DNA of 64,000 bases from positions 186,001 through 250,000 of the IMG/VR virus record IMGVR_UViG_3300017917_001342. The stretch is one strand, 5' to 3'. The first letter of the stretch is position 1. Each line of letters begins with the position of its first letter. Positions 1 to 64,000 of this stretch are shown piece after piece. A program made the position numbers and the translations under genes. The notes under the pieces are model-generated. The model was not told the origin of the DNA and made no database searches. It worked only from the letters and a program-made list of their open reading frames with translations.

Positions 1-2
1 TT

Positions 3-221
3 GCACAGTATGGCGAAGTCAACAAGGTTGCTACCGAGTTTACACGTCAAGGTATCGAAACGCTGCGTGAAAATCTTAACTTGATGGAACAGACTGCCCG
101 AGAGGTTGCAGAAACTGTGCTTGAAAGCAAGAGCGTAGTTGCTGATGTTGTCATGGGTAAGAATGCCGATGACAACAAAGCAGTTGAAACCAAAAAAGCC
201 AAAAGCCCGTTTAACCTCTAA
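3..221 (+). CDS. 3' end of a hypothetical protein (truncated by window start)
   Basis: Open frame AQYGEVNKV...KSPFNL* ending TAA at 219-221, just upstream of the next RBS. Confidence 0.7.
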   Translation, partial: AQYGEVNKVATEFTRQGIETLRENLNLMEQTAREVAETVLESKSVVADVVMGKNADDNKAVETKKAKSPFNL

Positions 222-237
222 TTAAGGGACTATAACA

Positions 238-2370
238 ATGCAATTTCTGATTTCGGGTCGCGAAGTTCTTGAACGTAACAAAGACTTTAAACTAGTAGGA
301 CGCGACAACGATCTCAAGCGTTTGTCCTCGGTACTGATGCGGACCAAAGCCGCATCAGTAATCCTAGTTGGTCCTGGCGGTGTAGGTGTTACTGCACTGT
401 GCATGGGGCTACAAGCTGCTAAAGAAGATCCTAACGTTGCCTTTGACATTGTTAGCAAGCGTATCTTCTGGCTTAAAACAGATGAACTGTTTGGCCAAGG
501 CAATATGGAAGCTATCAACAAAGGCTTTACCAGTGTTCTAAATATTCTCAAACGTACACCTGATAGTATCCTTGTAATTGAAGACACTCGTGATTTTATC
601 GAAGCTGCTCGCAACAACGGTTGCAGCCACTTTATCAACGGTCTTAACTCTGTAGTAAAGAATGGTGAAAGTCAGGTTATTCTTGAAGCAAAAGATCAAG
701 ACTTGGATATGATCTTTGCTGCACACAGCGACATGCGTCAATGCTACACTATGATTGACATCAGCGAACCGTTTGGTAATGATCTCAAAGAGATTGTAAA
801 AACAAATGCTGCATCACTTGAACAGCATCACGGTATTCGTATTGAGCCGGATGCTATTGATACTGCAATTGATCTTACAAACAAGTATCGTACTCGTGAT
901 GCTAGCCTTAGTCGTGCTCAACCAGAACGCAGCTATAACCTGCTAGACCGTGCTCTTGCAACATATCGTCTTGAAGCACATAAGCGTCATCCAAAGATTG
1001 ATCTGCTGCTCAGCAAAGGTGTGCCAGCTGATTCTGCTGAAATTCTTCAACTAGAAACTGAGTTTGCAAAAACTCAAGCTAGGATTAAAGAACTCTACAA
1101 TCTACAGCGTGAAGGCGAGATTGCAGTGATCAACCTAGAAGAGCAAATTGCTAAGCAAAAGCAACTAGATGACGAAGCTGCTGCTCGTGGTGAAACAGTA
1201 GAAGAAGAGCAGCCACAGCGTCGTATTCAAATGTTCAGCAGTGTTGCTAAAGCTGCGGGCTTTGAAAGCGCAAAAGTTCGTGCGCTGCGTGAAGAAGTTC
1301 GTCGCTTCCAAGCAGTGATCAACGAAAATCGTGCAGAGTTTGATGTGCTTACAGAAGCTATCAACGAACAACTGTGTCTTACCAAAGACATTGTGCTTGC
1401 AGAGTTTAGTCGTTTGAGCGGTATCCCTGCTAACAAGCTAAACGAAGATGAACGCGAAAAACTGCGTAATCTTGAAGCTACACTAAATGGTCGTGTGTTT
1501 GGTCAAAGCACAGTTATTGCTAAGATTGCCAATGCTATCAAAGTTGCACGTATTGGTCGTCGCAATGGTAACAAGCCGCAGGCTAGCTTCTTGATCATGG
1601 GCCCAAGTGGTACTGGTAAGACTGAAGTCTGTAAAGCACTGGCACATGCACTGAAAGATGATGAAGCTGCACTTACTCGCTTTGACATGAGTGAATACAT
1701 GGAAAAGCACAGTGTTGCTAAACTGATTGGTGCACCTGCAGGTTACGAAGGCAGCGAGCGCGGTGGTATTCTTACCAACGCAATGCGTCAGAATCCAAAC
1801 CGTATCATTCTGTTTGATGAAATTGAAAAAGCTGACCCCGCAGTGTTTGACCTGTTCCTACAGATTCTCAGTGATGGTCGACTGACTGATAACCATGGGC
1901 GTACTGTTAACTTCAGTGAGTCTATGATTATCATGACTACTAACATAGGGCAAACATTCTTCCTCAATGACAGCCTTAGCGATGAAGAAAGCGAACGTCT
2001 TGCAAATCTAGAACTAGACGACAAGTATCGTCCAGAATTCCTAAACCGATTTGCAGGTCGTCAAAACATTGTGTGTTTCCGTCGACTTGGTCTTGACAGC
2101 ATTGAAAAGATTGTACGCCGCGAACTCACTGATCTAAATCGTGCTTATCGTGAAAGCGGGCTTGATATTGTTGTTAGTGATGAATCTGTTAAACAGTTCT
2201 GTGCAGATCATTACGAACCACGTAACGGTGCCCGTGGTCTGCAAGGTTATGTTGTTAGCAACATTGAACCTCTAATTGCTGACTTGATTCTTGAGAATCG
2301 TGTTGCTAGTACTAAACTTGAACTGGTATACGATGCTAAAACCAAGCAGTTCAACTCAATCTTTTCCTAA
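238..2370 (+). CDS. ClpA/ClpB-family AAA+ protein lacking the N-domain, with a degenerate first nucleotide-binding site
   Basis: NBD2 intact: GPSGTGKTE, RFDMSEYMEKHSVAKLIGAPAGY, ILFDEIEKA, GRLTD, RPEFLNR, GARGL. NBD1 Walker A reads GPGGVGVT and Walker B reads LVIEDT. Coiled-coil middle region. Confidence 0.9.
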   Translation: MQFLISGREVLERNKDFKLVGRDNDLKRLSSVLMRTKAASVILVGPGGVGVTALCMGLQAAKEDPNVAFDIVSKRIFWLKTDELFGQGNMEAINKGFTSVLNILKRTPDSILVIEDTRDFIEAARNNGCSHFINGLNSVVKNGESQVILEAKDQDLDMIFAAHSDMRQCYTMIDISEPFGNDLKEIVKTNAASLEQHHGIRIEPDAIDTAIDLTNKYRTRDASLSRAQPERSYNLLDRALATYRLEAHKRHPKIDLLLSKGVPADSAEILQLETEFAKTQARIKELYNLQREGEIAVINLEEQIAKQKQLDDEAAARGETVEEEQPQRRIQMFSSVAKAAGFESAKVRALREEVRRFQAVINENRAEFDVLTEAINEQLCLTKDIVLAEFSRLSGIPANKLNEDEREKLRNLEATLNGRVFGQSTVIAKIANAIKVARIGRRNGNKPQASFLIMGPSGTGKTEVCKALAHALKDDEAALTRFDMSEYMEKHSVAKLIGAPAGYEGSERGGILTNAMRQNPNRIILFDEIEKADPAVFDLFLQILSDGRLTDNHGRTVNFSESMIIMTTNIGQTFFLNDSLSDEESERLANLELDDKYRPEFLNRFAGRQNIVCFRRLGLDSIEKIVRRELTDLNRAYRESGLDIVVSDESVKQFCADHYEPRNGARGLQGYVVSNIEPLIADLILENRVASTKLELVYDAKTKQFNSIFS

Positions 2371-2372
2371 GG

Positions 2373-3113
2373 ATGTACAACATGTCAGCTGAAGACAATG
2401 CTAACAAAATTCTAAACGACCTCAAGCGTGAAGCAGAAGAAACAGCTAAGCTAGCTGCTAATAGTCCTGCTGTGAAAACTGTTAAGGAATGGGGTCGACT
2501 TGCACGCTTTTGGTACCAGTTTACGGCAACAATGACCTTTATTTTCAATAGGTTCATTTGGCCATACTACTCCTGGTGTGCCTGGCTGTTTAGCGTTGTA
2601 TTTTGGCGTCCGTTTCGTGCTGCATGGGATCGATATGGATATAAAACTAGAAGCGACGGTACTCGTCGCTTCTCGACTGTACGTGGCACAGGTGTAATTG
2701 TAGCCGCAGCAGTTACCGTATTTTTTGTTTATCAACTGCTGTTTGTGCTGTTTGATACTGCGCTGTATTTTGCTACCGCGCGAGTCGATGAAACTGTTTA
2801 TATGAGCAACGCACAGGAAATCTCTGCTGCTGACAATCTTCACAGTGCGCAGGGTTGTATTAGCAAAGCAGACAGTGCTGAATTTACCTGTGGTACAGAA
2901 GACAGTTTGTACTTCCGTATTGAATCAAATGCATTTAGCCACATTTGGAGTTTGCTGCACAACGGTACACTGTTTTATCCAGACTACGTTGCAGCACCAA
3001 TTGCACCAGGCTGGGAGCAGTGTGTGATTACCAGCTATGGCATTCGTGCTAAGTTCTTTATGCGTACTTGGGATATCTATCCAAACCTACTAAGCGCAAC
3101 TTGCAAAGGTTAA
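2373..3113 (+). CDS. Hypothetical membrane protein
   Basis: 246-aa ORF with hydrophobic segments and a Cys-containing C-terminal domain. Confidence 0.75.
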   Translation: MYNMSAEDNANKILNDLKREAEETAKLAANSPAVKTVKEWGRLARFWYQFTATMTFIFNRFIWPYYSWCAWLFSVVFWRPFRAAWDRYGYKTRSDGTRRFSTVRGTGVIVAAAVTVFFVYQLLFVLFDTALYFATARVDETVYMSNAQEISAADNLHSAQGCISKADSAEFTCGTEDSLYFRIESNAFSHIWSLLHNGTLFYPDYVAAPIAPGWEQCVITSYGIRAKFFMRTWDIYPNLLSATCKG

Positions 3114-3114
3114 C

Positions 3115-3369
3115 ATGAAAGAATATGATAAAATTGCCTGTTTCTGCTGTGACAAACTGTTAGACAACATGCACTACGAATCACGTAACAGCTATGTGTA
3201 TGTCCATCCAATGGGTGGACTGCACTTTCAAACACACGGGCACTACGGTTCTGCTTTTTTTGACCCGATGGATGGCAGTTCATTAGATATAGCTATCTGC
3301 GACGAATGTGTTAAAGCCCGTGGGGACAAAATCAGAGGCACCGGAAAGACTGCGGAGCGATTCGGTTGA
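3115..3369 (+). CDS. Small Cys-rich (probably Zn-binding) hypothetical protein
   Basis: CFCC...ICDEC motifs; abuts the previous stop. Confidence 0.7.
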   Translation: MKEYDKIACFCCDKLLDNMHYESRNSYVYVHPMGGLHFQTHGHYGSAFFDPMDGSSLDIAICDECVKARGDKIRGTGKTAERFG

Positions 3370-3394
3370 CAGTGTAGTTGATTTATTGTAAACA
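3366..3394 (+). promoter_or_regulatory. sigma70-type promoter for the pnuC-nadR unit
   Basis: TTGACA (3366-3371), 17 nt, TAAACA (3389-3394). Confidence 0.55.
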
Positions 3395-3421
3395 ATAGTC
3401 AGCACATAGAGAGTGTGTTGA

Positions 3422-3638
3422 TCTAACTGCAAAAGGAGTTTTTGCAAATGGATAAAACTCGCGAACATACTGATCGCGAAAAAGCTTGGCTTGCTGCATG
3501 GTGCGCAGTTGTAACCAATCGACATCCTGATTATGCAGCTAAGTTTGCAGATCAATGTTTGAAAGAATTTGACGAACGATTTAACAAAGACGCTCAGTGA
3601 GAGAGTCTTTCTAACCGCAAAAGGAGTTTTTGCAAATG
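3422..3638 (+). repeat. 29-nt direct repeat of a translation-initiation region (3422-3450 and 3610-3638)
   Basis: TCTAAC[T/C]GCAAAAGGAGTTTTTGCAAATG twice with 1 mismatch; each copy ends in a start codon. Confidence 0.9.
3448..3600 (+). CDS. Small hypothetical protein, 50 aa (not in the ORF track)
   Basis: AAGGAG RBS, then MDKTREHTDREKAWLAAWCAVV...FDERFNKDAQ*. Confidence 0.7.
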   Translation: MDKTREHTDREKAWLAAWCAVVTNRHPDYAAKFADQCLKEFDERFNKDAQ

Positions 3639-4298
3639 ACTATGAAGTACATTCTCGAATCAATTGCATTGGCAATTGTACTTACTGCACTAAGCTATGT
3701 TGTTGGCTTGCAAGCAGGTTGGATTACAGAACTCAACTGGCTTGAAGTGTTTGCAGTAGCAACCAGCTATAGCTGCACTTGGCTTTGCACTCGTCAAAGC
3801 CGTTGGAATTACCCAATTGGTATTGTAACTACTGCTGCATACAGCGTGCTATTCTATCAGTGGGCAATGCCGGCGCTGGCACTGTTTAACCTGTATCTTG
3901 TGTTTTCGCTGATCTACGGTTGGTTCCGTTGGGGTAGCGATGATAACACTCGGCCTGTTACACGCATTCCGTTGAAATGGTATACAGGCTACGGTGCAAT
4001 TGGATTGGTAATCCTTGCGTTGTTCCTTGCTGCAAACTTGATGTTTAACCCTACTGGTATCAGCGAACTGAATCCTATTGATGTAGGTCTTGCAGTTGCA
4101 AGCGGTATTGCACAGTTGATGCTCGACAACAAGAAACTTGAAAACTGGACGCTGTGGGCAATTATTGATATTGTATCAATTCCATTCTTCATCCATGGTG
4201 GCTTGACACTGGTTGCGTTCCAGTATATCTTCTTCCTTGTGAACACTGTGATCGGACATGTTCATTGGAAAAGGTCTATGGTGACTGTAAATGCCTAA
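3636..4298 (+). CDS. pnuC: Nicotinamide riboside transporter PnuC
   Basis: Multi-pass membrane protein with WNYPIGIV, YGWFRW, KKLENWTLWAIID motifs; overlaps nadR; start moved to the ATG at 3636 after the RBS. Confidence 0.9.
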   Translation: MTMKYILESIALAIVLTALSYVVGLQAGWITELNWLEVFAVATSYSCTWLCTRQSRWNYPIGIVTTAAYSVLFYQWAMPALALFNLYLVFSLIYGWFRWGSDDNTRPVTRIPLKWYTGYGAIGLVILALFLAANLMFNPTGISELNPIDVGLAVASGIAQLMLDNKKLENWTLWAIIDIVSIPFFIHGGLTLVAFQYIFFLVNTVIGHVHWKRSMVTVNA

Positions 4299-5334
4299 CG
4301 CTGTTGTATTGATGACTGCACTTGTGCCCACTATCGGGCACAAGTATCTTATTGACTATGCAAAGAACCTTGGACTTATCGGCTATAGGGATCGGGTGCA
4401 TGTTATTGTGGGTACTATGGATCGAGAACCCGTCAAAGGTGATTTGAGATTTAATGCCATTTCTGAAACATATAAGAATGATTCTAGAGTGGTTGTTCAT
4501 CATCTACATCGTGATGTGCCTCAGGATCCTAGCGAACATCCTGATTTTTGGAATGTCTGGCGTGATATTGTTCGTGAGTTTGTTGATGTAAAGCCGGATG
4601 ATTACTTTGTGGCAAGCGAACTCTACGGCATGGATATGGCCCGTGTGCTTGGCTGTAAGTTTATGCCCTGCAATCGTTATCGCGAAACTGTACCAGTTAA
4701 AGGTACTGATGTTCGTAACGATCTGATGGACAGTTTTGAGCTTATTCTGCCTGCATTTCAAAAGCACATTCGCAAAACTGTAACTGTGTTTGGTGCAGAA
4801 AGCTGCGGCAAAACTACTATGACTCGTGCGTTGGCAAAAGAACTCAATGGCTACTTTGTACCTGAATGGGCTAGAGAATATCTTGAAACTGTAGGTGCAG
4901 AAGTAACTGACGAACGTATGCTGGCAATTGTTCATGGTCAGGCTGCTCTGCAACGAACTGCTCGTGACGATCTGTTCAATAAACCGTTTGTGTTTCAAGA
5001 CACTGATCTGTTTTCGACTCTAGGCTATTATAGGTTGTGGGGCGGTGGTACTGATCGCGACGTTGATCTTTGTGAATATCTTGCCAAGCAACTGAAATCT
5101 GATTTCTATATTGTAATGAATGATGGTATTCCTTTTGAAGCTGATCCGTTGCGTTATGGTGGAGACAAGCGTGAAAGCGGTATGCAGTATTGGATTGATC
5201 TTCTCGAAGAATTCAAACTACCATACTATGTAGTTCCAAATACAACCAAACATATGCAGACTAACTATGCTTGCAATGCAGTGATTGAAATGTTCGATCA
5301 ATCAACTCAACATATCAAGGAGTATAAACGATGA
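4291..5334 (+). CDS. nadR: NadR-like NMN adenylyltransferase / ribosylnicotinamide kinase (no HTH)
   Basis: N-terminal nucleotidyltransferase (PTIGH, FWNVW, ASELYG) plus P-loop kinase GAESCGKTT, VPEWAREY, DTD, DPLR; adjacent to pnuC. Confidence 0.9.
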   Translation: MPNAVVLMTALVPTIGHKYLIDYAKNLGLIGYRDRVHVIVGTMDREPVKGDLRFNAISETYKNDSRVVVHHLHRDVPQDPSEHPDFWNVWRDIVREFVDVKPDDYFVASELYGMDMARVLGCKFMPCNRYRETVPVKGTDVRNDLMDSFELILPAFQKHIRKTVTVFGAESCGKTTMTRALAKELNGYFVPEWAREYLETVGAEVTDERMLAIVHGQAALQRTARDDLFNKPFVFQDTDLFSTLGYYRLWGGGTDRDVDLCEYLAKQLKSDFYIVMNDGIPFEADPLRYGGDKRESGMQYWIDLLEEFKLPYYVVPNTTKHMQTNYACNAVIEMFDQSTQHIKEYKR

Positions 5335-5507
5335 AAATGAGACTATTGAATAAACAACTGAAAACAAATGATACAACATATGCGCCGGAATTGGAACTTG
5401 TTATCAGGGTTCCTATGCAACTAGCATCAGCGGGCGATTATGCTATTCCATCTGCGGAATTTTACGAACAAGTAGGTAGAGATTTAGTAGAACTGCTTGA
5501 CGAATAA
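5331..5507 (+). CDS. Small hypothetical protein, 58 aa
   Basis: ATGA overlap with the nadR stop, AGGAG RBS; MKMRLLNKQL...LVELLDE*. Confidence 0.6.
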   Translation: MKMRLLNKQLKTNDTTYAPELELVIRVPMQLASAGDYAIPSAEFYEQVGRDLVELLDE

Positions 5508-5508
5508 T

Positions 5509-6105
5509 CTAGCTGACCAATGGGTCTGTTATAACTAACGACCCGTCTTTTCTCTGCATGATATTATCACTGTGTAAGTCTATATAAAACTTACCTAGTT
5601 TAGTTAATCGCTCCATCACGGCTGCAATATCTGGATATTCTTCGTTGAGTTTATCTATTTGATCTTGATACCCAACAGGGTCGTCTGTTTTAAAAAATTG
5701 TCGCAATGTTTCTAACAGATTATGTAATTCATCTCGGTTAACTGGATACAATTTTTCCATGCGTACAGAGTAAGTGTTGTCATTTATGCGTATAAACTTA
5801 CCTTTGATCCTAGGAACGGCTGATAGGTTTTGATTGTTACGTGCAAAATTTAGATATGTAAAATACCCTGGATCATTGTTGAACACTTTAAACACCCAGG
5901 GATATCCGGGTTTTTCAAAAACTACTCCGTATGCGCCACGACCTAGTTTAGTAAATCCCAGCTCTTCTAATTCAAACACGAAATGTTGCCAGGCATTTTC
6001 TTTTTTTGTGTAATTATTAGGATCTGTGTCACCTAGACCTTTTGCAGCAACACCCACATGTGATTGCTTGATACGCTGTACACCTGTTATTTCATTAACA
6101 CGCAT
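5509..6105 (-). CDS. Ser/Thr protein kinase, T7 gp0.7 kinase-domain-like
   Basis: Gly loop LGRGAYGVV, VFK lysine, catalytic DLHSDNIM, ITDP; overall pattern resembles the T7 0.7 kinase as I recall it. Confidence 0.8.
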   Translation of the reverse strand: MRVNEITGVQRIKQSHVGVAAKGLGDTDPNNYTKKENAWQHFVFELEELGFTKLGRGAYGVVFEKPGYPWVFKVFNNDPGYFTYLNFARNNQNLSAVPRIKGKFIRINDNTYSVRMEKLYPVNRDELHNLLETLRQFFKTDDPVGYQDQIDKLNEEYPDIAAVMERLTKLGKFYIDLHSDNIMQRKDGSLVITDPLVS

Positions 6106-6728
6106 TAGTCTCTAGGTCCTAAACCAGACTTCTTGAGTAGATCTTTAAGCGCATTAACTTGATCATCCGCGGTCTTAGGCTTTTCACTTTTAACTTTGTA
6201 GCGATCATTGCCAATGGTAGCTAGTGTACCGCCAATGAACTGTTTGATGATATGTTGTGCAAAACCAATGGCACTTGATATTGGCATACCAGTTTTTTGT
6301 GCAATGGCACTAGCAAGATCAACTGCTGTAAATTCACCAAGTTCGCGCATTGCATTCATAGCTACTTTCGTAACACGTATCTGTGCGTCTATAGACTGCT
6401 GTACACCATGTGGAACATCTGCACCACCGTCACGATCTTCTTCATGCCAACCGTAGCGTTTATCACCCACACGATCTACACAGCATTTGAAATCACTTAC
6501 CACTGTCTTAAGTAGATCAACAATAGAAAAATCACTGTCAGGGTATAGTCTGCGAATATGATCGGCCCAGTCTTGTACACTGATACCATTTTCTCCTGCG
6601 TTCTTAACAGCTTCTAATGCATCAAGTATACGAGTCTGTGTTTCTGGATCATGCTTTTTCAAACGACGCTCAATTTGAAAATTAACGGATGGTTTATCTG
6701 CAATAGACTCTTTTAGTTTTTTTGGCAT
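6105..6728 (-). CDS. Hypothetical protein, possibly two winged-helix-like units
   Basis: 207-aa ORF coupled to the kinase; repeated helical units ending (V/I)G(D/N)(K/D)RY; N-terminal LKE/S. Confidence 0.65.
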   Translation of the reverse strand: MPKKLKESIADKPSVNFQIERRLKKHDPETQTRILDALEAVKNAGENGISVQDWADHIRRLYPDSDFSIVDLLKTVVSDFKCCVDRVGDKRYGWHEEDRDGGADVPHGVQQSIDAQIRVTKVAMNAMRELGEFTAVDLASAIAQKTGMPISSAIGFAQHIIKQFIGGTLATIGNDRYKVKSEKPKTADDQVNALKDLLKKSGLGPRD

Positions 6729-6758
6729 TCGAGCAGTCTTTCTTTTTATCAGTTGAGT

Positions 6759-6764
6759 TATTTA
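6759..6764 (-). promoter_or_regulatory. Late-type promoter TAAATA for the kinase operon
   Basis: TATTTA on the + strand, 30 nt upstream of the 6728 start. Confidence 0.6.
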
Positions 6765-6779
6765 TTTTGATATTTGCTA

Positions 6780-6807
6780 TTGACACTGTGTCCAAACCTG
6801 CTATATT
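6780..6807 (+). promoter_or_regulatory. sigma70-type early promoter with extended -10
   Basis: TTGACA, 16 nt, (TGC)TATATT, then an (AC)7 leader and GGAG RBS. Confidence 0.75.
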
Positions 6808-6849
6808 ACAGGTATAAAGTTTAACACACACACACACAGGAGAACTTGA

Positions 6850-7245
6850 ATGGGTATTGCTAAAGGCGCTCTTTATGTTGGCGCAGGATTGATCGGTGTC
6901 GCCGTGCTGTTTGGAGTTGCTACTCCGGTACTAAGTGTGCTTACTGCACCCGGACGAGTGCTCACTGATACTATGGGTACCAAGAACATTATCAACAACT
7001 ACGAAATGTTCTATGATATCAATGCAGGGCATGATCGTCGTGTTGCTGACATTGCAGGACACAAAGCTGCGGTTGCGTCTGCAACTGGTGATGAAAAGAA
7101 TCGACTCAATGTTGAGTTGATTGGTATGCAACAAACCTGTCGCGATCTTGTTACTCGCTACAACGCAGAAAGCAGCAAGATGAACAAGTCGCTGTTCAAA
7201 GCTGCTGATCTTCCTTCCGAACTTGACATCAACACCTGCAACTGA
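6850..7245 (+). CDS. Membrane-anchored hypothetical protein
   Basis: N-terminal hydrophobic helix, coiled-coil body, good RBS. Confidence 0.8.
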   Translation: MGIAKGALYVGAGLIGVAVLFGVATPVLSVLTAPGRVLTDTMGTKNIINNYEMFYDINAGHDRRVADIAGHKAAVASATGDEKNRLNVELIGMQQTCRDLVTRYNAESSKMNKSLFKAADLPSELDINTCN

Positions 7246-7257
7246 TAGGACACTGCT

Positions 7258-7806
7258 ATGAAAAACGTTCTTGTTAAACTGTCGATTGTTGCCGCTCTGG
7301 GTATGACCCTTATGGCCGGTAGCTGCGATATCCAGCCAAATGCATCTACTAAGCAAAGTGAATCACAAAAAGCTGCTGCCGCTGCTAACTCGATCAATTT
7401 TGCCGCAGGCAATGCTGAAATCGACAATATCAAGCGTCGACTGCAACTTACTAGTGATCCTGCGCTGATGGGATTCATTGTACTGTTCAACGACATGGGT
7501 CGTCCGATCCTGTACACTACTGTAAAAGGCAAGGTTACCAGTGGTAGCAAGCGTCTGACTGCACCGTTCCAAGAAACTGCACTGACTCGCGGCGGTGTTG
7601 CCGACGCTAGCTCGAGCAACTTTACTGATGCACCTAGCGACGAAGGCACTTGGGGTTCTAGCAACCCGTATATTTTCTTCTGGACTACCAGCGGACAATA
7701 CATTCAGTGGAGCGGTAACTACCTCTACAGTGACAAGCCGATTCGTATTACTGATAGCCCGGCAGTGGTGCTGATGGCGGATGAAGCTACTGCACCTAAG
7801 CAGTAA
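7258..7806 (+). CDS. Putative lipoprotein
   Basis: Signal peptide ending LMAGS-C; beta-rich domain (GKVTSGSKRLT, PSDEGTWGSS, YIFFWT). Confidence 0.8.
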   Translation: MKNVLVKLSIVAALGMTLMAGSCDIQPNASTKQSESQKAAAAANSINFAAGNAEIDNIKRRLQLTSDPALMGFIVLFNDMGRPILYTTVKGKVTSGSKRLTAPFQETALTRGGVADASSSNFTDAPSDEGTWGSSNPYIFFWTTSGQYIQWSGNYLYSDKPIRITDSPAVVLMADEATAPKQ

Positions 7807-7828
7807 ATCTGTTAGTAATTTAAGATAA

Positions 7829-7853
7829 AAGGGTGGTGCAATGCGCCACCCTT
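7829..7853 (+). terminator. Intrinsic terminator hairpin
   Basis: AAGGGTGGTGC-AAT-GCGCCACCCTT followed by a T-rich tract. Confidence 0.7.
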
Positions 7854-7881
7854 ATTCTTATGCAGACAATATATATGTTGC

Positions 7882-7887
7882 TAAATA
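7882..7887 (+). promoter_or_regulatory. Late-type promoter TAAATA
   Basis: CTAAATAT, 38 nt upstream of ATG 7926. Confidence 0.65.
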
Positions 7888-7925
7888 TTCAGCGCATAAT
7901 TTACATTATCCTGGATATTTACACT

Positions 7926-10900
7926 ATGAAAATCAATCAAATTATCAAGCTCAATGAAGAAGATCCCATGGGAGTCGGTAATGACTGGGTAGGGTCAGAT
8001 GGCATTGTAAATGATTTAGAGACTAACAATAGAATTGTAAAAATTACAGGTGAAATAGCTGGTGCACCAGGTGCCACTGCTGAAGAAATTATAGATACAC
8101 CATGGTATAAACGATGGTATAAAAACATGGGCTATGGTATAACGAAACTAGGCCGTGGTGCAAAGTGGACATTAAAATGGGTAGCTGTTCCAGTTATTGC
8201 ATTGTATGATTGTTACAATGCCTATCAAGAAATCGCTGCAATACCAAAAGACGATCCAGATAGATTAGAAAAAGGCACAGCTATAATTTCTAAATTAGTT
8301 GCATCGTACGGCTTACCAGTTGTTGGGGGTTATATAGGTGCATTAATAGGTGCTGGCGTAGGTGTATGGGCAGGTGGTATAGGTGCTTTACCGGCATCAA
8401 CAATTGGTGCACTTATTGGAACTGCTAGTGCAATAACTGCACAGGTAGTATATGGCGACGATATAGATGCAGAAATTGAAAAGCTAGTTAGTGCAATTTT
8501 TGATGTAATTGACAGTGAAGATTCAGAAACTACTACAACACCGCAAGACACTGAATCTAATACTTCACCTGTTCCGGCCGGACAACCTAACTTTGATAAT
8601 TTATCATATGAAGATGCATGGAAGGCAGCAAGAAAATTAGCCACAGAACTAGATCCAGATGAACCTGGGTCTTATTCCTTTGTGTGGCAAGGAAAAACTT
8701 ATCCGACAAGTTCAAAAGATGAACCGTTAATACCAGCCGAACGTAGACGTAATTTAATTACATTAAATCAACTAAACGAAGGTATTGGTTCAGATATCGG
8801 TGCAGTTATAAAAGACCTGTTTAAAGGTGCTAAAACACTAGAGCCAGAAATAAAACAAGGAGCAGATGCAGCCGCAGATGCAGCAAGAGCCGCTGAAGAC
8901 GCAGCCGCTGCATTAAAAGCTGGTCAAAGTGCAGAAGACGCAGCAAACGTTGCAAAAGAATTAAACATTGCAATAAGAGAAAACAATAAATTCCTTGCTG
9001 GACTATTAAATGACGCTAGTCATGTTGTAGAGTTAAACGGAAAGAAATATGCTAGGTATTATAGTCCTGCAAAAGACAAATGGATATGGACAGATATACA
9101 AGCCGCCGAAGCAGGCGGTAAACGATCATCTGGGTTTGTAGCCGATGCAACTGCTAAAGAATTAGATGATCTGATTAAATCTGGTACAGACACTGCAACA
9201 GACGCTGCAAAAGTCGCAGACGATGCTGCAAAAGCTGCTGACGATGCTACAACTACACCGCCTGCTGCCGCAGATGACGCTGCAACATCAACTACACCAA
9301 AACCGGCAGAACCTACAACACCTAAAGCCCCAGAACCTGCAACACCCGCAGCGCCATCTAGACTTACACCTGAATACATAGCAAAAATGAAAGCTAAGCC
9401 TGTAAGTAAATGGACTGATAAAGAACTTGCAGAATGGGGTTATCCGCCCGAACTTAGAAATGCAGTGAGTTTTATACAAAAAACAGATATTGATATGCTG
9501 ATACCTCTGGCTCAAGCATACAAAGTACCAATGCTCAAGAGTATTGCACAGTTAGCAATGAAAACGCCTGGCGCATTGTTCAGAGCTGTTAAATTACCAG
9601 TTACCAATCCAATTGCAATTTTGTTTATTACGGCCCCGGCTGCATTGACATTTTTTAAAGGTGTATTAGAACTTGATCCGTCTGATCCTCAATACAAAGA
9701 AAAATTAACAAAACTAGTTGTTGAATTTGTTGAAACTGTTGGTATCGGTGTTGCTGCTTGGTACATAAGTGGATTTGCCGGTAAAAAGTTAGCTGGCTTG
9801 TTAGGGCTATCAGAAGCTGGTGCATTTGCTTGGTTATTAAAATGGGTTGCTAGAGGCGGTACTATCTGGGCAGTAAACGAAAATGCAACAATACAATCGT
9901 TAATACAAGACCTTATAGGTAAAGGTGCTGATGCAATTGTTGGACCGACTACAAACAATAACGCAACAATAAAAACTAATCCCCTATATAAACAAGGTTT
10001 TGATTGGGCAAAAGCTCGAGGATATTCAGATCACGACTCTGATGCATTTGCTAGACATATTGTTCAGCAAGGCGGATTCCGTAACGAATATAAGTTTAAC
10101 GAACATGCAACTAACACATTTGCTCTTGCATGGTTGTACAAACAATTAAACGAATCTAACAGTCCAGTTAGAATTGTAAAGATAAACAAACACATTAAAA
10201 ATCTGTTAGAATACTTTGACAATTCTAATGCAGTGCATAAATTTGCAATTTCATTGTCGGAATCTATCAGTTTCAATGAAGAACAAACAAATAATTTTAT
10301 GACTAATATAACTGCTGCTATTGCGGCTAACACCAAAGGCGACAAAATGGGTGCGCAAAAAGCATTAGATGCAGCTAAGCAAAGTCAACCTGCAACAGCA
10401 CAAGATCAAATTAATCAAAAGAAAGTACTAGATCAAATGGCTAGAACCAACCCTGGATTAAACATACCGAACACCAATCAAAATGTAACAGAAGACGATC
10501 CGATGGGCGCAGGTAATGATTGGGCAACTACTGCAAATGCAAATGATCCAACTGCAAAAGGCACAGATCTACTTGCTGCGTATAATGAATTTGCTGCAAA
10601 ATATCCTGCTGCTAAATTCTTATTGGACATTGTACCTGTTACAGGTACTGCAACCAGTGTTATTGATGCAAGTCAAGACCTATACAACGGAAAATACGGA
10701 AAAGCTGCACTTGATATTCTAGGTGCTATACCAGGTTTCAAAATTGGAAAATATATAAGTCAAGGTCTAGCTAAAGCTATAAAAGCTGCAAATGTAACTA
10801 CTAAAACTGCAAACTATGCAAACGCTACAGCAGGACTTGTAGGCAATGAAATCAACGAATCACCTAAAGTAGGCGATCACATGATGTTGGAATTGGCAGA

Positions 10901-12959
10901 TGGCCGCGTTGTGGTTGCACCAATTGCAGAACTGCGCGGCAATGGTATAGTAGTAGAACTAGACGAAACTGGTAACCAGTGGTTAGAAGAAAGTCCAGAA
11001 CATCATGCCCTTAAGATAGGTCAAGGTGACGGACACCCATTGAGTACTACAGCCGAAATTTGGAACGCTATGATAGATCAGTTACCAAGCGATACACCGG
11101 ACGGTTGGGCAGAAGTATTCATTAGTATGCAAAATCAAACGGGTCAGCCTGCTAGAATCATGCCAAGACTTTGGTCGCAAATTTGGCGTCAACAGCACAA
11201 TGCGCTAGGGGATAGCCTGACTAGAGTTGATATGACAAATTGGGCAGAAGAAGTAGGTAAAGCATTAGACAGATCAGGTTTAGTTGAATCATCAATAGAA
11301 CCATCTAACAGCAATAAGTTAAAGAAACATCTGGATCCTAAAGACCCTGCAATGCTAGCAGTATGGATGGCAAGTCGTGCTGGTATAAAAGGTGTACCGG
11401 TTGACAAATTTGCCAAAGCCAAAGCTGTACAAAGCGGATTGCCAGCAGACCACTGGTGGAAAAAGATTAAAAAACTAGTGCAAGAAGGTGCAGTACCAAC
11501 AGTGCCTAGACTATTAGCTGCTAGAGATATTGAGCCTCTGGTACATTTTGAAGGCGACTATTACATAGTAAGTCACAACGATGGCAAACATTTAAAGTAC
11601 GATCTAGTTAAAAAAGTAGTAGCAACAACTGATCGTAACACACCTGCATATCAACATGTAGATCATCTAGACACAGGTCTACACAGGATTACTAAAGAAC
11701 AGCTTCGCAGATTAGCTAATGTTGCAATGGAAGCAGATAAACTTGCAGATGGTGAGGACGATACTCCTGATTTGCCAGACCTACTAGGCGTTATTGCACA
11801 GGTAATGGGCCGCAAAGTGCGTAAGCATCCAGATGCATTGTCAACTACCGTTAAGAAATCTGACATGGGTTATGTAGTCAGTAACCTACTGGTTAGACAC
11901 TTAGATGGTACAGAAGCACAGGATTTGAAAAATGCATTGCATCGTGCAGGATACAATGTATCAAAAGTCATTATCAATCCAACAACTATATTGGTAATAC
12001 TGAAAACTACAAAAACAACTCCTAATACCACAGCTATAATAACTGCTACTCCGCAACCAGATGTAGTAGGTGGACTTGCAGAAAGTGCCTATGCTATGGA
12101 AAAGCGTTATTACATAGTTCGTAAAGACGTTCCCACTGCACCAGTACCGGGTATGAGCGGCTATCACCAAAAGAGTGAAGCTGATAAAAAACTTGCCAGC
12201 ATGAAGAACAGTGATCAATATATGGTTCGTGCAATTGACAGCAAGCGTTTGCCAAAAGATGAAATTGCAGAAGCACGTAGAGATTTTAACTTTGACGAAA
12301 ACGATATTGCACGTATAGCAGCAATGGATGATCTTGATGCTGCTAAACGATATGCTATCAAATTGATAACAGCTAAAACTCGTAGACCAATGACTAAAGA
12401 TAAGATCATGTGGTTTACAAATTCTATCAATGATACCAAGACAATGAATCGTTTAGTCAAAATGCTTTACGACATGATGCTAAGTGGCGAAGGTCATGGT
12501 GTTATTGGTGATAGATATTCTACTGGTAAAAGCAGTTATCGCAGACAGTTCGATGAAGAATCACAACGTCTAGATCCAAAATGCTGGAAGGGTTATCGTA
12601 AGCAAGGCACTAAAGTTAAAGACGGAGTTCGTGTTAACAACTGTGTAAAAGTCAACGAAGAAATAAACGAAGCAGAATACCAAGGCAAAAGTGTACCTCT
12701 CAACAAGCCAATACGTACAAGCCCAAGTGAAGGCGGTAAGTTCAAAGTCTATGTAAAGGATCCTAAAACTGGTAACATCAAAATGGTACGTTTTGGTGAT
12801 ACTACTGGGTTGACTATCAAACGTGATGATCCAGAACGTCGTAAGAATTTCCGTGCAAGACACCATTGCGATAATCCAGGTCCAAAAACCAAAGCACGCT
12901 ATTGGTCCTGTAAGATGTGGACTCGCAAGCCTGTTGGTCAAGTGTTGAAAGGAAAATAA
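7926..12959 (+). CDS. Large modular (polyprotein-like) putative internal virion protein, 1677 aa
   Basis: Start moved to MKINQIIKLNEE. Gly-rich hydrophobic segments, PT-TG-like segment, Pro/Ala linker, C-terminal basic Cys-containing mini-domains; many [ILV]-x-E junctions. Confidence 0.8.
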   Translation: MKINQIIKLNEEDPMGVGNDWVGSDGIVNDLETNNRIVKITGEIAGAPGATAEEIIDTPWYKRWYKNMGYGITKLGRGAKWTLKWVAVPVIALYDCYNAYQEIAAIPKDDPDRLEKGTAIISKLVASYGLPVVGGYIGALIGAGVGVWAGGIGALPASTIGALIGTASAITAQVVYGDDIDAEIEKLVSAIFDVIDSEDSETTTTPQDTESNTSPVPAGQPNFDNLSYEDAWKAARKLATELDPDEPGSYSFVWQGKTYPTSSKDEPLIPAERRRNLITLNQLNEGIGSDIGAVIKDLFKGAKTLEPEIKQGADAAADAARAAEDAAAALKAGQSAEDAANVAKELNIAIRENNKFLAGLLNDASHVVELNGKKYARYYSPAKDKWIWTDIQAAEAGGKRSSGFVADATAKELDDLIKSGTDTATDAAKVADDAAKAADDATTTPPAAADDAATSTTPKPAEPTTPKAPEPATPAAPSRLTPEYIAKMKAKPVSKWTDKELAEWGYPPELRNAVSFIQKTDIDMLIPLAQAYKVPMLKSIAQLAMKTPGALFRAVKLPVTNPIAILFITAPAALTFFKGVLELDPSDPQYKEKLTKLVVEFVETVGIGVAAWYISGFAGKKLAGLLGLSEAGAFAWLLKWVARGGTIWAVNENATIQSLIQDLIGKGADAIVGPTTNNNATIKTNPLYKQGFDWAKARGYSDHDSDAFARHIVQQGGFRNEYKFNEHATNTFALAWLYKQLNESNSPVRIVKINKHIKNLLEYFDNSNAVHKFAISLSESISFNEEQTNNFMTNITAAIAANTKGDKMGAQKALDAAKQSQPATAQDQINQKKVLDQMARTNPGLNIPNTNQNVTEDDPMGAGNDWATTANANDPTAKGTDLLAAYNEFAAKYPAAKFLLDIVPVTGTATSVIDASQDLYNGKYGKAALDILGAIPGFKIGKYISQGLAKAIKAANVTTKTANYANATAGLVGNEINESPKVGDHMMLELADGRVVVAPIAELRGNGIVVELDETGNQWLEESPEHHALKIGQGDGHPLSTTAEIWNAMIDQLPSDTPDGWAEVFISMQNQTGQPARIMPRLWSQIWRQQHNALGDSLTRVDMTNWAEEVGKALDRSGLVESSIEPSNSNKLKKHLDPKDPAMLAVWMASRAGIKGVPVDKFAKAKAVQSGLPADHWWKKIKKLVQEGAVPTVPRLLAARDIEPLVHFEGDYYIVSHNDGKHLKYDLVKKVVATTDRNTPAYQHVDHLDTGLHRITKEQLRRLANVAMEADKLADGEDDTPDLPDLLGVIAQVMGRKVRKHPDALSTTVKKSDMGYVVSNLLVRHLDGTEAQDLKNALHRAGYNVSKVIINPTTILVILKTTKTTPNTTAIITATPQPDVVGGLAESAYAMEKRYYIVRKDVPTAPVPGMSGYHQKSEADKKLASMKNSDQYMVRAIDSKRLPKDEIAEARRDFNFDENDIARIAAMDDLDAAKRYAIKLITAKTRRPMTKDKIMWFTNSINDTKTMNRLVKMLYDMMLSGEGHGVIGDRYSTGKSSYRRQFDEESQRLDPKCWKGYRKQGTKVKDGVRVNNCVKVNEEINEAEYQGKSVPLNKPIRTSPSEGGKFKVYVKDPKTGNIKMVRFGDTTGLTIKRDDPERRKNFRARHHCDNPGPKTKARYWSCKMWTRKPVGQVLKGK

Positions 12960-12960
12960 T

Positions 12961-13410
12961 ATGCGCTTGTCTGAAATGCTCACATTTGATCAAGACACTA
13001 TAGACCATTTTGCAGAGATACTAGAAAAAGGTGAACCCTGGGCTATACAAACGATCTACGACGAATTAGAAGAATATGGTATACCCGACGGTGAGGAAGC
13101 TGTATTGTTTAGAGAACTGCTACCTGAGATAGTTGCCTGGTTTAATAACGCAATAACTCATGAGGCTCTTGCATATTCTGTAATAGATTACGCAATATTT
13201 CTAATACAGAACGAAAATCTTACAGCATTAATACCATTTGTCGTTAGAAGTTTAAAAGCAAATAAAACCGCAGTAATTAAACATCTGTTAACATTGATAA
13301 AAACCAATCACGAAGGTGCATTAGCAAGAGATTTGTTCAATGATCTATCAAAGTTTAACCTAAATTGGCCTGAATTAGCTGTAATTAAAAAAAGTTTAGA
13401 AGCGTTTTAA
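12961..13410 (+). CDS. Single WPEL-module protein
   Basis: MRLSEML leader; ends NLNWPELAVIKKSLEAF. Confidence 0.8.
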   Translation: MRLSEMLTFDQDTIDHFAEILEKGEPWAIQTIYDELEEYGIPDGEEAVLFRELLPEIVAWFNNAITHEALAYSVIDYAIFLIQNENLTALIPFVVRSLKANKTAVIKHLLTLIKTNHEGALARDLFNDLSKFNLNWPELAVIKKSLEAF

Positions 13411-14142
13411 ATGAGCGATAGCCCCTATACAGTTGTTAGTAAATCGTTTGATGAATTAAATGCTGCAAGTGAAGAAGCGCAGATTGCAGCAGTTAAAGCC
13501 AGACCAAATCTAATAACAAAAATTGATAATCCCAGTGCAGCAGTGCAATGGGCAGCAATTGAAGCTCACGCAATTGTTGCCAGATACTTAGAGCATCTCG
13601 ATGAGCGTGTACAACGAAAACTGATAGAAATAGATTATCGTAATCTACGTTACATAAACAATCCATCGCCTAGTATACAGTTAGCAGCAGTAACAGAAGA
13701 TCCTAAAAGTATTCAGTATATTACCAATCCAACTCCAGAAGCACAGGTTGTAGCAACTAAAAAATGGCCCGAGGCTATACGATACATCAGTAGTCCAACC
13801 GAAGATGCGCAGGTAAATGCAGTTCTTGGTCATCCGTGGTCTATAGAACACATTGCTGAGCCTTGTGTGCAAGCACAAAAAATTGCAATATATAGTCAAC
13901 CAGGTACAATGTTTGACTTGCAATGGCAGTTAGATCCTAATATCTTCAAAGAAGATGTAATCAAAACCGCCATTATTCGCACGATATTAACATCGTTAAA
14001 AAAGGACGGTAATACATATCAGGCAAGAAGATTTATCAATTTTTTAAAATCTTTTGATGTACAATGGCCTGAACTCGCAGTTATAGAACGTAGCATAGGC
14101 AACGAACCAGATGATGAATATGACGAAGGAATTCAACTATGA
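13411..14142 (+). CDS. Short helical-repeat protein (~23-aa repeats) plus C-terminal WPEL module
   Basis: About 6 repeats of P[ST]xxxQxxAVxxxPxxIxYIxN; ends VQWPELAVIERSIG. Confidence 0.8.
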   Translation: MSDSPYTVVSKSFDELNAASEEAQIAAVKARPNLITKIDNPSAAVQWAAIEAHAIVARYLEHLDERVQRKLIEIDYRNLRYINNPSPSIQLAAVTEDPKSIQYITNPTPEAQVVATKKWPEAIRYISSPTEDAQVNAVLGHPWSIEHIAEPCVQAQKIAIYSQPGTMFDLQWQLDPNIFKEDVIKTAIIRTILTSLKKDGNTYQARRFINFLKSFDVQWPELAVIERSIGNEPDDEYDEGIQL

Positions 14143-14888
14143 AAGCCAATGAATTCATTAACGAATCTATCAAATGGCAAGGCAACTCAGGTGCTACTCA
14201 AGCACGCCAAACTGATCATACTATTGAGGAAGCACGACGTTACGTTAAAGAAAACTATCCTCGAAATAAAACCTATACTATCAGCAGACTTGAACCAGGG
14301 TTTAGAGCATTGGATGCCAAAACCGGCTCTACTAATCCCAGTGCAGCAAATGCTACACTAAATCAAGAAGCAGCACTGAACCAGTTTGTTGAAATCTTTA
14401 AACTAAAACAAAATCCCTACATGAGCGGCAGCGAGCAAGTAACTGGCAGTATAGGATTCAGTTGGCATGTAGGTGAAGATAAAGAGCGCAAGCATGCCAT
14501 CTTCTATTATGAAGATCGCGGCATGGGCAATGACAGTATCACCATTGCTGCAAAAACCATTGTTGAACTCAAAGTAATGCAAGAAGTTCTTATTCATACA
14601 GGTCTTATCCCTGATCCTGATGAGGCCAAAGCAAAACGCACCGCTGACGCAGATAAACGTAGAGATGTACTTGCTAAAAAAGGCATTAAAATTGGTACTC
14701 GCATTACTGCTCGTAGACTAGACAACGGCGAAGTGTGGTTTGCTGGCAACGTAACTAGCATTGCACAAAACGGCTCTGTGGGTATTACTATTGATCAAGT
14801 AGATCCTGCTGTACAAGGTGTTACAGTTGGCAGTGTGTATAAAATGAAGCCAGGTAGTATTAGCAAAGACATGATCTCCAATGACTGA
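14139..14888 (+). CDS. Hypothetical putative internal virion protein
   Basis: Leader MKANEFINE/S closely resembles the T4 capsid-targeting sequence; beta-rich SH3/KOW-like C-terminus. Confidence 0.75.
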   Translation: MKANEFINESIKWQGNSGATQARQTDHTIEEARRYVKENYPRNKTYTISRLEPGFRALDAKTGSTNPSAANATLNQEAALNQFVEIFKLKQNPYMSGSEQVTGSIGFSWHVGEDKERKHAIFYYEDRGMGNDSITIAAKTIVELKVMQEVLIHTGLIPDPDEAKAKRTADADKRRDVLAKKGIKIGTRITARRLDNGEVWFAGNVTSIAQNGSVGITIDQVDPAVQGVTVGSVYKMKPGSISKDMISND

Positions 14889-14898
14889 TTATTTTCAA

Positions 14899-14913
14899 TA
14901 AATATCATAGGAG
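14899..14913 (+). promoter_or_regulatory. Late-type promoter TAAATA plus RBS
   Basis: ATAAATAT (core 14899-14904), AGGAG at 14909-14913. Confidence 0.7.
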
Positions 14914-14920
14914 ATTTATT

Positions 14921-15367
14921 ATGCGATTAGCAGATTTGTACGGCGACTTGTTTGAGTCTATCACAGCAGATGATATTAAAGATCCTATTTCCAAGGGACT
15001 AGTTCCTAATTTCATCCACAGTATGCCGTCTACTCATCTGCTAACAGGTATGGATCAATACTATCAATATTATAGATTCTTGATTGCCATTGCAGGTTAC
15101 CCGGAAGATTCCGACATACCATTAACTAGTGTTGTTAGGGATTGGCCTATGACAGTAGCATACACTACACAAGAAAAAGAAATGATAGATAAAGTTGCCA
15201 AACGTATGGGTATATCACCTACAGAAATTGCGTACGAAGGCAGTAAAGAATTACCCGATACCTACACTGTAAGTCCGGTAATGAAATTTTCAATGACTGA
15301 ATCTCAACACCGCAAATTAAAAAATCTAGCAGTTCTAACAGAGGCAATGATAAATGAAACTAAATGA
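14921..15367 (+). CDS. Hypothetical protein, paralogous to the N-terminal domain of the next gene
   Basis: Shared YRF, (A/G)YTxxE and VSPVMxFxM(T/S)E motifs with 15354..15752. Confidence 0.8.
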   Translation: MRLADLYGDLFESITADDIKDPISKGLVPNFIHSMPSTHLLTGMDQYYQYYRFLIAIAGYPEDSDIPLTSVVRDWPMTVAYTTQEKEMIDKVAKRMGISPTEIAYEGSKELPDTYTVSPVMKFSMTESQHRKLKNLAVLTEAMINETK

Positions 15368-17153
15368 TCTGTTTGAACAGTTTGGATCCACAAAACTTGC
15401 ACAAAATGCAGAAGCAGTAATACCACCTGTTGCGATATTCCCAGATCTTGACAACAGCAACAGTTACCTGCAATATAGATTCACAACTAATATGGCTGCG
15501 GCACGAGCGATTGCCGCCGGTGATGTACCATTTAAAAAAATTGTACCGTGGGAACAGTATCTAACTGTGGTAGGCTATACCCCAGAAGAAATAGAAACTG
15601 TGCGTCTAGCAGCAGAGCAATCTGGTATGAGAATGGAAATGCTTAACACTACCCCTAGCCACGAGCCAGATTGGGTTAACAAAGTTAGCCCGGTGATGCC
15701 GTTTCATATGAGCGAAACTAAGCGTAAAACCAAAGGCAAAGGTTTGTTTGAAAGCGATGGCAAACAGGTACTGGTAGTATATCCAGGACGTTTTCAGCCG
15801 GTACACCGAGGCCACGGTGCAGTGTTTAATGCACTACAAGAAGAGTTTGGTGGCAATGTGTTTATGGCAACGTCTGATAAAATAGAACCAGATCGCAGTC
15901 CATTCAGCTATGCAGATAAATCACTAATGGCTCGTGCTGCTGGTATACCTAGCGATAAATTTGTCAAGGTTAAAAATCCCTACAGTCCAATTGAAATTAC
16001 CAAACTCTACGATCCCAACAACACAGTGCTGATACTAGTTGTTGGTGCTAAAGACATGGTGGATGATCCTAGATTTAAATTTGGTAACAAAAAAGACGGA
16101 TCACCTAGTTACCTACAAAAATTTAAAGATATTGCTGTAGCTGAGCCTATGAGTAAACACGGCTATATTATGGAAGCACCCACTGTGGAATTTCTTGTAT
16201 TAGGACATCCCGTTACAAGTGCTACACAGGTACGTAATCTCTATGCTAAAAGTGATAACGTAAAACGAGATAGAATACTTAAAGATCTCTTTGAACAAAA
16301 CCGTGTAGAACTGAGACAACTGTTTGACAGTAAATTTGGTTCTGTGCAGGAAACTATCAGTGAATCTTTACACAGCGACCAAATTGTAGACCACATGCGC
16401 AATTTCTTAAAAATTGCACAACGTGAATTGCAATTAGCACAATTGCCTAAAATTATTTGGACTAGTTCAAGTACTGCTCATGGTGAGCGACCAACATTCG
16501 GGAAATTCCAAAATGACAACAACACTATTACAGTTAGCATTGTTAACAGGCATCCTATTGACATCATGCGTACACTTGCGCATGAACTCACGCATTACAA
16601 GCAAGATATCACAAAGGGTCTAAACGCCAACAGTGGTGATACTGGCAGTCCAGAAGAAGATGAGGCCAATGCTATGGCAGGCCGTATTATGCGGCATTTT
16701 GATGAAAAATACCCGCATGCATTTAACGCTAAACCGGTAGTATCAGAACAAATTAAACGTAGAAGTAAAACTACTAATGAAACTGATACAACTACACCAC
16801 AAACTAAAATGAATCCTGCAGATATAGAAGCAGACATGCTTGCTAATACAAGTGGTATGCCAGCGGATCCAAATGCTGCTAAAAACCTAGCGAAAAAGCT
16901 CGGTATTAAGCTGCTTGGTAAAATGGCAGGGAAAGCTATTGCTGGACCTGTAGGTGGTGTTGTAGGTGGTGTAATAGCAGGCGAAATTGCAGACCGCGCT
17001 CTTGTTAAAGAAGAAGTCTGGGATAAACCAAATCCTGTTAAAAAACATAAAAAGCTAGATGCTGACGATAAGGCTGCTGCAAAACGCAGAGCCAAAGCTG
17101 CTGGTAGAAAATACCCAAACATGGTTGACAACATCTGGGCTGCTAGACGATAA
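15354..17153 (+). CDS. Multidomain protein: unknown domain + HxGH nucleotidyltransferase + zincin metallopeptidase + Gly-zipper + basic peptide
   Basis: YPGRFQPVHRGH...SATQVR; RTLAHELTHYKQ...EDEANAMAG; GPVGGVVGGVIAG. Confidence 0.85.
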   Translation: MKLNDLFEQFGSTKLAQNAEAVIPPVAIFPDLDNSNSYLQYRFTTNMAAARAIAAGDVPFKKIVPWEQYLTVVGYTPEEIETVRLAAEQSGMRMEMLNTTPSHEPDWVNKVSPVMPFHMSETKRKTKGKGLFESDGKQVLVVYPGRFQPVHRGHGAVFNALQEEFGGNVFMATSDKIEPDRSPFSYADKSLMARAAGIPSDKFVKVKNPYSPIEITKLYDPNNTVLILVVGAKDMVDDPRFKFGNKKDGSPSYLQKFKDIAVAEPMSKHGYIMEAPTVEFLVLGHPVTSATQVRNLYAKSDNVKRDRILKDLFEQNRVELRQLFDSKFGSVQETISESLHSDQIVDHMRNFLKIAQRELQLAQLPKIIWTSSSTAHGERPTFGKFQNDNNTITVSIVNRHPIDIMRTLAHELTHYKQDITKGLNANSGDTGSPEEDEANAMAGRIMRHFDEKYPHAFNAKPVVSEQIKRRSKTTNETDTTTPQTKMNPADIEADMLANTSGMPADPNAAKNLAKKLGIKLLGKMAGKAIAGPVGGVVGGVIAGEIADRALVKEEVWDKPNPVKKHKKLDADDKAAAKRRAKAAGRKYPNMVDNIWAARR

Positions 17154-17184
17154 TTAATGCTGCAACTGCACAACGGAGGTTGTA

Positions 17185-17355
17185 GTGACATTATCAGCTA
17201 GTGACAGAGAAACACTTGGACGTATATTGTTCGAAACTGTGTGTCCAAGTAGAAATTGGCTAGATGTGTTACCAATGGAACGTAGACAGTGGGTGGCAGG
17301 CGCTGTTAAAATATATACTTTTGATTTAGATCAAATACGGCACGGCAGATACTAG
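17185..17355 (+). CDS. Small hypothetical protein, 56 aa (GTG start, not in the ORF track)
   Basis: GGAGGT RBS, then MTLSASDRETLGRILFE...RHGRY*; fills the intergenic gap. Confidence 0.55.
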   Translation: MTLSASDRETLGRILFETVCPSRNWLDVLPMERRQWVAGAVKIYTFDLDQIRHGRY

Positions 17356-17366
17356 TTGTTTTAAAC

Positions 17367-17372
17367 TAAATA
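17367..17372 (+). promoter_or_regulatory. Late-type promoter TAAATA, 5 nt from the ATG
   Basis: CTAAATATCTGCATG. Confidence 0.7.
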
Positions 17373-17377
17373 TCTGC

Positions 17378-19693
17378 ATGAAAATTAGCAGTATATTCAA
17401 AAACACAACTATATTAACTGATGGCAGGTCGTGGCGTCGTGACCCTGACGACGACATGTATAGTCGCGACAAAACATCAAAATACAAAATCAAAGATATT
17501 GTAGATGAACCGCCAGAAGAATTGGAAATCTCAGATGAAGAAAACTTCAAAGGGAAAGACCGAATAATTAAAATTCCTCATCTGAATTGTATATTTCTCA
17601 TTACTGCACATTGGCAATATAGACAATCACTTAGACATGGCAATTTAGACATTGCCATTGAAAAGCTATCAAACTTATTTGAACGTAACTACGACGTGAT
17701 ATCTAAACTTCCATATGGGTCGGAGTTTGGATTAATAGATCAAAAGAATTACAAAACTGTTTTTACCAAGCGTAGATCTAAAAACGGTACTACTGTATAT
17801 GCAACGAAAACCCTGCTTTCGCCTGAGATGAACCTAAGACCGTCGCAGTATTTTTTTAGAGAATCGTCTGACAACAGTGTGTTCTTAAAAGACCTTGTAA
17901 AAATGTCAGTTGGTATGCCGGACGCTGATTTTTGGATAAGACGCAGTGGCCAATTAAAAAGTCTCGGTGAACCTAGCAAACAATTTGACCCTGACAAAAT
18001 AGGTATCAAAGTTACTGCTACCAATATTATAGATCCAAACTATCTCTATTATGTGTTTATGAATTTGCAAAACCAGGGCGTGTTTGCGCAAATGGCAACA
18101 GGATCAACTGGTTTACAACACATTAAAATCAGCAGTCTTGCAAAAATACCGTTTGCACTAAGTGAATCGCTAAATGAAAACGACGATGAACCTATACGTA
18201 TTAGACTGCGTGGTAATGAAGATACTGCAAAGCGTTGGATCAAAAGCGTATACGATCAATTCCCAGCAAATCCGTTAAATGATCGTCAACACGTTATGCA
18301 ATTTGGCGACGATGCATACGTAGTGTTTGAATTAACACCAAGTTTTAACCGCAGAGGTGCCGTAGAAGTCAAGTGGATAAGCGCACACCCACAACGCAAA
18401 GGTCTCGGTTCTAAAGCACTGAAAACGTTGCAAGATTTAGCGCAAAAGAACAATGTTATGCTTACTCTTTACCCATGGGAAAAAGGTGAGATTAGCCAAC
18501 ATGATCTCAAGCGTTATTATAAAAAGCATGGGTTCAGAGGCGAAGGCGGCGGTAGTGATTACATGAAGTGGGATCCGCTGAACGAAAAAGACTACGACGA
18601 TATAGACGACGATGATAACCGCACACCTGACATAGAAGGTGCTAAGAAATATGTACAGGCTGTAAAACGAGATTTTGATCAGTTTGGTGAGTTGCCAATT
18701 ACTGGCATAATGAATGATTTAGAATATCGCTATAACTTAGATCCATCAACGGTTGATCAAGTTCTACAGCCTGTTAAAGACGACATTGTAATCTACATAA
18801 ACACTGAATTTGGAAAAGGTGAATACAGTATATACGGTGCAGTGCGTCGTCTAGATAAACTGTACAGATCAGGTATCAGTTGGCACGAACTGTATCGCAT
18901 GTTAGATAATCACAAGCACAGTATTATAAAATACATGCTCAGTCAGATTAAAAAAGGTGCAACTGGTATGGTAATGGAAATGACTATCATACTCAAACGT
19001 ATGGGACTTGACTGGCCAGAACTTACTGCAATACAACGCAGTTTGCGTGCAGATAAGCAAGCATTGCCAGAATCATATTCAAAAGAACAACGTATTGAGT
19101 TTGCACAAAAAGCATTTGAGCGAGGTACTGTATACGGTTTTTGGCGATTAGATCTGCTTGATTTAAAAGCTAGCGAAGTACCAGGCGCTATAGAAATACT
19201 TAACGCTGATAAAGACCGTTTTATTAGTGCATTATTACGCATGGTTAAAGACGGTAGCTTTTCTGCTGTGAAATATGCATTAAAAAATTATAGACATCAC
19301 GGGCTGGATTGGCCAGAACTTGATGTTATAGAACGCAGTGTTAAACAGATATCTGAATCCGACAGTTATGATGATCTGCGTAAACGCAACATGGACAAAG
19401 TGCTTAAATCGTTTAAGCTTGGTGCGTGGAACGGCTTCAAAAATCTAGATTTTTTTAATATGAAAGCTGCTGAAGTTCCAGGTGCAGTAGAAGCGTTAGA
19501 ACAGTTTAAAGAACAATTTGTTAAGATGCTGTTAACTCGCATGAAGAGTGGTGACTATGGTGATATAGGTACTGCTAGAAACCTAGCTGCTCAGATGCAA
19601 GGTGTTGGTATGAGTTGGCCGGAATTAGACATTGTTATAAAAAGTGCTAACAAAGCGTTTGATGATTATGATAAAAGTTTAGGCAACGACTGA
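17378..19693 (+). CDS. Multidomain protein: possible RNase-like domain + HsdS-type TRD + GNAT + three WPEL-terminated modules
   Basis: ITAHWQYRQSLR; IDPNYLYYVF...ATGSTGLQHIKISSLAKIPF; QRKGLGSKAL...RYYKKHGF; WPEL x3. Confidence 0.8.
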   Translation: MKISSIFKNTTILTDGRSWRRDPDDDMYSRDKTSKYKIKDIVDEPPEELEISDEENFKGKDRIIKIPHLNCIFLITAHWQYRQSLRHGNLDIAIEKLSNLFERNYDVISKLPYGSEFGLIDQKNYKTVFTKRRSKNGTTVYATKTLLSPEMNLRPSQYFFRESSDNSVFLKDLVKMSVGMPDADFWIRRSGQLKSLGEPSKQFDPDKIGIKVTATNIIDPNYLYYVFMNLQNQGVFAQMATGSTGLQHIKISSLAKIPFALSESLNENDDEPIRIRLRGNEDTAKRWIKSVYDQFPANPLNDRQHVMQFGDDAYVVFELTPSFNRRGAVEVKWISAHPQRKGLGSKALKTLQDLAQKNNVMLTLYPWEKGEISQHDLKRYYKKHGFRGEGGGSDYMKWDPLNEKDYDDIDDDDNRTPDIEGAKKYVQAVKRDFDQFGELPITGIMNDLEYRYNLDPSTVDQVLQPVKDDIVIYINTEFGKGEYSIYGAVRRLDKLYRSGISWHELYRMLDNHKHSIIKYMLSQIKKGATGMVMEMTIILKRMGLDWPELTAIQRSLRADKQALPESYSKEQRIEFAQKAFERGTVYGFWRLDLLDLKASEVPGAIEILNADKDRFISALLRMVKDGSFSAVKYALKNYRHHGLDWPELDVIERSVKQISESDSYDDLRKRNMDKVLKSFKLGAWNGFKNLDFFNMKAAEVPGAVEALEQFKEQFVKMLLTRMKSGDYGDIGTARNLAAQMQGVGMSWPELDIVIKSANKAFDDYDKSLGND

Positions 19694-19694
19694 C

Positions 19695-21914
19695 ATGAAG
19701 TTAGATGATATATTTGAAGCAGGCCCAAAGATAGACAACATTCATGGTATGGGTGCTGTTGGTATAAGTGGTAATATCGACTACATGGGTTTACGAGTAT
19801 ACGTAAAACCCAGCGTGTTTCTCAAACTTGCATACAGTCATCCTAACCTTGATACTACATACATTCAACAACAGTTGTCGATTGGACAAGCTATCGGCGC
19901 ACCGTTTCTAAGTATTGCAATACCTGAATCGTGGATCAGTCCAGATTCACATTACGAAAAAGTTGTAGAAGGTGACCTAACTGATCCTGCTGAAATCACA
20001 GGTCATGAAGGTCGTCATCGCATGGCTGCTATATTGAAGGAGTACGGAGATGTTCCTGTTGAAACACATCTTGTGTTTAATGGTCTTCGTCGTCGTCATA
20101 TTACTGATAACATGATCGAACGACTAAACAGTGATATATTAAACGAACATGGTAAACTTCTAATAGGGCCATGGTTTAGTTTAACAGAAACTATCACCGA
20201 AGCCGATGCAGATTTTATCTATCGCAATTTTCTAAAAGACATTAACATATACGGTATAACAAAAGCATTACATAAAATTTCTCTACGTATTGAACGTGCT
20301 GATGCAGACGGTGAAGATCCAGAGACGACTAGAAGTATTTTAACTGATCACAAAGAGTTAATACTTAAAGAACTATTATCTTGGATAAAACTATGTGAAT
20401 ACAAAGAAGATATCTACGAAGTTATCAAAGCTATCAAGTATGTTAATAGTATAGGTATTGATTGGCCAGAATTTGAAACAATTAAAAAAGGCTGTAAAAG
20501 TATTGCCGCCTCGGCGCCGAGTAATCCTTTTCAACTTGGTTATCACGAAATTAATGAAAACTTTGCAGATGGCAAAGGACCAGGTAGACCCGGTGATAGT
20601 CGCAGACATGGTATACCCAAACATGCAACTCTGTCACAGTTAGATAAAATTGGTAAAGGGTCTGGACGTAAGGCGCAGCTAGCACGTTGGCAAGCAAATA
20701 TGCGTAGAGGTCGTGCTAAAGTTAACGAAAATGAACTAGGCAGCTACATGCCATTAGATATTGCACAACTTAAAGAATTACTATTAGTTGTGCAAGATCA
20801 ACAGGAAATTGTAGATGATCACAGTTTTGATGTAGAACCGGGAACCGTTGCATATAAGCAAATAGAACAGGAATATCGTGCATTAACTGCTATCGAATAT
20901 GTTGTAAAAAACAATATCAAAGCAATTAATAATCCCGAACTACAGCCAGGCGCTATTTTTGTATATGATTGGGAATACGATGATGCAATTGGTGCAGCTC
21001 AATTACAAGTAACTGGTACAGTGGCCGAATTGAAATGGTTAGGTAGCTATAACAGCTCTGGTAAGCAACTGATAAAGCAGGGATTGTCACATGCTAAAAC
21101 AATGGGTGCTAAGTCTGTTAATCTAACTAGCAAATGGGGCAGTGCTGAATACTATAAAAAGCAAGGCTTTACACCAAAAGATAATGTGGCAGATAACCCA
21201 ATAACAGATGTCGGTACATCATTTACAAAAGACATAGATGAAGCATCTCAACAGTATAAAAAGATCAGTCCTGAACTGATAAAAGACATTGTTGCAACTG
21301 TGCCACAGACTCGTGAAATATGGTTCCATGGTAGTAGAGCAACAGGCGCACATCGACGTGACAGTGATTGGGATATACTAGTAGTAGTACCAGATGACAT
21401 TAAAGGCAATACCTATATAGATATTATAGAACTGTTGCGTAACATAGAACGAAACTATCCGAACTACGATATACAACCTGCTCACCCACGTAATATGATC
21501 ACTAATATTGCTAGAGAAGAAGGTGTATTGTTGTGGTCACATAAACCGCCAGTTACTGAAGCCATTGCACCACATGGCGATTTTAACAACGAATTGCGCA
21601 TGATGAAAGCTGGTACTAAGCCTGCTGCAATAATTGATCCTATGGTATATGAACACATGTATAAACCATTGGTAAATGATTACGGATGGGAAGTGGTTAC
21701 ATTTAAAAACAATTATGGTCGTAGATACGTAGTAGGACAGATGGGCGAATATGCTCGTATTAAACGTATTGCTGATCTAGTTGACAACATGAATAAAAAA
21801 ATGGAACAAGGTGTTAAAGCAACACCTGAGTATCATATACAATTAGGTCGCTTACTAGGTTATAGTGAACAAGATATTGAAGATTTCTTAGAAAAAATTG
21901 CAATGAATTCTTGA
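19695..21914 (+). CDS. Multidomain protein: ParB/Srx-like + WPEL + basic peptide + GNAT + MNT nucleotidyltransferase + unknown domain
   Basis: HEGRHR; WPEF; GKQLI...AEYYKKQGF; FHGSRATG...DSDWDILVVV; GRLLGYS. Confidence 0.8.
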   Translation: MKLDDIFEAGPKIDNIHGMGAVGISGNIDYMGLRVYVKPSVFLKLAYSHPNLDTTYIQQQLSIGQAIGAPFLSIAIPESWISPDSHYEKVVEGDLTDPAEITGHEGRHRMAAILKEYGDVPVETHLVFNGLRRRHITDNMIERLNSDILNEHGKLLIGPWFSLTETITEADADFIYRNFLKDINIYGITKALHKISLRIERADADGEDPETTRSILTDHKELILKELLSWIKLCEYKEDIYEVIKAIKYVNSIGIDWPEFETIKKGCKSIAASAPSNPFQLGYHEINENFADGKGPGRPGDSRRHGIPKHATLSQLDKIGKGSGRKAQLARWQANMRRGRAKVNENELGSYMPLDIAQLKELLLVVQDQQEIVDDHSFDVEPGTVAYKQIEQEYRALTAIEYVVKNNIKAINNPELQPGAIFVYDWEYDDAIGAAQLQVTGTVAELKWLGSYNSSGKQLIKQGLSHAKTMGAKSVNLTSKWGSAEYYKKQGFTPKDNVADNPITDVGTSFTKDIDEASQQYKKISPELIKDIVATVPQTREIWFHGSRATGAHRRDSDWDILVVVPDDIKGNTYIDIIELLRNIERNYPNYDIQPAHPRNMITNIAREEGVLLWSHKPPVTEAIAPHGDFNNELRMMKAGTKPAAIIDPMVYEHMYKPLVNDYGWEVVTFKNNYGRRYVVGQMGEYARIKRIADLVDNMNKKMEQGVKATPEYHIQLGRLLGYSEQDIEDFLEKIAMNS

Positions 21915-21945
21915 TTCAATATCAAATATCTAACATGCTTGTGTT

Positions 21946-22788
21946 ATGACAACAGTATTATTCAGCATGCCTTGCCACGAAAGTCACGAGGCTATAAACA
22001 TAAACATTTCAAACCTGCGTCGTTTTAATGGACTGCAACATCCAGTTGTTATTCATGCAGATTCTGGATGGAACGAATTTGATCCAGAACGTGTAGATTT
22101 TTCCGATATCTACGTCAATCCAAGACGTTATAGAACACAACATGCACATAGTCAGATTACTACTCACATCAGTAACTACTTGACAGCAGTAGAACAAGGT
22201 GTCGAGTTTGATTACGTTGCAGTATTTCACACTAGCGAAATGTTTGTAAAACGTGGTATGCATGATCATATAGCACGATACGATTATGGTCTTTGGTTTA
22301 CACCAGACACCCAGCCTAAAGATTTTGGTTGGCCTCCTCTACGTAACGCTATAGAAATGAATATGTTTAAGGATCTGTTTCCTGCAAATGCAGTAGACAA
22401 CTATCTAGGTAATCTGCTAGAAGGCAGTTGGTGGAGCAGAGATCTTTTCAAAGAAATAGTAGATTGGACACTTTACCACTATGATCTCGAAGATCTTCGT
22501 TTACCATGGGCAGCAGAAGAATGTTTCTTTCCTACTCTTAGCTGGCATCTAAGCGGAGGTAAACGATTTACACATCCCTATTGCGCATTTCATCATCAAG
22601 ATCACTATGTACAAGATCGTACACTGATAGACAACATACGTGCAGGTAGAGATATCACCTGCTGGCAACCTCAGAATTTTGTCTACGATTGGAAACCTAT
22701 TTCTAGCGAAGGTTTTTATTCTGTTAAGCGTATCAGCAGAGACTTAGACGATCCAATTAGACATTATATAAGTTGGCTAAAGACATGA
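21946..22788 (+). CDS. Possible glycosyltransferase-like protein
   Basis: GT-A-like start (VLFSMPCHE...VVIHAD), FDYV, AEECFFPT. The ORF is solid but the function is weakly supported. Confidence 0.5.
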   Translation: MTTVLFSMPCHESHEAININISNLRRFNGLQHPVVIHADSGWNEFDPERVDFSDIYVNPRRYRTQHAHSQITTHISNYLTAVEQGVEFDYVAVFHTSEMFVKRGMHDHIARYDYGLWFTPDTQPKDFGWPPLRNAIEMNMFKDLFPANAVDNYLGNLLEGSWWSRDLFKEIVDWTLYHYDLEDLRLPWAAEECFFPTLSWHLSGGKRFTHPYCAFHHQDHYVQDRTLIDNIRAGRDITCWQPQNFVYDWKPISSEGFYSVKRISRDLDDPIRHYISWLKT

Positions 22789-22836
22789 TGTAATATTTGT
22801 TAAATATAGTTGAGAATTCACTCGACTGTTTTTTAA

Positions 22837-22842
22837 TAAATA
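22837..22842 (+). promoter_or_regulatory. Late-type promoter TAAATA, 5 nt from the ATG (second copy at 22801-22806)
   Basis: ATAAATATCATCATG. Confidence 0.7.
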
Positions 22843-22847
22843 TCATC

Positions 22848-23756
22848 ATGAGACTATTAGACATTTTCACCCCCGATTACCTCCTGGAAGACCTTGAAGG
22901 TCAAAAAGCCCAGCGTGGTCAATTTATCAAAGATAAACTAGGTAAAGACTTTAAAGGTCTACCTGGGTATGATGACATCGATAAGCTAATTGACAAAATT
23001 GGCGAAGTTGACCCGTCACGTAATGGCATTTACATGCCCTGGATCGCGCGGTTGGTAATCACTAAACCGGGCGAAAACCGATCTGAAGACCTTGATCGTG
23101 TTGGACAAGACTTGCAAAACTTTGAACAGTTTAAAGCACGTATTGCTAACAAAGATATTAACAGTTACAAGAGTTTCCAACAGCTCTATGACGTAATTGA
23201 ACCATTTACTAGACCACAGCCAAAAACTGCTGATCAAAAAGCCAAAGAAAAAGAAGCAGCAGAAATTGCTAAACTGAAGAATGAAATTATCACAGTTTAC
23301 AATGGTCCCGAAGGTTGGATACGTATTCCTAAAACACAAGCTGCTGCGGTGTATCTAGGTCGTGGTACTCGTTGGTGTACTGCTGCTGATCGCAACAACA
23401 TGTTTAATCACTATAGTAAAAACGATAACCTGTTTGTTGTACACGATAAAGCACAGGCCAAAGCCTACAGAGAGTTTATGGCAGACCCTGCTAATGCTGG
23501 TAAGCGTAAACCGCACAACGGTATGTATCAGATGCACATTGAAAGTGGACAGTTTGCGTCAGATGACGACAGCAATCAAGGTATGAATGCTGTACCAGAT
23601 TGGGCAAGAACTCCAATTCTTGATTACTACAAAGCTAACAATCCAAAACTAACTTGGAAGCAGATTATGACACTGAGTACATTCGGTGACGAAAATCTTG
23701 CTGCGGGTACAGAACATGAGGATCTAATCAACCTCATGAAAGCCTATGGTATCTAA
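22848..23756 (+). CDS. Hypothetical protein with PcfJ-like GxGTxWCT domain
   Basis: Start moved to MRLLDIF...LLE/D; IPKTQAAAVYLGRGTRWCTAA...FNHY motif. Confidence 0.65.
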   Translation: MRLLDIFTPDYLLEDLEGQKAQRGQFIKDKLGKDFKGLPGYDDIDKLIDKIGEVDPSRNGIYMPWIARLVITKPGENRSEDLDRVGQDLQNFEQFKARIANKDINSYKSFQQLYDVIEPFTRPQPKTADQKAKEKEAAEIAKLKNEIITVYNGPEGWIRIPKTQAAAVYLGRGTRWCTAADRNNMFNHYSKNDNLFVVHDKAQAKAYREFMADPANAGKRKPHNGMYQMHIESGQFASDDDSNQGMNAVPDWARTPILDYYKANNPKLTWKQIMTLSTFGDENLAAGTEHEDLINLMKAYGI

Positions 23757-23759
23757 ACA

Positions 23760-24788
23760 ATGCGCTTCGCTGAATTGCAACCTCACACTCAATTCAGCGA
23801 AGCTGCTCTCAACTCTGTAACACAGCGTTATATTGATTCACACATAAAACACTTACTATACAAAAAAGACCAGTATGGTCCTCGTAATGTACGTAAAGTT
23901 GTTGAATTCTTAACTGATTTACAAAATCGTTTTAAACGAGATGGCGATCCCACTACATTTGAAATCGCCGAAGTACTTGAACCATATAGACAAGATATTA
24001 TAAAGTACTTGTCTAATTTGTTTGATGGTGTACCAGACAGTTATACGCCTGTATTTCAAGCAGCTATATTAACTAATAGTGGTGTACACTGGCCGGAAAT
24101 AGTTGAAATATTTGAGCCTTATCGAGAACCTATTATTAAAAGAATACTACAAACTGTGCGACACGGTTACAGAGACAGTGATGTAGATTCTTGGGTGACA
24201 GCATTACGAGCAATTGGGGTTGATTGGCCAGAAGTAGATATCATAGAACGAAGCCGAAACGCTAGTAAACAAATCGATGAAAACAGCTTAGTTGCTGATT
24301 CGCATAGACAATATATGCTTGATAATATTAGAGACCGTCGGTTTCATATTATCTTTTCACAATTAATCACCTATTTCAAACCAGATCCAGTTATTGCAGA
24401 TGCATTAACTAAAAACAAATCTGTTGTGCTGCAATACATATCCGATGCAATTAAGAACGGGTATTTCTTAGGTGCTGCAAAATATCTTGTTGGTTTGCAA
24501 AATGTTGGTGTTGCGTGGCCGGAACTGGAAAACATTAAAACTGCAATAAAAGTACCGTGCATAACTCGTATGCTAACAATACTAAAAAAGTCTGATTACG
24601 ATAGAGACCATCTGACAAATATATTAGAAACAATAAAGTATTTGAGAAAAGCTGGACTTGATTGGCCTGAGTTAAAAATTATCAACGACGCAGCCGAAAC
24701 GGAACTTGATTATCATCCCGAAGATGAAGAAGAAGAATACATCGCAACTGATGACGATCGCGGCGACTACTACAGAGATCTCTATTAA
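23760..24788 (+). CDS. WPEL-module repeat protein (4 copies)
   Basis: WPEI, WPEV, WPEL, WPEL; internal IDE/N junction. Confidence 0.85.
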   Translation: MRFAELQPHTQFSEAALNSVTQRYIDSHIKHLLYKKDQYGPRNVRKVVEFLTDLQNRFKRDGDPTTFEIAEVLEPYRQDIIKYLSNLFDGVPDSYTPVFQAAILTNSGVHWPEIVEIFEPYREPIIKRILQTVRHGYRDSDVDSWVTALRAIGVDWPEVDIIERSRNASKQIDENSLVADSHRQYMLDNIRDRRFHIIFSQLITYFKPDPVIADALTKNKSVVLQYISDAIKNGYFLGAAKYLVGLQNVGVAWPELENIKTAIKVPCITRMLTILKKSDYDRDHLTNILETIKYLRKAGLDWPELKIINDAAETELDYHPEDEEEEYIATDDDRGDYYRDLY

Positions 24789-24795
24789 ACAACGA

Positions 24796-24801
24796 TAAAT
24801 A
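24796..24801 (+). promoter_or_regulatory. Late-type promoter TAAATA
   Basis: ATAAATAT in the intergenic gap before 24831. Confidence 0.65.
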
Positions 24802-24830
24802 TCCCTATAACAGCACGGGTATTTTTCTAA

Positions 24831-26198
24831 ATGCAGATACAGAGTTTAATGGAAGCAAAAAACATTCCGCCGGATGTAGCTGCAAAAATAGACAGCATAG
24901 TAAAATCCATGCTGAAAACTGGCTACATAGATGTGTGTGTAAGACGACTTGAAGATGAAGGTCTCACAGATGCTGGCATACTTGATGTGTTAACTCCACA
25001 TGCAGACAAGCTAGTAAATCTCATAACAAGTAAAAAGCATAAGACATTACCTGGTTATACAGTTTATGAGTTGCTATTACTATTAGGTATAGGAGCAAGA
25101 TGGCCGTCGTTAATTGCAGCACTTGCCAATAACAAAGAGTCAGTAATTAAGTACATTTTAACACAGTTTAAAGAATATTCTAACGATGATATCGAAATGG
25201 ATATAATAAATTTCGATATAAAAGTTTTGCAAAAATTAGGTATCGATTGGCCAGAATTAGCAGTTATAAAAAAATCTGTTGAAAACGAATTGGTAAGAAT
25301 GGGTCACCCGCCATCATTAATGGAAGCACAGCCTGTAATACCTCAAAAACTTATTAAAATATTCAACCAACATCTTAACAACATATATGAGCGCGGTATT
25401 GACAAGTTAGCGTATTTGATAATTGATATGAAAAATGCAGGTGCAACCGATCAACAGATTGCATCGCTTCTCAGTGAAAAGCGTCAAGAAATTGTAAAGA
25501 TACTCAGAAATACTATTCACAATGAATCTCCTAAAAACTGGAGAGCAATTAACGAATTTGCTGTTGCAATTGCGTCATTATTAGATCTTGGAATCAAATG
25601 GCCGCCATTATTAGAATTATTAAACTACTATCGAGATAAAATCGAAGCCTGGGCAATTGCTGCGGTATTTGATGCAGGATTTGGCAAGCATGTTGCTGAG
25701 AAATTACGTAAGTTTGAACAATTGGGTTTTGATATATTACCAATACGCCGAGCAATCAAAGCAAACATATTACCTACACTAAAAGAATATCTTACTAAAA
25801 ATGGTATTGATCATTATACAGTTGCTAAATTAGAGGCTATGCATAGACTAAATCTATTGCCTAAAGCTCTAGATGACAAAACTACTAAACTTGTTTTTGA
25901 TGCAATAGAAAACTCTATGAGCAAAGGTATGCCTAATGATTTCAAAAATGCATTGAAATATTTTGCAATGATGAACATACCAAATCTTGAATCAACCGTA
26001 AAAAGCATAGTAGAAGCTAATAAAACACCTGTTATAAAATCATTACTAACTGCTATGAAAACTGGTTTAGGTAATGCAAACAACTATTACACGTTACCAA
26101 CTTATTACATAGTAGATACACTACAGCTATTACATAAACTAGGTATACAGTGGCCAGAAATTGCTGCAATTACTAGAAGCTTGAAGGCAGGGCGTTGA
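24831..26198 (+). CDS. WPEL-module repeat protein
   Basis: WPSL, WPEL, WPPL, WPEI; leader MQIQSLME/A and internal SLME/A. Confidence 0.85.
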   Translation: MQIQSLMEAKNIPPDVAAKIDSIVKSMLKTGYIDVCVRRLEDEGLTDAGILDVLTPHADKLVNLITSKKHKTLPGYTVYELLLLLGIGARWPSLIAALANNKESVIKYILTQFKEYSNDDIEMDIINFDIKVLQKLGIDWPELAVIKKSVENELVRMGHPPSLMEAQPVIPQKLIKIFNQHLNNIYERGIDKLAYLIIDMKNAGATDQQIASLLSEKRQEIVKILRNTIHNESPKNWRAINEFAVAIASLLDLGIKWPPLLELLNYYRDKIEAWAIAAVFDAGFGKHVAEKLRKFEQLGFDILPIRRAIKANILPTLKEYLTKNGIDHYTVAKLEAMHRLNLLPKALDDKTTKLVFDAIENSMSKGMPNDFKNALKYFAMMNIPNLESTVKSIVEANKTPVIKSLLTAMKTGLGNANNYYTLPTYYIVDTLQLLHKLGIQWPEIAAITRSLKAGR

Positions 26199-26199
26199 T

Positions 26200-28059
26200 A
26201 TGGATATGTACGGCAACTGGGTTTATTCAGCTTTAAAAGACGTTGTTCGTCAACGTCAATACAAAGATGTGGCATTCAAACTACGTAATCTTGGTAGAGA
26301 AGGTGTGGCATTTGCTAAATCTGATGATACAACAGCATTGCTTAACGATCGCAAAGACAACTGTCTACGCGGTATACTGTTCATAATGAAGTATCACGAC
26401 GATTATGGTCTTTATGGTCAAGATTTTGTTGATATTGCCAACGGTGCTCGCAAGGTTGGGTTAAACTGGCCTGAATTGGACATTATTGAAAAGGCTGCTA
26501 AATCAATGCCCGAAAATCCATATATAGATGAAGCTATGCATATTGATTTAAAATCTAGTCGTGAACAGATATTAGATAAACTTGAACAGATATTCAATGA
26601 TCCCGGTACGGATGTATTTGATCGCATTGCTGAATTAGATATTGCTAGGAATGTGCTACGACGCATAGAAAAATCAGACGTTGCCGAAATATTAGCAAAA
26701 TACAAAACCAATATCATTAAAGACACTCTGCATTATATGCGGCACGGTGTAGTAGAAGTAGACATTCCTGTATATTTAGAAACACTTCAAGACCTTGGTG
26801 CAAACTGGCCCGAATTAACCATCATTATGAATAGTTTTAAAAAACCAAAAAACACACCATTAGATGAAAACGCACACGATGATTTAGATACAGTATTGGC
26901 ATCGTTAAAAGACGATGCAGTAGCAAGACCAATTAAAGTAGCTTTTAATAGAATGTCAAATGACATGGCTGAACACTACAACAGAAAACCTATTTTGGAT
27001 TTTCTAAAATTTGTTGATCGCTACAAACCCTACATCGGCGACGAAAATATACACTTAATAGTAAATGCTACTAAGCAGAAAATGTTAGAATATATAGAAT
27101 GGGTGATAAGCAACTATTCTAAACCGTTTGCAGATCTCACTTTAACCGAACCGCTGTCTAACACATTAAAATCTATTGCATGGTTAAAACATCACTACGG
27201 CATAACATGGCCAGAGTTAAGCACTGTGCTGAATACCTATAAGACTGGTATAATAAAAACCTGTTTGAAACAGGCTAAGGATGCAAATAGCTACAGCATC
27301 GAAGACTTAGAAGATCTCATAACACACCTAGACGCTATAGGAGTCAACTGGCCTGAAATTGCTACTATCAAAAAAAGTGTGTTTACCCAACTAGACGAAA
27401 GCATAAACATGACTGACCATGGTGTCGCCATGATACTGAATAGTTTAGAAGATCAGCATTTTGATGACATACCCTATGCATTGGCAATTATTGGCGATGC
27501 AGACAGGCGTGCTAATTATGGGCTTGTGCCAGCGTTTGACGAAAACAAAACAGAAATAATGCGTGTTATATTAAAAGCAATACGCGATCCAGATGAATAT
27601 AATCTTTGGTTTCCAGAAGCATTTGAAAAAATGATACGAGGTGCAAGACTGCTTGGTATAGATTGGCCTGAATTTAAAGCTATTGAACGCAGCATCGGCT
27701 CAGATGAATTAGACGAAGGTGAAGCGGGTAATTCTGCAATGCAGTATAACCTAAGCGGTGTGCTGTCTAGTATTAAACATGACGAACCTAGAGAAATGGT
27801 ATTGTTCCTAAGTCAATTGGTTTGGATTGACAAATGGGGACTTGCAGAGTTAACAGACTACTCAAAAGAATTGACTCCGCACATCAAATTTATAGTAAAA
27901 GCCCTACTTGAATTTTTAAAATACGAATCAGATGATGCAGAACCAATAGACACTGTTAGAGACTGTCTAAGAGTATTAGAAAAGATGAATGTATCAAGCC
28001 CAGACTTGGACATAATTAAACGCAGTTTAGCAGTAGGAAAAGTCAATGACCAGCAGTAA
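26200..28059 (+). CDS. WPEL-module repeat protein (5 copies plus 1 degenerate)
   Basis: Modules separated by IDE/A, LDE/N, LDE/S, LDE/G. Confidence 0.85.
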   Translation: MDMYGNWVYSALKDVVRQRQYKDVAFKLRNLGREGVAFAKSDDTTALLNDRKDNCLRGILFIMKYHDDYGLYGQDFVDIANGARKVGLNWPELDIIEKAAKSMPENPYIDEAMHIDLKSSREQILDKLEQIFNDPGTDVFDRIAELDIARNVLRRIEKSDVAEILAKYKTNIIKDTLHYMRHGVVEVDIPVYLETLQDLGANWPELTIIMNSFKKPKNTPLDENAHDDLDTVLASLKDDAVARPIKVAFNRMSNDMAEHYNRKPILDFLKFVDRYKPYIGDENIHLIVNATKQKMLEYIEWVISNYSKPFADLTLTEPLSNTLKSIAWLKHHYGITWPELSTVLNTYKTGIIKTCLKQAKDANSYSIEDLEDLITHLDAIGVNWPEIATIKKSVFTQLDESINMTDHGVAMILNSLEDQHFDDIPYALAIIGDADRRANYGLVPAFDENKTEIMRVILKAIRDPDEYNLWFPEAFEKMIRGARLLGIDWPEFKAIERSIGSDELDEGEAGNSAMQYNLSGVLSSIKHDEPREMVLFLSQLVWIDKWGLAELTDYSKELTPHIKFIVKALLEFLKYESDDAEPIDTVRDCLRVLEKMNVSSPDLDIIKRSLAVGKVNDQQ

Positions 28060-29227
28060 AAACGCAGATGAATTAATTGCTGATCGTATGGACGGTTTAA
28101 AAAAGCAAGAACCTCTAGCACTTAGAGGATTAATCCATAATCTAAAGAGCAGACCCTATGAATGGTACGATGATGATATTGCTGCACTGTTAGAAGAATA
28201 CAAAGCTGACATATTAAAATACATCACACGCAAATATCATGTGGGCCAGATATCATTACCAACTAATGATATTAAAAAGCTAATGAGTGTTGGAATACAA
28301 TGGCCTGAATTAACTGATCTTGTCAACCGATACAAAACAGCTATTATCAAAAATGTACTAGAAACTCTTAAGCTAGATTACAGAAACGTAGCTGACACTG
28401 TAGGTACGTTGACTAGTATGAATCTCGGTTGGAAAGAATTAGACGCAATTAATCGTAGCTTAAATGCACTGCGTAATAATGTAAACGAAGCTTTAAAGTA
28501 TGATAACAATGAAATAGAAGAACTCAAAACTAACATAATTCAAGACCTACATGACGGATATTATAGAGATGCGTTAGATGTCATAGCAACACTGTGGCAT
28601 GACAATAGTAATCTTGGCGACGTAACTGCTATAACACGTTTATTGGAAAAACATAAACGTGGGTTGATTACACAGTTATTAACTGTAATCAAATATAGTA
28701 GCACTTACGAATTAAGCAAATATTTTAAAGATTTTATTAAAGGACTACAAGATTTTGGGATTGATTGGCCAGAATTCGACGCTATGTTAAAATCGATCAA
28801 CGCTGACAAAACAACACTTGATGAATCTTATTCAAAAAACGATGCAGAACAGTATAAGGATGAAATCATTAATACCATTAAGAAGGATGATATGGATGAT
28901 TTGTTTGAAATGCTTGCTGAGTTTGCATGGATACCGAGAGCACTTGTAGGCGATGTTACAAAACTAAATCGTATACTAGAACTACACAAAGTTCGAGTAA
29001 TAAAAGCATTACTGTCTTATATGCGAGAGCTAGATGACAGCGGTATTTGCTACATCATGCCACAAATTCTAGGCGGTTTAGAACATGCTGGCATAAATTG
29101 GCCCGAGTTAAAAATTATAGATCAAAGTGTTGACAAAATACAAAAACGTCGCGAAGCCGAAGATGACGATTTGTATGAGAGTAGCAAAGCAGTAAATACT
29201 ACTGCAAAAAAGGCTCGCAGACGATGA
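28046..29227 (+). CDS. WPEL-module repeat protein
   Basis: WPEL, WKEL, WPEF, WPEL; junctions VNE/A, LDE/S, LYE/S. Confidence 0.85.
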   Translation: MTSSKNADELIADRMDGLKKQEPLALRGLIHNLKSRPYEWYDDDIAALLEEYKADILKYITRKYHVGQISLPTNDIKKLMSVGIQWPELTDLVNRYKTAIIKNVLETLKLDYRNVADTVGTLTSMNLGWKELDAINRSLNALRNNVNEALKYDNNEIEELKTNIIQDLHDGYYRDALDVIATLWHDNSNLGDVTAITRLLEKHKRGLITQLLTVIKYSSTYELSKYFKDFIKGLQDFGIDWPEFDAMLKSINADKTTLDESYSKNDAEQYKDEIINTIKKDDMDDLFEMLAEFAWIPRALVGDVTKLNRILELHKVRVIKALLSYMRELDDSGICYIMPQILGGLEHAGINWPELKIIDQSVDKIQKRREAEDDDLYESSKAVNTTAKKARRR

Positions 29228-31533
29228 CACCTCATGAAATTCGCGTAACTCTAAATTTCTTCTTAGAAGATCTACAAGAAGAACGTTACATTGATGCTGT
29301 CAATGGTCTGATAGAATTGTATGCCTATACCAATTCTGATTATCCTCCATATGCTGATCGTAAAAACCAAATACCCTTTGACAAAATCAGCGAATTACTA
29401 CAACAGCATAAAACTGGTATTGTAAAACGCTTGTTGCGTTACATGAAGCATTATGATGCAGATGAAGTAAAACGATTTGTGTTGCTTGCTATCAATGCAT
29501 TAAAACACTTTGGTATAGATTGGCCTGAACTAGCTGTTATGAAAAACAGCGTTTCGCCGGAAGTTGAAGAATCCTGGAGCAACAAATATAAGAAAAGCAT
29601 CAATTGCAGCAATCCAAAAGGTTTTAGTCAACGTGCGCACTGTGCTGCTAGACGTAAGCGCAAAGCTGGCGGTAAGACTAAGAGCAAGCCAGTGAGAGAA
29701 GCATTGAGTTCGCCGCTGGGAGGTATTGTGCTGTCAATGCAAGACGCATTGCGAAAAGGCAGTGATGCCGCAGTATCGCATCGTGTTATTGACCTTTGGC
29801 GTGCTAACACAGCAGAACGACAGCGTGCAAGCGATATGCTAGCAGATGTAGAACACTTGGTAACAAGTTATGTAGAACGTCATCTCGGTTCAGAAAATCA
29901 TTTAGATGTACAAGACGGCTTGAACATGCTTCAAGTTTTACCACCAAGTGAAGATTGGGCAGACTTGCAAGTGTTATTAAACAAATACAAAACCAACATA
30001 CTAAAGTATTTGTTAAAGTGCATGAAGGATAATGATATAGATATACCTCATTATCGAATACCTGTGTTGAAAAAATGGGGCACAGATTGGCCAGAACTGG
30101 ACACAATCTACACCAGTGCTGATTCAGAATTGAAAAAACAAAAACGTATAGACGAGGGTGTTATTGCCTATCATGCTAGCCCGGTTGCTACAATTCGCAG
30201 CAAACGTTTTTGGCCATTTACACATTTTGGCAGTGAAAAAGCCGCAGCAGATCGTATCAAATATCTAAAGAAAACAGGCGAACTTGCAAAGGACTCGCCA
30301 GTCAGAGTCTATCAAGTTGAACTCAATATCAACAATCCCGCTGTAATCAAAGATGAACCTGTGCAACACAGTGCAACACAGTTTGCATTTGCATTGAAAA
30401 AGGCCAAGCTGATTTCTCAAGAGGAAATGGAAAGCATCACAAAACTTGGACACGATCCTGTTACCTATAAGCCTACTATGAGTTACGCTGATGCTGAAAA
30501 GCAACGCAATCGTAAATTGAGAGCATTGATGCGTAGCAAAGGCTTTGACGGATTTGCGTATGTGAATCGCTTTGAAGACAAAGGCAGTATGAGCTATGTC
30601 ATACTGGATCCCGCACAAGCTAGAACATTGCGACCAGTTAAAGCAGCGCCCGCAGAATTAAAAGAAGATGAACGCAACAATTTTTCCACAGTGTTTAGAA
30701 ATCGTTCTGAACAAGAAGGTGGTCACCGTTTTACACTCAATGCAGATGAATATGTAGAACATATAGAAAAACTCTTAAAATATGGAATGCTAGCAACTGA
30801 TAATGTAGTGATAGAATTAGCTACGCTGGGTCGACGCAGGCCCGATGCAATTAAAAATTGGCCAGAACTAGCTAACTTATTAAATCAACACAAAGATGAG
30901 TTGATGCGCATTATACAACATCACTTTAATAAAGACGTTACCAGTGAGCATGCAATGGCTCGCAGTGTTGATGTTGCAGGTGCATTAAAGCTAATTGGTA
31001 TAGACTGGCCAGAAATCGCTCAGCTTATTGAAAAGAACAAGCACAAAATAGTCAAAACACTGCTTGAGTTTATGCGAGATGAATATGACGCCCATATCCC
31101 ATACGAACTTAAAACACTGCGTAGCTATGGTGCAGATTGGCCAGAGTTAGCAGTAATTGAAAAAAGCCTAAACGCAGGATTGAATGAATCAAAGTCTAAC
31201 AAATTACCGCAGGACGTTACTGACATGGTAATGGACATGCTTAAACGAGATGGCACAGGCATCGCACTGTATCATATTTGGGAATGGAAATTAGACATAG
31301 ATAAACTGCCAGAATTAGAAGAATTCCTAAACGACCGCAAGCAAACCTATATGGAAATTATGTTGAAAAACATGAAGATGGGCGGAGACGCACTATACGG
31401 TACAGAACAGTATTTAGAACGTTTAGAAGGTACTAAAATAAATTGGCCTGAACTCAAAGTCATACGTAATAGCTTAAATAAGCTATTAGCAGAATTGCAT
31501 GCGTCGGAAGAACATCCAAATGAAAACCATTGA
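29224..31533 (+). CDS. Multidomain protein: WPEL modules + basic Cys peptide + ADP-ribosyltransferase (ART-PolyVal-like)
   Basis: AYHAS...THFG...VYQVELNINNP...KGFDGFAYVNRFED...SYVILDPAQ; six WPE[LI]; TAAATA at 29193-29198 upstream. Confidence 0.85.
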   Translation: MTPHEIRVTLNFFLEDLQEERYIDAVNGLIELYAYTNSDYPPYADRKNQIPFDKISELLQQHKTGIVKRLLRYMKHYDADEVKRFVLLAINALKHFGIDWPELAVMKNSVSPEVEESWSNKYKKSINCSNPKGFSQRAHCAARRKRKAGGKTKSKPVREALSSPLGGIVLSMQDALRKGSDAAVSHRVIDLWRANTAERQRASDMLADVEHLVTSYVERHLGSENHLDVQDGLNMLQVLPPSEDWADLQVLLNKYKTNILKYLLKCMKDNDIDIPHYRIPVLKKWGTDWPELDTIYTSADSELKKQKRIDEGVIAYHASPVATIRSKRFWPFTHFGSEKAAADRIKYLKKTGELAKDSPVRVYQVELNINNPAVIKDEPVQHSATQFAFALKKAKLISQEEMESITKLGHDPVTYKPTMSYADAEKQRNRKLRALMRSKGFDGFAYVNRFEDKGSMSYVILDPAQARTLRPVKAAPAELKEDERNNFSTVFRNRSEQEGGHRFTLNADEYVEHIEKLLKYGMLATDNVVIELATLGRRRPDAIKNWPELANLLNQHKDELMRIIQHHFNKDVTSEHAMARSVDVAGALKLIGIDWPEIAQLIEKNKHKIVKTLLEFMRDEYDAHIPYELKTLRSYGADWPELAVIEKSLNAGLNESKSNKLPQDVTDMVMDMLKRDGTGIALYHIWEWKLDIDKLPELEEFLNDRKQTYMEIMLKNMKMGGDALYGTEQYLERLEGTKINWPELKVIRNSLNKLLAELHASEEHPNENH

Positions 31534-34171
31534 TTTAAACATATTTTTAGAAGCTCAAGGTCCTGCAAAGATACCAACTGGTTCTGGTAAGTCCACTATT
31601 GCAAACCCTGCGCATTCTCCCGGTAGCTATTACGAAGGTGATCCTGCTAACTTTGATTTTGGTGCACAGCGTAGAAACTACCAAGCATTAAATGCCGCAT
31701 TGGCACGTAACGGTAAAAAGCTTAATTACATCGGTGTTTCCAAAGCAGATAGTGGTAGAGACACCTTTGTTGCAACTGCACCCGGTGTTGTATGGTACAA
31801 ATACGAAGGCAGCAATCCACAGTCTGGACAAAACATACTCTACATCAACGGTGTTAAAGACAAGTTTACGTCATTTATGGCATTGTCGCCAGAGGAACAA
31901 GACAAGAAACTGTCTGCAAGTCCTGCTGCATTGAGTTTACAAAAAGGTGATGTGTTTGGTTATATCAATGCACTGGCTGCGTCAGATGCGCCTGCAAACA
32001 CTGTTGTTGACAGTTTGAATCAAAACAAAGATTTGATACTGCAACGAATAGCAAACGAACTGTTAAACTACCCAAAATACATATCTAAGATAAAAACCTT
32101 TAATAAAGCATTGGCTAACAAAGGTGCGTTGCTACCATGGTTAACAGTTGACGAAATTTTAAAAGCAATCCAGCCTGTGATATCGAAAGATCTGTTCGAC
32201 TATTTTTTAAGGTGGCCAAGTACAGATTCATTGAAACGTATCAAATCTGCAATCGCAGTTGGATTGCTGTTTGACATGTCTTATATGCAAGAATTGACCA
32301 ATAACAATGTTGATGGGTTTGTCGAACGCTTTTCTAGTCCCGGCATGTTTACCGGACCAGGATATCGCATGGTAGACAACCTAATAGAATTTCTAACTCT
32401 TGTACGCTACAGTAACCCACGATTAGAAGTTAAGAATCTAATTGACAATGTGGATTATAAGCGCATTGTAAAATATTTAAACGATTCTAGCAATGTAACA
32501 GGAAATGTATATCAAGCTGCTAAACTGTTGTTAAATGCAGGATTTCCAAAAGATCGCATTGTACAGGCATTTGAAGATCTAAAAGAAGAAATGGTTGGCA
32601 ATGCACTGCTTAAATTAGTTAGAACTGCTAGAGTTGATGATATTGGAAATCTCAATGCAGCACTTAATATACTTGGTATATCATGGCCCGAAATTGTTGG
32701 GGATAATATACGTAAGCTGATTGAAAATAACAAAACTAATATTATTAAAACTATACTTACTAATGTAAAAAATGGAGTTTTTCAAAATGCGTTAAATGCT
32801 GTCGATTTCTTTATAGATAACGACTACAAATGGCCAGAGCTAGCTGCAATAAAACGAAGCTTAATCGCTTCACTAAATAACCGAACAGACGAAACACGCA
32901 ACAGTTTGAGTAACAATATGAAAATCGACGAAGTTGAACAATTAGACGAGGACCTTGGTAATCTAAATCAGCTAGGTATGGGTCCGCTGCTTAATGTACT
33001 CAAACAGGAGCATTGGAGTCGCCGAAATTACGATCCAGAGATACGTCCGGTCGGCAAGCGTTTTGTTGGATCGGGCTATGACCGACGAGTAGGTCCTAAC
33101 AGCGAAATACAAGACATTGGTGCAGTAAAAGACATTCTTAAATCTCTACGTAAAGCATTTAAAACCACAGCAGCCGTTGCATTTGCACTATATATAGGCG
33201 GCAAACCTGTGATGTTTGGTGTCACAGATGAATATACACTAGCAGGCAGCAGTCGTCATGGTAAAATTGCCTACGATCTAACACCCTGGGCAGAAACTGT
33301 TAAGCTGTATGATCAGCAACAAAAAGGTCGCTACGCACCTAGTACACAGTTGACAACTATGCGTGACAAAGAAGAACGCAATTACAGTGATCCACGCGAC
33401 AAATGGGATACTCCTGTAATGGTTACTCAAAAATACGCAGGTGATATGATATCAACTGGCGACTTGTCAACTATTGCAAAAGTAATTGAATTTATTTCTG
33501 CTAACACAGGCGAACCTATCACAGCTAAGTTAGTAATGAAAGACGAAGCTGGCTTTGAAAAAATGAAAAGCCGACAGATCAATCATGTTGCAGTTCGCAG
33601 TGCAGCAGAAGATCTCAAGCATAGACTAAGTGTTTACAAGAACAGCAAAAAACCATCTGTAGATACTATTGAAGATTTTATTGCTATGAGCCTTAGAAAA
33701 CCAGGCAGTGTAGTTCAGTTTGCAGGTGTACCATATCGTTTAACTGCAACCAGCTACGATAAAATAGAACCAGTATCTTTGCTATCAGGTAAAGAGTTTA
33801 GCACAGATTATAAAAGCAATCTCAAGGACGATTATCATAACAGTGTTAGGATCTATTACAGATACGACAAAGACACTAATCAATTGTTGCCGATATATGC
33901 CGAATGGTATGACAAAACTGATCCAAATAACCCATCATATCAACGAGTATCTGCTGTTCTAGATGGCAAAGGTTATATCAAAAGTAGACTAAAAGTGCAG
34001 TCGCTAACAAAAGAAGCGGTGATACCAAAAATATTAGAGAAGATTAAATCGTCGCAATTCAAAGATGCATTGTTATATGTTCAGGCATTGCAAAAAATGG
34101 GTATGGACTGGCCAGAGTTAAGTGTTATTGAACGCAGTGCAAATGCTGAATTAAACAAGCCGAGAGACTGA
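31520..34171 (+). CDS. Large WPEL-module protein, apparently a fusion of two genes
   Basis: Start moved to MKTIDLNIFLE/A; internal TAAATA (32874) and in-frame MKIDEVEQLDE/D at 32918; both halves end in WPEL. Confidence 0.8.
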   Translation: MKTIDLNIFLEAQGPAKIPTGSGKSTIANPAHSPGSYYEGDPANFDFGAQRRNYQALNAALARNGKKLNYIGVSKADSGRDTFVATAPGVVWYKYEGSNPQSGQNILYINGVKDKFTSFMALSPEEQDKKLSASPAALSLQKGDVFGYINALAASDAPANTVVDSLNQNKDLILQRIANELLNYPKYISKIKTFNKALANKGALLPWLTVDEILKAIQPVISKDLFDYFLRWPSTDSLKRIKSAIAVGLLFDMSYMQELTNNNVDGFVERFSSPGMFTGPGYRMVDNLIEFLTLVRYSNPRLEVKNLIDNVDYKRIVKYLNDSSNVTGNVYQAAKLLLNAGFPKDRIVQAFEDLKEEMVGNALLKLVRTARVDDIGNLNAALNILGISWPEIVGDNIRKLIENNKTNIIKTILTNVKNGVFQNALNAVDFFIDNDYKWPELAAIKRSLIASLNNRTDETRNSLSNNMKIDEVEQLDEDLGNLNQLGMGPLLNVLKQEHWSRRNYDPEIRPVGKRFVGSGYDRRVGPNSEIQDIGAVKDILKSLRKAFKTTAAVAFALYIGGKPVMFGVTDEYTLAGSSRHGKIAYDLTPWAETVKLYDQQQKGRYAPSTQLTTMRDKEERNYSDPRDKWDTPVMVTQKYAGDMISTGDLSTIAKVIEFISANTGEPITAKLVMKDEAGFEKMKSRQINHVAVRSAAEDLKHRLSVYKNSKKPSVDTIEDFIAMSLRKPGSVVQFAGVPYRLTATSYDKIEPVSLLSGKEFSTDYKSNLKDDYHNSVRIYYRYDKDTNQLLPIYAEWYDKTDPNNPSYQRVSAVLDGKGYIKSRLKVQSLTKEAVIPKILEKIKSSQFKDALLYVQALQKMGMDWPELSVIERSANAELNKPRD

Positions 34172-34174
34172 TCT

Positions 34175-35437
34175 ATGAAGATTACAGAGTTATCAGAGGC
34201 TGTAGAATTACCGCCAGATGTTATAGAACAACTTAACGGTTTATTAATTAAACCATTGCGTGATACTCTGATAAGACGTATGGCATATCCAAATCTCTAT
34301 TACATAATTGATACATTTGAAGATATGCTTGCTGATAAAAAATATGCCAAGTCGCCGCGTCGTAAACAGGCAATTGCGTTGCTATTTCCATATGTTTTGC
34401 AAGCATTAGATGAGATTATCAAAAATGCCAAAGCAGACGGTAGCTATTATCCTTTCACTAGAATAGTCAAGCTACTGAGATACAGCATAGACAACGAAGC
34501 TGTTGCAGAAGTTTTAGAAAACAACAAAGGCAAACTCTTACAGATATTAAAAGCCTTTATTGACAAAACTCACAAATCTGCACATAACGTTGGACGAAAT
34601 GCCGACGAGAGTGCAATTGTAGATATTGTCAATGCTCTTGATCATGCAGGCATTGATTGGATAGAACTCAAAGACCTATATAAACAACATTTCTATAATC
34701 GCTATAGCGGCTGGTTAAGTCAATCGCAAGACAAATGGGGTACAAATACTGTATTCAATGTGTTAAACGACATGAGTAGGCACAAACTCACTATAGATGA
34801 TCTCAACGAAGAACTAGCGAACCGTTTACAGTCTATGAAATCAACAATATTAAACAGATCACTGTTTAATTTTAGACATGATTCTGTGCGATACGGTTTG
34901 GTAGAAATGGGAGACTACTATAAAAAACTGCGACGTCTTGGGTTCGATTGGCCTGAATTACAAATATCTAGCTTAGATCAATTCAAAACACCTATCATGC
35001 GTGAGTTACTGACACTGTTTAAAGAACAAAACGTAGGCCGCGCAGCAAAAATAGTAGCAGAATTAAAGCAGGCAACAGATTGGCCAGAACTAGCTGCTAT
35101 GGAACGATCACTAGGTGCTAAACAACTTGATGAAGAACTGCACCCTGCACGTATCAAAGCAGTTGATGAATCTCTGCGCAACGGTGATTATATAGGTGCT
35201 GCACATTATATGGGTGTGTACGGTGTCAACATAGATGAGTTCGACAAGCGTGTTCGTGAACGATTTGAAGAAATGAAACCAGAAATCATTCGTGAAATGC
35301 TACAGCTTGTCAAAAACATTTCGCTCGATCGTGGTTATCGAATAATGGACAATGTTCGTAAAGCTGGACTAGGTTGGCCAGAGATTGATATCATATTCAA
35401 AAGTCTAGACAAGTCCTACACTGAACGATACCGTTAA
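34175..35437 (+). CDS. WPEL-module repeat protein
   Basis: Leader MKITELSE/A; WIEL, WPEL, WPEL, WPEI; LDE/E junction. Confidence 0.85.
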   Translation: MKITELSEAVELPPDVIEQLNGLLIKPLRDTLIRRMAYPNLYYIIDTFEDMLADKKYAKSPRRKQAIALLFPYVLQALDEIIKNAKADGSYYPFTRIVKLLRYSIDNEAVAEVLENNKGKLLQILKAFIDKTHKSAHNVGRNADESAIVDIVNALDHAGIDWIELKDLYKQHFYNRYSGWLSQSQDKWGTNTVFNVLNDMSRHKLTIDDLNEELANRLQSMKSTILNRSLFNFRHDSVRYGLVEMGDYYKKLRRLGFDWPELQISSLDQFKTPIMRELLTLFKEQNVGRAAKIVAELKQATDWPELAAMERSLGAKQLDEELHPARIKAVDESLRNGDYIGAAHYMGVYGVNIDEFDKRVRERFEEMKPEIIREMLQLVKNISLDRGYRIMDNVRKAGLGWPEIDIIFKSLDKSYTERYR

Positions 35438-35444
35438 ATATAGT

Positions 35445-36023
35445 ATGTTTAACGAATCAGCGCCTCTTACAGCAGATGGCAGTTTTGCCAAAAGTCTAAG
35501 CTACAGCAAACTCTGGATGTGTCTAGAGTTAAAACGTCTTATGGAAGAATTGAACATCAAAAAATTCAACGCTGTATACAGTTTAGGCAGTTGGTATGGC
35601 AATATGGGTATATTCATGTTGCTTACCTACGTACCGTTTAAAGTATTGGTTAATGTAGATATTGACCCAGAACCATTAGCAGCAAGTCAAACAGTTCTTA
35701 AAAAACTGTCACCTAATAAAAAAATCATAGGCCTCTGCAAAGATGCCAACAACATAAAATATGTTGCAGCACAGCCAAGTTTAGTAATCAATACCAGTAC
35801 TAATAATATGAAAAACTCTGGTTGGTTGGATCATATACCAACTGGCACTGTGGTTGCTATACAGGGTAGAAACAACGAACCCAAAAACAAACTCAATACT
35901 TGCAACTCGCTAGATGAGTTTGATGCACAATATCCACTGAGAGATGTACAGTTTTTAGGCAGCATAAAGCTAGCTGATCCGGGCGACAAATACCAACGTT
36001 GGATGAAGATAGGTATAAAGTAA
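35445..36023 (+). CDS. Class I SAM-dependent methyltransferase-like protein
   Basis: YSLGSWYG, VNVDIDP, DAN, LVINTS; TAAATA at 35435-35440, 4 nt before the ATG. Confidence 0.75.
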   Translation: MFNESAPLTADGSFAKSLSYSKLWMCLELKRLMEELNIKKFNAVYSLGSWYGNMGIFMLLTYVPFKVLVNVDIDPEPLAASQTVLKKLSPNKKIIGLCKDANNIKYVAAQPSLVINTSTNNMKNSGWLDHIPTGTVVAIQGRNNEPKNKLNTCNSLDEFDAQYPLRDVQFLGSIKLADPGDKYQRWMKIGIK

Positions 36024-37070
36024 ATGGCAACAGTTATAGGCGCAGGACAACGTTACGACAGAATCATTGGTGTAGGTGGTGTAACTGTAAGCACAGACGG
36101 TTATTTGTGGAGCAGTCAGAGTGAAATTACACAGCCGTTCCCACCGAGAATGCGTGCGCAGGGTATTGCAGTAAACGGCAGCAGCAATGTCTGGGTTGCA
36201 ATAAGCGACAACGGGTTTGCATCTACTAGCTACGATCTTTCAACCTGGACCGCTGCACGACTGTTAGATGCTGACTTTACTGCACAGGGTATCAGTTGGA
36301 GCATAAACGGCAGTGGTGCTAGACCTATATTCTGTGTGGCAGGCAGTAGAAAATACAACAACGGCAATGTATTGCCAAATGAATATGAAGACAATACACA
36401 GATTGCACAAATATTAATCAACGAGTCTGGCAGTCCCTATACCTGGGATCAGGCATTTACACACCCTGACAACAACAGTTACTTTTTCAATGTGAAATAT
36501 TTTACAGGTATACTGGTTAACGGTATACCAACTAATGTATGGATTGCAGTGGGTTCAGCAAATGGCCAACCGGATATCTGGTACACTAATGACGTTACAT
36601 GGATAGGCGGTGGATCAGTCCCTGACAACAACACATGGCAGCGTGTAAGTATACCTGAGGTGTTTGCTAATAGACCTTTATATGATGTTGCAGAATATCA
36701 AGGTACACTATACTTTAGTGGCCGAGGTGTGATACTCAATACCAACGACCTTGGTAACCCAACTTGGGATTCTAGCAATTTCTTTACAACCGCACGTTCT
36801 ACACCAAATTATCGTAACATTGCTATTAACCCTGCCGGACACATAGTTGTGGTTAGCAGCGGTGACATTCGTTACAGTACAGACAGAGTTGGTTGGACTA
36901 GTTACGAATATGAAGGTTATTTTTTCCAAAGTGTTTGCTGGTTCCAAGATCATTGGATAGTCGGCAGTTACAGTACACTGACTGAATACACTTATTTTAC
37001 TAGTACCAATACCAGTACCTGGGTACCACGCAATAATCTAGTTCAAATTTACGGCTTCTGTAGTTATTGA
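36024..37070 (+). CDS. Beta-propeller-like protein (possibly structural)
   Basis: Repeated S-x-D-x-x-x-W (BNR-like) and WVAI/WIAV/WIVG strands. Confidence 0.65.
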   Translation: MATVIGAGQRYDRIIGVGGVTVSTDGYLWSSQSEITQPFPPRMRAQGIAVNGSSNVWVAISDNGFASTSYDLSTWTAARLLDADFTAQGISWSINGSGARPIFCVAGSRKYNNGNVLPNEYEDNTQIAQILINESGSPYTWDQAFTHPDNNSYFFNVKYFTGILVNGIPTNVWIAVGSANGQPDIWYTNDVTWIGGGSVPDNNTWQRVSIPEVFANRPLYDVAEYQGTLYFSGRGVILNTNDLGNPTWDSSNFFTTARSTPNYRNIAINPAGHIVVVSSGDIRYSTDRVGWTSYEYEGYFFQSVCWFQDHWIVGSYSTLTEYTYFTSTNTSTWVPRNNLVQIYGFCSY

Positions 37071-37095
37071 CACACAGTTGACCACCGATTACACT
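37067..37095 (+). promoter_or_regulatory. sigma70-type promoter
   Basis: TTGACA, 17 nt, TACACT; AAGGAG RBS downstream. Confidence 0.6.
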
Positions 37096-37127
37096 ATAGT
37101 ATCGCAAATGTGTAAAAGGAGCATACT

Positions 37128-37400
37128 ATGAGTATTGGAAGCTTGAGCGAAGCAGATCGACTAAAGATCAAAGAACTAATTGACCAGGGTGTGTCTGTAA
37201 CTCGAGACATCGAAACTCTCAAAGATGGTCTTAAAGAAACGGTCGATGCAATTGCAACAGAACTTGAAATTAAAAAAGCAGTTCTTACTAAGGCAATTCG
37301 TGTAGCATATAAGATGGCAGAAAATCGCGACGAACTTGCAGAAGGTCGAGAAATTTTTGACGAAATTGAAGAACTGCTAGATATTGCTAAGAAAAAGTAA
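37128..37400 (+). CDS. Small dsDNA-binding protein (T4 DsbA / GapR-like)
   Basis: 90-aa helical protein with the pattern LKDGLKETVDAIATELEIKKAVLTKAIR, directly upstream of the polymerase. Confidence 0.65.
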   Translation: MSIGSLSEADRLKIKELIDQGVSVTRDIETLKDGLKETVDAIATELEIKKAVLTKAIRVAYKMAENRDELAEGREIFDEIEELLDIAKKK

Positions 37401-37421
37401 CTGTAGATTATATCTATTACC

Positions 37422-37456
37422 AAGCGAGCAAGTAACTTTGCTCGCTTATTTTATTT
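37422..37456 (+). terminator. Intrinsic terminator
   Basis: AAGCGAGCAA-GTAACT-TTGCTCGCTT then ATTTTATTT. Confidence 0.8.
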
Positions 37457-37542
37457 CAGCATTGCCATTGTTTAACGAGTATTTGCTTGGTACAATTAAA
37501 TTTAAGTAAGGTTAGCCGGCCACAAGCGGTAAAGGAGAGTAA

Positions 37543-40311
37543 ATGAGTTACGTTGATGCAATCATTGACAAAGAAAAGAATACTATTTTTGTTGCAGAAC
37601 GTGCGCCAGACGGGCGTAGAATACTAACAGAACACCCGACAAAATATGTAGTGTATTGGCCAAGTGATCGAGGACAATGGACCAGTATACACGGTGTTAA
37701 ATTAACACGCTTTCAAACAAATAAAAGCAAAGATTTCCAAAGAGAACTTGGTGTAATACCAAAAGCCAAACAGCACGAAAGCGATATTAATCCAATCTTT
37801 CGCTGTTTATACGACAACTACAGAGATGCGCCAAGTCCAGACCTACATGTTGGACTGTTCGACATTGAAGTAGACTTTGATCCAGAACGTGGATTTTCTA
37901 GTCCAGATGATGCATTTGCACCAATCACAGCAATTTCAATCTGGCTAAACTGGATGGACCGTTGTTTTACGCTGGCTATCAAACCGAAAACTATGAGTAC
38001 AGAAGCTGCAAAGACAGTGTGTGATAGTTTTCCGGACACTATGCTATGCAACACAGAAAAAGAACTGCTAGACATATTTCTCACACTGATCGAAGACTGC
38101 GACATTCTAAGTGGTTGGAACTCAGAAGGCTTTGATATTCCCTATATCTATAACCGTGTAGTGCAGGTATTAGGCAAAAGTGAAACTGCGAGAATGTGTC
38201 TTTGGGGCAAGTATCCAAAGAAGCGTGAATATGAAAGTTATGGTCGTCAAACTATCACCTATGATCTAGTAGGTCGTGTACACTTAGACTATCTACAACT
38301 TTATCGCAAACACACCTATCACGAAATGCACAGCTATAGACTTGATGCAATTGGTGAATATGAAGTAGGTGAACGTAAAACACAGTATGAAGGCACTCTT
38401 GATCAGCTCTACAACAATGACTTTAAAAAGTTCATTGAATACAACAGACAAGACGTTTTACTGCTAGCTAAAATTGATGCAAAGCTAAAGTTCATTGAAC
38501 TGTCTAACAATCTTGCACATACCAACTGTGTGTTGCTGCAAACTACAATGGGCGCTGTGGCACTTATTGACCAAGCTATTGTCAATGCTGCTAGAGACTT
38601 AGAGTTAATTGTACCTAGTAGAGTTCGAGAAACTGAAGCTGAACGTGAAGAGCGTTGGGCAGAAGAAACTGAGATGGGCGGCTCTGTGGTTGGTGCATAT
38701 GTTGCTGATCCAAAACCTGGTATGCACGATTGGATCGGCGGTGTTGACATCAACAGTCTGTATCCGTCAGTGATTCGTGCGCTAAACATGAGTCCAGAAA
38801 CTATTCTTGGACATATACGTCCAGACGTTACTGATGCATTTGTACTTAACAAAGTCAAAAACGAAAAGAAAACTTTTGCAGACGCATGGAACGGTGTATT
38901 CGGTACACTGGAATATCAAGAAGTAATGGAACAGTCTGCTAAGGTTATCACGGTTGATTTCGAAGATGGTACTAGTGCGCAGGTAACTGCTAAAGAAGTC
39001 TATAATCTAGTTTGGAACAGCGGTAAGAAACTAACACTCAGCGCAAACGGTACTATATTTGACTATAGCAAACCTGGACTTATTCCGGGCGTGTTGTCTC
39101 GCTGGTACAGAGAACGTAAAGAACTACAGGCTGAATATAAAAAGTGGGCAAAGCTTGCAGATGAAGCTACAGATCCTGATCAAAAATCAGAGTGCAAAAA
39201 GAAAGCTGAGTTTTATGATCAACGCCAATTGATCAAGAAGATTTTGCTTAACAGTTTGTATGGCGCTATCGGTAACCCAGGCAGTCGCTGGTATGATCCA
39301 AGAGTTGCACAGAGTACTACACTTAGCGGTCGCTGTGTTGTTAAACACATGAGCAGTAAGATTAATGAAATTATCACTGGTGAATACAATCACGTTGGTA
39401 AAGCAATTATCTATGGTGACACTGACTCTGCATACTTTACAGCGTTTACAACTATGCGTGATAATCCAGAGTTTGCGGACTATGACTGGAGTAAAGACAA
39501 TGTAATTGATCTCTATGATAAAATTGCAGACATTACCAACGCTAGTTTCCCAGAGTTTATGTATAGAGCATTTGGGTGCCCAGATGAAAACGGTAAGATC
39601 ATTCGCGCAGCACGAGAACTCTGTGCAGCAAAAGGTCTGTTTATTACCAAGAAACGCTATGCTGTTTTAATCTATGACAAAGAAGGCAAGCGTAAAGATC
39701 AGAATGGTAAACCCGGCGAGATCAAAGCAATGGGTCTTGATCTTAAACGCAGTGATACTCCAAAAACTGTGCAAGACTTTTTGCAAAGCATACTGATATC
39801 TGTGCTTACAGGTGTTAAGAAAGAATCTGTGCTGCAACAGATTATGGACTTCCGCAAAGAATTCCGTAGCTGGCCGGGTTGGGAAAAAGGTTCACCTAAG
39901 CGTGCAAACAACATCACACACCACGCTCGCAATCAAGAGATTATGGAAAAGGTCAACTTCAACAAAGTTGGTAGTGACAGCAAGCGTGCAATGGTACCAG
40001 GGCATGTGCTTGCAAGTCTTAACTGGAACAAACTCAAGCGAATCTACAATGACAACTACAGTATGCCAATTCAAGATGGACAGAAGGTTATTGTATGTAA
40101 ACTAAAACCAAATCCCAGTGGTATGACCAGTGTGGCATATCCAACAGATGAACTTAAACTACCACAATGGTTTAAAGATTTACCGTTTGATCATGATGCA
40201 ATGGAAGAAGCACTGATTGATAAGAAGCTTGATAACCTGCTTGGTGTGTTAAAGTGGAACGTAAATGACAACAAGGCCAATACCAGCTTTGATGATCTGT
40301 TTAGTTTTTAA
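37543..40311 (+). CDS. Family-B DNA polymerase (T4 gp43-like)
   Basis: Exonuclease motifs DIEVD, GWNSEGFDIPY, YNRQD; polymerase motifs DINSLYPS, KILLNSLYG, YGDTDS, KKRY; no intein or intron. Confidence 0.97.
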   Translation: MSYVDAIIDKEKNTIFVAERAPDGRRILTEHPTKYVVYWPSDRGQWTSIHGVKLTRFQTNKSKDFQRELGVIPKAKQHESDINPIFRCLYDNYRDAPSPDLHVGLFDIEVDFDPERGFSSPDDAFAPITAISIWLNWMDRCFTLAIKPKTMSTEAAKTVCDSFPDTMLCNTEKELLDIFLTLIEDCDILSGWNSEGFDIPYIYNRVVQVLGKSETARMCLWGKYPKKREYESYGRQTITYDLVGRVHLDYLQLYRKHTYHEMHSYRLDAIGEYEVGERKTQYEGTLDQLYNNDFKKFIEYNRQDVLLLAKIDAKLKFIELSNNLAHTNCVLLQTTMGAVALIDQAIVNAARDLELIVPSRVRETEAEREERWAEETEMGGSVVGAYVADPKPGMHDWIGGVDINSLYPSVIRALNMSPETILGHIRPDVTDAFVLNKVKNEKKTFADAWNGVFGTLEYQEVMEQSAKVITVDFEDGTSAQVTAKEVYNLVWNSGKKLTLSANGTIFDYSKPGLIPGVLSRWYRERKELQAEYKKWAKLADEATDPDQKSECKKKAEFYDQRQLIKKILLNSLYGAIGNPGSRWYDPRVAQSTTLSGRCVVKHMSSKINEIITGEYNHVGKAIIYGDTDSAYFTAFTTMRDNPEFADYDWSKDNVIDLYDKIADITNASFPEFMYRAFGCPDENGKIIRAARELCAAKGLFITKKRYAVLIYDKEGKRKDQNGKPGEIKAMGLDLKRSDTPKTVQDFLQSILISVLTGVKKESVLQQIMDFRKEFRSWPGWEKGSPKRANNITHHARNQEIMEKVNFNKVGSDSKRAMVPGHVLASLNWNKLKRIYNDNYSMPIQDGQKVIVCKLKPNPSGMTSVAYPTDELKLPQWFKDLPFDHDAMEEALIDKKLDNLLGVLKWNVNDNKANTSFDDLFSF

Positions 40312-40360
40312 CACATTGACAAATGGCCACAGTTAGACAATACTTTTATATGAGGATACT

Positions 40361-40585
40361 ATGACAAAAACTACAGAAGACGACAGCGAAGGACTTGCAT
40401 ATTCACCGCAAGATCTCAAAACACTGTTTGAAGCATTTCAGATTGCACCAAGTTGGCTAAGCAAGCGTTTTATTATGAAAGAGCTTTGCGGATGGAATGA
40501 CGCAGCAATCGAACAAAACGTTAAACTAATGACAGAAGAACAGGCACAGCATGCCAAAGGCAATAAAATAGGAGCATACAGATGA
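40361..40585 (+). CDS. Small hypothetical protein
   Basis: GAGG RBS; ATGA-coupled to the next gene; WLSKRFIMKELCGW motif. Confidence 0.75.
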   Translation: MTKTTEDDSEGLAYSPQDLKTLFEAFQIAPSWLSKRFIMKELCGWNDAAIEQNVKLMTEEQAQHAKGNKIGAYR

Positions 40586-41319
40586 AGGACTATATTCAAG
40601 ATTTAACTAAAAACGTAGTCAGCACGGGATTTTTTGATAAGATCAAAATCACTGCTGACAAAAAAGGTGTTGCTATCGAAGCACTGGAAAAAGACAAAGA
40701 AGTAGTGTTCAAAGGTTCTTTTGCTGATGCACTAGAAGGTGTTGAGGGCGAGTTCGGACTTAGCAATCTCAGCTTGCTGAGTCACATTGCAAACGACAGC
40801 GAATTCAACAGCAAAGACAGTAAACTAGAAGTGGTATATGATACCAAAAACGGTGAAAAGATTGCAGTTGAACTTACCTATGTTAACAAAAGTAAGAGCT
40901 ACATCAACTATCGTTTTATGAGCAAGCAACTGATTCCAGATCAGCCAAAGTTCATGCAGCCACAATGGGATGTTGTAATTAAGCCAAGCAAGGCTCACGT
41001 ACAGCAGTTTGCATGGGCTAGCAGCGGTCTTGGTGCGTATGAACAGTATTTTATTCCTAAGATTCAAAATGGTGAACTCAAGTTCTTCATCGGTGAAGAA
41101 GATACTGCAAATCAACGTGGTGGGGTTGTATTTGCTACTGGACTAAGTGAAAAGTTTGAAGCACAGCACAAGTGGAAGATTCAACACATTATGACTGTGC
41201 TTAAGCTTGCAGACAATGCCGATTGTGAAATGGCCTTTAGTAATAAGGGTGTGATTCAAATCACTCTTAACACTGGGCTTGGTAACTATCGTTTCATCTT
41301 CCCAGCAAAGGTGCGCTAA
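40582..41319 (+). CDS. Probable sliding clamp (gp45-like)
   Basis: 245 aa, alpha/beta pattern with GEFGLSNL and INYRFMS; position after the polymerase. Confidence 0.7.
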   Translation: MKDYIQDLTKNVVSTGFFDKIKITADKKGVAIEALEKDKEVVFKGSFADALEGVEGEFGLSNLSLLSHIANDSEFNSKDSKLEVVYDTKNGEKIAVELTYVNKSKSYINYRFMSKQLIPDQPKFMQPQWDVVIKPSKAHVQQFAWASSGLGAYEQYFIPKIQNGELKFFIGEEDTANQRGGVVFATGLSEKFEAQHKWKIQHIMTVLKLADNADCEMAFSNKGVIQITLNTGLGNYRFIFPAKVR

Positions 41320-41696
41320 TGCAGCATCCACATCACGCAGTTACTGAGTTTCATGAGGCGTTTGATCTTATGATTAACTCTACTCCGGTATTACCAGATC
41401 CTGCTACAAGAGATCTGCGTAGAAAACTGTTGGAAGAAGAATTTAACGAATATATCACAGCAGAAGCTGAAGATGATATCGTTGAAATTGCAGATGCACT
41501 TGCAGACTTGATCTACATTGCCTGCGGTACAGCAGTTGCCTACGGTATACCGCTTGATAAAGTGTTTGCAGAAGTGCATCGCAGCAATATGGCTAAACTG
41601 GTAGACGGTAAAGTTATACGTAGAGAAGATGGCAAAGTGTTGAAACCTGCAGGCTGGACACCGCCAGACATAAAGTCTATACTAGACGCACATTAA
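41319..41696 (+). CDS. MazG-like / PRA-PH-family nucleoside triphosphate pyrophosphohydrolase
   Basis: EEEFNE...EIADALADLIY...EVHRSNMAK...DGKVLKP. Confidence 0.9.
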   Translation: MQHPHHAVTEFHEAFDLMINSTPVLPDPATRDLRRKLLEEEFNEYITAEAEDDIVEIADALADLIYIACGTAVAYGIPLDKVFAEVHRSNMAKLVDGKVIRREDGKVLKPAGWTPPDIKSILDAH

Positions 41697-41718
41697 CTGC
41701 TCCTTAAAATGTGCGAAA

Positions 41719-41756
41719 TTATGCCGTGTAAGTTTGATGCTTACACGGCATAAATA
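41719..41756 (+). promoter_or_regulatory. Perfect 14-bp inverted repeat overlapping a TAAATA late promoter
   Basis: TTATGCCGTGTAAG-7 nt-CTTACACGGCATAA; TAAATA at 41751-41756. Confidence 0.7.
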
Positions 41757-41782
41757 TCTCACGCATTACTTGAGGTTACTTT

Positions 41783-42649
41783 ATGGCTAATTTTCCATTG
41801 AGAGCAATACCGTCGCTTAAGACTTATCTTAAAGAAGCCGACGAAGATAAAAAGACTAAAACTGCAACTGCAACGGACACAGACGATCTCAAGAAGATGT
41901 TTGAGCCGCAAAAAGATCAACCAATTGCCAAAGTTGACAAACCGGGTGAAAAATCATCAGAAACTCCAAAAGCTGATGCACCAAAATTAAAGGCTGCATC
42001 TGCTGCGGATACTGCCCGTGCAATGCGTGGCGTCAGTGCTACAGACGACATGCGAGACATGCTGAGCAGGATGAATGTGCCAGACGAACTGGTAGACCGC
42101 GAACCGGAACTTGATAAAACCGATGGCGAAGAACCAAAGCCACCAACTCCAAGCGATGTACCTGCTGTTATCAGTCGTGCAATTGCTACAACTGATCCTA
42201 ATGCAGTGGATCCAAAATTCCATCAGGTTAAGAATCTACCTGGTTACATGAGCCGCGCAATTCGTGCAATGGGTCGTGAAACATTTAAGAACTATACAGA
42301 TACACCAATTGAAGAAATCAGTGTTATTGCTAATCTAGGCGGACAGGGTCCAAACAGTGAGCGAGAACTCAACGGTGTATCAGCTTGGCTCAAGCACAAT
42401 GCAAAAGAAATTGACAAAGGTACACTTGACTTTGGTCAGATGATGCCAGGATATCAAGCACAGACTATTCGATTCTCTACACAGGGTGTGCAGTTCCTTG
42501 TTGTGCGTGACTTTGCAGGTGGTTACATATATGCATGGCCAGAAGGTGCGGCAGGTAACGAAATAGCAGGACCTAAATCAACACCTGCATTAGCTGCACC
42601 TAGCGACGACGATGATTTAGAGTCGCTAATGAAAAAATACGGAGTCTAA
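41783..42649 (+). CDS. Hypothetical putative internal virion protein
   Basis: Leader ...SLKTYLKE/A, low-complexity N-half, globular C-domain FHQVKNLPGY...IRAMGR. Confidence 0.75.
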   Translation: MANFPLRAIPSLKTYLKEADEDKKTKTATATDTDDLKKMFEPQKDQPIAKVDKPGEKSSETPKADAPKLKAASAADTARAMRGVSATDDMRDMLSRMNVPDELVDREPELDKTDGEEPKPPTPSDVPAVISRAIATTDPNAVDPKFHQVKNLPGYMSRAIRAMGRETFKNYTDTPIEEISVIANLGGQGPNSERELNGVSAWLKHNAKEIDKGTLDFGQMMPGYQAQTIRFSTQGVQFLVVRDFAGGYIYAWPEGAAGNEIAGPKSTPALAAPSDDDDLESLMKKYGV

Positions 42650-42651
42650 TA

Positions 42652-42679
42652 AAAAACAGCGTCGAAAGACGCTGTTTTT
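42652..42679. terminator. Bidirectional terminator between convergent blocks
   Basis: AAAAACAGCGTC-GAAA-GACGCTGTTTTT. Confidence 0.9.
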
Positions 42680-42683
42680 GTTT

Positions 42684-43277
42684 TTATTCTGCGCTAAGCA
42701 CAATATCGTAAATTTCTTCCCAGTCTTTAACCATTTGTATTTCTGGGTGTTCAAAACTAAAATTGTGTCCGTGTGCTACCAGCAAGCTACGCATTCCTAG
42801 ATCTGAACCGCACACAGCATTTTCAATCTTATCTTCGATCCACCACACACCTGTATCCTTGTATGGTTGCAGTGCTTCATGCTTGCCAGCGTTGGTAGGC
42901 AAAAACACAAAGTTACGAAATGCAGTTTCGCCAAACAGTTTGAAAAGATTCTTCTTACGCAGTTGTTGCGCATAGGTGTTTGTGCTGAGACTGGTTACAA
43001 CATCAAACACATATCCATGTTTTTCATGTAGCAGTTTAACGTAATAAGCAGCATCACGCAGTGCTGGCAAGAACCCAATTGCAGCACTTTCGTTGAACAG
43101 TCTGATAAGCTGCATACTTTCTTTTTTACTGATACCGTACCTGAGATCCATTTCGTAGGCTTTGATGTGTTCTGGCACTATGATATGTCCGTGTTCTTCC
43201 ATCCATAGTGCAAAAGCCCATTCCCAATTGCAAAGTACTCCGTCGCAATCTGTGACTATGAGTTTAGGTTTATCCAT
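42684..43277 (-). CDS. HAD-superfamily phosphatase (5'-nucleotidase / T4 30.2-like)
   Basis: TDCDGVL, VVTS, K, WIEDKIEN. Confidence 0.85.
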   Translation of the reverse strand: MDKPKLIVTDCDGVLCNWEWAFALWMEEHGHIIVPEHIKAYEMDLRYGISKKESMQLIRLFNESAAIGFLPALRDAAYYVKLLHEKHGYVFDVVTSLSTNTYAQQLRKKNLFKLFGETAFRNFVFLPTNAGKHEALQPYKDTGVWWIEDKIENAVCGSDLGMRSLLVAHGHNFSFEHPEIQMVKDWEEIYDIVLSAE

Positions 43278-43279
43278 TT

Positions 43280-44026
43280 TTACCCCTTGATAATATTGAT
43301 AATTTTTGTGTAATTCAGGCGAGTTTCTGCAACATCTTCATTGTTATAATGACGACGATGATCTTTAACTCGTCCGCTGACAGTGAGTACATCACCGTCA
43401 TTGTGTTTGGTTTTGTTAAAGAAACTTACCACATAGTTTTCATCTGTAATACAGGTATGTGAATACACGCCAAACTGTTGACTGTATCGCGCACTGAGTA
43501 CTTTGGCATTGACTTTGACAACATCGCCGACAGGTGCAAGATACTCATTCTTTGCACCAAAGAACACATCTTGTGTTTTTTGATTTTTTTCAATGTTTTC
43601 TGCCAAATTGACTACATAGCAAAGACGTTTCATGTCTCGACTAGTGACAGTGTCTTTGTTAAGAATCACACTGAGTTCGCGCATAAACGGATTGACTTTG
43701 CCCTGCATGATTTCGAACATAGAAGTCTGCATAACGAGCTCGCGCATCTCAACAGCACGAGTTTTATGGTCATCGTTGATAGACAATTCAACATTGACTG
43801 TATGAGCATCATTGTGCCAATGAGAAAAGCCAAGGTTGCACATTACAGTAACATGCAACCCCGGTACCCAGCGATATTCAACATCATAGTCATTGTCAAC
43901 CTTGCTATTATAGGTATAGATCTCCTGCACAATTTCTCGATTGGCACGATTTTTAGTCCAGCCTTGAGCTCGATATTCGTCCCATGCTGCAACAATAACA
44001 GCAACGGCGTCAAGTGTATTAATCAT
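43280..44026 (-). CDS. Hypothetical protein with C-terminal OB-fold-like domain
   Basis: YLAPVGDVV...VSGRVKDH...ETRLNY; has its own promoter. Confidence 0.7.
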   Translation of the reverse strand: MINTLDAVAVIVAAWDEYRAQGWTKNRANREIVQEIYTYNSKVDNDYDVEYRWVPGLHVTVMCNLGFSHWHNDAHTVNVELSINDDHKTRAVEMRELVMQTSMFEIMQGKVNPFMRELSVILNKDTVTSRDMKRLCYVVNLAENIEKNQKTQDVFFGAKNEYLAPVGDVVKVNAKVLSARYSQQFGVYSHTCITDENYVVSFFNKTKHNDGDVLTVSGRVKDHRRHYNNEDVAETRLNYTKIINIIKG

Positions 44027-44085
44027 GATGCAGACCTTCTATTGCAGTGTTTGTTACAGCTACAATAGCATCACATCTAGTGCTG

Positions 44086-44346
44086 TCAACCCGCACTACA
44101 TCGAATACCGATGTTTTCTAGCATAGATTTAGCAAGTAGGTAATCTGCATCTTCTACATAGTCATTGTAATAGTCGTCGCTGATTACAATAGTATTGTCA
44201 TCGTCGATGATGTCGAAAATCAAATTAATCAATTCAATTTGATCCATTTCGTCAAACCATTGACTTTTTCTACCATCGAAGTCTGAACTGTATGTGACAA
44301 ACCATGAACTAATAGTGTATGGGCTACTTACTGAAATACCTGCCAT
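44086..44346 (-). CDS. Acidic hypothetical protein
   Basis: AAGGA RBS, 86 aa, in the minus-strand gene array. Confidence 0.65.
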   Translation of the reverse strand: MAGISVSSPYTISSWFVTYSSDFDGRKSQWFDEMDQIELINLIFDIIDDDNTIVISDDYYNDYVEDADYLLAKSMLENIGIRCSAG

Positions 44347-44362
44347 TTTATTTTCCTTTTTA

Positions 44363-44743
44363 TTAAACGATTACTCGTTGGCGGTTTTGAGTTTCTGCAT
44401 TTTTTCCATAGAGACACACACCACGTTTGCGAATCAAAGTGGCCATGCCTTGTGGATTAACGTCAAACATTTCTTTTACATGCTCTTCGGTAACGCCGTC
44501 GGGCATAGTGATAGCATACATTTCGTAATTGCGCTGCGGATTATATCTTGCACGCAACTGCAACATTGGAATCAGTTCACCAACGTCAACGTCTTTATAC
44601 ACTTCACCTTTCAGTGTTGCTTCAATACGCTTACGATCATACCCGTCCATATCTACTACAGTTTCGAGGCCGTAGCAGTCCCAGAACAGCAGAAAACGAT
44701 GCGGATCTTCTTGCTCTAAATCTTCTTCCCAATCGTCGTTCAT
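44363..44743 (-). CDS. Hypothetical protein
   Basis: WDCYGLE...LRARYNPQRNYEMY motif; tight gene packing. Confidence 0.75.
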   Translation of the reverse strand: MNDDWEEDLEQEDPHRFLLFWDCYGLETVVDMDGYDRKRIEATLKGEVYKDVDVGELIPMLQLRARYNPQRNYEMYAITMPDGVTEEHVKEMFDVNPQGMATLIRKRGVCLYGKNAETQNRQRVIV

Positions 44744-44751
44744 AATTGTTC

Positions 44752-44940
44752 TTACTGTTGGAAATCAAAATGATTTAGAATAAAACCGCCAACTGGACAA
44801 AAACCCTTGTCATAGTTGTCGTCGGCAACGTCTGCACACTCTTTGATGATCATTTTTGCAAACTGCACATAATCAAGATCTGCACGTTCCCAATTTTCGG
44901 CGCGGCATTTTTCAGCAATAGCTTCGATACGATTAGTCAT
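44752..44940 (-). CDS. Small hypothetical protein (paralogue of 44937..45194)
   Basis: Shared FAxxI(I/V)xEC...xHF motif. Confidence 0.75.
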   Translation of the reverse strand: MTNRIEAIAEKCRAENWERADLDYVQFAKMIIKECADVADDNYDKGFCPVGGFILNHFDFQQ

Positions 44941-45194
44941 TTTTTGACTCCAAAATGTTCAACTAGTTTAGCAGATAGATCTTCGCGCCATAATGCGTCG
45001 AAGTCTCTTTGATAGTCTTCATTGAAATATCGAATACATTCGTCAACAATTGACTCAGCAAACTTTTCAAGCGAACCTGGATTGTTAAGCGACTCTTGCC
45101 AAATACGTACAGGTTCAACACCTGTTTCAACATCTGCCCATTTAGTTTGTTTCAAGCCAGCAGCTTTAGCTAGTTCTTTGAACTTTGGATTCAT
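44937..45194 (-). CDS. Small hypothetical protein
   Basis: MNPKFKELA...EKFAESIVDEC...EHFGV. Confidence 0.75.
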   Translation of the reverse strand: MNPKFKELAKAAGLKQTKWADVETGVEPVRIWQESLNNPGSLEKFAESIVDECIRYFNEDYQRDFDALWREDLSAKLVEHFGVKK

Positions 45195-45439
45195 TGAGTT
45201 TTTTCCAATGCGGCCTTGGCTTGTGACATATAGGGTTCGGTGTCGATTTTGCGCAGCAAACGTTTGTATCCGTTTTTAACTAACACATCTGCAACATCGT
45301 CTTGCTGTACTTTGTCTTCGTAGTAGACCGTAGCACTACCACCCCAAGGTTTAGTACTACGGTCAGTAATACGAGTGTCATTGACATATACTGCACCGGA
45401 CGCTGCTACAGTCAGTGAAACACGTTTATTGCTCATCAC
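45191..45439 (-). CDS. Hypothetical protein
   Basis: Coupled overlaps on both sides. Confidence 0.7.
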   Translation of the reverse strand: MMSNKRVSLTVAASGAVYVNDTRITDRSTKPWGGSATVYYEDKVQQDDVADVLVKNGYKRLLRKIDTEPYMSQAKAALEKTQ

Positions 45440-45621
45440 ACTTCGCCGAAGTAGCGAATTTCTGCACCGTATTGCTTGTGCCGAGATTCAACTTGATTGC
45501 GAGCTTGTTGATTGTCACGAGCTTCGACAATAGTCTCGTAATAATCAGCAGTGGTGTAGTGTGCATTCTGCCCCGGAGGAAGATAGGGTTGAACGCCGAA
45601 TTTATACTTCTTGTATTGCAT
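45436..45621 (-). CDS. Small hypothetical protein
   Basis: GAGGT RBS, 61 aa. Confidence 0.65.
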   Translation of the reverse strand: MQYKKYKFGVQPYLPPGQNAHYTTADYYETIVEARDNQQARNQVESRHKQYGAEIRYFGEV

Positions 45622-45630
45622 TTTATCACC

Positions 45631-46101
45631 TCATGCAGTTTCGTTGTTGATCATCATAAGTTCGATATAGAACCGATGGTATTTTTCCATACGATCCAAG
45701 TCTTTCTGTGTGACACCCTTGAGGCGACGCACATCAGTGTTGTGACGAAGATCAGCCATCTTAACTTTCACAGCATCTGGATTGCATGCAACCCGAACCT
45801 TGTAGTCGTCATAGCTTTCGCCGGGCATCTTAGTCAGCGAACGGATACCTTCGATGATACGATCTGTGAACCCCATTTCTTTGAGTTCAGAAAACGTAGT
45901 ATCAGTGTCTTCTACAAGATCATGTGCAAGAGCAATGCACTGAAGTTCTTCATCATCAGTTTTGAGATAGTGCATCACTTTGAGCGGATGCAGGATGTAG
46001 GGATTCTTACCACGATCAAACTGACCAGCATGACGATTCGTAGCCAGCACAAGCATCTTACCAAGCAGTTCGCCCTTTTGAATTTTGTGTTCTTTTGTCA
46101 T
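45631..46101 (-). CDS. Stand-alone HD-domain (p)ppGpp hydrolase-like protein (SpoT-HD/Mesh1 type)
   Basis: HAGQFDRGKNPYILHP, ALAHDLVEDT, VKMADLRHN; start moved to the ATG after AGGAG. Confidence 0.85.
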   Translation of the reverse strand: MTKEHKIQKGELLGKMLVLATNRHAGQFDRGKNPYILHPLKVMHYLKTDDEELQCIALAHDLVEDTDTTFSELKEMGFTDRIIEGIRSLTKMPGESYDDYKVRVACNPDAVKVKMADLRHNTDVRRLKGVTQKDLDRMEKYHRFYIELMMINNETA

Positions 46102-46150
46102 CGCCATCTCCTGTGTTTGCATTACAACAATAGCAGAATCTAACGCAGTG

Positions 46151-46354
46151 TCAACCGCGTTTCTTCAAATCTGCCAACTCAAAGATTGCACAGTTCAGAG
46201 TGTGTTCACCCCGGGTCAGTGTGGCAATGGCCATCGGCCATTGCCCAAGTTCTTTGCAGACACGCTCGGCCGTGTCCATGCCATGTTCGGCACAGTTGCT
46301 TTCCACAACGCGATAGGCACCTTCACGAAACATTGCATAGATATCGTAAGTCAT
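46151..46354 (-). CDS. Small hypothetical protein
   Basis: Own promoter and AAGGA RBS. Confidence 0.7.
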   Translation of the reverse strand: MTYDIYAMFREGAYRVVESNCAEHGMDTAERVCKELGQWPMAIATLTRGEHTLNCAIFELADLKKRG

Positions 46355-46417
46355 AGCGTGTTCCTTTGCTGTGTTGCTGCGTTGTGTTTAGCATGTCACA
46401 TAAACAGTGTCAACCGG

Positions 46418-46822
46418 TTAATGGAATCGATAAACGTCGTGGCAGTCTTTCAGCTTGCAACGTTTCACAACGATTTCTTGCAAGCTGCTGCCCCAACCGC
46501 TGAACGATTTGTATTTGATCGGAGTACCGTTAGCATGATATGCCACAGGCTGTTCACTTTCGGGCAAGCGCGAGATATTCCAATCACGTTCGCAATCATA
46601 CAGCGTTTTAGCAGCAGTCATAGCAGCTTCACGATCACCATAGAAGTCGATTGCTTGATAGCAAGGTGTATCGTCGCGATTAAAGCTGTCATAGGTAGTA
46701 TAGATAGCAAACACCACCCAACCTTCTTCAACGCTGTCGTCGGTGCAGTTGAAGCTTTCATAGTCAGTGCCTTGCGGCTTTTCACGGTACAGGTCGAACC
46801 CAGTCAAGTCTAAGTAATACAT
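46418..46822 (-). CDS. Hypothetical protein
   Basis: Own promoter and AAGGAG RBS. Confidence 0.75.
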   Translation of the reverse strand: MYYLDLTGFDLYREKPQGTDYESFNCTDDSVEEGWVVFAIYTTYDSFNRDDTPCYQAIDFYGDREAAMTAAKTLYDCERDWNISRLPESEQPVAYHANGTPIKYKSFSGWGSSLQEIVVKRCKLKDCHDVYRFH

Positions 46823-46873
46823 AGTGTCGCTCCTTGTTTACAACTATGCAAATAGCAGAATCTGTTAACAGTG

Positions 46874-47089
46874 TCAACGTTTCTTGATTGATTTTTTGCC
46901 TTTTTCTGTTAGGCGTACAAATCCAACTCGATCTTTGTTGATTGCAAATTCAACTAAGTCACCTGCGTCTATTGCACGATTTTGCACATGTGAAAACAGA
47001 GGTGCACCTACTCGTTTCCACCCATTGACTATTTCTTTAGAGCGATAAACAAGTTCAAGTAATGCTCTAGTCTCGCTATTGATTGCCAT
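46874..47089 (-). CDS. Small hypothetical protein (possible winged-helix fragment)
   Basis: GDLVE...VRLTEKGK C-terminus. Confidence 0.6.
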   Translation of the reverse strand: MAINSETRALLELVYRSKEIVNGWKRVGAPLFSHVQNRAIDAGDLVEFAINKDRVGFVRLTEKGKKSIKKR

Positions 47090-47339
47090 TGCGTTCTGTT
47101 TGCTCTAGTTCATCGAGATATGCCCGTGCTTCTGCAATAGTACGACGTTTCGTATATTTGCCGTTTCCTGCACTAAGCAACCATATCATAAACAACACAG
47201 CACCGATCCATTGCAAGGGTTCAATACCAAGCAAATAGCCAGGCAACACCATAGCAAACACCATTAGCAAGCTGTAGGTGTCTGTAAGTATACTTTCGCG
47301 TAGAGTTTCGCGAACAATAACAACTTTAGTATTAGACAT
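47076..47339 (-). CDS. Small membrane protein
   Basis: Two hydrophobic helices; GGAG RBS. Confidence 0.7.
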   Translation of the reverse strand: MSNTKVVIVRETLRESILTDTYSLLMVFAMVLPGYLLGIEPLQWIGAVLFMIWLLSAGNGKYTKRRTIAEARAYLDELEQTERNGNQ

Positions 47340-47589
47340 TGATAGACTCCGCTAGTTTGATTAGATCTTCTTCGGTGCCCTGTTCAAACACTGTACCGTG
47401 GCCGCTGTCCACAACACGCAGTCCAGGCGCTGTAATAATCGTTGTGTATCCTTCATCAAGTAAACGCACAACCACGTCGCCTTTACGCCACATGTCAATG
47501 GTCCACATACCGCCCATAGTCTCATAACCACGCGGTACATAGTGTTCGCCAGTTTTGACAGTGTTTACAATAGTGCTAATTGCTTGCAT
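47332..47589 (-). CDS. Hypothetical protein
   Basis: GAGG RBS, tight packing. Confidence 0.7.
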   Translation of the reverse strand: MQAISTIVNTVKTGEHYVPRGYETMGGMWTIDMWRKGDVVVRLLDEGYTTIITAPGLRVVDSGHGTVFEQGTEEDLIKLAESINV

Positions 47590-47598
47590 GATGTCCTC

Positions 47599-47805
47599 TC
47601 AGTAGGGAGTTGCAGTCATGGGCTTAACAATAAGCCCACAACATTTGCAGTATGAAAAACTCAGATGATAATAAAAATGAAAATCGTCATCTCTAACATC
47701 ATCATATTCTCGATCTTCAATTTCCTGCGTAGTAACCACACGCGGCACAGTAACGACAACAATATTGCTATCGACTTTGCAGCAATCGAGCATTTCGTTT
47801 TCCAT
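47599..47805 (-). CDS. Small Cys-rich hypothetical protein
   Basis: DCC...YCKCCG. Confidence 0.65.
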   Translation of the reverse strand: MENEMLDCCKVDSNIVVVTVPRVVTTQEIEDREYDDVRDDDFHFYYHLSFSYCKCCGLIVKPMTATPY

Positions 47806-47814
47806 AGTAGCGTC

Positions 47815-48039
47815 TCACTCTTCCAAAAACTTTTGGATAAACTGATTGTGAAACTCTTGTCCCTGTGCCATTACAGTAGCAAGGTCGTCCGAGCCAGGCA
47901 ATGAGCAAGCCCAATTGGGCCAATACTTGCCTTCTTCGTAGCTAATGGTGATATACCCGCGATGTGATGCAGGAGTATCAGCAATCCACATGTCTCGCTT
48001 AATCCATTCAAGCTGCTTGATCTTCACGATAGACTCCAA
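47815..48039 (-). CDS. Hypothetical protein
   Basis: VKIKQLEW motif; tight packing. Confidence 0.65.
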   Translation of the reverse strand: MESIVKIKQLEWIKRDMWIADTPASHRGYITISYEEGKYWPNWACSLPGSDDLATVMAQGQEFHNQFIQKFLEE

Positions 48040-48167
48040 ATGATCAGTGCTACAATAGCAACTGTGTCAATTACTACAGCCAGTAGTAGCCAGAACACAA
48101 GAGGGATTTTGCGTTCTGGCTCTGCTTTTACAGGATATTTGTCAAACTGTGGATTGTAATCATCCAT
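48024..48167 (-). CDS. Small single-pass membrane protein
   Basis: MDDYNPQF...IPLVFWLLLAVVIDTVAIVALIIWSLS; start reassigned. Confidence 0.55.
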   Translation of the reverse strand: MDDYNPQFDKYPVKAEPERKIPLVFWLLLAVVIDTVAIVALIIWSLS

Positions 48168-48172
48168 TGTGT

Positions 48173-48382
48173 TTACCGTTGTGCTTGAGGTTGTGCATTG
48201 TGATCTTCCTCGAGATCGCGATAGTGATCTTCGAGTTCCCATTCCTGACGCCACAGTTCGCGGGCAGTGTTGCCGTAGCCAAAGCCTGCGTAATACTCGT
48301 CGTCATAGAGATCATCTTCAGTATCGTAGAGACGATCTTCTGCGGTAATTGTAGCAAATTTACCAAGAGTTGCCATTTCCAT
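48173..48382 (-). CDS. Small acidic hypothetical protein
   Basis: AAGGA RBS, 69 aa, D/E-rich. Confidence 0.65.
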   Translation of the reverse strand: MEMATLGKFATITAEDRLYDTEDDLYDDEYYAGFGYGNTARELWRQEWELEDHYRDLEEDHNAQPQAQR

Positions 48383-48400
48383 AGTCCTTTCGCTGTTTGA

Positions 48401-48832
48401 TTATTTTTCGCTAACAATCCAAGCTGCAACAACTTTACGACGCAGCTTGGGAAACTCTGCAACCGGAACCGGTCGCTTGGTCCAATTGTCCCCCGCAAAT
48501 CCCATATGGCATGTCATCATATGATCGTTAGTTGCAAACATGATAGGCATGCAATATTCAAAGGGTGTACGACCTTTAAAGAACTGTTCAATCGTGGGAG
48601 GCGTGGGATATTTAGCAGCAAGATCAATGGGTGTTGCCTTGTACCCCTGTTCACGAAGCAGCAACACCGCTTCTTCAAGATGCACACCTTCGACATCTTT
48701 GAGCGGCTTGTTTTGCATAAACGCTGCTCGCACATGCATGTGACCAACAGGTGCACCAGTGAGCATTGCAACAGCACTGGGAACACACCATGCAGTGTGC
48801 TCCCAACCATCCAAATTCAAAGTATGCAGCAT
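48401..48832 (-). CDS. Hypothetical protein, possible papain-like (C39-type) fold
   Basis: WCVPSAVAMLTG...DHMM...GDN spacing suggests a Cys-His-Asp triad. Confidence 0.5.
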   Translation of the reverse strand: MLHTLNLDGWEHTAWCVPSAVAMLTGAPVGHMHVRAAFMQNKPLKDVEGVHLEEAVLLLREQGYKATPIDLAAKYPTPPTIEQFFKGRTPFEYCMPIMFATNDHMMTCHMGFAGDNWTKRPVPVAEFPKLRRKVVAAWIVSEK

Positions 48833-48888
48833 AACATTCTCGCTTTGCGCTGTGTTAACGTATTACGTAATTACTGCCTACAACTGTC

Positions 48889-48920
48889 AGTGTCAAGCAC
48901 TGTGACCAATGCTTGACACT
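48889..48920. terminator. 11-bp inverted repeat overlapping a -35 box
   Basis: AGTGTCAAGCA-10 nt-TGCTTGACACT. Confidence 0.6.
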
Positions 48921-48926
48921 TTTTAT

Positions 48927-49724
48927 TTAGGCAATCATACGCTTAGAACCAGCGCCAATCGCACGCCCAAGGTTAACACGTTCGCCTGCGGCTGCACCTG
49001 CACTGTGCGCAGTATGGTTTGAACCGTAGCTGAAGCTAGCACCCCTGCGCAGTCGAGTGTACTTGGTACGATACGCTTCATCAACTTCTTTGCGCTTTTG
49101 TTCAGCAATTTCGCAAACAACCATCGCAGTGCTGCTGGAGGTAGCAGCGTTTTCGATTTGCAGTTGCTCAGCTTTGCGCTTGTTGGCTTGACGCTCAAGC
49201 TCGGCATCCTGTGCCATGCGGTACAGCCGGTTGCTGATACGGTTCACCATCGACATTTGGAAGCTGGCCTTAGCGCCGCCGCCAACGCTGACATTGCTGC
49301 GACGATAGTTTTCGTATTCGCGTTCCATTGCTTCTTTGATCACAGCAATCAGATAGTTTGCAAGTTCAGTGTCCGGGCGATGTCCCGTGAACGTGATGTT
49401 GCCACTGTAGGTATCATACACGCTCTTGGTCTGAGTAAACGCACAAATACCACCCAGCGCCATAACAACTTTGTGGCGATGCTTGTTGCCAACCAACGCA
49501 CTGGTATCCGACTTTTTGTGAACGATATCCAGCGTAATACGACCTTCAGTTTCGGCCAGCGCCAGTTCAGCTTCTTCGATGTTGTAAGCATCCATCAGCT
49601 TTGCAGCAACCGCAAACGCAGCTTGCATTTCAGCTTCGCTGGAACCATCGTTTTCAGCTTTTGCACGAAGGTTCAGTACACGTTGCAGCATCTTGTCGCG
49701 CTTAGACTGTTCAGTGTCGGACAT
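48927..49724 (-). CDS. DUF2786-like domain protein
   Basis: KMLQRVLNLRAKAE...EAEMQAAFAVAAKLMDAYNI N-terminus; C-terminal AGAAAGERVNL. Confidence 0.75.
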   Translation of the reverse strand: MSDTEQSKRDKMLQRVLNLRAKAENDGSSEAEMQAAFAVAAKLMDAYNIEEAELALAETEGRITLDIVHKKSDTSALVGNKHRHKVVMALGGICAFTQTKSVYDTYSGNITFTGHRPDTELANYLIAVIKEAMEREYENYRRSNVSVGGGAKASFQMSMVNRISNRLYRMAQDAELERQANKRKAEQLQIENAATSSSTAMVVCEIAEQKRKEVDEAYRTKYTRLRRGASFSYGSNHTAHSAGAAAGERVNLGRAIGAGSKRMIA

Positions 49725-49784
49725 TTTGTATTTCCTACGTTGTGTTACGTTATGTCAGTTGTATAGCAGAGCGGTAAAAGGTGG

Positions 49785-50084
49785 TCAACCGTATTTTAAC
49801 AGTAATTCTAAGAATTTTTCCTGTGAGAGATCTACTAGTTTAGCCCATTCCTCAAATGGATAAGGCTTGTCATGCAAGTACCACGAAACTGTACCATCTT
49901 CTCTGGTAACAGCCGGACCATCGGTTCTATGTATCTGGCCGTAGTAGTACCATCGTTCGTGTGGGCTATAGTCTCTGCAAACAGCAGGACCGTCAGTTCT
50001 GTGTAATACCTTATCTGGCTTGTGTGTACCAGTTACATGGTAATACAGTGTTAATCCACTGCGTAGTTTAACAATTTCCTGCAT
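49785..50084 (-). CDS. HRxDGPA-repeat protein
   Basis: Two HRTDGPAV repeats; ends LLKYG. Confidence 0.8.
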   Translation of the reverse strand: MQEIVKLRSGLTLYYHVTGTHKPDKVLHRTDGPAVCRDYSPHERWYYYGQIHRTDGPAVTREDGTVSWYLHDKPYPFEEWAKLVDLSQEKFLELLLKYG

Positions 50085-50086
50085 AG

Positions 50087-50449
50087 TTAACCATATTGCA
50101 AAATCATAGCCAGTCGCTGTTCTTGATAGATCATTGGCACACGTTTGATATACTCTTCGAATCGTAACTTTTTACCGTCTAGCCACCATTCTACGCTGCC
50201 GTCATCATGCTCAACTGCCGGACCGAGAAGTCGATGCAGATGATTCCAATAACGCCATTCAAGTATACCTGTAGTTTTGGTATAAATCGCAGGGCCGTCG
50301 AGTCTATGGATAGTATTATTTTGATACCACACATAAGACCCATCTGGATATTCCAGTGCAGGTCCGTCAACTCGATGCAATTTACCGTTGACTTTCCAAC
50401 GCTTTACACCGGCTCTGCTAACAGTCAATGTCGGAGTCTTTTTAGTCAT
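50087..50449 (-). CDS. HRxDGPA-repeat protein (paralogue)
   Basis: HRVDGPA, HRLDGPA, HRLLGPA; ends ILQYG. Confidence 0.8.
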   Translation of the reverse strand: MTKKTPTLTVSRAGVKRWKVNGKLHRVDGPALEYPDGSYVWYQNNTIHRLDGPAIYTKTTGILEWRYWNHLHRLLGPAVEHDDGSVEWWLDGKKLRFEEYIKRVPMIYQEQRLAMILQYG

Positions 50450-51204
50450 ACATCGTCTCGCAGTGTTTTATTACGTTCAACTGCCCATGCTGCATAGGAT
50501 TCTGCAATTTGCATATCGGTCATTAGTGTAGACATTGCCGCAGTGTCTTTTGGTAAACAACCACCGCCGAATCCATATCTACCATCCGGTCCTGGCTGAT
50601 CCCAATAGCCTTTGCCAAGTCTAGGATCCATGTCTAATACTTGTTTAACGCCGCGCCAATTAAGATTCAATGCATCGCAGGTTTTTCTAATGTCGTTTAC
50701 AATTACAGTTCTAACAGCAAGATAAGAATTGACAGCCAGTTTTGCCATAGCTGCATCTTTTGCACTGCCAATATGTGTTATTGGTATTGTTGCAAAATCT
50801 TGCATAAACTCTGCAACATTGTCACCGCCTACAATTGACATCAATGGAGTTACTGCATCAGTAGTCCAAGTGGCTTTACGTAGAAACTCTGGCCATACAA
50901 TAGCAGTGTTGTCGAGTTTTAAACTGTCGCAATCAACAGGCGACATCGTACTGCGTATCACCGTAACACCTAAAAAACCCTGTTGTGCAGCAAGATCTAA
51001 TGCGTTGATTACAGCAGATGTATCGTGTGTATGCTCGGAATTCAGCGGCGTTGGTACACAGACAAAATGATACTTTGCACTTTTCCAGTCTACAATAGAC
51101 TCTGGCAATTTTGGATCATTTATGTATACTGAGATGTGATTTTGCAAAGCGACTAGTTCAGTTGCTTTACCTACATATCCATATCCGCTAATAACACAGT
51201 TCAT
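50446..51204 (-). CDS. UDP-glucose/GDP-mannose dehydrogenase-like protein lacking the C-terminal domain
   Basis: GYGYVG, VCVPTP, IRST, PEFLR, AKLAVNSYLA, DPRLG, GFGGGCLPKD. Confidence 0.88.
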   Translation of the reverse strand: MNCVISGYGYVGKATELVALQNHISVYINDPKLPESIVDWKSAKYHFVCVPTPLNSEHTHDTSAVINALDLAAQQGFLGVTVIRSTMSPVDCDSLKLDNTAIVWPEFLRKATWTTDAVTPLMSIVGGDNVAEFMQDFATIPITHIGSAKDAAMAKLAVNSYLAVRTVIVNDIRKTCDALNLNWRGVKQVLDMDPRLGKGYWDQPGPDGRYGFGGGCLPKDTAAMSTLMTDMQIAESYAAWAVERNKTLRDDV

Positions 51205-51542
51205 TAGACAATATCAGTTGTTTCAAGTTTACCCAATTCAATGCGAAGAATCTGTTCTGGTGCGTACCAAACGCTGTCAATTTTGATACCTTTAGTACCG
51301 CATTTTGCCAGCCATTCGTTTACTTTATCTTCAGCATCTACACGAATATTACCAAGCCCGCCAATGTTGTAATCTTCAAATGTAATGGTGCGTTCAAACG
51401 GCGGTCTAACATCTTTGATATAGATCACCAGATGCTGAGTATGACGTTGCAAAGGAGTAGTTTCGTCCCAGGCGTCGTAGGCTTTTTGTGCATCATCTCG
51501 CGGATCCCACAGCCATTTAAGTGTAGCAAACAGTCCCATCAT
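51204..51542 (-). CDS. Hypothetical protein
   Basis: GGAGG RBS; ATG overlaps the upstream stop. Confidence 0.7.
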   Translation of the reverse strand: MMGLFATLKWLWDPRDDAQKAYDAWDETTPLQRHTQHLVIYIKDVRPPFERTITFEDYNIGGLGNIRVDAEDKVNEWLAKCGTKGIKIDSVWYAPEQILRIELGKLETTDIV

Positions 51543-51901
51543 GCCTCCATCACATAGGGTTTGTCCCAACGACCAACGTTGATGTCAATGTAGTGCGAAC
51601 GGTGGAAGTAATCAGTTTGTGCATCGCTGTGGTCGAAGAAATCCGGACCTTTCATTGCAGCATAGACTTCTTTGAGAAAGTCTTTGGCTTTGCCAGTGTA
51701 GTGATCTTCGAGCCAGTACACGTTGACGTCAATATGACCATTGTGTGCATCTTGACCAAAATCAAGCACACCGCTTTTGATATTCAGTACCAGCGTGCTG
51801 TGATGATGCACGCTCAGCGTGCCTTTCATGTTGTATTTTTTGAGAACAGCTTTGATTGCCGGAGCCAGTTGCGCTTTCATCTCTTGAGAAACGTAAGCCA
51901 T
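51539..51901 (-). CDS. Hypothetical early protein (possibly LPD29-like)
   Basis: MAYVSQE...DHSDAQTDYF...INVGRWDKPY; own promoter; family call tentative. Confidence 0.65.
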   Translation of the reverse strand: MAYVSQEMKAQLAPAIKAVLKKYNMKGTLSVHHHSTLVLNIKSGVLDFGQDAHNGHIDVNVYWLEDHYTGKAKDFLKEVYAAMKGPDFFDHSDAQTDYFHRSHYIDINVGRWDKPYVMEA

Positions 51902-51982
51902 TGCGTAAGTCCTTGTGCTGTGTTGCTGCGTTGTGTTATACATAGCACCAGGCAAAGGTACGGTCAACCGTTTTATAAAAAT

Positions 51983-52004
51983 AAAGGGGGTATAAACCCC
52001 CTTT
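51983..52004. terminator. Intrinsic terminator
   Basis: AAAGGGGGT-ATAA-ACCCCCTTT with A/T tracts on both sides. Confidence 0.8.
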
Positions 52005-52006
52005 TT

Positions 52007-52705
52007 TTAAGAAATAACTTCTACGTCTATGTGTTTTTCTTTTGACGTAAAGATTTCGTCCGGATACAGGTGGTGTTCACGACGATTGCGTTCTTCGTCT
52101 TTGAATCCGATCCCCATGATAAGCAGTATGTTGCCTTTTACACCTAGCAATTCTTGAACTTTTGCTACGTCAAAACATTGGCAGCAACCTGTTGAGTAAC
52201 CCATGAGTGATGCAGTGAGGTTCATATAACCTGCTGCAATACCAACTGCAATAGAACGATCTCGCTTGTAATCTTCTGACAACATAGTAACAAGTTGTTG
52301 CTTGTCATTGTCGTAATATTCAAGATGCAAACCTGTTACACGTTCGCTCATCACCTGGTGATATGCAGCCGCTGCGGGACTGTGTTCTAGGTCTTCGGCA
52401 TTGAAATCTTCTACTAACACAACTAATAGATTTGCTAGTAATTGTGCCTGAGTCTTCATGCTGAATTCGCTAGTGTGTTTGTTAACCACACCGCCCAACA
52501 TAGAAGTGTCATGAATTTGTCTAATAAGGTCTCTATTTGTTACAAATATAGGTTTATAAAATGTAACGTTTTGCTTAGACGGGCATTCAGTTACAGCAGT
52601 CTTAATTACTTCTAGATCTTCTTCGGGGATTGATTTTGAGAGATCCCAATTGCGTTGGCAACGCTGGCTGCGACGCACTGCCTTTATCAATGTTGTGTTA
52701 TCCAT
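52007..52705 (-). CDS. Nitroreductase-family protein
   Basis: RRSQRCQRNWD...IPEEDL, CPSKQN, LTASLMGYSTG, LLIMGIG; TAAATA upstream at 52740 and 52755. Confidence 0.8.
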   Translation of the reverse strand: MDNTTLIKAVRRSQRCQRNWDLSKSIPEEDLEVIKTAVTECPSKQNVTFYKPIFVTNRDLIRQIHDTSMLGGVVNKHTSEFSMKTQAQLLANLLVVLVEDFNAEDLEHSPAAAAYHQVMSERVTGLHLEYYDNDKQQLVTMLSEDYKRDRSIAVGIAAGYMNLTASLMGYSTGCCQCFDVAKVQELLGVKGNILLIMGIGFKDEERNRREHHLYPDEIFTSKEKHIDVEVIS

Positions 52706-52781
52706 AATAACCTCTCTTTCATATACAGGTCTGGCTAGATATTTAGTGCGCAGTTATTTAAATCTGAGGTTATTATCACAA

Positions 52782-53513
52782 TTAGAGCAAATATTTTTTT
52801 ATCAGAGATTTTACTTTGCCTGCAAAGTTTTGTTTCTCTTCTCTAGTACTCATAGTGTCTATTAGATGTTTAGATTCATCGTAGAATTTATATGCACGGC
52901 TAAACAATCTATTGTATTGACGCTGTCCTTCGGGACCTTCTTGGAATAAACCGCGCCCTAGTTTTTGATTAGATAATGCAAGTCTTATGACTTCTTTTGA
53001 TTCCTGTGCAGTACCTACACGGCCTATGGTTTTTAAACTTTCCATTTCGCCATTGACGATATCAAGCAATGCCTGTGCAAAACGTGCATTGATTTCCTGC
53101 GGTTGTCTTAGATAGGTTTTATATGAATCATCATCACTTTGACGTCGAAGTGCTTTGCCTCGACTTTTGTAATCATCTAATGCATGTTGTATCTCGTGTG
53201 TAAGCACACTGATCAACTCGGTTCTATAATGAACAAGCCGGCGATCTAATGACACAAGATTGTATCTTGGATCATACCAACCTACTACGCCCTTTTCTGG
53301 TTTATGTAGTGCAAATTGTAATTGCTGATCGAACAACAGGTTAATCATATAACCAGAATAGAACTGCGGCAACGCCCCCGGCATTTCGCTTAGTGTTACA
53401 ACGTGTTTTGGTTTATTTTCAATTAGCCAATCAGCAACGTATTTAGAAATACGTAGTAGATCTACGCTGTCTTCAGTGGCTTCATCTAGTGTGTCGAATT
53501 CAAATATGCGCAT
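52782..53513 (-). CDS. Zincin-like metallopeptidase domain protein with internal-protein-type leader
   Basis: THEIQHALD...EINARF; leader MRIFEFDTLDE/A; TAAATA at 53519-53524, 5 nt from the ATG. Confidence 0.8.
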   Translation of the reverse strand: MRIFEFDTLDEATEDSVDLLRISKYVADWLIENKPKHVVTLSEMPGALPQFYSGYMINLLFDQQLQFALHKPEKGVVGWYDPRYNLVSLDRRLVHYRTELISVLTHEIQHALDDYKSRGKALRRQSDDDSYKTYLRQPQEINARFAQALLDIVNGEMESLKTIGRVGTAQESKEVIRLALSNQKLGRGLFQEGPEGQRQYNRLFSRAYKFYDESKHLIDTMSTREEKQNFAGKVKSLIKKYLL

Positions 53514-53546
53514 GCTGATATTTAGTCAGCATGCGCACACTTTTGA

Positions 53547-53921
53547 TTAACCAAACTTGGCTTTGAGACGTTCGTATTCGGCACGTTCACGTTCTGCTTG
53601 TTCAGCTTCGCGACGTTTGATGTCCTCGATGCGAGCGTTGTACTCTTCATCGGTTTCCATACGCTTACCAACAAACTTCCAAACGATACGTTCACCGTCG
53701 TAGTCATTTACCCAGTCTTTGTCAAGCTTGATGTCTTTGAACTTGTCGCCGTAATCCTTGCGGATTTCTTCAACACGAGCAACGATTTCGTCAAGTGTGT
53801 AACCATCCCAATCCATGGTTACTTCAATAAACACTTTGCGACCAAAGCTGGTGTAATCCTCACCAAGGCTCGCTGTGATTTCTTTGCGATCCATTTCATT
53901 TACTTTGCGAGCCTTGGTCAT
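53547..53921 (-). CDS. Hypothetical protein
   Basis: RMETDEEYNAR...ERAEYERLKAKFG; own promoter and AGGAG. Confidence 0.75.
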   Translation of the reverse strand: MTKARKVNEMDRKEITASLGEDYTSFGRKVFIEVTMDWDGYTLDEIVARVEEIRKDYGDKFKDIKLDKDWVNDYDGERIVWKFVGKRMETDEEYNARIEDIKRREAEQAERERAEYERLKAKFG

Positions 53922-53992
53922 GTTAGTCTCCTAATGTGTGTTGTGATTTACACTTAACATCTATAGATCTGTTGTCAACAGGTATTTTAGAG

Positions 53993-54298
53993 TTAAACCC
54001 CGATACTGTCTGCCAAAATACCTGCATCGTGCAAATACTTAAGTACAGTATCATTCGGTGTCACCCAAAACTGTTCTAGGTTGTTGTCGTTAATTTCTAG
54101 AATTCGAGTCCTCACCTCAGGATACGCAGTGCAGATTTTATCAAATCGATCATACAGTTTCATACATTGTTCGGTAGTTAACCCATATTCTTTGCGAGAT
54201 GCCCTAGCCATAAATGCCATATGAATAATCAACTGATCGATATTGCCAGTGGGCTCTGTAGGTGCTGCTTTAAGATCATTAAAAGTCATAGTAGTCAA
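53993..54298 (-). CDS. Hypothetical protein
   Basis: Own promoter; likely ATG at 54289. Confidence 0.7.
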   Translation of the reverse strand: MTTMTFNDLKAAPTEPTGNIDQLIIHMAFMARASRKEYGLTTEQCMKLYDRFDKICTAYPEVRTRILEINDNNLEQFWVTPNDTVLKYLHDAGILADSIGV

Positions 54299-54356
54299 CC
54301 TTATGTGATTAAATTTTACACTGCACTACTAGCATCTACTAATGCAGTGTCAACCG

Positions 54357-54692
54357 TTAACTGCCAGTAATCAGTTCAATATCGCCAGTATCTAGAAGAA
54401 CAAAATCTTCTACAAAGATTCGATCAAAGTTACCACTTAGTCGAATAGCAGTGTCGGCAGCAATGTAGAGATCCTTCCATGTATAGCCATCAATATCTAC
54501 GGCAACTTCAAAACCTTTGCCGCGATAGATAAGCATCGGTTCGAGTTCTTCCAGAATAGGTGCTTCTTGATCAAATTTAATACCTTCACCATACATGCTG
54601 AATACAGCATAGAGATCATGTTCTTCTGCAAATTCACGGAAATAGTCGTACTCAACATCGAACGAATCAAGCGGCATAATAGGTCCTTTCAT
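54357..54692 (-). CDS. Acidic hypothetical protein
   Basis: TWKDLYIAAD...IFVEDF...LITGS; start uncertain. Confidence 0.65.
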   Translation of the reverse strand: MKGPIMPLDSFDVEYDYFREFAEEHDLYAVFSMYGEGIKFDQEAPILEELEPMLIYRGKGFEVAVDIDGYTWKDLYIAADTAIRLSGNFDRIFVEDFVLLDTGDIELITGS

Positions 54693-54739
54693 TTTGCCAA
54701 GATAAACAATGTACTGTAGCCATTAACAAAGATCAACAC

Positions 54740-55291
54740 TTACCATACATCCCAGATATGTTTCTTACCAAGGTAGGTATCTGGATAGGGAAGATGATCC
54801 CAGTCTTCGTCTTTAAGAATACGACGTTCAAGTCGACGAACAGCATTGCGCACAGTTTCTTTGCTGAGAGTTTTGTACGCAGTGTTGCATCCAGTTTCGT
54901 TCCAATAGCCATCGCGGGTAAGTTTTGCATACTTGCGCTTAGCTTCGGCAATTTCTTTATCAACATCAATGGGAGCATTTTCATAACGATATTTGCTCAC
55001 ATAGTATTTGTATTTTTCAGGCAGCGCACGAAGATAGCAGTCGTACATAACGCTGCCAGGATTAGTGTGACAGTACCAAAACTGTTTACGAACTGCACGG
55101 CAGTCAGCTTCGTAGCGTGCATTGGCAGCAGCAAGATCACGCTGATATTCGGCGTCGGTCTTGCGAATTTTGATTTGTGTAGTTAGTTCGCCGTAGCGAT
55201 GGTAACGACGATACAGCCAGTTGAGTTCGTCGTTGACGAATGCAACTTCAGTCTCGTAGCGAGACTTGGGTTTACGGTAAGTTCTGCTCAT
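54740..55291 (-). CDS. Basic Arg/Tyr-rich hypothetical protein
   Basis: MSRTYRK... with an AAGGAG RBS inside a hairpin. Confidence 0.8.
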   Translation of the reverse strand: MSRTYRKPKSRYETEVAFVNDELNWLYRRYHRYGELTTQIKIRKTDAEYQRDLAAANARYEADCRAVRKQFWYCHTNPGSVMYDCYLRALPEKYKYYVSKYRYENAPIDVDKEIAEAKRKYAKLTRDGYWNETGCNTAYKTLSKETVRNAVRRLERRILKDEDWDHLPYPDTYLGKKHIWDVW

Positions 55292-55294
55292 TTT

Positions 55295-55349
55295 GACTCC
55301 TTTTAAGCTAGATAGCTTAGAAGTCGTCGTAAAACTTTCTATAGTGCAT
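55295..55349 (-). promoter_or_regulatory. Leader peptide (MHYRKFYDDF*) plus RBS-sequestering hairpin
   Basis: uORF 55349-55317 with its own AAGGA RBS; GACTTC-TAAGCT...AGCTTA-AAA-GGAGTC stem covers the downstream SD. Confidence 0.65.
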
Positions 55350-55412
55350 AGTCTGTTCCTTTTTGTTATTAATCAAACATTAGCAAAAAGCTGTAGTTAA
55401 TGCAAGAAAAAT

Positions 55413-55679
55413 TTAATATCCTAGACGTTCACAAAGTGCATCCATGCCGGTTGTAGTACCTTTGATTTCGGGTAGTGCTTGCCAGCGGCGATATTGTTTA
55501 CACAATTCAACAGTGCCGTTTTGTAAACCAGCTGTATTGGTTTCTATCGCTGTAGATTTGTCTGTCTTTGTAAACACAGTACGATGGTATGCAGTGTCAG
55601 CTATGTAAAAACACAAGTTGATACCAGCTAAAAACAATACTAACAGTATTGCATCTAGTGGGTCGTTCTTTTTATGCAT
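55413..55679 (-). CDS. Small membrane-anchored protein
   Basis: MHKKNDPLDAILLVLFLAGINLCFYIA; start reassigned. Confidence 0.6.
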   Translation of the reverse strand: MHKKNDPLDAILLVLFLAGINLCFYIADTAYHRTVFTKTDKSTAIETNTAGLQNGTVELCKQYRRWQALPEIKGTTTGMDALCERLGY

Positions 55680-55680
55680 T

Positions 55681-55923
55681 TTAGTTACCGTTATCCAGTT
55701 GTTGACATTGTGCATTAAACACAAATCGTTGATAGTCGTCAGCTTTAGCATTGAGAAACGCTAGTGTTTTGTCAATGCTGTCTTTGCTATACTTGTCAAA
55801 TGCTTCTTTTTTAGACCACTCTTTAATGTCATTGGTTACAGCACTGTAGGCATCTTGAAACATCTCTAATACACGGTTTGCATCTTTTTCTGTTTCAACA
55901 TCTACATACACACGATATGCCAT
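55681..55923 (-). CDS. Hypothetical protein
   Basis: AGGAGG RBS. Confidence 0.75.
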   Translation of the reverse strand: MAYRVYVDVETEKDANRVLEMFQDAYSAVTNDIKEWSKKEAFDKYSKDSIDKTLAFLNAKADDYQRFVFNAQCQQLDNGN

Positions 55924-55944
55924 ACTGACCTCCTAACAACAATA

Positions 55945-56484
55945 TCATGCTGCCATACGGTTAGCACCAAGAGCGTCGCTAACCTTATAGCGTTCAAACA
56001 TTTTATGTTCTTTTGTGCCAAATTCAAACGGATTTGCAGCATTAGATTCAACAGCTTTGCGCACAGTTGCCTGCATAGCACGATTGGCAGCAGCTTTGGC
56101 AGCGCGAAGTGCAGTTTTGCTAGGACCTTCTTTGAAATTGCCTTTTTGAACAATGTCAACGAACCGTTCAACAGGACGAACACCACGTGCCTGATTGCAG
56201 CGATTGCAGCTCATTGCAAAGTTTTCCCAAGTGTCAGTACCGCCTTGGCTGCGCGGTGTAACATGCTCGATAGTTGCGCTGTTGTGTTTGTTGGATTCAG
56301 GTACACAGTGCTGGCCACACCAGCAGCAACGCCAGTTTTGTGCTTCTGCAAGACGTACACGCATGTAGACCTTTTTAGCAGACATGTAAGCCAGTTTGGC
56401 CTTAAAACCTTCGCCCGGATATTGCTTTTTCCAATAAGCTTTAGTGGGCTCTTCGGTGATAACAAACGGGACTTCGAACTTCAT
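55945..56484 (-). CDS. HNH endonuclease (Zn-binding, McrA-type core)
   Basis: CCWCG...ATIEHVTPRSQGG...N...CNRCNQARG. Confidence 0.88.
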   Translation of the reverse strand: MKFEVPFVITEEPTKAYWKKQYPGEGFKAKLAYMSAKKVYMRVRLAEAQNWRCCWCGQHCVPESNKHNSATIEHVTPRSQGGTDTWENFAMSCNRCNQARGVRPVERFVDIVQKGNFKEGPSKTALRAAKAAANRAMQATVRKAVESNAANPFEFGTKEHKMFERYKVSDALGANRMAA

Positions 56485-56539
56485 GACCGGTATCCTTGTT
56501 GCTGCCTATGCGTTACACATAGCATCAACAACTTAGTTG

Positions 56540-56857
56540 TCAATCCTCAAATCGAGAATATTCCCACAATTTTACTTTGTTATGACTACCGTAGGATTCA
56601 GGTGGTAACTGATCTCGCACAAACCGTTTGATTTCCAGTATAGCTGGACGATTATGTTGGTCTGCTGCATTGTTTAGATACTCGTTATCTTTGTCAGACT
56701 CTGCATCTGCTAGCAACGAACCTAAGAAATTGCCAGGACCTATTTTGTAGTAATAGTAATATTCCAGACTATGTCTCGTATGGTCGGGAATATTATAACC
56801 TTCAAAATCTAAACCACGCAGTTTAGCATAGAGAACATGTTCGTCATACTTGCTCAT
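56540..56857 (-). CDS. Hypothetical protein
   Basis: PGNFLGSLL...AAD...N...LPPESYGS...W motif. Confidence 0.75.
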   Translation of the reverse strand: MSKYDEHVLYAKLRGLDFEGYNIPDHTRHSLEYYYYYKIGPGNFLGSLLADAESDKDNEYLNNAADQHNRPAILEIKRFVRDQLPPESYGSHNKVKLWEYSRFED

Positions 56858-57102
56858 GCCGAATCCTTTGGTGGGTGATGTGCAGGATCTAGAACTACGT
56901 GAGTGCAGGTGTTATCAATTTTAATATACCATTCGCCGTATTCCGCCAACGCTTTGGGAATATTCTCTAGCTCTCTGCGCAGGTATTCTGCTTGATCTTT
57001 CCAGAATTTCGCTTCGGCAATCAACTTTGCACGTTCTTCTGAGCGATATACTTCGCCAAAACTATCCAAATGGCAATTAGTATGTGACATTATGTAGTCC
57101 AA
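56854..57102 (-). CDS. Hypothetical protein
   Basis: Coupled overlaps; start uncertain. Confidence 0.6.
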   Translation of the reverse strand: MDYIMSHTNCHLDSFGEVYRSEERAKLIAEAKFWKDQAEYLRRELENIPKALAEYGEWYIKIDNTCTHVVLDPAHHPPKDSA

Positions 57103-57404
57103 TCCTTTGATAATTCATGAAACATGCGTTTTTGATCTCTAAGACTGCGTAGTTCTTGAACAGCATGTGCTTCGAAAACTACCGGAACAAATACTGCAAC
57201 ACAATTGTCATGACCCAATCGTGTGAGCATATTATCTACAACAGCACGATCTGGATTGCATTGTGGTTTAACATCACCCATAGTCATACCGTACCACCAC
57301 ATAAGACCTTTGTCCTTGTCGCAGAGCCACCAATAGTTGACCCATGCGTGTCCTGTCATAGGCTTAGCAGCAACATCAATTGGTACATAGAGCATAGTTG
57401 GCAT
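57090..57404 (-). CDS. Hypothetical protein
   Basis: Trp-rich, PQCN motif; tight packing. Confidence 0.7.
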   Translation of the reverse strand: MPTMLYVPIDVAAKPMTGHAWVNYWWLCDKDKGLMWWYGMTMGDVKPQCNPDRAVVDNMLTRLGHDNCVAVFVPVVFEAHAVQELRSLRDQKRMFHELSKDWTT

Positions 57405-57406
57405 GA

Positions 57407-57988
57407 TTAATAGAACACGTTGCGAATAAAGATCTCAGCATCGTGTAGTTCTGGAATCGCAGCGATGAGATTGCGTTTGCAAACTTCGATACGGTCAAAG
57501 AACTCTTTGTTCAGTACTACTGCATTGTCAAGCCCACCATGCGGGTTGTCCATATCAAGAATAGCAGGGCAGTATCGACCGCTGAGATTTACACCAATAG
57601 AGAAGTTGGCTTTTTCGTCGCCCAATTCAACTGGATCGTATATAGCTTTGACATACCAAACTCGTGCAATCCTAGAACCCCAAGGCGATTTAACACCTAC
57701 ATGCTCATTGCTTTTAGCATAGGATTTTGGTTCTACAATCTTACCAGTTTCCCAGTTGAAATCGCTCAGTGTGCTAATAAATGCATTGCGTAACACTGTG
57801 TCATAACGAGTGCCAGGGTCAAAGTCGTAGCTAGCATAACGATCGCTGTCATTTACAGCTAAAAATTCATCGTAGTCTACAACAGTATCGTTATCAAGAT
57901 TTACAATATCAATACCAACACGCTTTGCAAACTCAAACGCACGTTCAGCATTAGGGTAACCAAAGTGAATTTCTCTATCAACAGGCAT
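57407..57988 (-). CDS. Hypothetical protein
   Basis: 193-aa ORF, tight packing. Confidence 0.75.
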   Translation of the reverse strand: MPVDREIHFGYPNAERAFEFAKRVGIDIVNLDNDTVVDYDEFLAVNDSDRYASYDFDPGTRYDTVLRNAFISTLSDFNWETGKIVEPKSYAKSNEHVGVKSPWGSRIARVWYVKAIYDPVELGDEKANFSIGVNLSGRYCPAILDMDNPHGGLDNAVVLNKEFFDRIEVCKRNLIAAIPELHDAEIFIRNVFY

Positions 57989-57990
57989 GA

Positions 57991-58203
57991 TTAATTTCCA
58001 AATTCTTTCATCACGGTGTAGAGTTTTTCAGTTAGTTCACGTTTAACTCGTGCTGCTGCTACATGATCTTGCACGTTGCTGACATGCGGATCAACAGTCA
58101 GCACACCACGCAGCATGCGAATTGCGTTGATAAGCAGTTCTGCATCATCTTCACGAATGTCTCGATCGAGTACCACAGTGAGTGCATTATAACGGTCAGT
58201 CAT
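57991..58203 (-). CDS. Small hypothetical protein
   Basis: MTDRYNALTVVLDRDIREDDAE...GVLTV. Confidence 0.75.
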   Translation of the reverse strand: MTDRYNALTVVLDRDIREDDAELLINAIRMLRGVLTVDPHVSNVQDHVAAARVKRELTEKLYTVMKEFGN

Positions 58204-58393
58204 TTTCAAAACCCTTGTAAGATTCAGTTAACGTTACTTTCATTGCTTCTACTTCAACTGCGATCTGTTCGCCACTAGATGCTTCAATAAAATGAATATC
58301 GTCTAGCGCAACATCGACACCATTGGCTGTAAAATATTGATGTACTGCCTGTCGAACTTCGTCGTCGTCAAGAAAGATGTGTATAGCTGCCAT
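58196..58393 (-). CDS. Small hypothetical protein
   Basis: 65 aa, tight packing. Confidence 0.65.
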   Translation of the reverse strand: MAAIHIFLDDDEVRQAVHQYFTANGVDVALDDIHFIEASSGEQIAVEVEAMKVTLTESYKGFEND

Positions 58394-58396
58394 TTT

Positions 58397-59227
58397 TCAC
58401 GCTTTCAATGCTGCAAGGAAAACATATGGCACCATGTCTTCTCTGTCAAGCTCTTTATCAGTAGCATGGTCATAATGCACTGCCCAAATGCCTCGTTCTC
58501 GATTGGGCTTTTCATACTCGTCATACTGTACCCACTCTGGAATATAGTCATCATCAGTTGCGTCTTCTGCTTCTTTAACCAGACCATAGCGAACACGCAG
58601 GCTAGCTTTGACATTGCCAAGGTTGGCAAATCGCTTGTCGACAAATGCATTGCCGTCATTGTCTTCAATCTTCCAATAGGTCTTGGCTTTGCCAGCTGAG
58701 ACCAGTTTGAGGTATGCGCTGGCTTCCTTAGCCGGAATGAACGCACCTCTGATCATCTTGCCGCCTTGATATGTACGTGTAGACAAAATCTCCAATCCCG
58801 GTGCCATTTCAGCTACAATGCATTTCTCTTGGGGTTTGTACCAAGCAAGTCGCATTTTTTGATCGATGATTTTAACACGAGTGCCAGCAGGAACGGTATG
58901 TTCTTTAGTACCGTCGTCAACCCAGCCGTTGAATGTCCAGTCGCGTTCAAATTCCCACTCGCTGCCTTTTACAGCAAGAGTCACAAATTCTTTTTTCATA
59001 GCAGGGATCTTGACTTCGGTAAATGCAGTTTTAGCGTCTACAAATCGCCATGTATAACCGTTATAGGTTACAGCCCAGACATAGCCACCTTTGTGATATT
59101 CTTCATATACATTGTAGCGAAGTTTTGTATCAGCATCGGTAAATTTGTGAGTTTTACCTTCGTTGCGCCATCCAGTACCGTGAACCACAGTACCTGGTTT
59201 AATCATTGCCCATTTAGACTTAGCCAT
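58397..59227 (-). CDS. Hypothetical protein
   Basis: 276-aa ORF, GGAG RBS. Confidence 0.8.
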   Translation of the reverse strand: MAKSKWAMIKPGTVVHGTGWRNEGKTHKFTDADTKLRYNVYEEYHKGGYVWAVTYNGYTWRFVDAKTAFTEVKIPAMKKEFVTLAVKGSEWEFERDWTFNGWVDDGTKEHTVPAGTRVKIIDQKMRLAWYKPQEKCIVAEMAPGLEILSTRTYQGGKMIRGAFIPAKEASAYLKLVSAGKAKTYWKIEDNDGNAFVDKRFANLGNVKASLRVRYGLVKEAEDATDDDYIPEWVQYDEYEKPNRERGIWAVHYDHATDKELDREDMVPYVFLAALKA

Positions 59228-59230
59228 GTC

Positions 59231-59470
59231 TTACTCCGTTGAGTCAGCAAAAACAATTCCGTAGGAATTAAGAAGTTTCCATTTATTTGGGTAAAATACA
59301 CCAGTGTATTTAGAAATAGATACAGTGCCTGTAATACCATAGTTTCCTAAATACTTTATTACACTTATAAATTTGCCGGAAAGATATAACGTTTTATTTT
59401 CAGTTGTAACAACGTAATTATTATAGTTGTTATCCCAATCTTGTTTATCAAAATTAATAGACAACAGCAT
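59231..59470 (-). CDS. AT-rich small hypothetical protein
   Basis: GAGG RBS before ATG 59470. Confidence 0.6.
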   Translation of the reverse strand: MLLSINFDKQDWDNNYNNYVVTTENKTLYLSGKFISVIKYLGNYGITGTVSISKYTGVFYPNKWKLLNSYGIVFADSTE

Positions 59471-59481
59471 ATGTATTCCTC

Positions 59482-59658
59482 TCAAGGATCATAGTAAAAA
59501 TCTGGATTTCGACATTCTTCGAGACCTTGTGCAAAGTCCCAGTTGTCTTGCTCAACTGCTGCCCAATATTGACGCCAAAGATCATCGGTAGCAGAGTAAT
59601 AATCTCCGCTGTACGTTCGACCGCGACGATATTTTTTATCGTCGTTATTGACTTGCAT
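59482..59658 (-). CDS. Small hypothetical protein, 58 aa (not in the ORF track)
   Basis: MQVNNDDKKYRRG...PDFYYDP* fills the gap; AAGGT RBS. Confidence 0.55.
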   Translation of the reverse strand: MQVNNDDKKYRRGRTYSGDYYSATDDLWRQYWAAVEQDNWDFAQGLEECRNPDFYYDP

Positions 59659-59968
59659 TTGCTAGCACCTTTTCATTGTGCAGTGCAAGAAACTCTTTGA
59701 TCTTAGGCAGAAGATATGTGTCTCGAACACGTTCCACAACACACATACTGCCATTGTGCATTTCTTCCCATTGACGACACTTGCGGCCGTAGATGTCCAG
59801 CATGTCATGGAACAGATACAGATTGTATGCTTCTGAACGTGTGTTATCGTATTCAAAGAACCAAAACTTTGCCAGATCTTCTTTTTTCATATGTGCAAGT
59901 TCGTCGCGAGCTCGCATTAGGATGCCGGAGAAGACATCCTCTAGGACTTCTTTATCAATTTCAGTCAT
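59645..59968 (-). CDS. Hypothetical protein
   Basis: CAGGA RBS, 107 aa. Confidence 0.7.
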   Translation of the reverse strand: MTEIDKEVLEDVFSGILMRARDELAHMKKEDLAKFWFFEYDNTRSEAYNLYLFHDMLDIYGRKCRQWEEMHNGSMCVVERVRDTYLLPKIKEFLALHNEKVLANASQ

Positions 59969-59980
59969 TTTATGATCCTG

Positions 59981-60325
59981 TTATGCCATTTCGTAACCAG
60001 CAGTTGCCCACTTTTCAACAAAGTCCTTTTCGGCATCAAACGACACATAGTCGTCGCCCTGCATACCCTGTTCGCTGTAGTAGAACTCATTGCTGAGACC
60101 CATTGCAACCAGCTTTTTAACTAGTGCTTTGTGGAAACCACTGTCTGTATAAATTAGACCATGTTCGCGAATGTTCCAACCGCGAGTATCAAAGTACACC
60201 CGCAGTTCACCGTAATCATTGCCGTCGTAGCAAACCAGTTCAAGACCAGTTACTTTGACAGCTTTCGCAACGCCGCTCCAATGACCGTCACCGGCCGTAT
60301 TGATCACGAAGTTGACAGTTTTCAT
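59981..60325 (-). CDS. Hypothetical early protein
   Basis: GELRVYF...GLIYTD...YSEQGMQG; first gene behind the promoter at 60361-60388. Confidence 0.8.
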   Translation of the reverse strand: MKTVNFVINTAGDGHWSGVAKAVKVTGLELVCYDGNDYGELRVYFDTRGWNIREHGLIYTDSGFHKALVKKLVAMGLSNEFYYSEQGMQGDDYVSFDAEKDFVEKWATAGYEMA

Positions 60326-60414
60326 TTTTTAGAAGTCCTCTTGGTTGAATAACTATACTGAACATAACATTTGTTGCAGCGTTGTCAACCACTTTACTGC
60401 TAAAATTTATAAAA

Positions 60415-60420
60415 TAAATA
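60415..60420 (+). promoter_or_regulatory. Late-type promoter TAAATA for the fibre genes
   Basis: AATAAATAC, 24 nt upstream of ATG 60445. Confidence 0.65.
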
Positions 60421-60444
60421 CAAGCTATAACATGGTATAAATCA

Positions 60445-62298
60445 ATGCGGGTACAAGGTAATAAGAACTATGGTGTGGATAGCAACGTCTATGTTGGCTA
60501 TCAAGGTGAACTCACCGTAGATCCCAACACACTCGCAGTTAGAGTTCACGACGGTGTAACGCCTGGCGGTTTGCCAATTGTAGGTATAACTGGTCCAACT
60601 GGCGGTTTAGGCGGTCCTACGGGACCAACAGGTACAGCATCTACAGTGCCAGGTCCTACTGGTCCTGCTAGTATAGTTACTGGACCAACTGGTCCGGGTG
60701 TTGGTGCTACAGGTCCAAGCGGTTTTACAGGTCCAACAGGTCCAACAGGTTCTCCTAGTATAATAACTGGCCCCACTGGTGCACCCGGTATAGCATCTAG
60801 AACTGGTGCCACAGGTCCAACTGGCCCATTAGGCGGTCCTACTGGTCCTACTGGTGCAGAAGGTCCACAAGGCCCTGCAGGCGGTCCTACTGGTCCAACA
60901 GGATTGAGAGGTGCAACTGGTACCACTGGTGCAATAGGACCTACTGGATATACTGGTGCAATAGGTCCAACTGGTGCACCAAGCACAGTTCAAGGCCCTA
61001 CTGGACACACTGGTCCAGCTAGTACAATAACTGGTCCAACTGGCCCATTAGGTGGTCCTACAGGACCTACTGGTGTAGCCGGTACAGCAACAAACACTGG
61101 TGCTACAGGACCTACAGGTGATCAAGGTCCTACAGGCGCAACTGGTGAACCTGGTACTGCTGCTAATACAGGTGCTACAGGTGCTACGGGTCCAACTGGA
61201 CCGTTAGGAGGCCCAACGGGCCCGGCTGGTTCTAGTGGACCTACTGGTATTAGGGGTGCAACAGGTCCAACTGGACCGTTAGGAGTAGGACAAACAGGTG
61301 CTACTGGTCCTACCGGTATTCAAGGTGATTTAGGTTTAACTGGTCCTACTGGACACACAGGTCCCATAGGCGCTGCTAGTACTGTAACTGGTCCCACTGG
61401 TCCTTTAGGGGGTCCTACAGGTCCTACAGGAGCAGCAAGCGTAATCACAGGTCCTATAGGTGATGCAGGGCCTACCGGTCCAACTGGTGCCCCTGGCACA
61501 GCAGCAAATACAGGTGCAACAGGTCCTACAGGAGATTTGGGCCCAACTGGTCCAACAGGCGCTCCGGGCACTGCTGCGAACACTGGTGCAACAGGTGCAA
61601 CAGGTCCTGCTGGTAATCCTGGTGGCCCAACTGGCCCAACTGGATTAAGAGGTTTCACTGGTCCAACTGGTGTTGCAGGTGTATCAGGTGATATAGGCCC
61701 AACTGGTCCAACTGGTGTAATGGGGGAACTTGGTCCAACAGGTGCTACAGGACGTACTGGTCCAGCAAGTACTGTTACTGGTCCAACTGGTTTTACTGGC
61801 CCGACTGGCCCGACAATTTTATCTACTCAACGCACATTAGCAAGACGTAATAACGCAACTCAAACTATCGCTACTAACACAGAAACCGTAGTGGTATTTG
61901 ACACTGCTGATACTAGTCAAGGACAATCGCCTGTATACATTAATAATTTCAATCTAAACTATGACGGTGTTACCAACATAGGTAGGTTTACTTACACTGG
62001 TGTTGATACTGTTACTTTAGTAATAACATGGCAGATCGGTTGGCAATTTGTAGGCGGCGGTGTACGTTCAACATGGCTAACTGTAAACGGTGATATTGGC
62101 AACAGATATGGTTATAGTACTGTTAACAGTACCGCAGTTGCAACTTTCCAATCTCCTAACACAGTGATATTGTTAAGTAATAATGATTATTTTGAAATCT
62201 ACTGTTATCAAACTGCCACTAGCAGTGTTACACTTGGTGGTAACATAGGTAATACTACAGGTAATCGCAGTGTTCGCATACAAGTTACACAGATATAA
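60445..62298 (+). CDS. Collagen-like fibre protein (Mtd_N-like anchor, G-P-T triple-helix repeats, C1q/TNF-like head)
   Basis: GELTVD...VHDGVTPGG; about 400 aa of interrupted G-X-T; C-terminal VVFDT...[13 protein letters not shown]. Confidence 0.85.
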
Positions 62299-62310
62299 GG
62301 CTTATAGTTT

Positions 62311-64000
62311 ATGGTATACCAACTTATAACAGGACCAACTGGCTATACTGGCCCAACAGGTGTACCCGGTACTGCTGCAAACACTGGAGCACAAGGTGAT
62401 CCTGGTCCAACTGGCCCAACTGGTTTACGAGGTATAACTGGACCTACAGGTCCGTTAGGTGGTCCAACTGGTCCGCAAGGCGGTCAAGGTGTTAAAGGCG
62501 ATACTGGACCGACCGGCCCGGCAGGCAATGATGGTGTAACAGGTCCGCAAGGTGAACCGGGCACTGCTGCAAACACTGGACCTCAAGGCGATGCTGGACC
62601 AACTGGTCCTACAGGGTTGCGTGGTACTACAGGTCCTACTGGACCGTTAGGTGGTCCAACTGGTCCACAAGGTACAAGAGGAGTTACAGGTCCTCAGGGA
62701 TTAACTGGTGCAACTGGTGCAACTGGTAATATAGGTCCTACAGGGCCGTTAGGTGGTCCTACTGGTCCGCAAGGATTGCAGGGTGCAACTGGGCCTAGAG
62801 GATTTCAAGGATATACTGGGCCTACTGGATTAGGATATACAGGTGCAACTGGCTCAACCGGACCTATAGGATTAACGGGTCCTATTGGTAACACAGGTCC
62901 AACTGGTTATACAGGATTGCAAGGAACTACTGGCCCAACTGGCCCATTGGGCGGTCCTACAGGTCCAACTGGTACCATTGGTGATATAGGTCCAACCGGC
63001 CCAACCGGTAATGCTGGTTATACAGGCCCTACTGGTAATATTGGCCCTACTGGTGCAGCAAGCACAGTAACAGGCCCTACTGGATATACAGGCGTTACTG
63101 GACCAGCTGGTGCTGATGGTATTACTGGTTCAACTGGCCCAACAGGTGCCGCAAGTACAGTAACAGGCCCAACTGGATATACAGGTGTTACAGGTCCAGC
63201 TGGTGCAGATAGTGTAATTACTGGTCCAACTGGTGCAAATGGAAATAACGGAGCAACAGGTCCTACAGGTGCAAATGGCACTAACGGAGCAACTGGACCG
63301 ACTGGCGCAAACGGAATTAACGGATCAACTGGTCCTACAGGTGCAAATGGCACTAATGGAGCAACAGGCCCAACTGGTGCAAGCGGAGCAGATAGTACAG
63401 TAACAGGCCCTACTGGTGCTACAGGTGCAAATGGCACTAATGGAGCAACAGGCCCAACTGGTGCAAATGGCACTAATGGAGCAACAGGCCCAACTGGTGC
63501 AAGCGGAGCAGATAGTACAGTAACAGGCCCTACTGGTGCTACAGGTGCAAATGGAACTAATGGAGCAACGGGACCAACTGGTGCAGCAAGCACAGTAACA
63601 GGACCAACAGGCTATACAGGTGTTACAGGTCCAACAGGTACTAACAACCCATTTAACCAATCTCTTAATACAAGTGATGCAGTTGAATTTGCAAATTTAA
63701 TTGTTACAGGCAATGCACTTGTATTAACTAATCTTAATGTAAACGGCAATATTACTCTAAGCGGTAATGTTACACAAATATCCGGTAACAGTGGTCAATT
63801 TTTTGGTGATGTAAATGGTATAGGTGCACTGTATGCAGGTATATCGGTTGGCTATAGCACTGTTGTAAATCCTGTAATACAAAGTTCAGCTAGTATCGCA
63901 AATTATGTACAAAACAATTTCCAAAACATTAACAGTAGCAATATTGCATCAGCAGATTTAGTTGTTACAGCGGATAATGGTACTGATACTACACATTATA
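62311..64000 (+). CDS. Second collagen-like fibre protein (runs off the window end)
   Basis: [17 protein letters not shown]..., G-X-T repeats to about 63640, then NPFNQSLNT... beta-rich domain; no stop seen. Confidence 0.85.
63340..63554 (+). repeat. 95-nt exact direct repeat with 120-nt period in the collagen region
   Basis: 63340-63434 is identical to 63460-63554. Confidence 0.9.

What the first reader, a model, noticed from the sequence alone, without database searches (positions are those of the whole stretch)
54740..55405. Leader-peptide translational switch controlling a basic MSRTYRK protein
Seen: promoter, then RBS, then a 10-codon uORF MHYRKFYDDF*. Its last codons and stop form the 5' arm of a hairpin (55295-55325) whose 3' arm contains the GGAG SD of the downstream gene. 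Established: ribosome position on leader peptides controls SD accessibility in translational attenuation. Inference: the gene is translated only when a ribosome reaches or lingers at the uORF stop. It may therefore sense translation or termination stress, and the Arg-rich product may act on ribosomes or RNA.
Basis: partly seen in the sequence, partly recalled or inferred. Interest (0 to 1): 0.6.

Follow-up and report, generated by a model that had tools for sequence, protein, structure and literature searches.

The report
Conserved leader-peptide switch in huge phages
A 10-codon mini-gene and an RNA hairpin that hides the ribosome-binding site of the next gene are really there, and the same cassette is kept in many giant phages, so it is very probably a translational switch built on a previously undescribed leader peptide.

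Summary
The window is part of a 518.6-kb phage genome. On the minus strand lie a candidate promoter, an SD, a 10-codon uORF (MHYRKFYDDF, 55349..55317), a -13.6 kcal/mol hairpin (55328..55295) and the 183-aa gene (55291..54740). The hairpin's 5' arm is the last sense codon plus the stop codon. Its 3' arm covers the AAGGAG SD.

No other gene in the genome has this layout. All 14 protein-anchored loci of homologues, down to about 30% identity, carry a 10-11-codon uORF plus a hairpin. Eleven keep the core RKFYDD[F/L], with synonymous changes and all three stop codons. The stem covaries.

The same cassette also precedes an unrelated small Cys-rich basic protein. In relatives both genes often sit beside tRNA arrays and RNA-repair genes.

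Best reading: a ribosome on the last leader codons or the stop melts the hairpin and licenses translation of the main gene, and the conserved nascent peptide sets the dwell time. The signal sensed and the protein's function remain unknown. No expression data exist. No paper or Rfam family describes it. It is a new variant of leader-peptide translational attenuation.

The parts
55400..55405 (-). Candidate -35 hexamer, TTGCAT
   Evidence: Read. Invariant in six homologous loci. Only 3/6 to the consensus and not called by the scan.
55377..55385 (-). Candidate extended -10, TGc + TAATGT, 17 nt after the -35
   Evidence: TGCTA is invariant in six loci. Genome-wide the motif is only weakly enriched, 47 against 32 in the reversed control.
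55357..55361 (-). Shine-Dalgarno of the leader ORF (AAGGA), 7 nt before its ATG
   Evidence: An SD-like motif lies 5-10 nt upstream of the uORF start in nearly all of the 38 cassettes listed.
55317..55349 (-). Leader ORF of 10 codons plus TAA, peptide MHYRKFYDDF
   Evidence: The core RKFYDD[F/L] is conserved upstream of homologues. Synonymous variants exist.
55314..55328 (-). 5' arm of the hairpin: the last three sense codons (the anti-SD CUUC lies in the last two), the stop codon and 3 nt after it
   Evidence: Folds. Covariation.
55310..55313 (-). Hairpin loop, AUCU
55295..55309 (-). 3' arm of the hairpin, overlapping the SD of the main gene
55297..55302 (-). Shine-Dalgarno of the main gene (AAGGAG), 5 nt before its ATG and partly paired in the hairpin
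54740..55291 (-). Main gene, 183 aa, basic. The N-terminal MSRTYRK and C-terminal PYPDTYLGKKHIWDVW motifs are the best-conserved parts. Function unknown.
   Evidence: No Pfam family. AlphaFold2 pLDDT 79.6 with no PDB match.

Best explanation
This is a cis-acting translational switch of the leader-peptide type.

The mRNA probably starts at its own promoter about 20 nt upstream of the leader SD. It carries a 10-codon leader ORF with its own SD. In free mRNA a hairpin pairs the last leader codon (CUUC of GAC-UUC) and the stop codon with the AAGGAG SD of the 183-aa gene, so 30S subunits cannot load there.

A ribosome decoding leader codons 8-10 or sitting on the stop has the whole 5' arm inside its mRNA channel. 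The helicase boundary lies about +11 nt from the P-site, so the SD is freed. The main gene is then translated either by the same ribosome re-initiating 21-27 nt downstream or by a new 30S.

The nascent chain [H/R/K]-[Y/F]-R-K-F-Y-D-D-[F/L] is exactly the 8-9 residues nearest the peptidyl-transferase centre at that moment. I infer that it acts inside the exit tunnel to slow elongation or release, and so sets how long the SD stays open, possibly in response to a signal.

Shown here: the parts, their conservation, stem covariation and peptide-level constraint. Inferred: translation of the uORF, the pause, the direction of regulation and any signal.
For: 1. Anatomy in the window.

2. Protein-anchored loci, which are unbiased with respect to the leader. 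All 14 loci with DNA carry a 10-11-codon uORF ending 19-27 nt before the main ATG, plus a hairpin. Eleven have the core RKFYDD[F/L], although the main proteins fall to 29-34% identity.

3. All 38 distinct cassettes fold into a hairpin of -9 to -17 kcal/mol that pairs the stop codon and the SD.

4. Cognate arms fold better than chimeric arm pairs, -11.8 against -8.75 kcal/mol, permutation p < 1e-4.

5. On alignment A3, 87% of cells are paired, 6 of 9 pairs change on both sides, and 0 of 500 shuffles reach this.

6. The ORF itself is selected. The start is ATG or GTG, an SD is nearly always upstream, and the in-frame stop is always present but varies among TAA, TAG and TGA with compensating partners.

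7. There is peptide-level constraint. Synonymous variants include AGA to CGA or AGG, AAA, TTC, TAT and GAT, up to four per leader. In the unbiased set, codons 4-9 show 4 synonymous changes against 1 conservative change (D to E), where about 13% synonymous is expected by chance (my count).

8. The cassette is portable. The same leader and hairpin precede an unrelated 48-74-aa Cys-rich basic protein.

9. It is unique in its own genome.

10. Short leaders that arrest at a stop codon are an established class, for example PepNL and NanCL (PMC11890864).
Against: There is no experimental or expression evidence. No RNA run holds the region, so neither uORF translation nor a pause is shown.

One relative (L101) keeps the hairpin and a 10-codon uORF, but in another frame and with an unrelated peptide. 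Two others (L004, L068) carry a different conserved leader, MK[F/Y]W[V/M]NYDSD. Plain coupling can therefore work without this particular peptide.

Synonymous sites of the leader core are more conserved than those of the equally conserved MSRTYRK codons: third-position entropy is 0-1.05 bits, against 0.8-1.6 for the six codons after the ATG. Some constraint therefore acts at the nucleotide or codon level.

In the MAKSP-type cassettes the stop lies only 20-26 nt from the main ATG. A ribosome arrested on the stop would clash sterically with an incoming 30S. That favours re-initiation, or a pause one to two codons earlier.

The large metagenome set was found with a pattern that demanded the peptide, so it cannot by itself prove purifying selection.
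Confidence: 0.6

Rival explanations
1. Hungry-codon or tRNA-damage sensor. The leader works like a classical attenuator. Ribosomes stall at particular codons, above all Tyr7-Asp8-Asp9 next to the hairpin, when the matching tRNAs are uncharged or have been cut by host anticodon nucleases. The stall opens the SD and switches on a protein linked to tRNA or RNA repair.
For: - Geometry: a stall with codon 8 or 9 in the A-site frees the anti-SD while leaving room for a 30S (inference).
- Tyr7-Asp8 is the only part shared by the two leader classes, RKFYDDF and W-x-NYDSD.
- In relatives the cassette lies in or beside phage tRNA arrays.
- In relatives it also lies next to HAD_SAK_2, RNA ligase, PNK-like kinase, Macro and PTH2 genes.
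- Most synonymous changes stay within one tRNA's decoding range.
- From general knowledge, Tyr, His, Asn, Asp, Lys and Arg tRNAs are the classic targets of anticodon nucleases.
Against: There is no run of a single regulatory codon. R4, K5 and F6 are as conserved as Y7, D8 and D9, yet a stall there cannot reach the hairpin and would block expression. Changes that switch tRNA are tolerated: AGA to CGA, D to E, F to L. In this genome the gene is 107 kb from the tRNA array and the HAD_SAK_2 gene.
Confidence: 0.15
2. Plain obligatory translational coupling, with the decapeptide conserved for another reason. For example it could be a trans-acting micropeptide made in fixed ratio with, or binding to, the basic downstream protein. 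The hairpin would only ensure that the main gene is read after the leader, with no pause and no sensing.
For: The hairpin-plus-uORF layout survives in L101 with an unrelated peptide, and in L004 and L068 with a different one. The peptide has a basic head and an acidic tail, and both downstream families are very basic. Each of five near-complete genomes has exactly one cassette and exactly one of the two families.
Against: A free 10-mer with a specific function is unusual. The same peptide would have to serve two unrelated partners (hhalign probability 0.15). The conserved part is exactly the C-terminal 8-9 residues, as expected for tunnel contacts, while residue 2 and the length vary.
Confidence: 0.15
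3. An RNA-level element. The invariant stretch AGAAAGUUUUACGACGACUU would be a binding site for a protein or RNA, or part of a riboswitch-like fold, and the reading frame would be incidental.
For: Synonymous-site conservation in the leader exceeds that of the neighbouring conserved codons. Most cassettes share the identical 20-mer.
Against: - Leaders with 3-4 synonymous changes exist (L059, L062).
- The start codon, its SD and an in-frame stop are nearly always kept although their sequences vary.
- AGA to CGA keeps Arg through a first-position change.
- No Rfam family matches.
- Outside the hairpin the leader is not unusually structured.
Confidence: 0.06
4. A chance uORF and a chance hairpin with no function.
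For: Short ORFs and small hairpins are common in AT-rich intergenic DNA. The whole-leader fold is not significant.
Against: The layout is conserved in 38 distinct cassettes from many metagenomes, the stem covaries, and the locus is unique among 276 SD-led ORFs in the genome.
Confidence: 0.01

Closest known systems
Translational attenuation of cat-86, cmlA and ermC by leader peptides (from general knowledge; ErmCL and erm leaders appear in the papers listed)
   Same: A short leader ORF with its own SD. A single hairpin sequesters the SD of the regulated gene. The leader's 3' codons form the 5' arm, so a ribosome held there frees the SD. The leader is 9-19 codons and the peptide sequence matters.
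   Different: There is no sequence similarity. The gene regulated is not a resistance gene and no antibiotic inducer is implied. Here the stop codon itself lies in the stem and the anti-SD is the last sense codon. The setting is a huge phage, and the cassette is shared by two unrelated genes.
Leader peptides that arrest at the stop codon: TnaC, SpeFL, PepNL and NanCL (PepNL and NanCL: PMC11890864)
   Same: Very short ORFs upstream of a regulated gene, with a conserved peptide acting in the exit tunnel. PepNL is 14 aa, ends in Asp, needs no inducer and has stem-loops around its stop and the downstream SD.
   Different: PepNL arrest is specific to UGA and RF2 and is relieved by read-through. The phage leader uses TAA, TAG and TGA interchangeably. 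Arrest is not demonstrated here. TnaC acts through Rho-dependent transcription termination, which is not suggested here.
toiL, the uORF of topAI-yjhQ that senses ribosome-targeting antibiotics (PMC12121999, listed; I saw only the abstract)
   Same: A bacterial uORF proposed to sense general translation stress through ribosome stalling at specific codons.
   Different: It has a different peptide and belongs to a chromosomal toxin-antitoxin operon. Details were not compared here.
Hairpin-mediated translational coupling in phages, such as MS2 coat-replicase and T4 late genes (from general knowledge; review PMC12548453 listed)
   Same: Translation of an upstream frame melts a structure that hides the downstream ribosome-binding site.
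   Different: In those cases the upstream frame is a full-length gene whose sequence is constrained by its own function. Here it is a dedicated 10-codon ORF with a conserved peptide.

Membership tests
Leader-peptide translational attenuation (erm, cat, cmlA type) | Short leader ORF with its own ribosome-binding site directly upstream of the regulated gene | tested here: met
   uORF at 55349..55317 with AAGGA 7 nt upstream. The same holds in nearly all of the 38 cassettes.
Leader-peptide translational attenuation (erm, cat, cmlA type) | mRNA secondary structure that sequesters the SD of the regulated gene | tested here: met
   -13.6 kcal/mol hairpin pairing the SD. Covariation: 87% of cells paired, 6 of 9 pairs with changes on both sides, 0 of 500 shuffles. 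Cognate arms beat chimeric arms, p < 1e-4.
Leader-peptide translational attenuation (erm, cat, cmlA type) | Leader codons overlap the sequestering arm, so ribosome position controls the structure | tested here: met
   The 5' arm is the last sense codons plus the stop in every cassette.
Leader-peptide translational attenuation (erm, cat, cmlA type) | Peptide-sequence-dependent ribosome stalling on the leader, usually needing an inducer | not testable with these tools
   Indirect evidence only: the peptide core is conserved through synonymous changes. No toeprint or ribosome-profiling data exist, and no RNA runs hold the region.
Stop-codon arrest peptides (TnaC, SpeFL, PepNL) | Arrest with the stop codon in the A-site and inhibition of the release factor | not testable with these tools
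   The geometry is compatible. Use of all three stop codons argues against dependence on a single release factor.
Stop-codon arrest peptides (TnaC, SpeFL, PepNL) | Sequence homology to a known arrest peptide | tested here: not met
   No paper holds the peptide or its sub-strings. It does not resemble the leaders I recall from general knowledge.
Transcription attenuators (trp, his, phe leaders) | Run of regulatory codons plus alternative terminator and antiterminator hairpins with a U-tract | tested here: not met
   No codon run. The hairpin is followed by AAAAGGAGUCAAAAUG with no U-tract. No terminator was called on the minus strand.
Programmed bypassing or frameshifting that fuses the uORF to the main ORF (T4 gene 60, prfB type) | Fixed frame relationship, or matched take-off and landing codons | tested here: not met
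   The stop-to-ATG gap varies from 20 to 27 nt, so the relative frame is not conserved. There is no matching landing codon in the window.
Described structured RNA families (Rfam 15) | Match to a covariance model | tested here: not met
   Only two chance-level hits, E = 2.5 and 8.1.

The most novel reading that the evidence does not exclude
This would be the first phage-borne sensory ribosome-arrest peptide. It is a portable 60-nt cassette (leader x-RKFYDDF plus an SD-hiding hairpin) that huge phages place in front of either of two unrelated basic proteins at a tRNA and RNA-repair locus. On this reading it reports the state of host translation, for example tRNA cleavage by a defence nuclease, failure of release or recycling, or a metabolite, and switches on a counter-measure only then.
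Probability: 0.25. Interest if true: 0.85.

Novelty: new variant of a known kind. Interest (0 to 1): 0.74.

Why it matters
Regulatory leader peptides are known from bacterial resistance and metabolic operons. A leader conserved across giant phages has, as far as the literature searches here show, not been described.

The peptide is only 10 residues long and is conserved more tightly than the proteins it controls. It is attached to a simple single-hairpin output, so it is an unusually clean object for toeprinting and cryo-EM.

If it arrests ribosomes, it adds a new tunnel-interacting motif. It would also point to a condition that huge phages monitor during infection.

Its link in relatives to tRNA arrays and 'Swiss-army-knife' RNA-repair genes gives a handle on two wholly uncharacterised protein families. 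The cassette could also serve as a compact synthetic coupling or sensing part.

Tried and rejected
**Searches that found nothing**
- blastn of the region against 50,697 phage records: no match.
- Pfam and PHROGs for the main protein: nothing, or only families of unknown function.
- AlphaFold2 model (pLDDT 79.6). Foldseek against PDB gave no hit with E <= 0.001. VIA-align wide gave only generic helical-hairpin matches, Z up to 5.3.
- ESM Atlas: only unnamed viral clusters.
- PDB profile search: weak hits, Sds3 at E = 0.004 and bS18 at E = 0.46, treated as chance.
- MAKSP family: no Pfam or PHROG. Its model was too poor (pLDDT 57) to search.
- Rfam: nothing.
- RNA evidence: no RNA run holds the region. 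The one run guessed to be RNA laid no contigs, so transcript ends and expression could not be assessed.

**Ideas considered and rejected**
- Genome-wide enrichment of the promoter motif is weak, 47 against 32 in the control. Support for the promoter therefore rests on conservation only.
- Alternative pairing of AGAAAG (codons 4-5) with the CUUCU arm gives only 4 bp and is not kept in the UUA-UGA variants.
- Macrolide-type '+x+' arrest at K/R-Y-R lies too far upstream to open the hairpin.
- Also rejected: bypassing or frameshift fusion, a transcription terminator, and homology between the two downstream families.

**Not run**
- The large representative protein search was not run. The claim does not rest on absence of relatives, and that library carries no names.
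- The complex predictor was not used. The peptide is below its 30-residue minimum.

Full report
**1. Where we are**

The window is bases 186001-250000 of a 518,643-bp virus record with direct terminal repeats, so it is a huge phage. Its GC content is 40.7%, and it carries 55 tRNA genes and a tmRNA. DNA runs that hold the region are pond and freshwater metagenomes. Window positions 42.7-60.3 kb form a block of small minus-strand genes. No public phage record is similar at the DNA level.

**2. The observation**

The minus strand reads as follows:

- The upstream gene ends at 55413.
- TTGCAT lies at 55405..55400. After 17 nt comes TGc-TAATGT at 55385..55377.
- AAGGA lies at 55361..55357.
- The 10-codon ORF MHYRKFYDDF, ending in TAA, lies at 55349..55317.
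- A hairpin spans 55328..55295.
- AAGGAG lies at 55302..55297, and the ATG of the 183-aa gene is at 55291. That gene ends at 54740.

The hairpin's 5' arm is CUUC-UAA-GCU, which is the end of the last two sense codons, the stop codon and three further bases. Its 3' arm is AGCUUAAAAG, running into the SD. An outer GAC/GUC helix closes over GGAG.

The 40-nt segment folds at -13.6 kcal/mol, z = -4.9. The full 131-nt leader is not exceptional (z = -1.4).

In a mechanical scan of the whole genome, this is the only one of 276 SD-led ORFs of at least 80 aa with such a uORF-plus-hairpin layout. The leader core occurs once in the genome.

**3. Conservation, using the unbiased sample**

The 183-aa protein has 54 relatives, all unnamed, mostly 182-188 aa or 163-168 aa. 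The N-terminus MSRTYRK and the C-terminus PYPDTYLGKKHIWDVW are the best-conserved parts.

I fetched DNA for loci found through the protein alone and read the upstream regions. All 14 loci have a 10-11-codon ORF ending 19-27 nt before the main ATG, followed by a hairpin that pairs the SD.

- Eleven loci have the core RKFYDD[F/L]. These include loci whose main protein is only 29-34% identical to the query.
- Two loci (L004, L068) share a different leader, MK[F/Y]W[V/M]NYDSD.
- One locus (L101) has a 10-codon ORF in another frame with an unrelated peptide, but keeps a 10-bp SD-hiding stem.

In six loci with at least 50% protein identity, the promoter elements TTGCAT and TGCTA are invariant while the spacer varies.

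**4. A wider sample**

I scanned IMG/VR and the metagenome collection for the exact 20-mer of the core and for a back-translated pattern. Together with the loci above, this gave 38 distinct cassettes.

- All fold into a stop-plus-SD hairpin of -9 to -17 kcal/mol.
- The uORF start is ATG or GTG, nearly always with an SD-like motif 5-10 nt upstream.
- The length is 10-12 codons.
- Residue 2 or 3 is H, R, K or N.
- The stop is TAA, TAG or TGA.

Hits of the degenerate pattern that are not followed by a stop lie inside long ORFs and are chance.

**5. The stem is selected**

Swapping 5' and 3' arms between cassettes weakens the fold, from -11.8 to -8.75 kcal/mol on average, permutation p < 1e-4.

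On MAFFT alignment A3, a 9-bp consensus helix is paired in 87% of cells, and 6 of 9 pairs change on both sides. For example, the second and third stop-codon bases pair as A-U, G-C or G-U. No shuffle out of 500 reaches the observed values, and slid registers drop to 32-70% paired.

The anti-SD is always in the last sense codons. UUC or UUU pairs with GAA or AAA of the SD region. In the second leader class, UCC-GA pairs with CGGA or GGAG.

**6. The peptide is selected, and so, partly, are its codons**

Leaders with synonymous changes exist. L059 has AGG-AAA-TTC. L062 has TTC-TAT-GAT-GAT. Others have CGA, TAT, GAT or TTT. That search could only find peptide-preserving variants, so I counted changes in the protein-anchored set only.

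In codons 4-9 there are four independent synonymous changes and one conservative D to E. About 13% of random single-base changes would be synonymous (my count). F to L occurs at codon 10, together with a compensating change in the stem.

At the same time, the third positions of the leader core are less variable than those of the equally invariant MSRTYRK codons: 0-1.05 bits, against 0.8-1.6 bits for the six codons after the ATG. Some constraint on codon or RNA sequence therefore also exists.

**7. The cassette is portable**

The same leader and a hairpin (CUUCUAGG...CCUAGGAG) precede a second family. This is a protein of 48-74 aa beginning MAKSP, with an invariant C-x-C-C-x-C...H cluster. It is unrelated to the first family (hhalign probability 0.15).

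A protein-anchored search for this family found the leader only in its closest members. One of those has YEDF. More distant members start directly after tRNA genes without a leader.

Five near-complete genomes of 195-518 kb each have exactly one of the two families.

**8. Context**

In relatives the cassette lies inside or beside phage tRNA arrays. It also lies next to genes for HAD_SAK_2 ('Swiss Army Knife RNA repair'), RNA ligase, PNK-like P-loop kinases, Macro, NUDIX and PTH2. HAD_SAK_2 follows both the MSRTYRK gene (L010 and the loci of P0021 and P0026) and the MAKSP gene (L018).

In the window's own genome the association is lost. HAD_SAK_2 sits in the tRNA array at 133.5 kb, and the cassette sits at 241 kb with its own promoter.

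**9. Mechanism**

Established knowledge: the ribosome unwinds mRNA about 11 nt downstream of the first P-site base. An SD locked in a stem blocks initiation. Leader ORFs whose 3' part forms the anti-SD arm give ribosome-position-dependent expression, as in cat, cmlA and erm.

Applied here: a ribosome with codon 8, 9, 10 or the stop in the A-site has engulfed the anti-SD (positions -4 to +5 relative to the stop). A ribosome at codon 6 or earlier has not.

The main gene should therefore be read only on mRNAs whose leader is being translated to its end. How much is read should depend on dwell time there.

The residues conserved are those within 8-9 positions of the C-terminus, which is the part in the upper tunnel. 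That fits a cis-acting pause or arrest peptide. Short leaders arresting at stop codons are documented (PepNL and NanCL, PMC11890864).

All three stop codons occur, so a mechanism specific to one release factor is unlikely. In MAKSP-type cassettes the stop lies only 20-26 nt from the ATG. I therefore favour either re-initiation by the terminating ribosome or a pause at Y7, D8 or D9.

Everything in this section beyond the anatomy is inference.

**10. Rivals**

- **A tRNA-availability or tRNA-damage sensor.** It is attractive because of the context and the shared Tyr-Asp. It does not explain the conservation of R4, K5 and F6.
- **Plain coupling with a trans-acting micropeptide.**
- **An RNA-level binding site.**
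- **Chance.**

Transcription attenuation, bypassing or frameshift fusion, and known Rfam families were tested and not met.

**11. Function of the product**

Function is unknown. There is no Pfam family and only PHROGs of unknown function. The AlphaFold2 model (pLDDT 79.6, alpha/beta with low-confidence, strongly conserved termini) has no convincing structural neighbour. A bS18 resemblance at E = 0.46 is noted only as a lead.

**12. Novelty and limits**

No paper in the library contains the peptide or its fragments. Searches for phage uORFs or arrest peptides returned only bacterial and eukaryotic systems.

The mechanism class is known. The peptide family, its phage setting and its modular use are not.

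The limits are these:

- There are no expression or biochemical data.
- The host is unknown.
- The unbiased sample is modest.
- The pattern-based sample is biased towards the peptide.

Noticed in passing
G000 genome 129519-129593 (outside the window): A tRNA with anticodon CUA, which ARAGORN labels 'Pyl'. It is a potential amber suppressor inside the phage's 50-gene tRNA array. Many related cassettes end their leader with TAG, while this genome uses TAA. Read-through of the leader stop could matter, as it does for PepNL.
   Followed up: no
G000 genome 119.6-164.8 kb and 311343-311751 (outside the window): The 518-kb phage carries 55 tRNA genes, mostly in one 45-kb array, and a tmRNA with tag ANDNVAPSYALAA. 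It also has three RNA-ligase genes and one HAD_SAK_2 gene.
   Followed up: partly
L018:12188-12391, L022, L023, L035 and others: A small basic protein family of 48-74 aa, MAKSP...NINMRGKK...CWCCxC...H, with no Pfam or PHROG. It typically sits directly after tRNA genes in huge-phage tRNA arrays, and in L018 it overlaps the start of a HAD_SAK_2 gene.
   Followed up: partly
L003:2900-2935: The leader SD follows, after 4 nt, a sequence ending ...GGTTCGATTCC...CCACCA. This looks like a tRNA T-arm plus acceptor end that ARAGORN did not call. In several relatives the mRNA 5' end may be made by tRNA processing rather than by a promoter.
   Followed up: no
L018:11903-12140, and the same region in L021-L024, L039 and L061: A conserved non-coding block (...GCAGGGGTAA[A/G]AG[T/C]CC[C/T]AAT...) of about 250 nt lies upstream of the MAKSP-type cassette. 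It has no ORF and no significant Rfam match.
   Followed up: partly
window 55945-56484 (-): An HNH endonuclease gene (Pfam HNH, 1.8e-10) lies two genes upstream of the cassette. The same order HNH, two small genes, cassette is kept in L007 and L008.
   Followed up: partly
window 52007-52705 (-): A nitroreductase-family gene (Pfam 7.4e-12) lies five genes downstream. It is syntenic in L007, in L101 and in the locus of P0002.
   Followed up: no
window 55413-55751 (-): The upstream 112-aa ORF is partly replaced in related contigs. Read laying shows joints at 55405/55428 and 55512/55712, with other DNA in between. The region just upstream of the promoter is therefore a variable spot.
   Followed up: no
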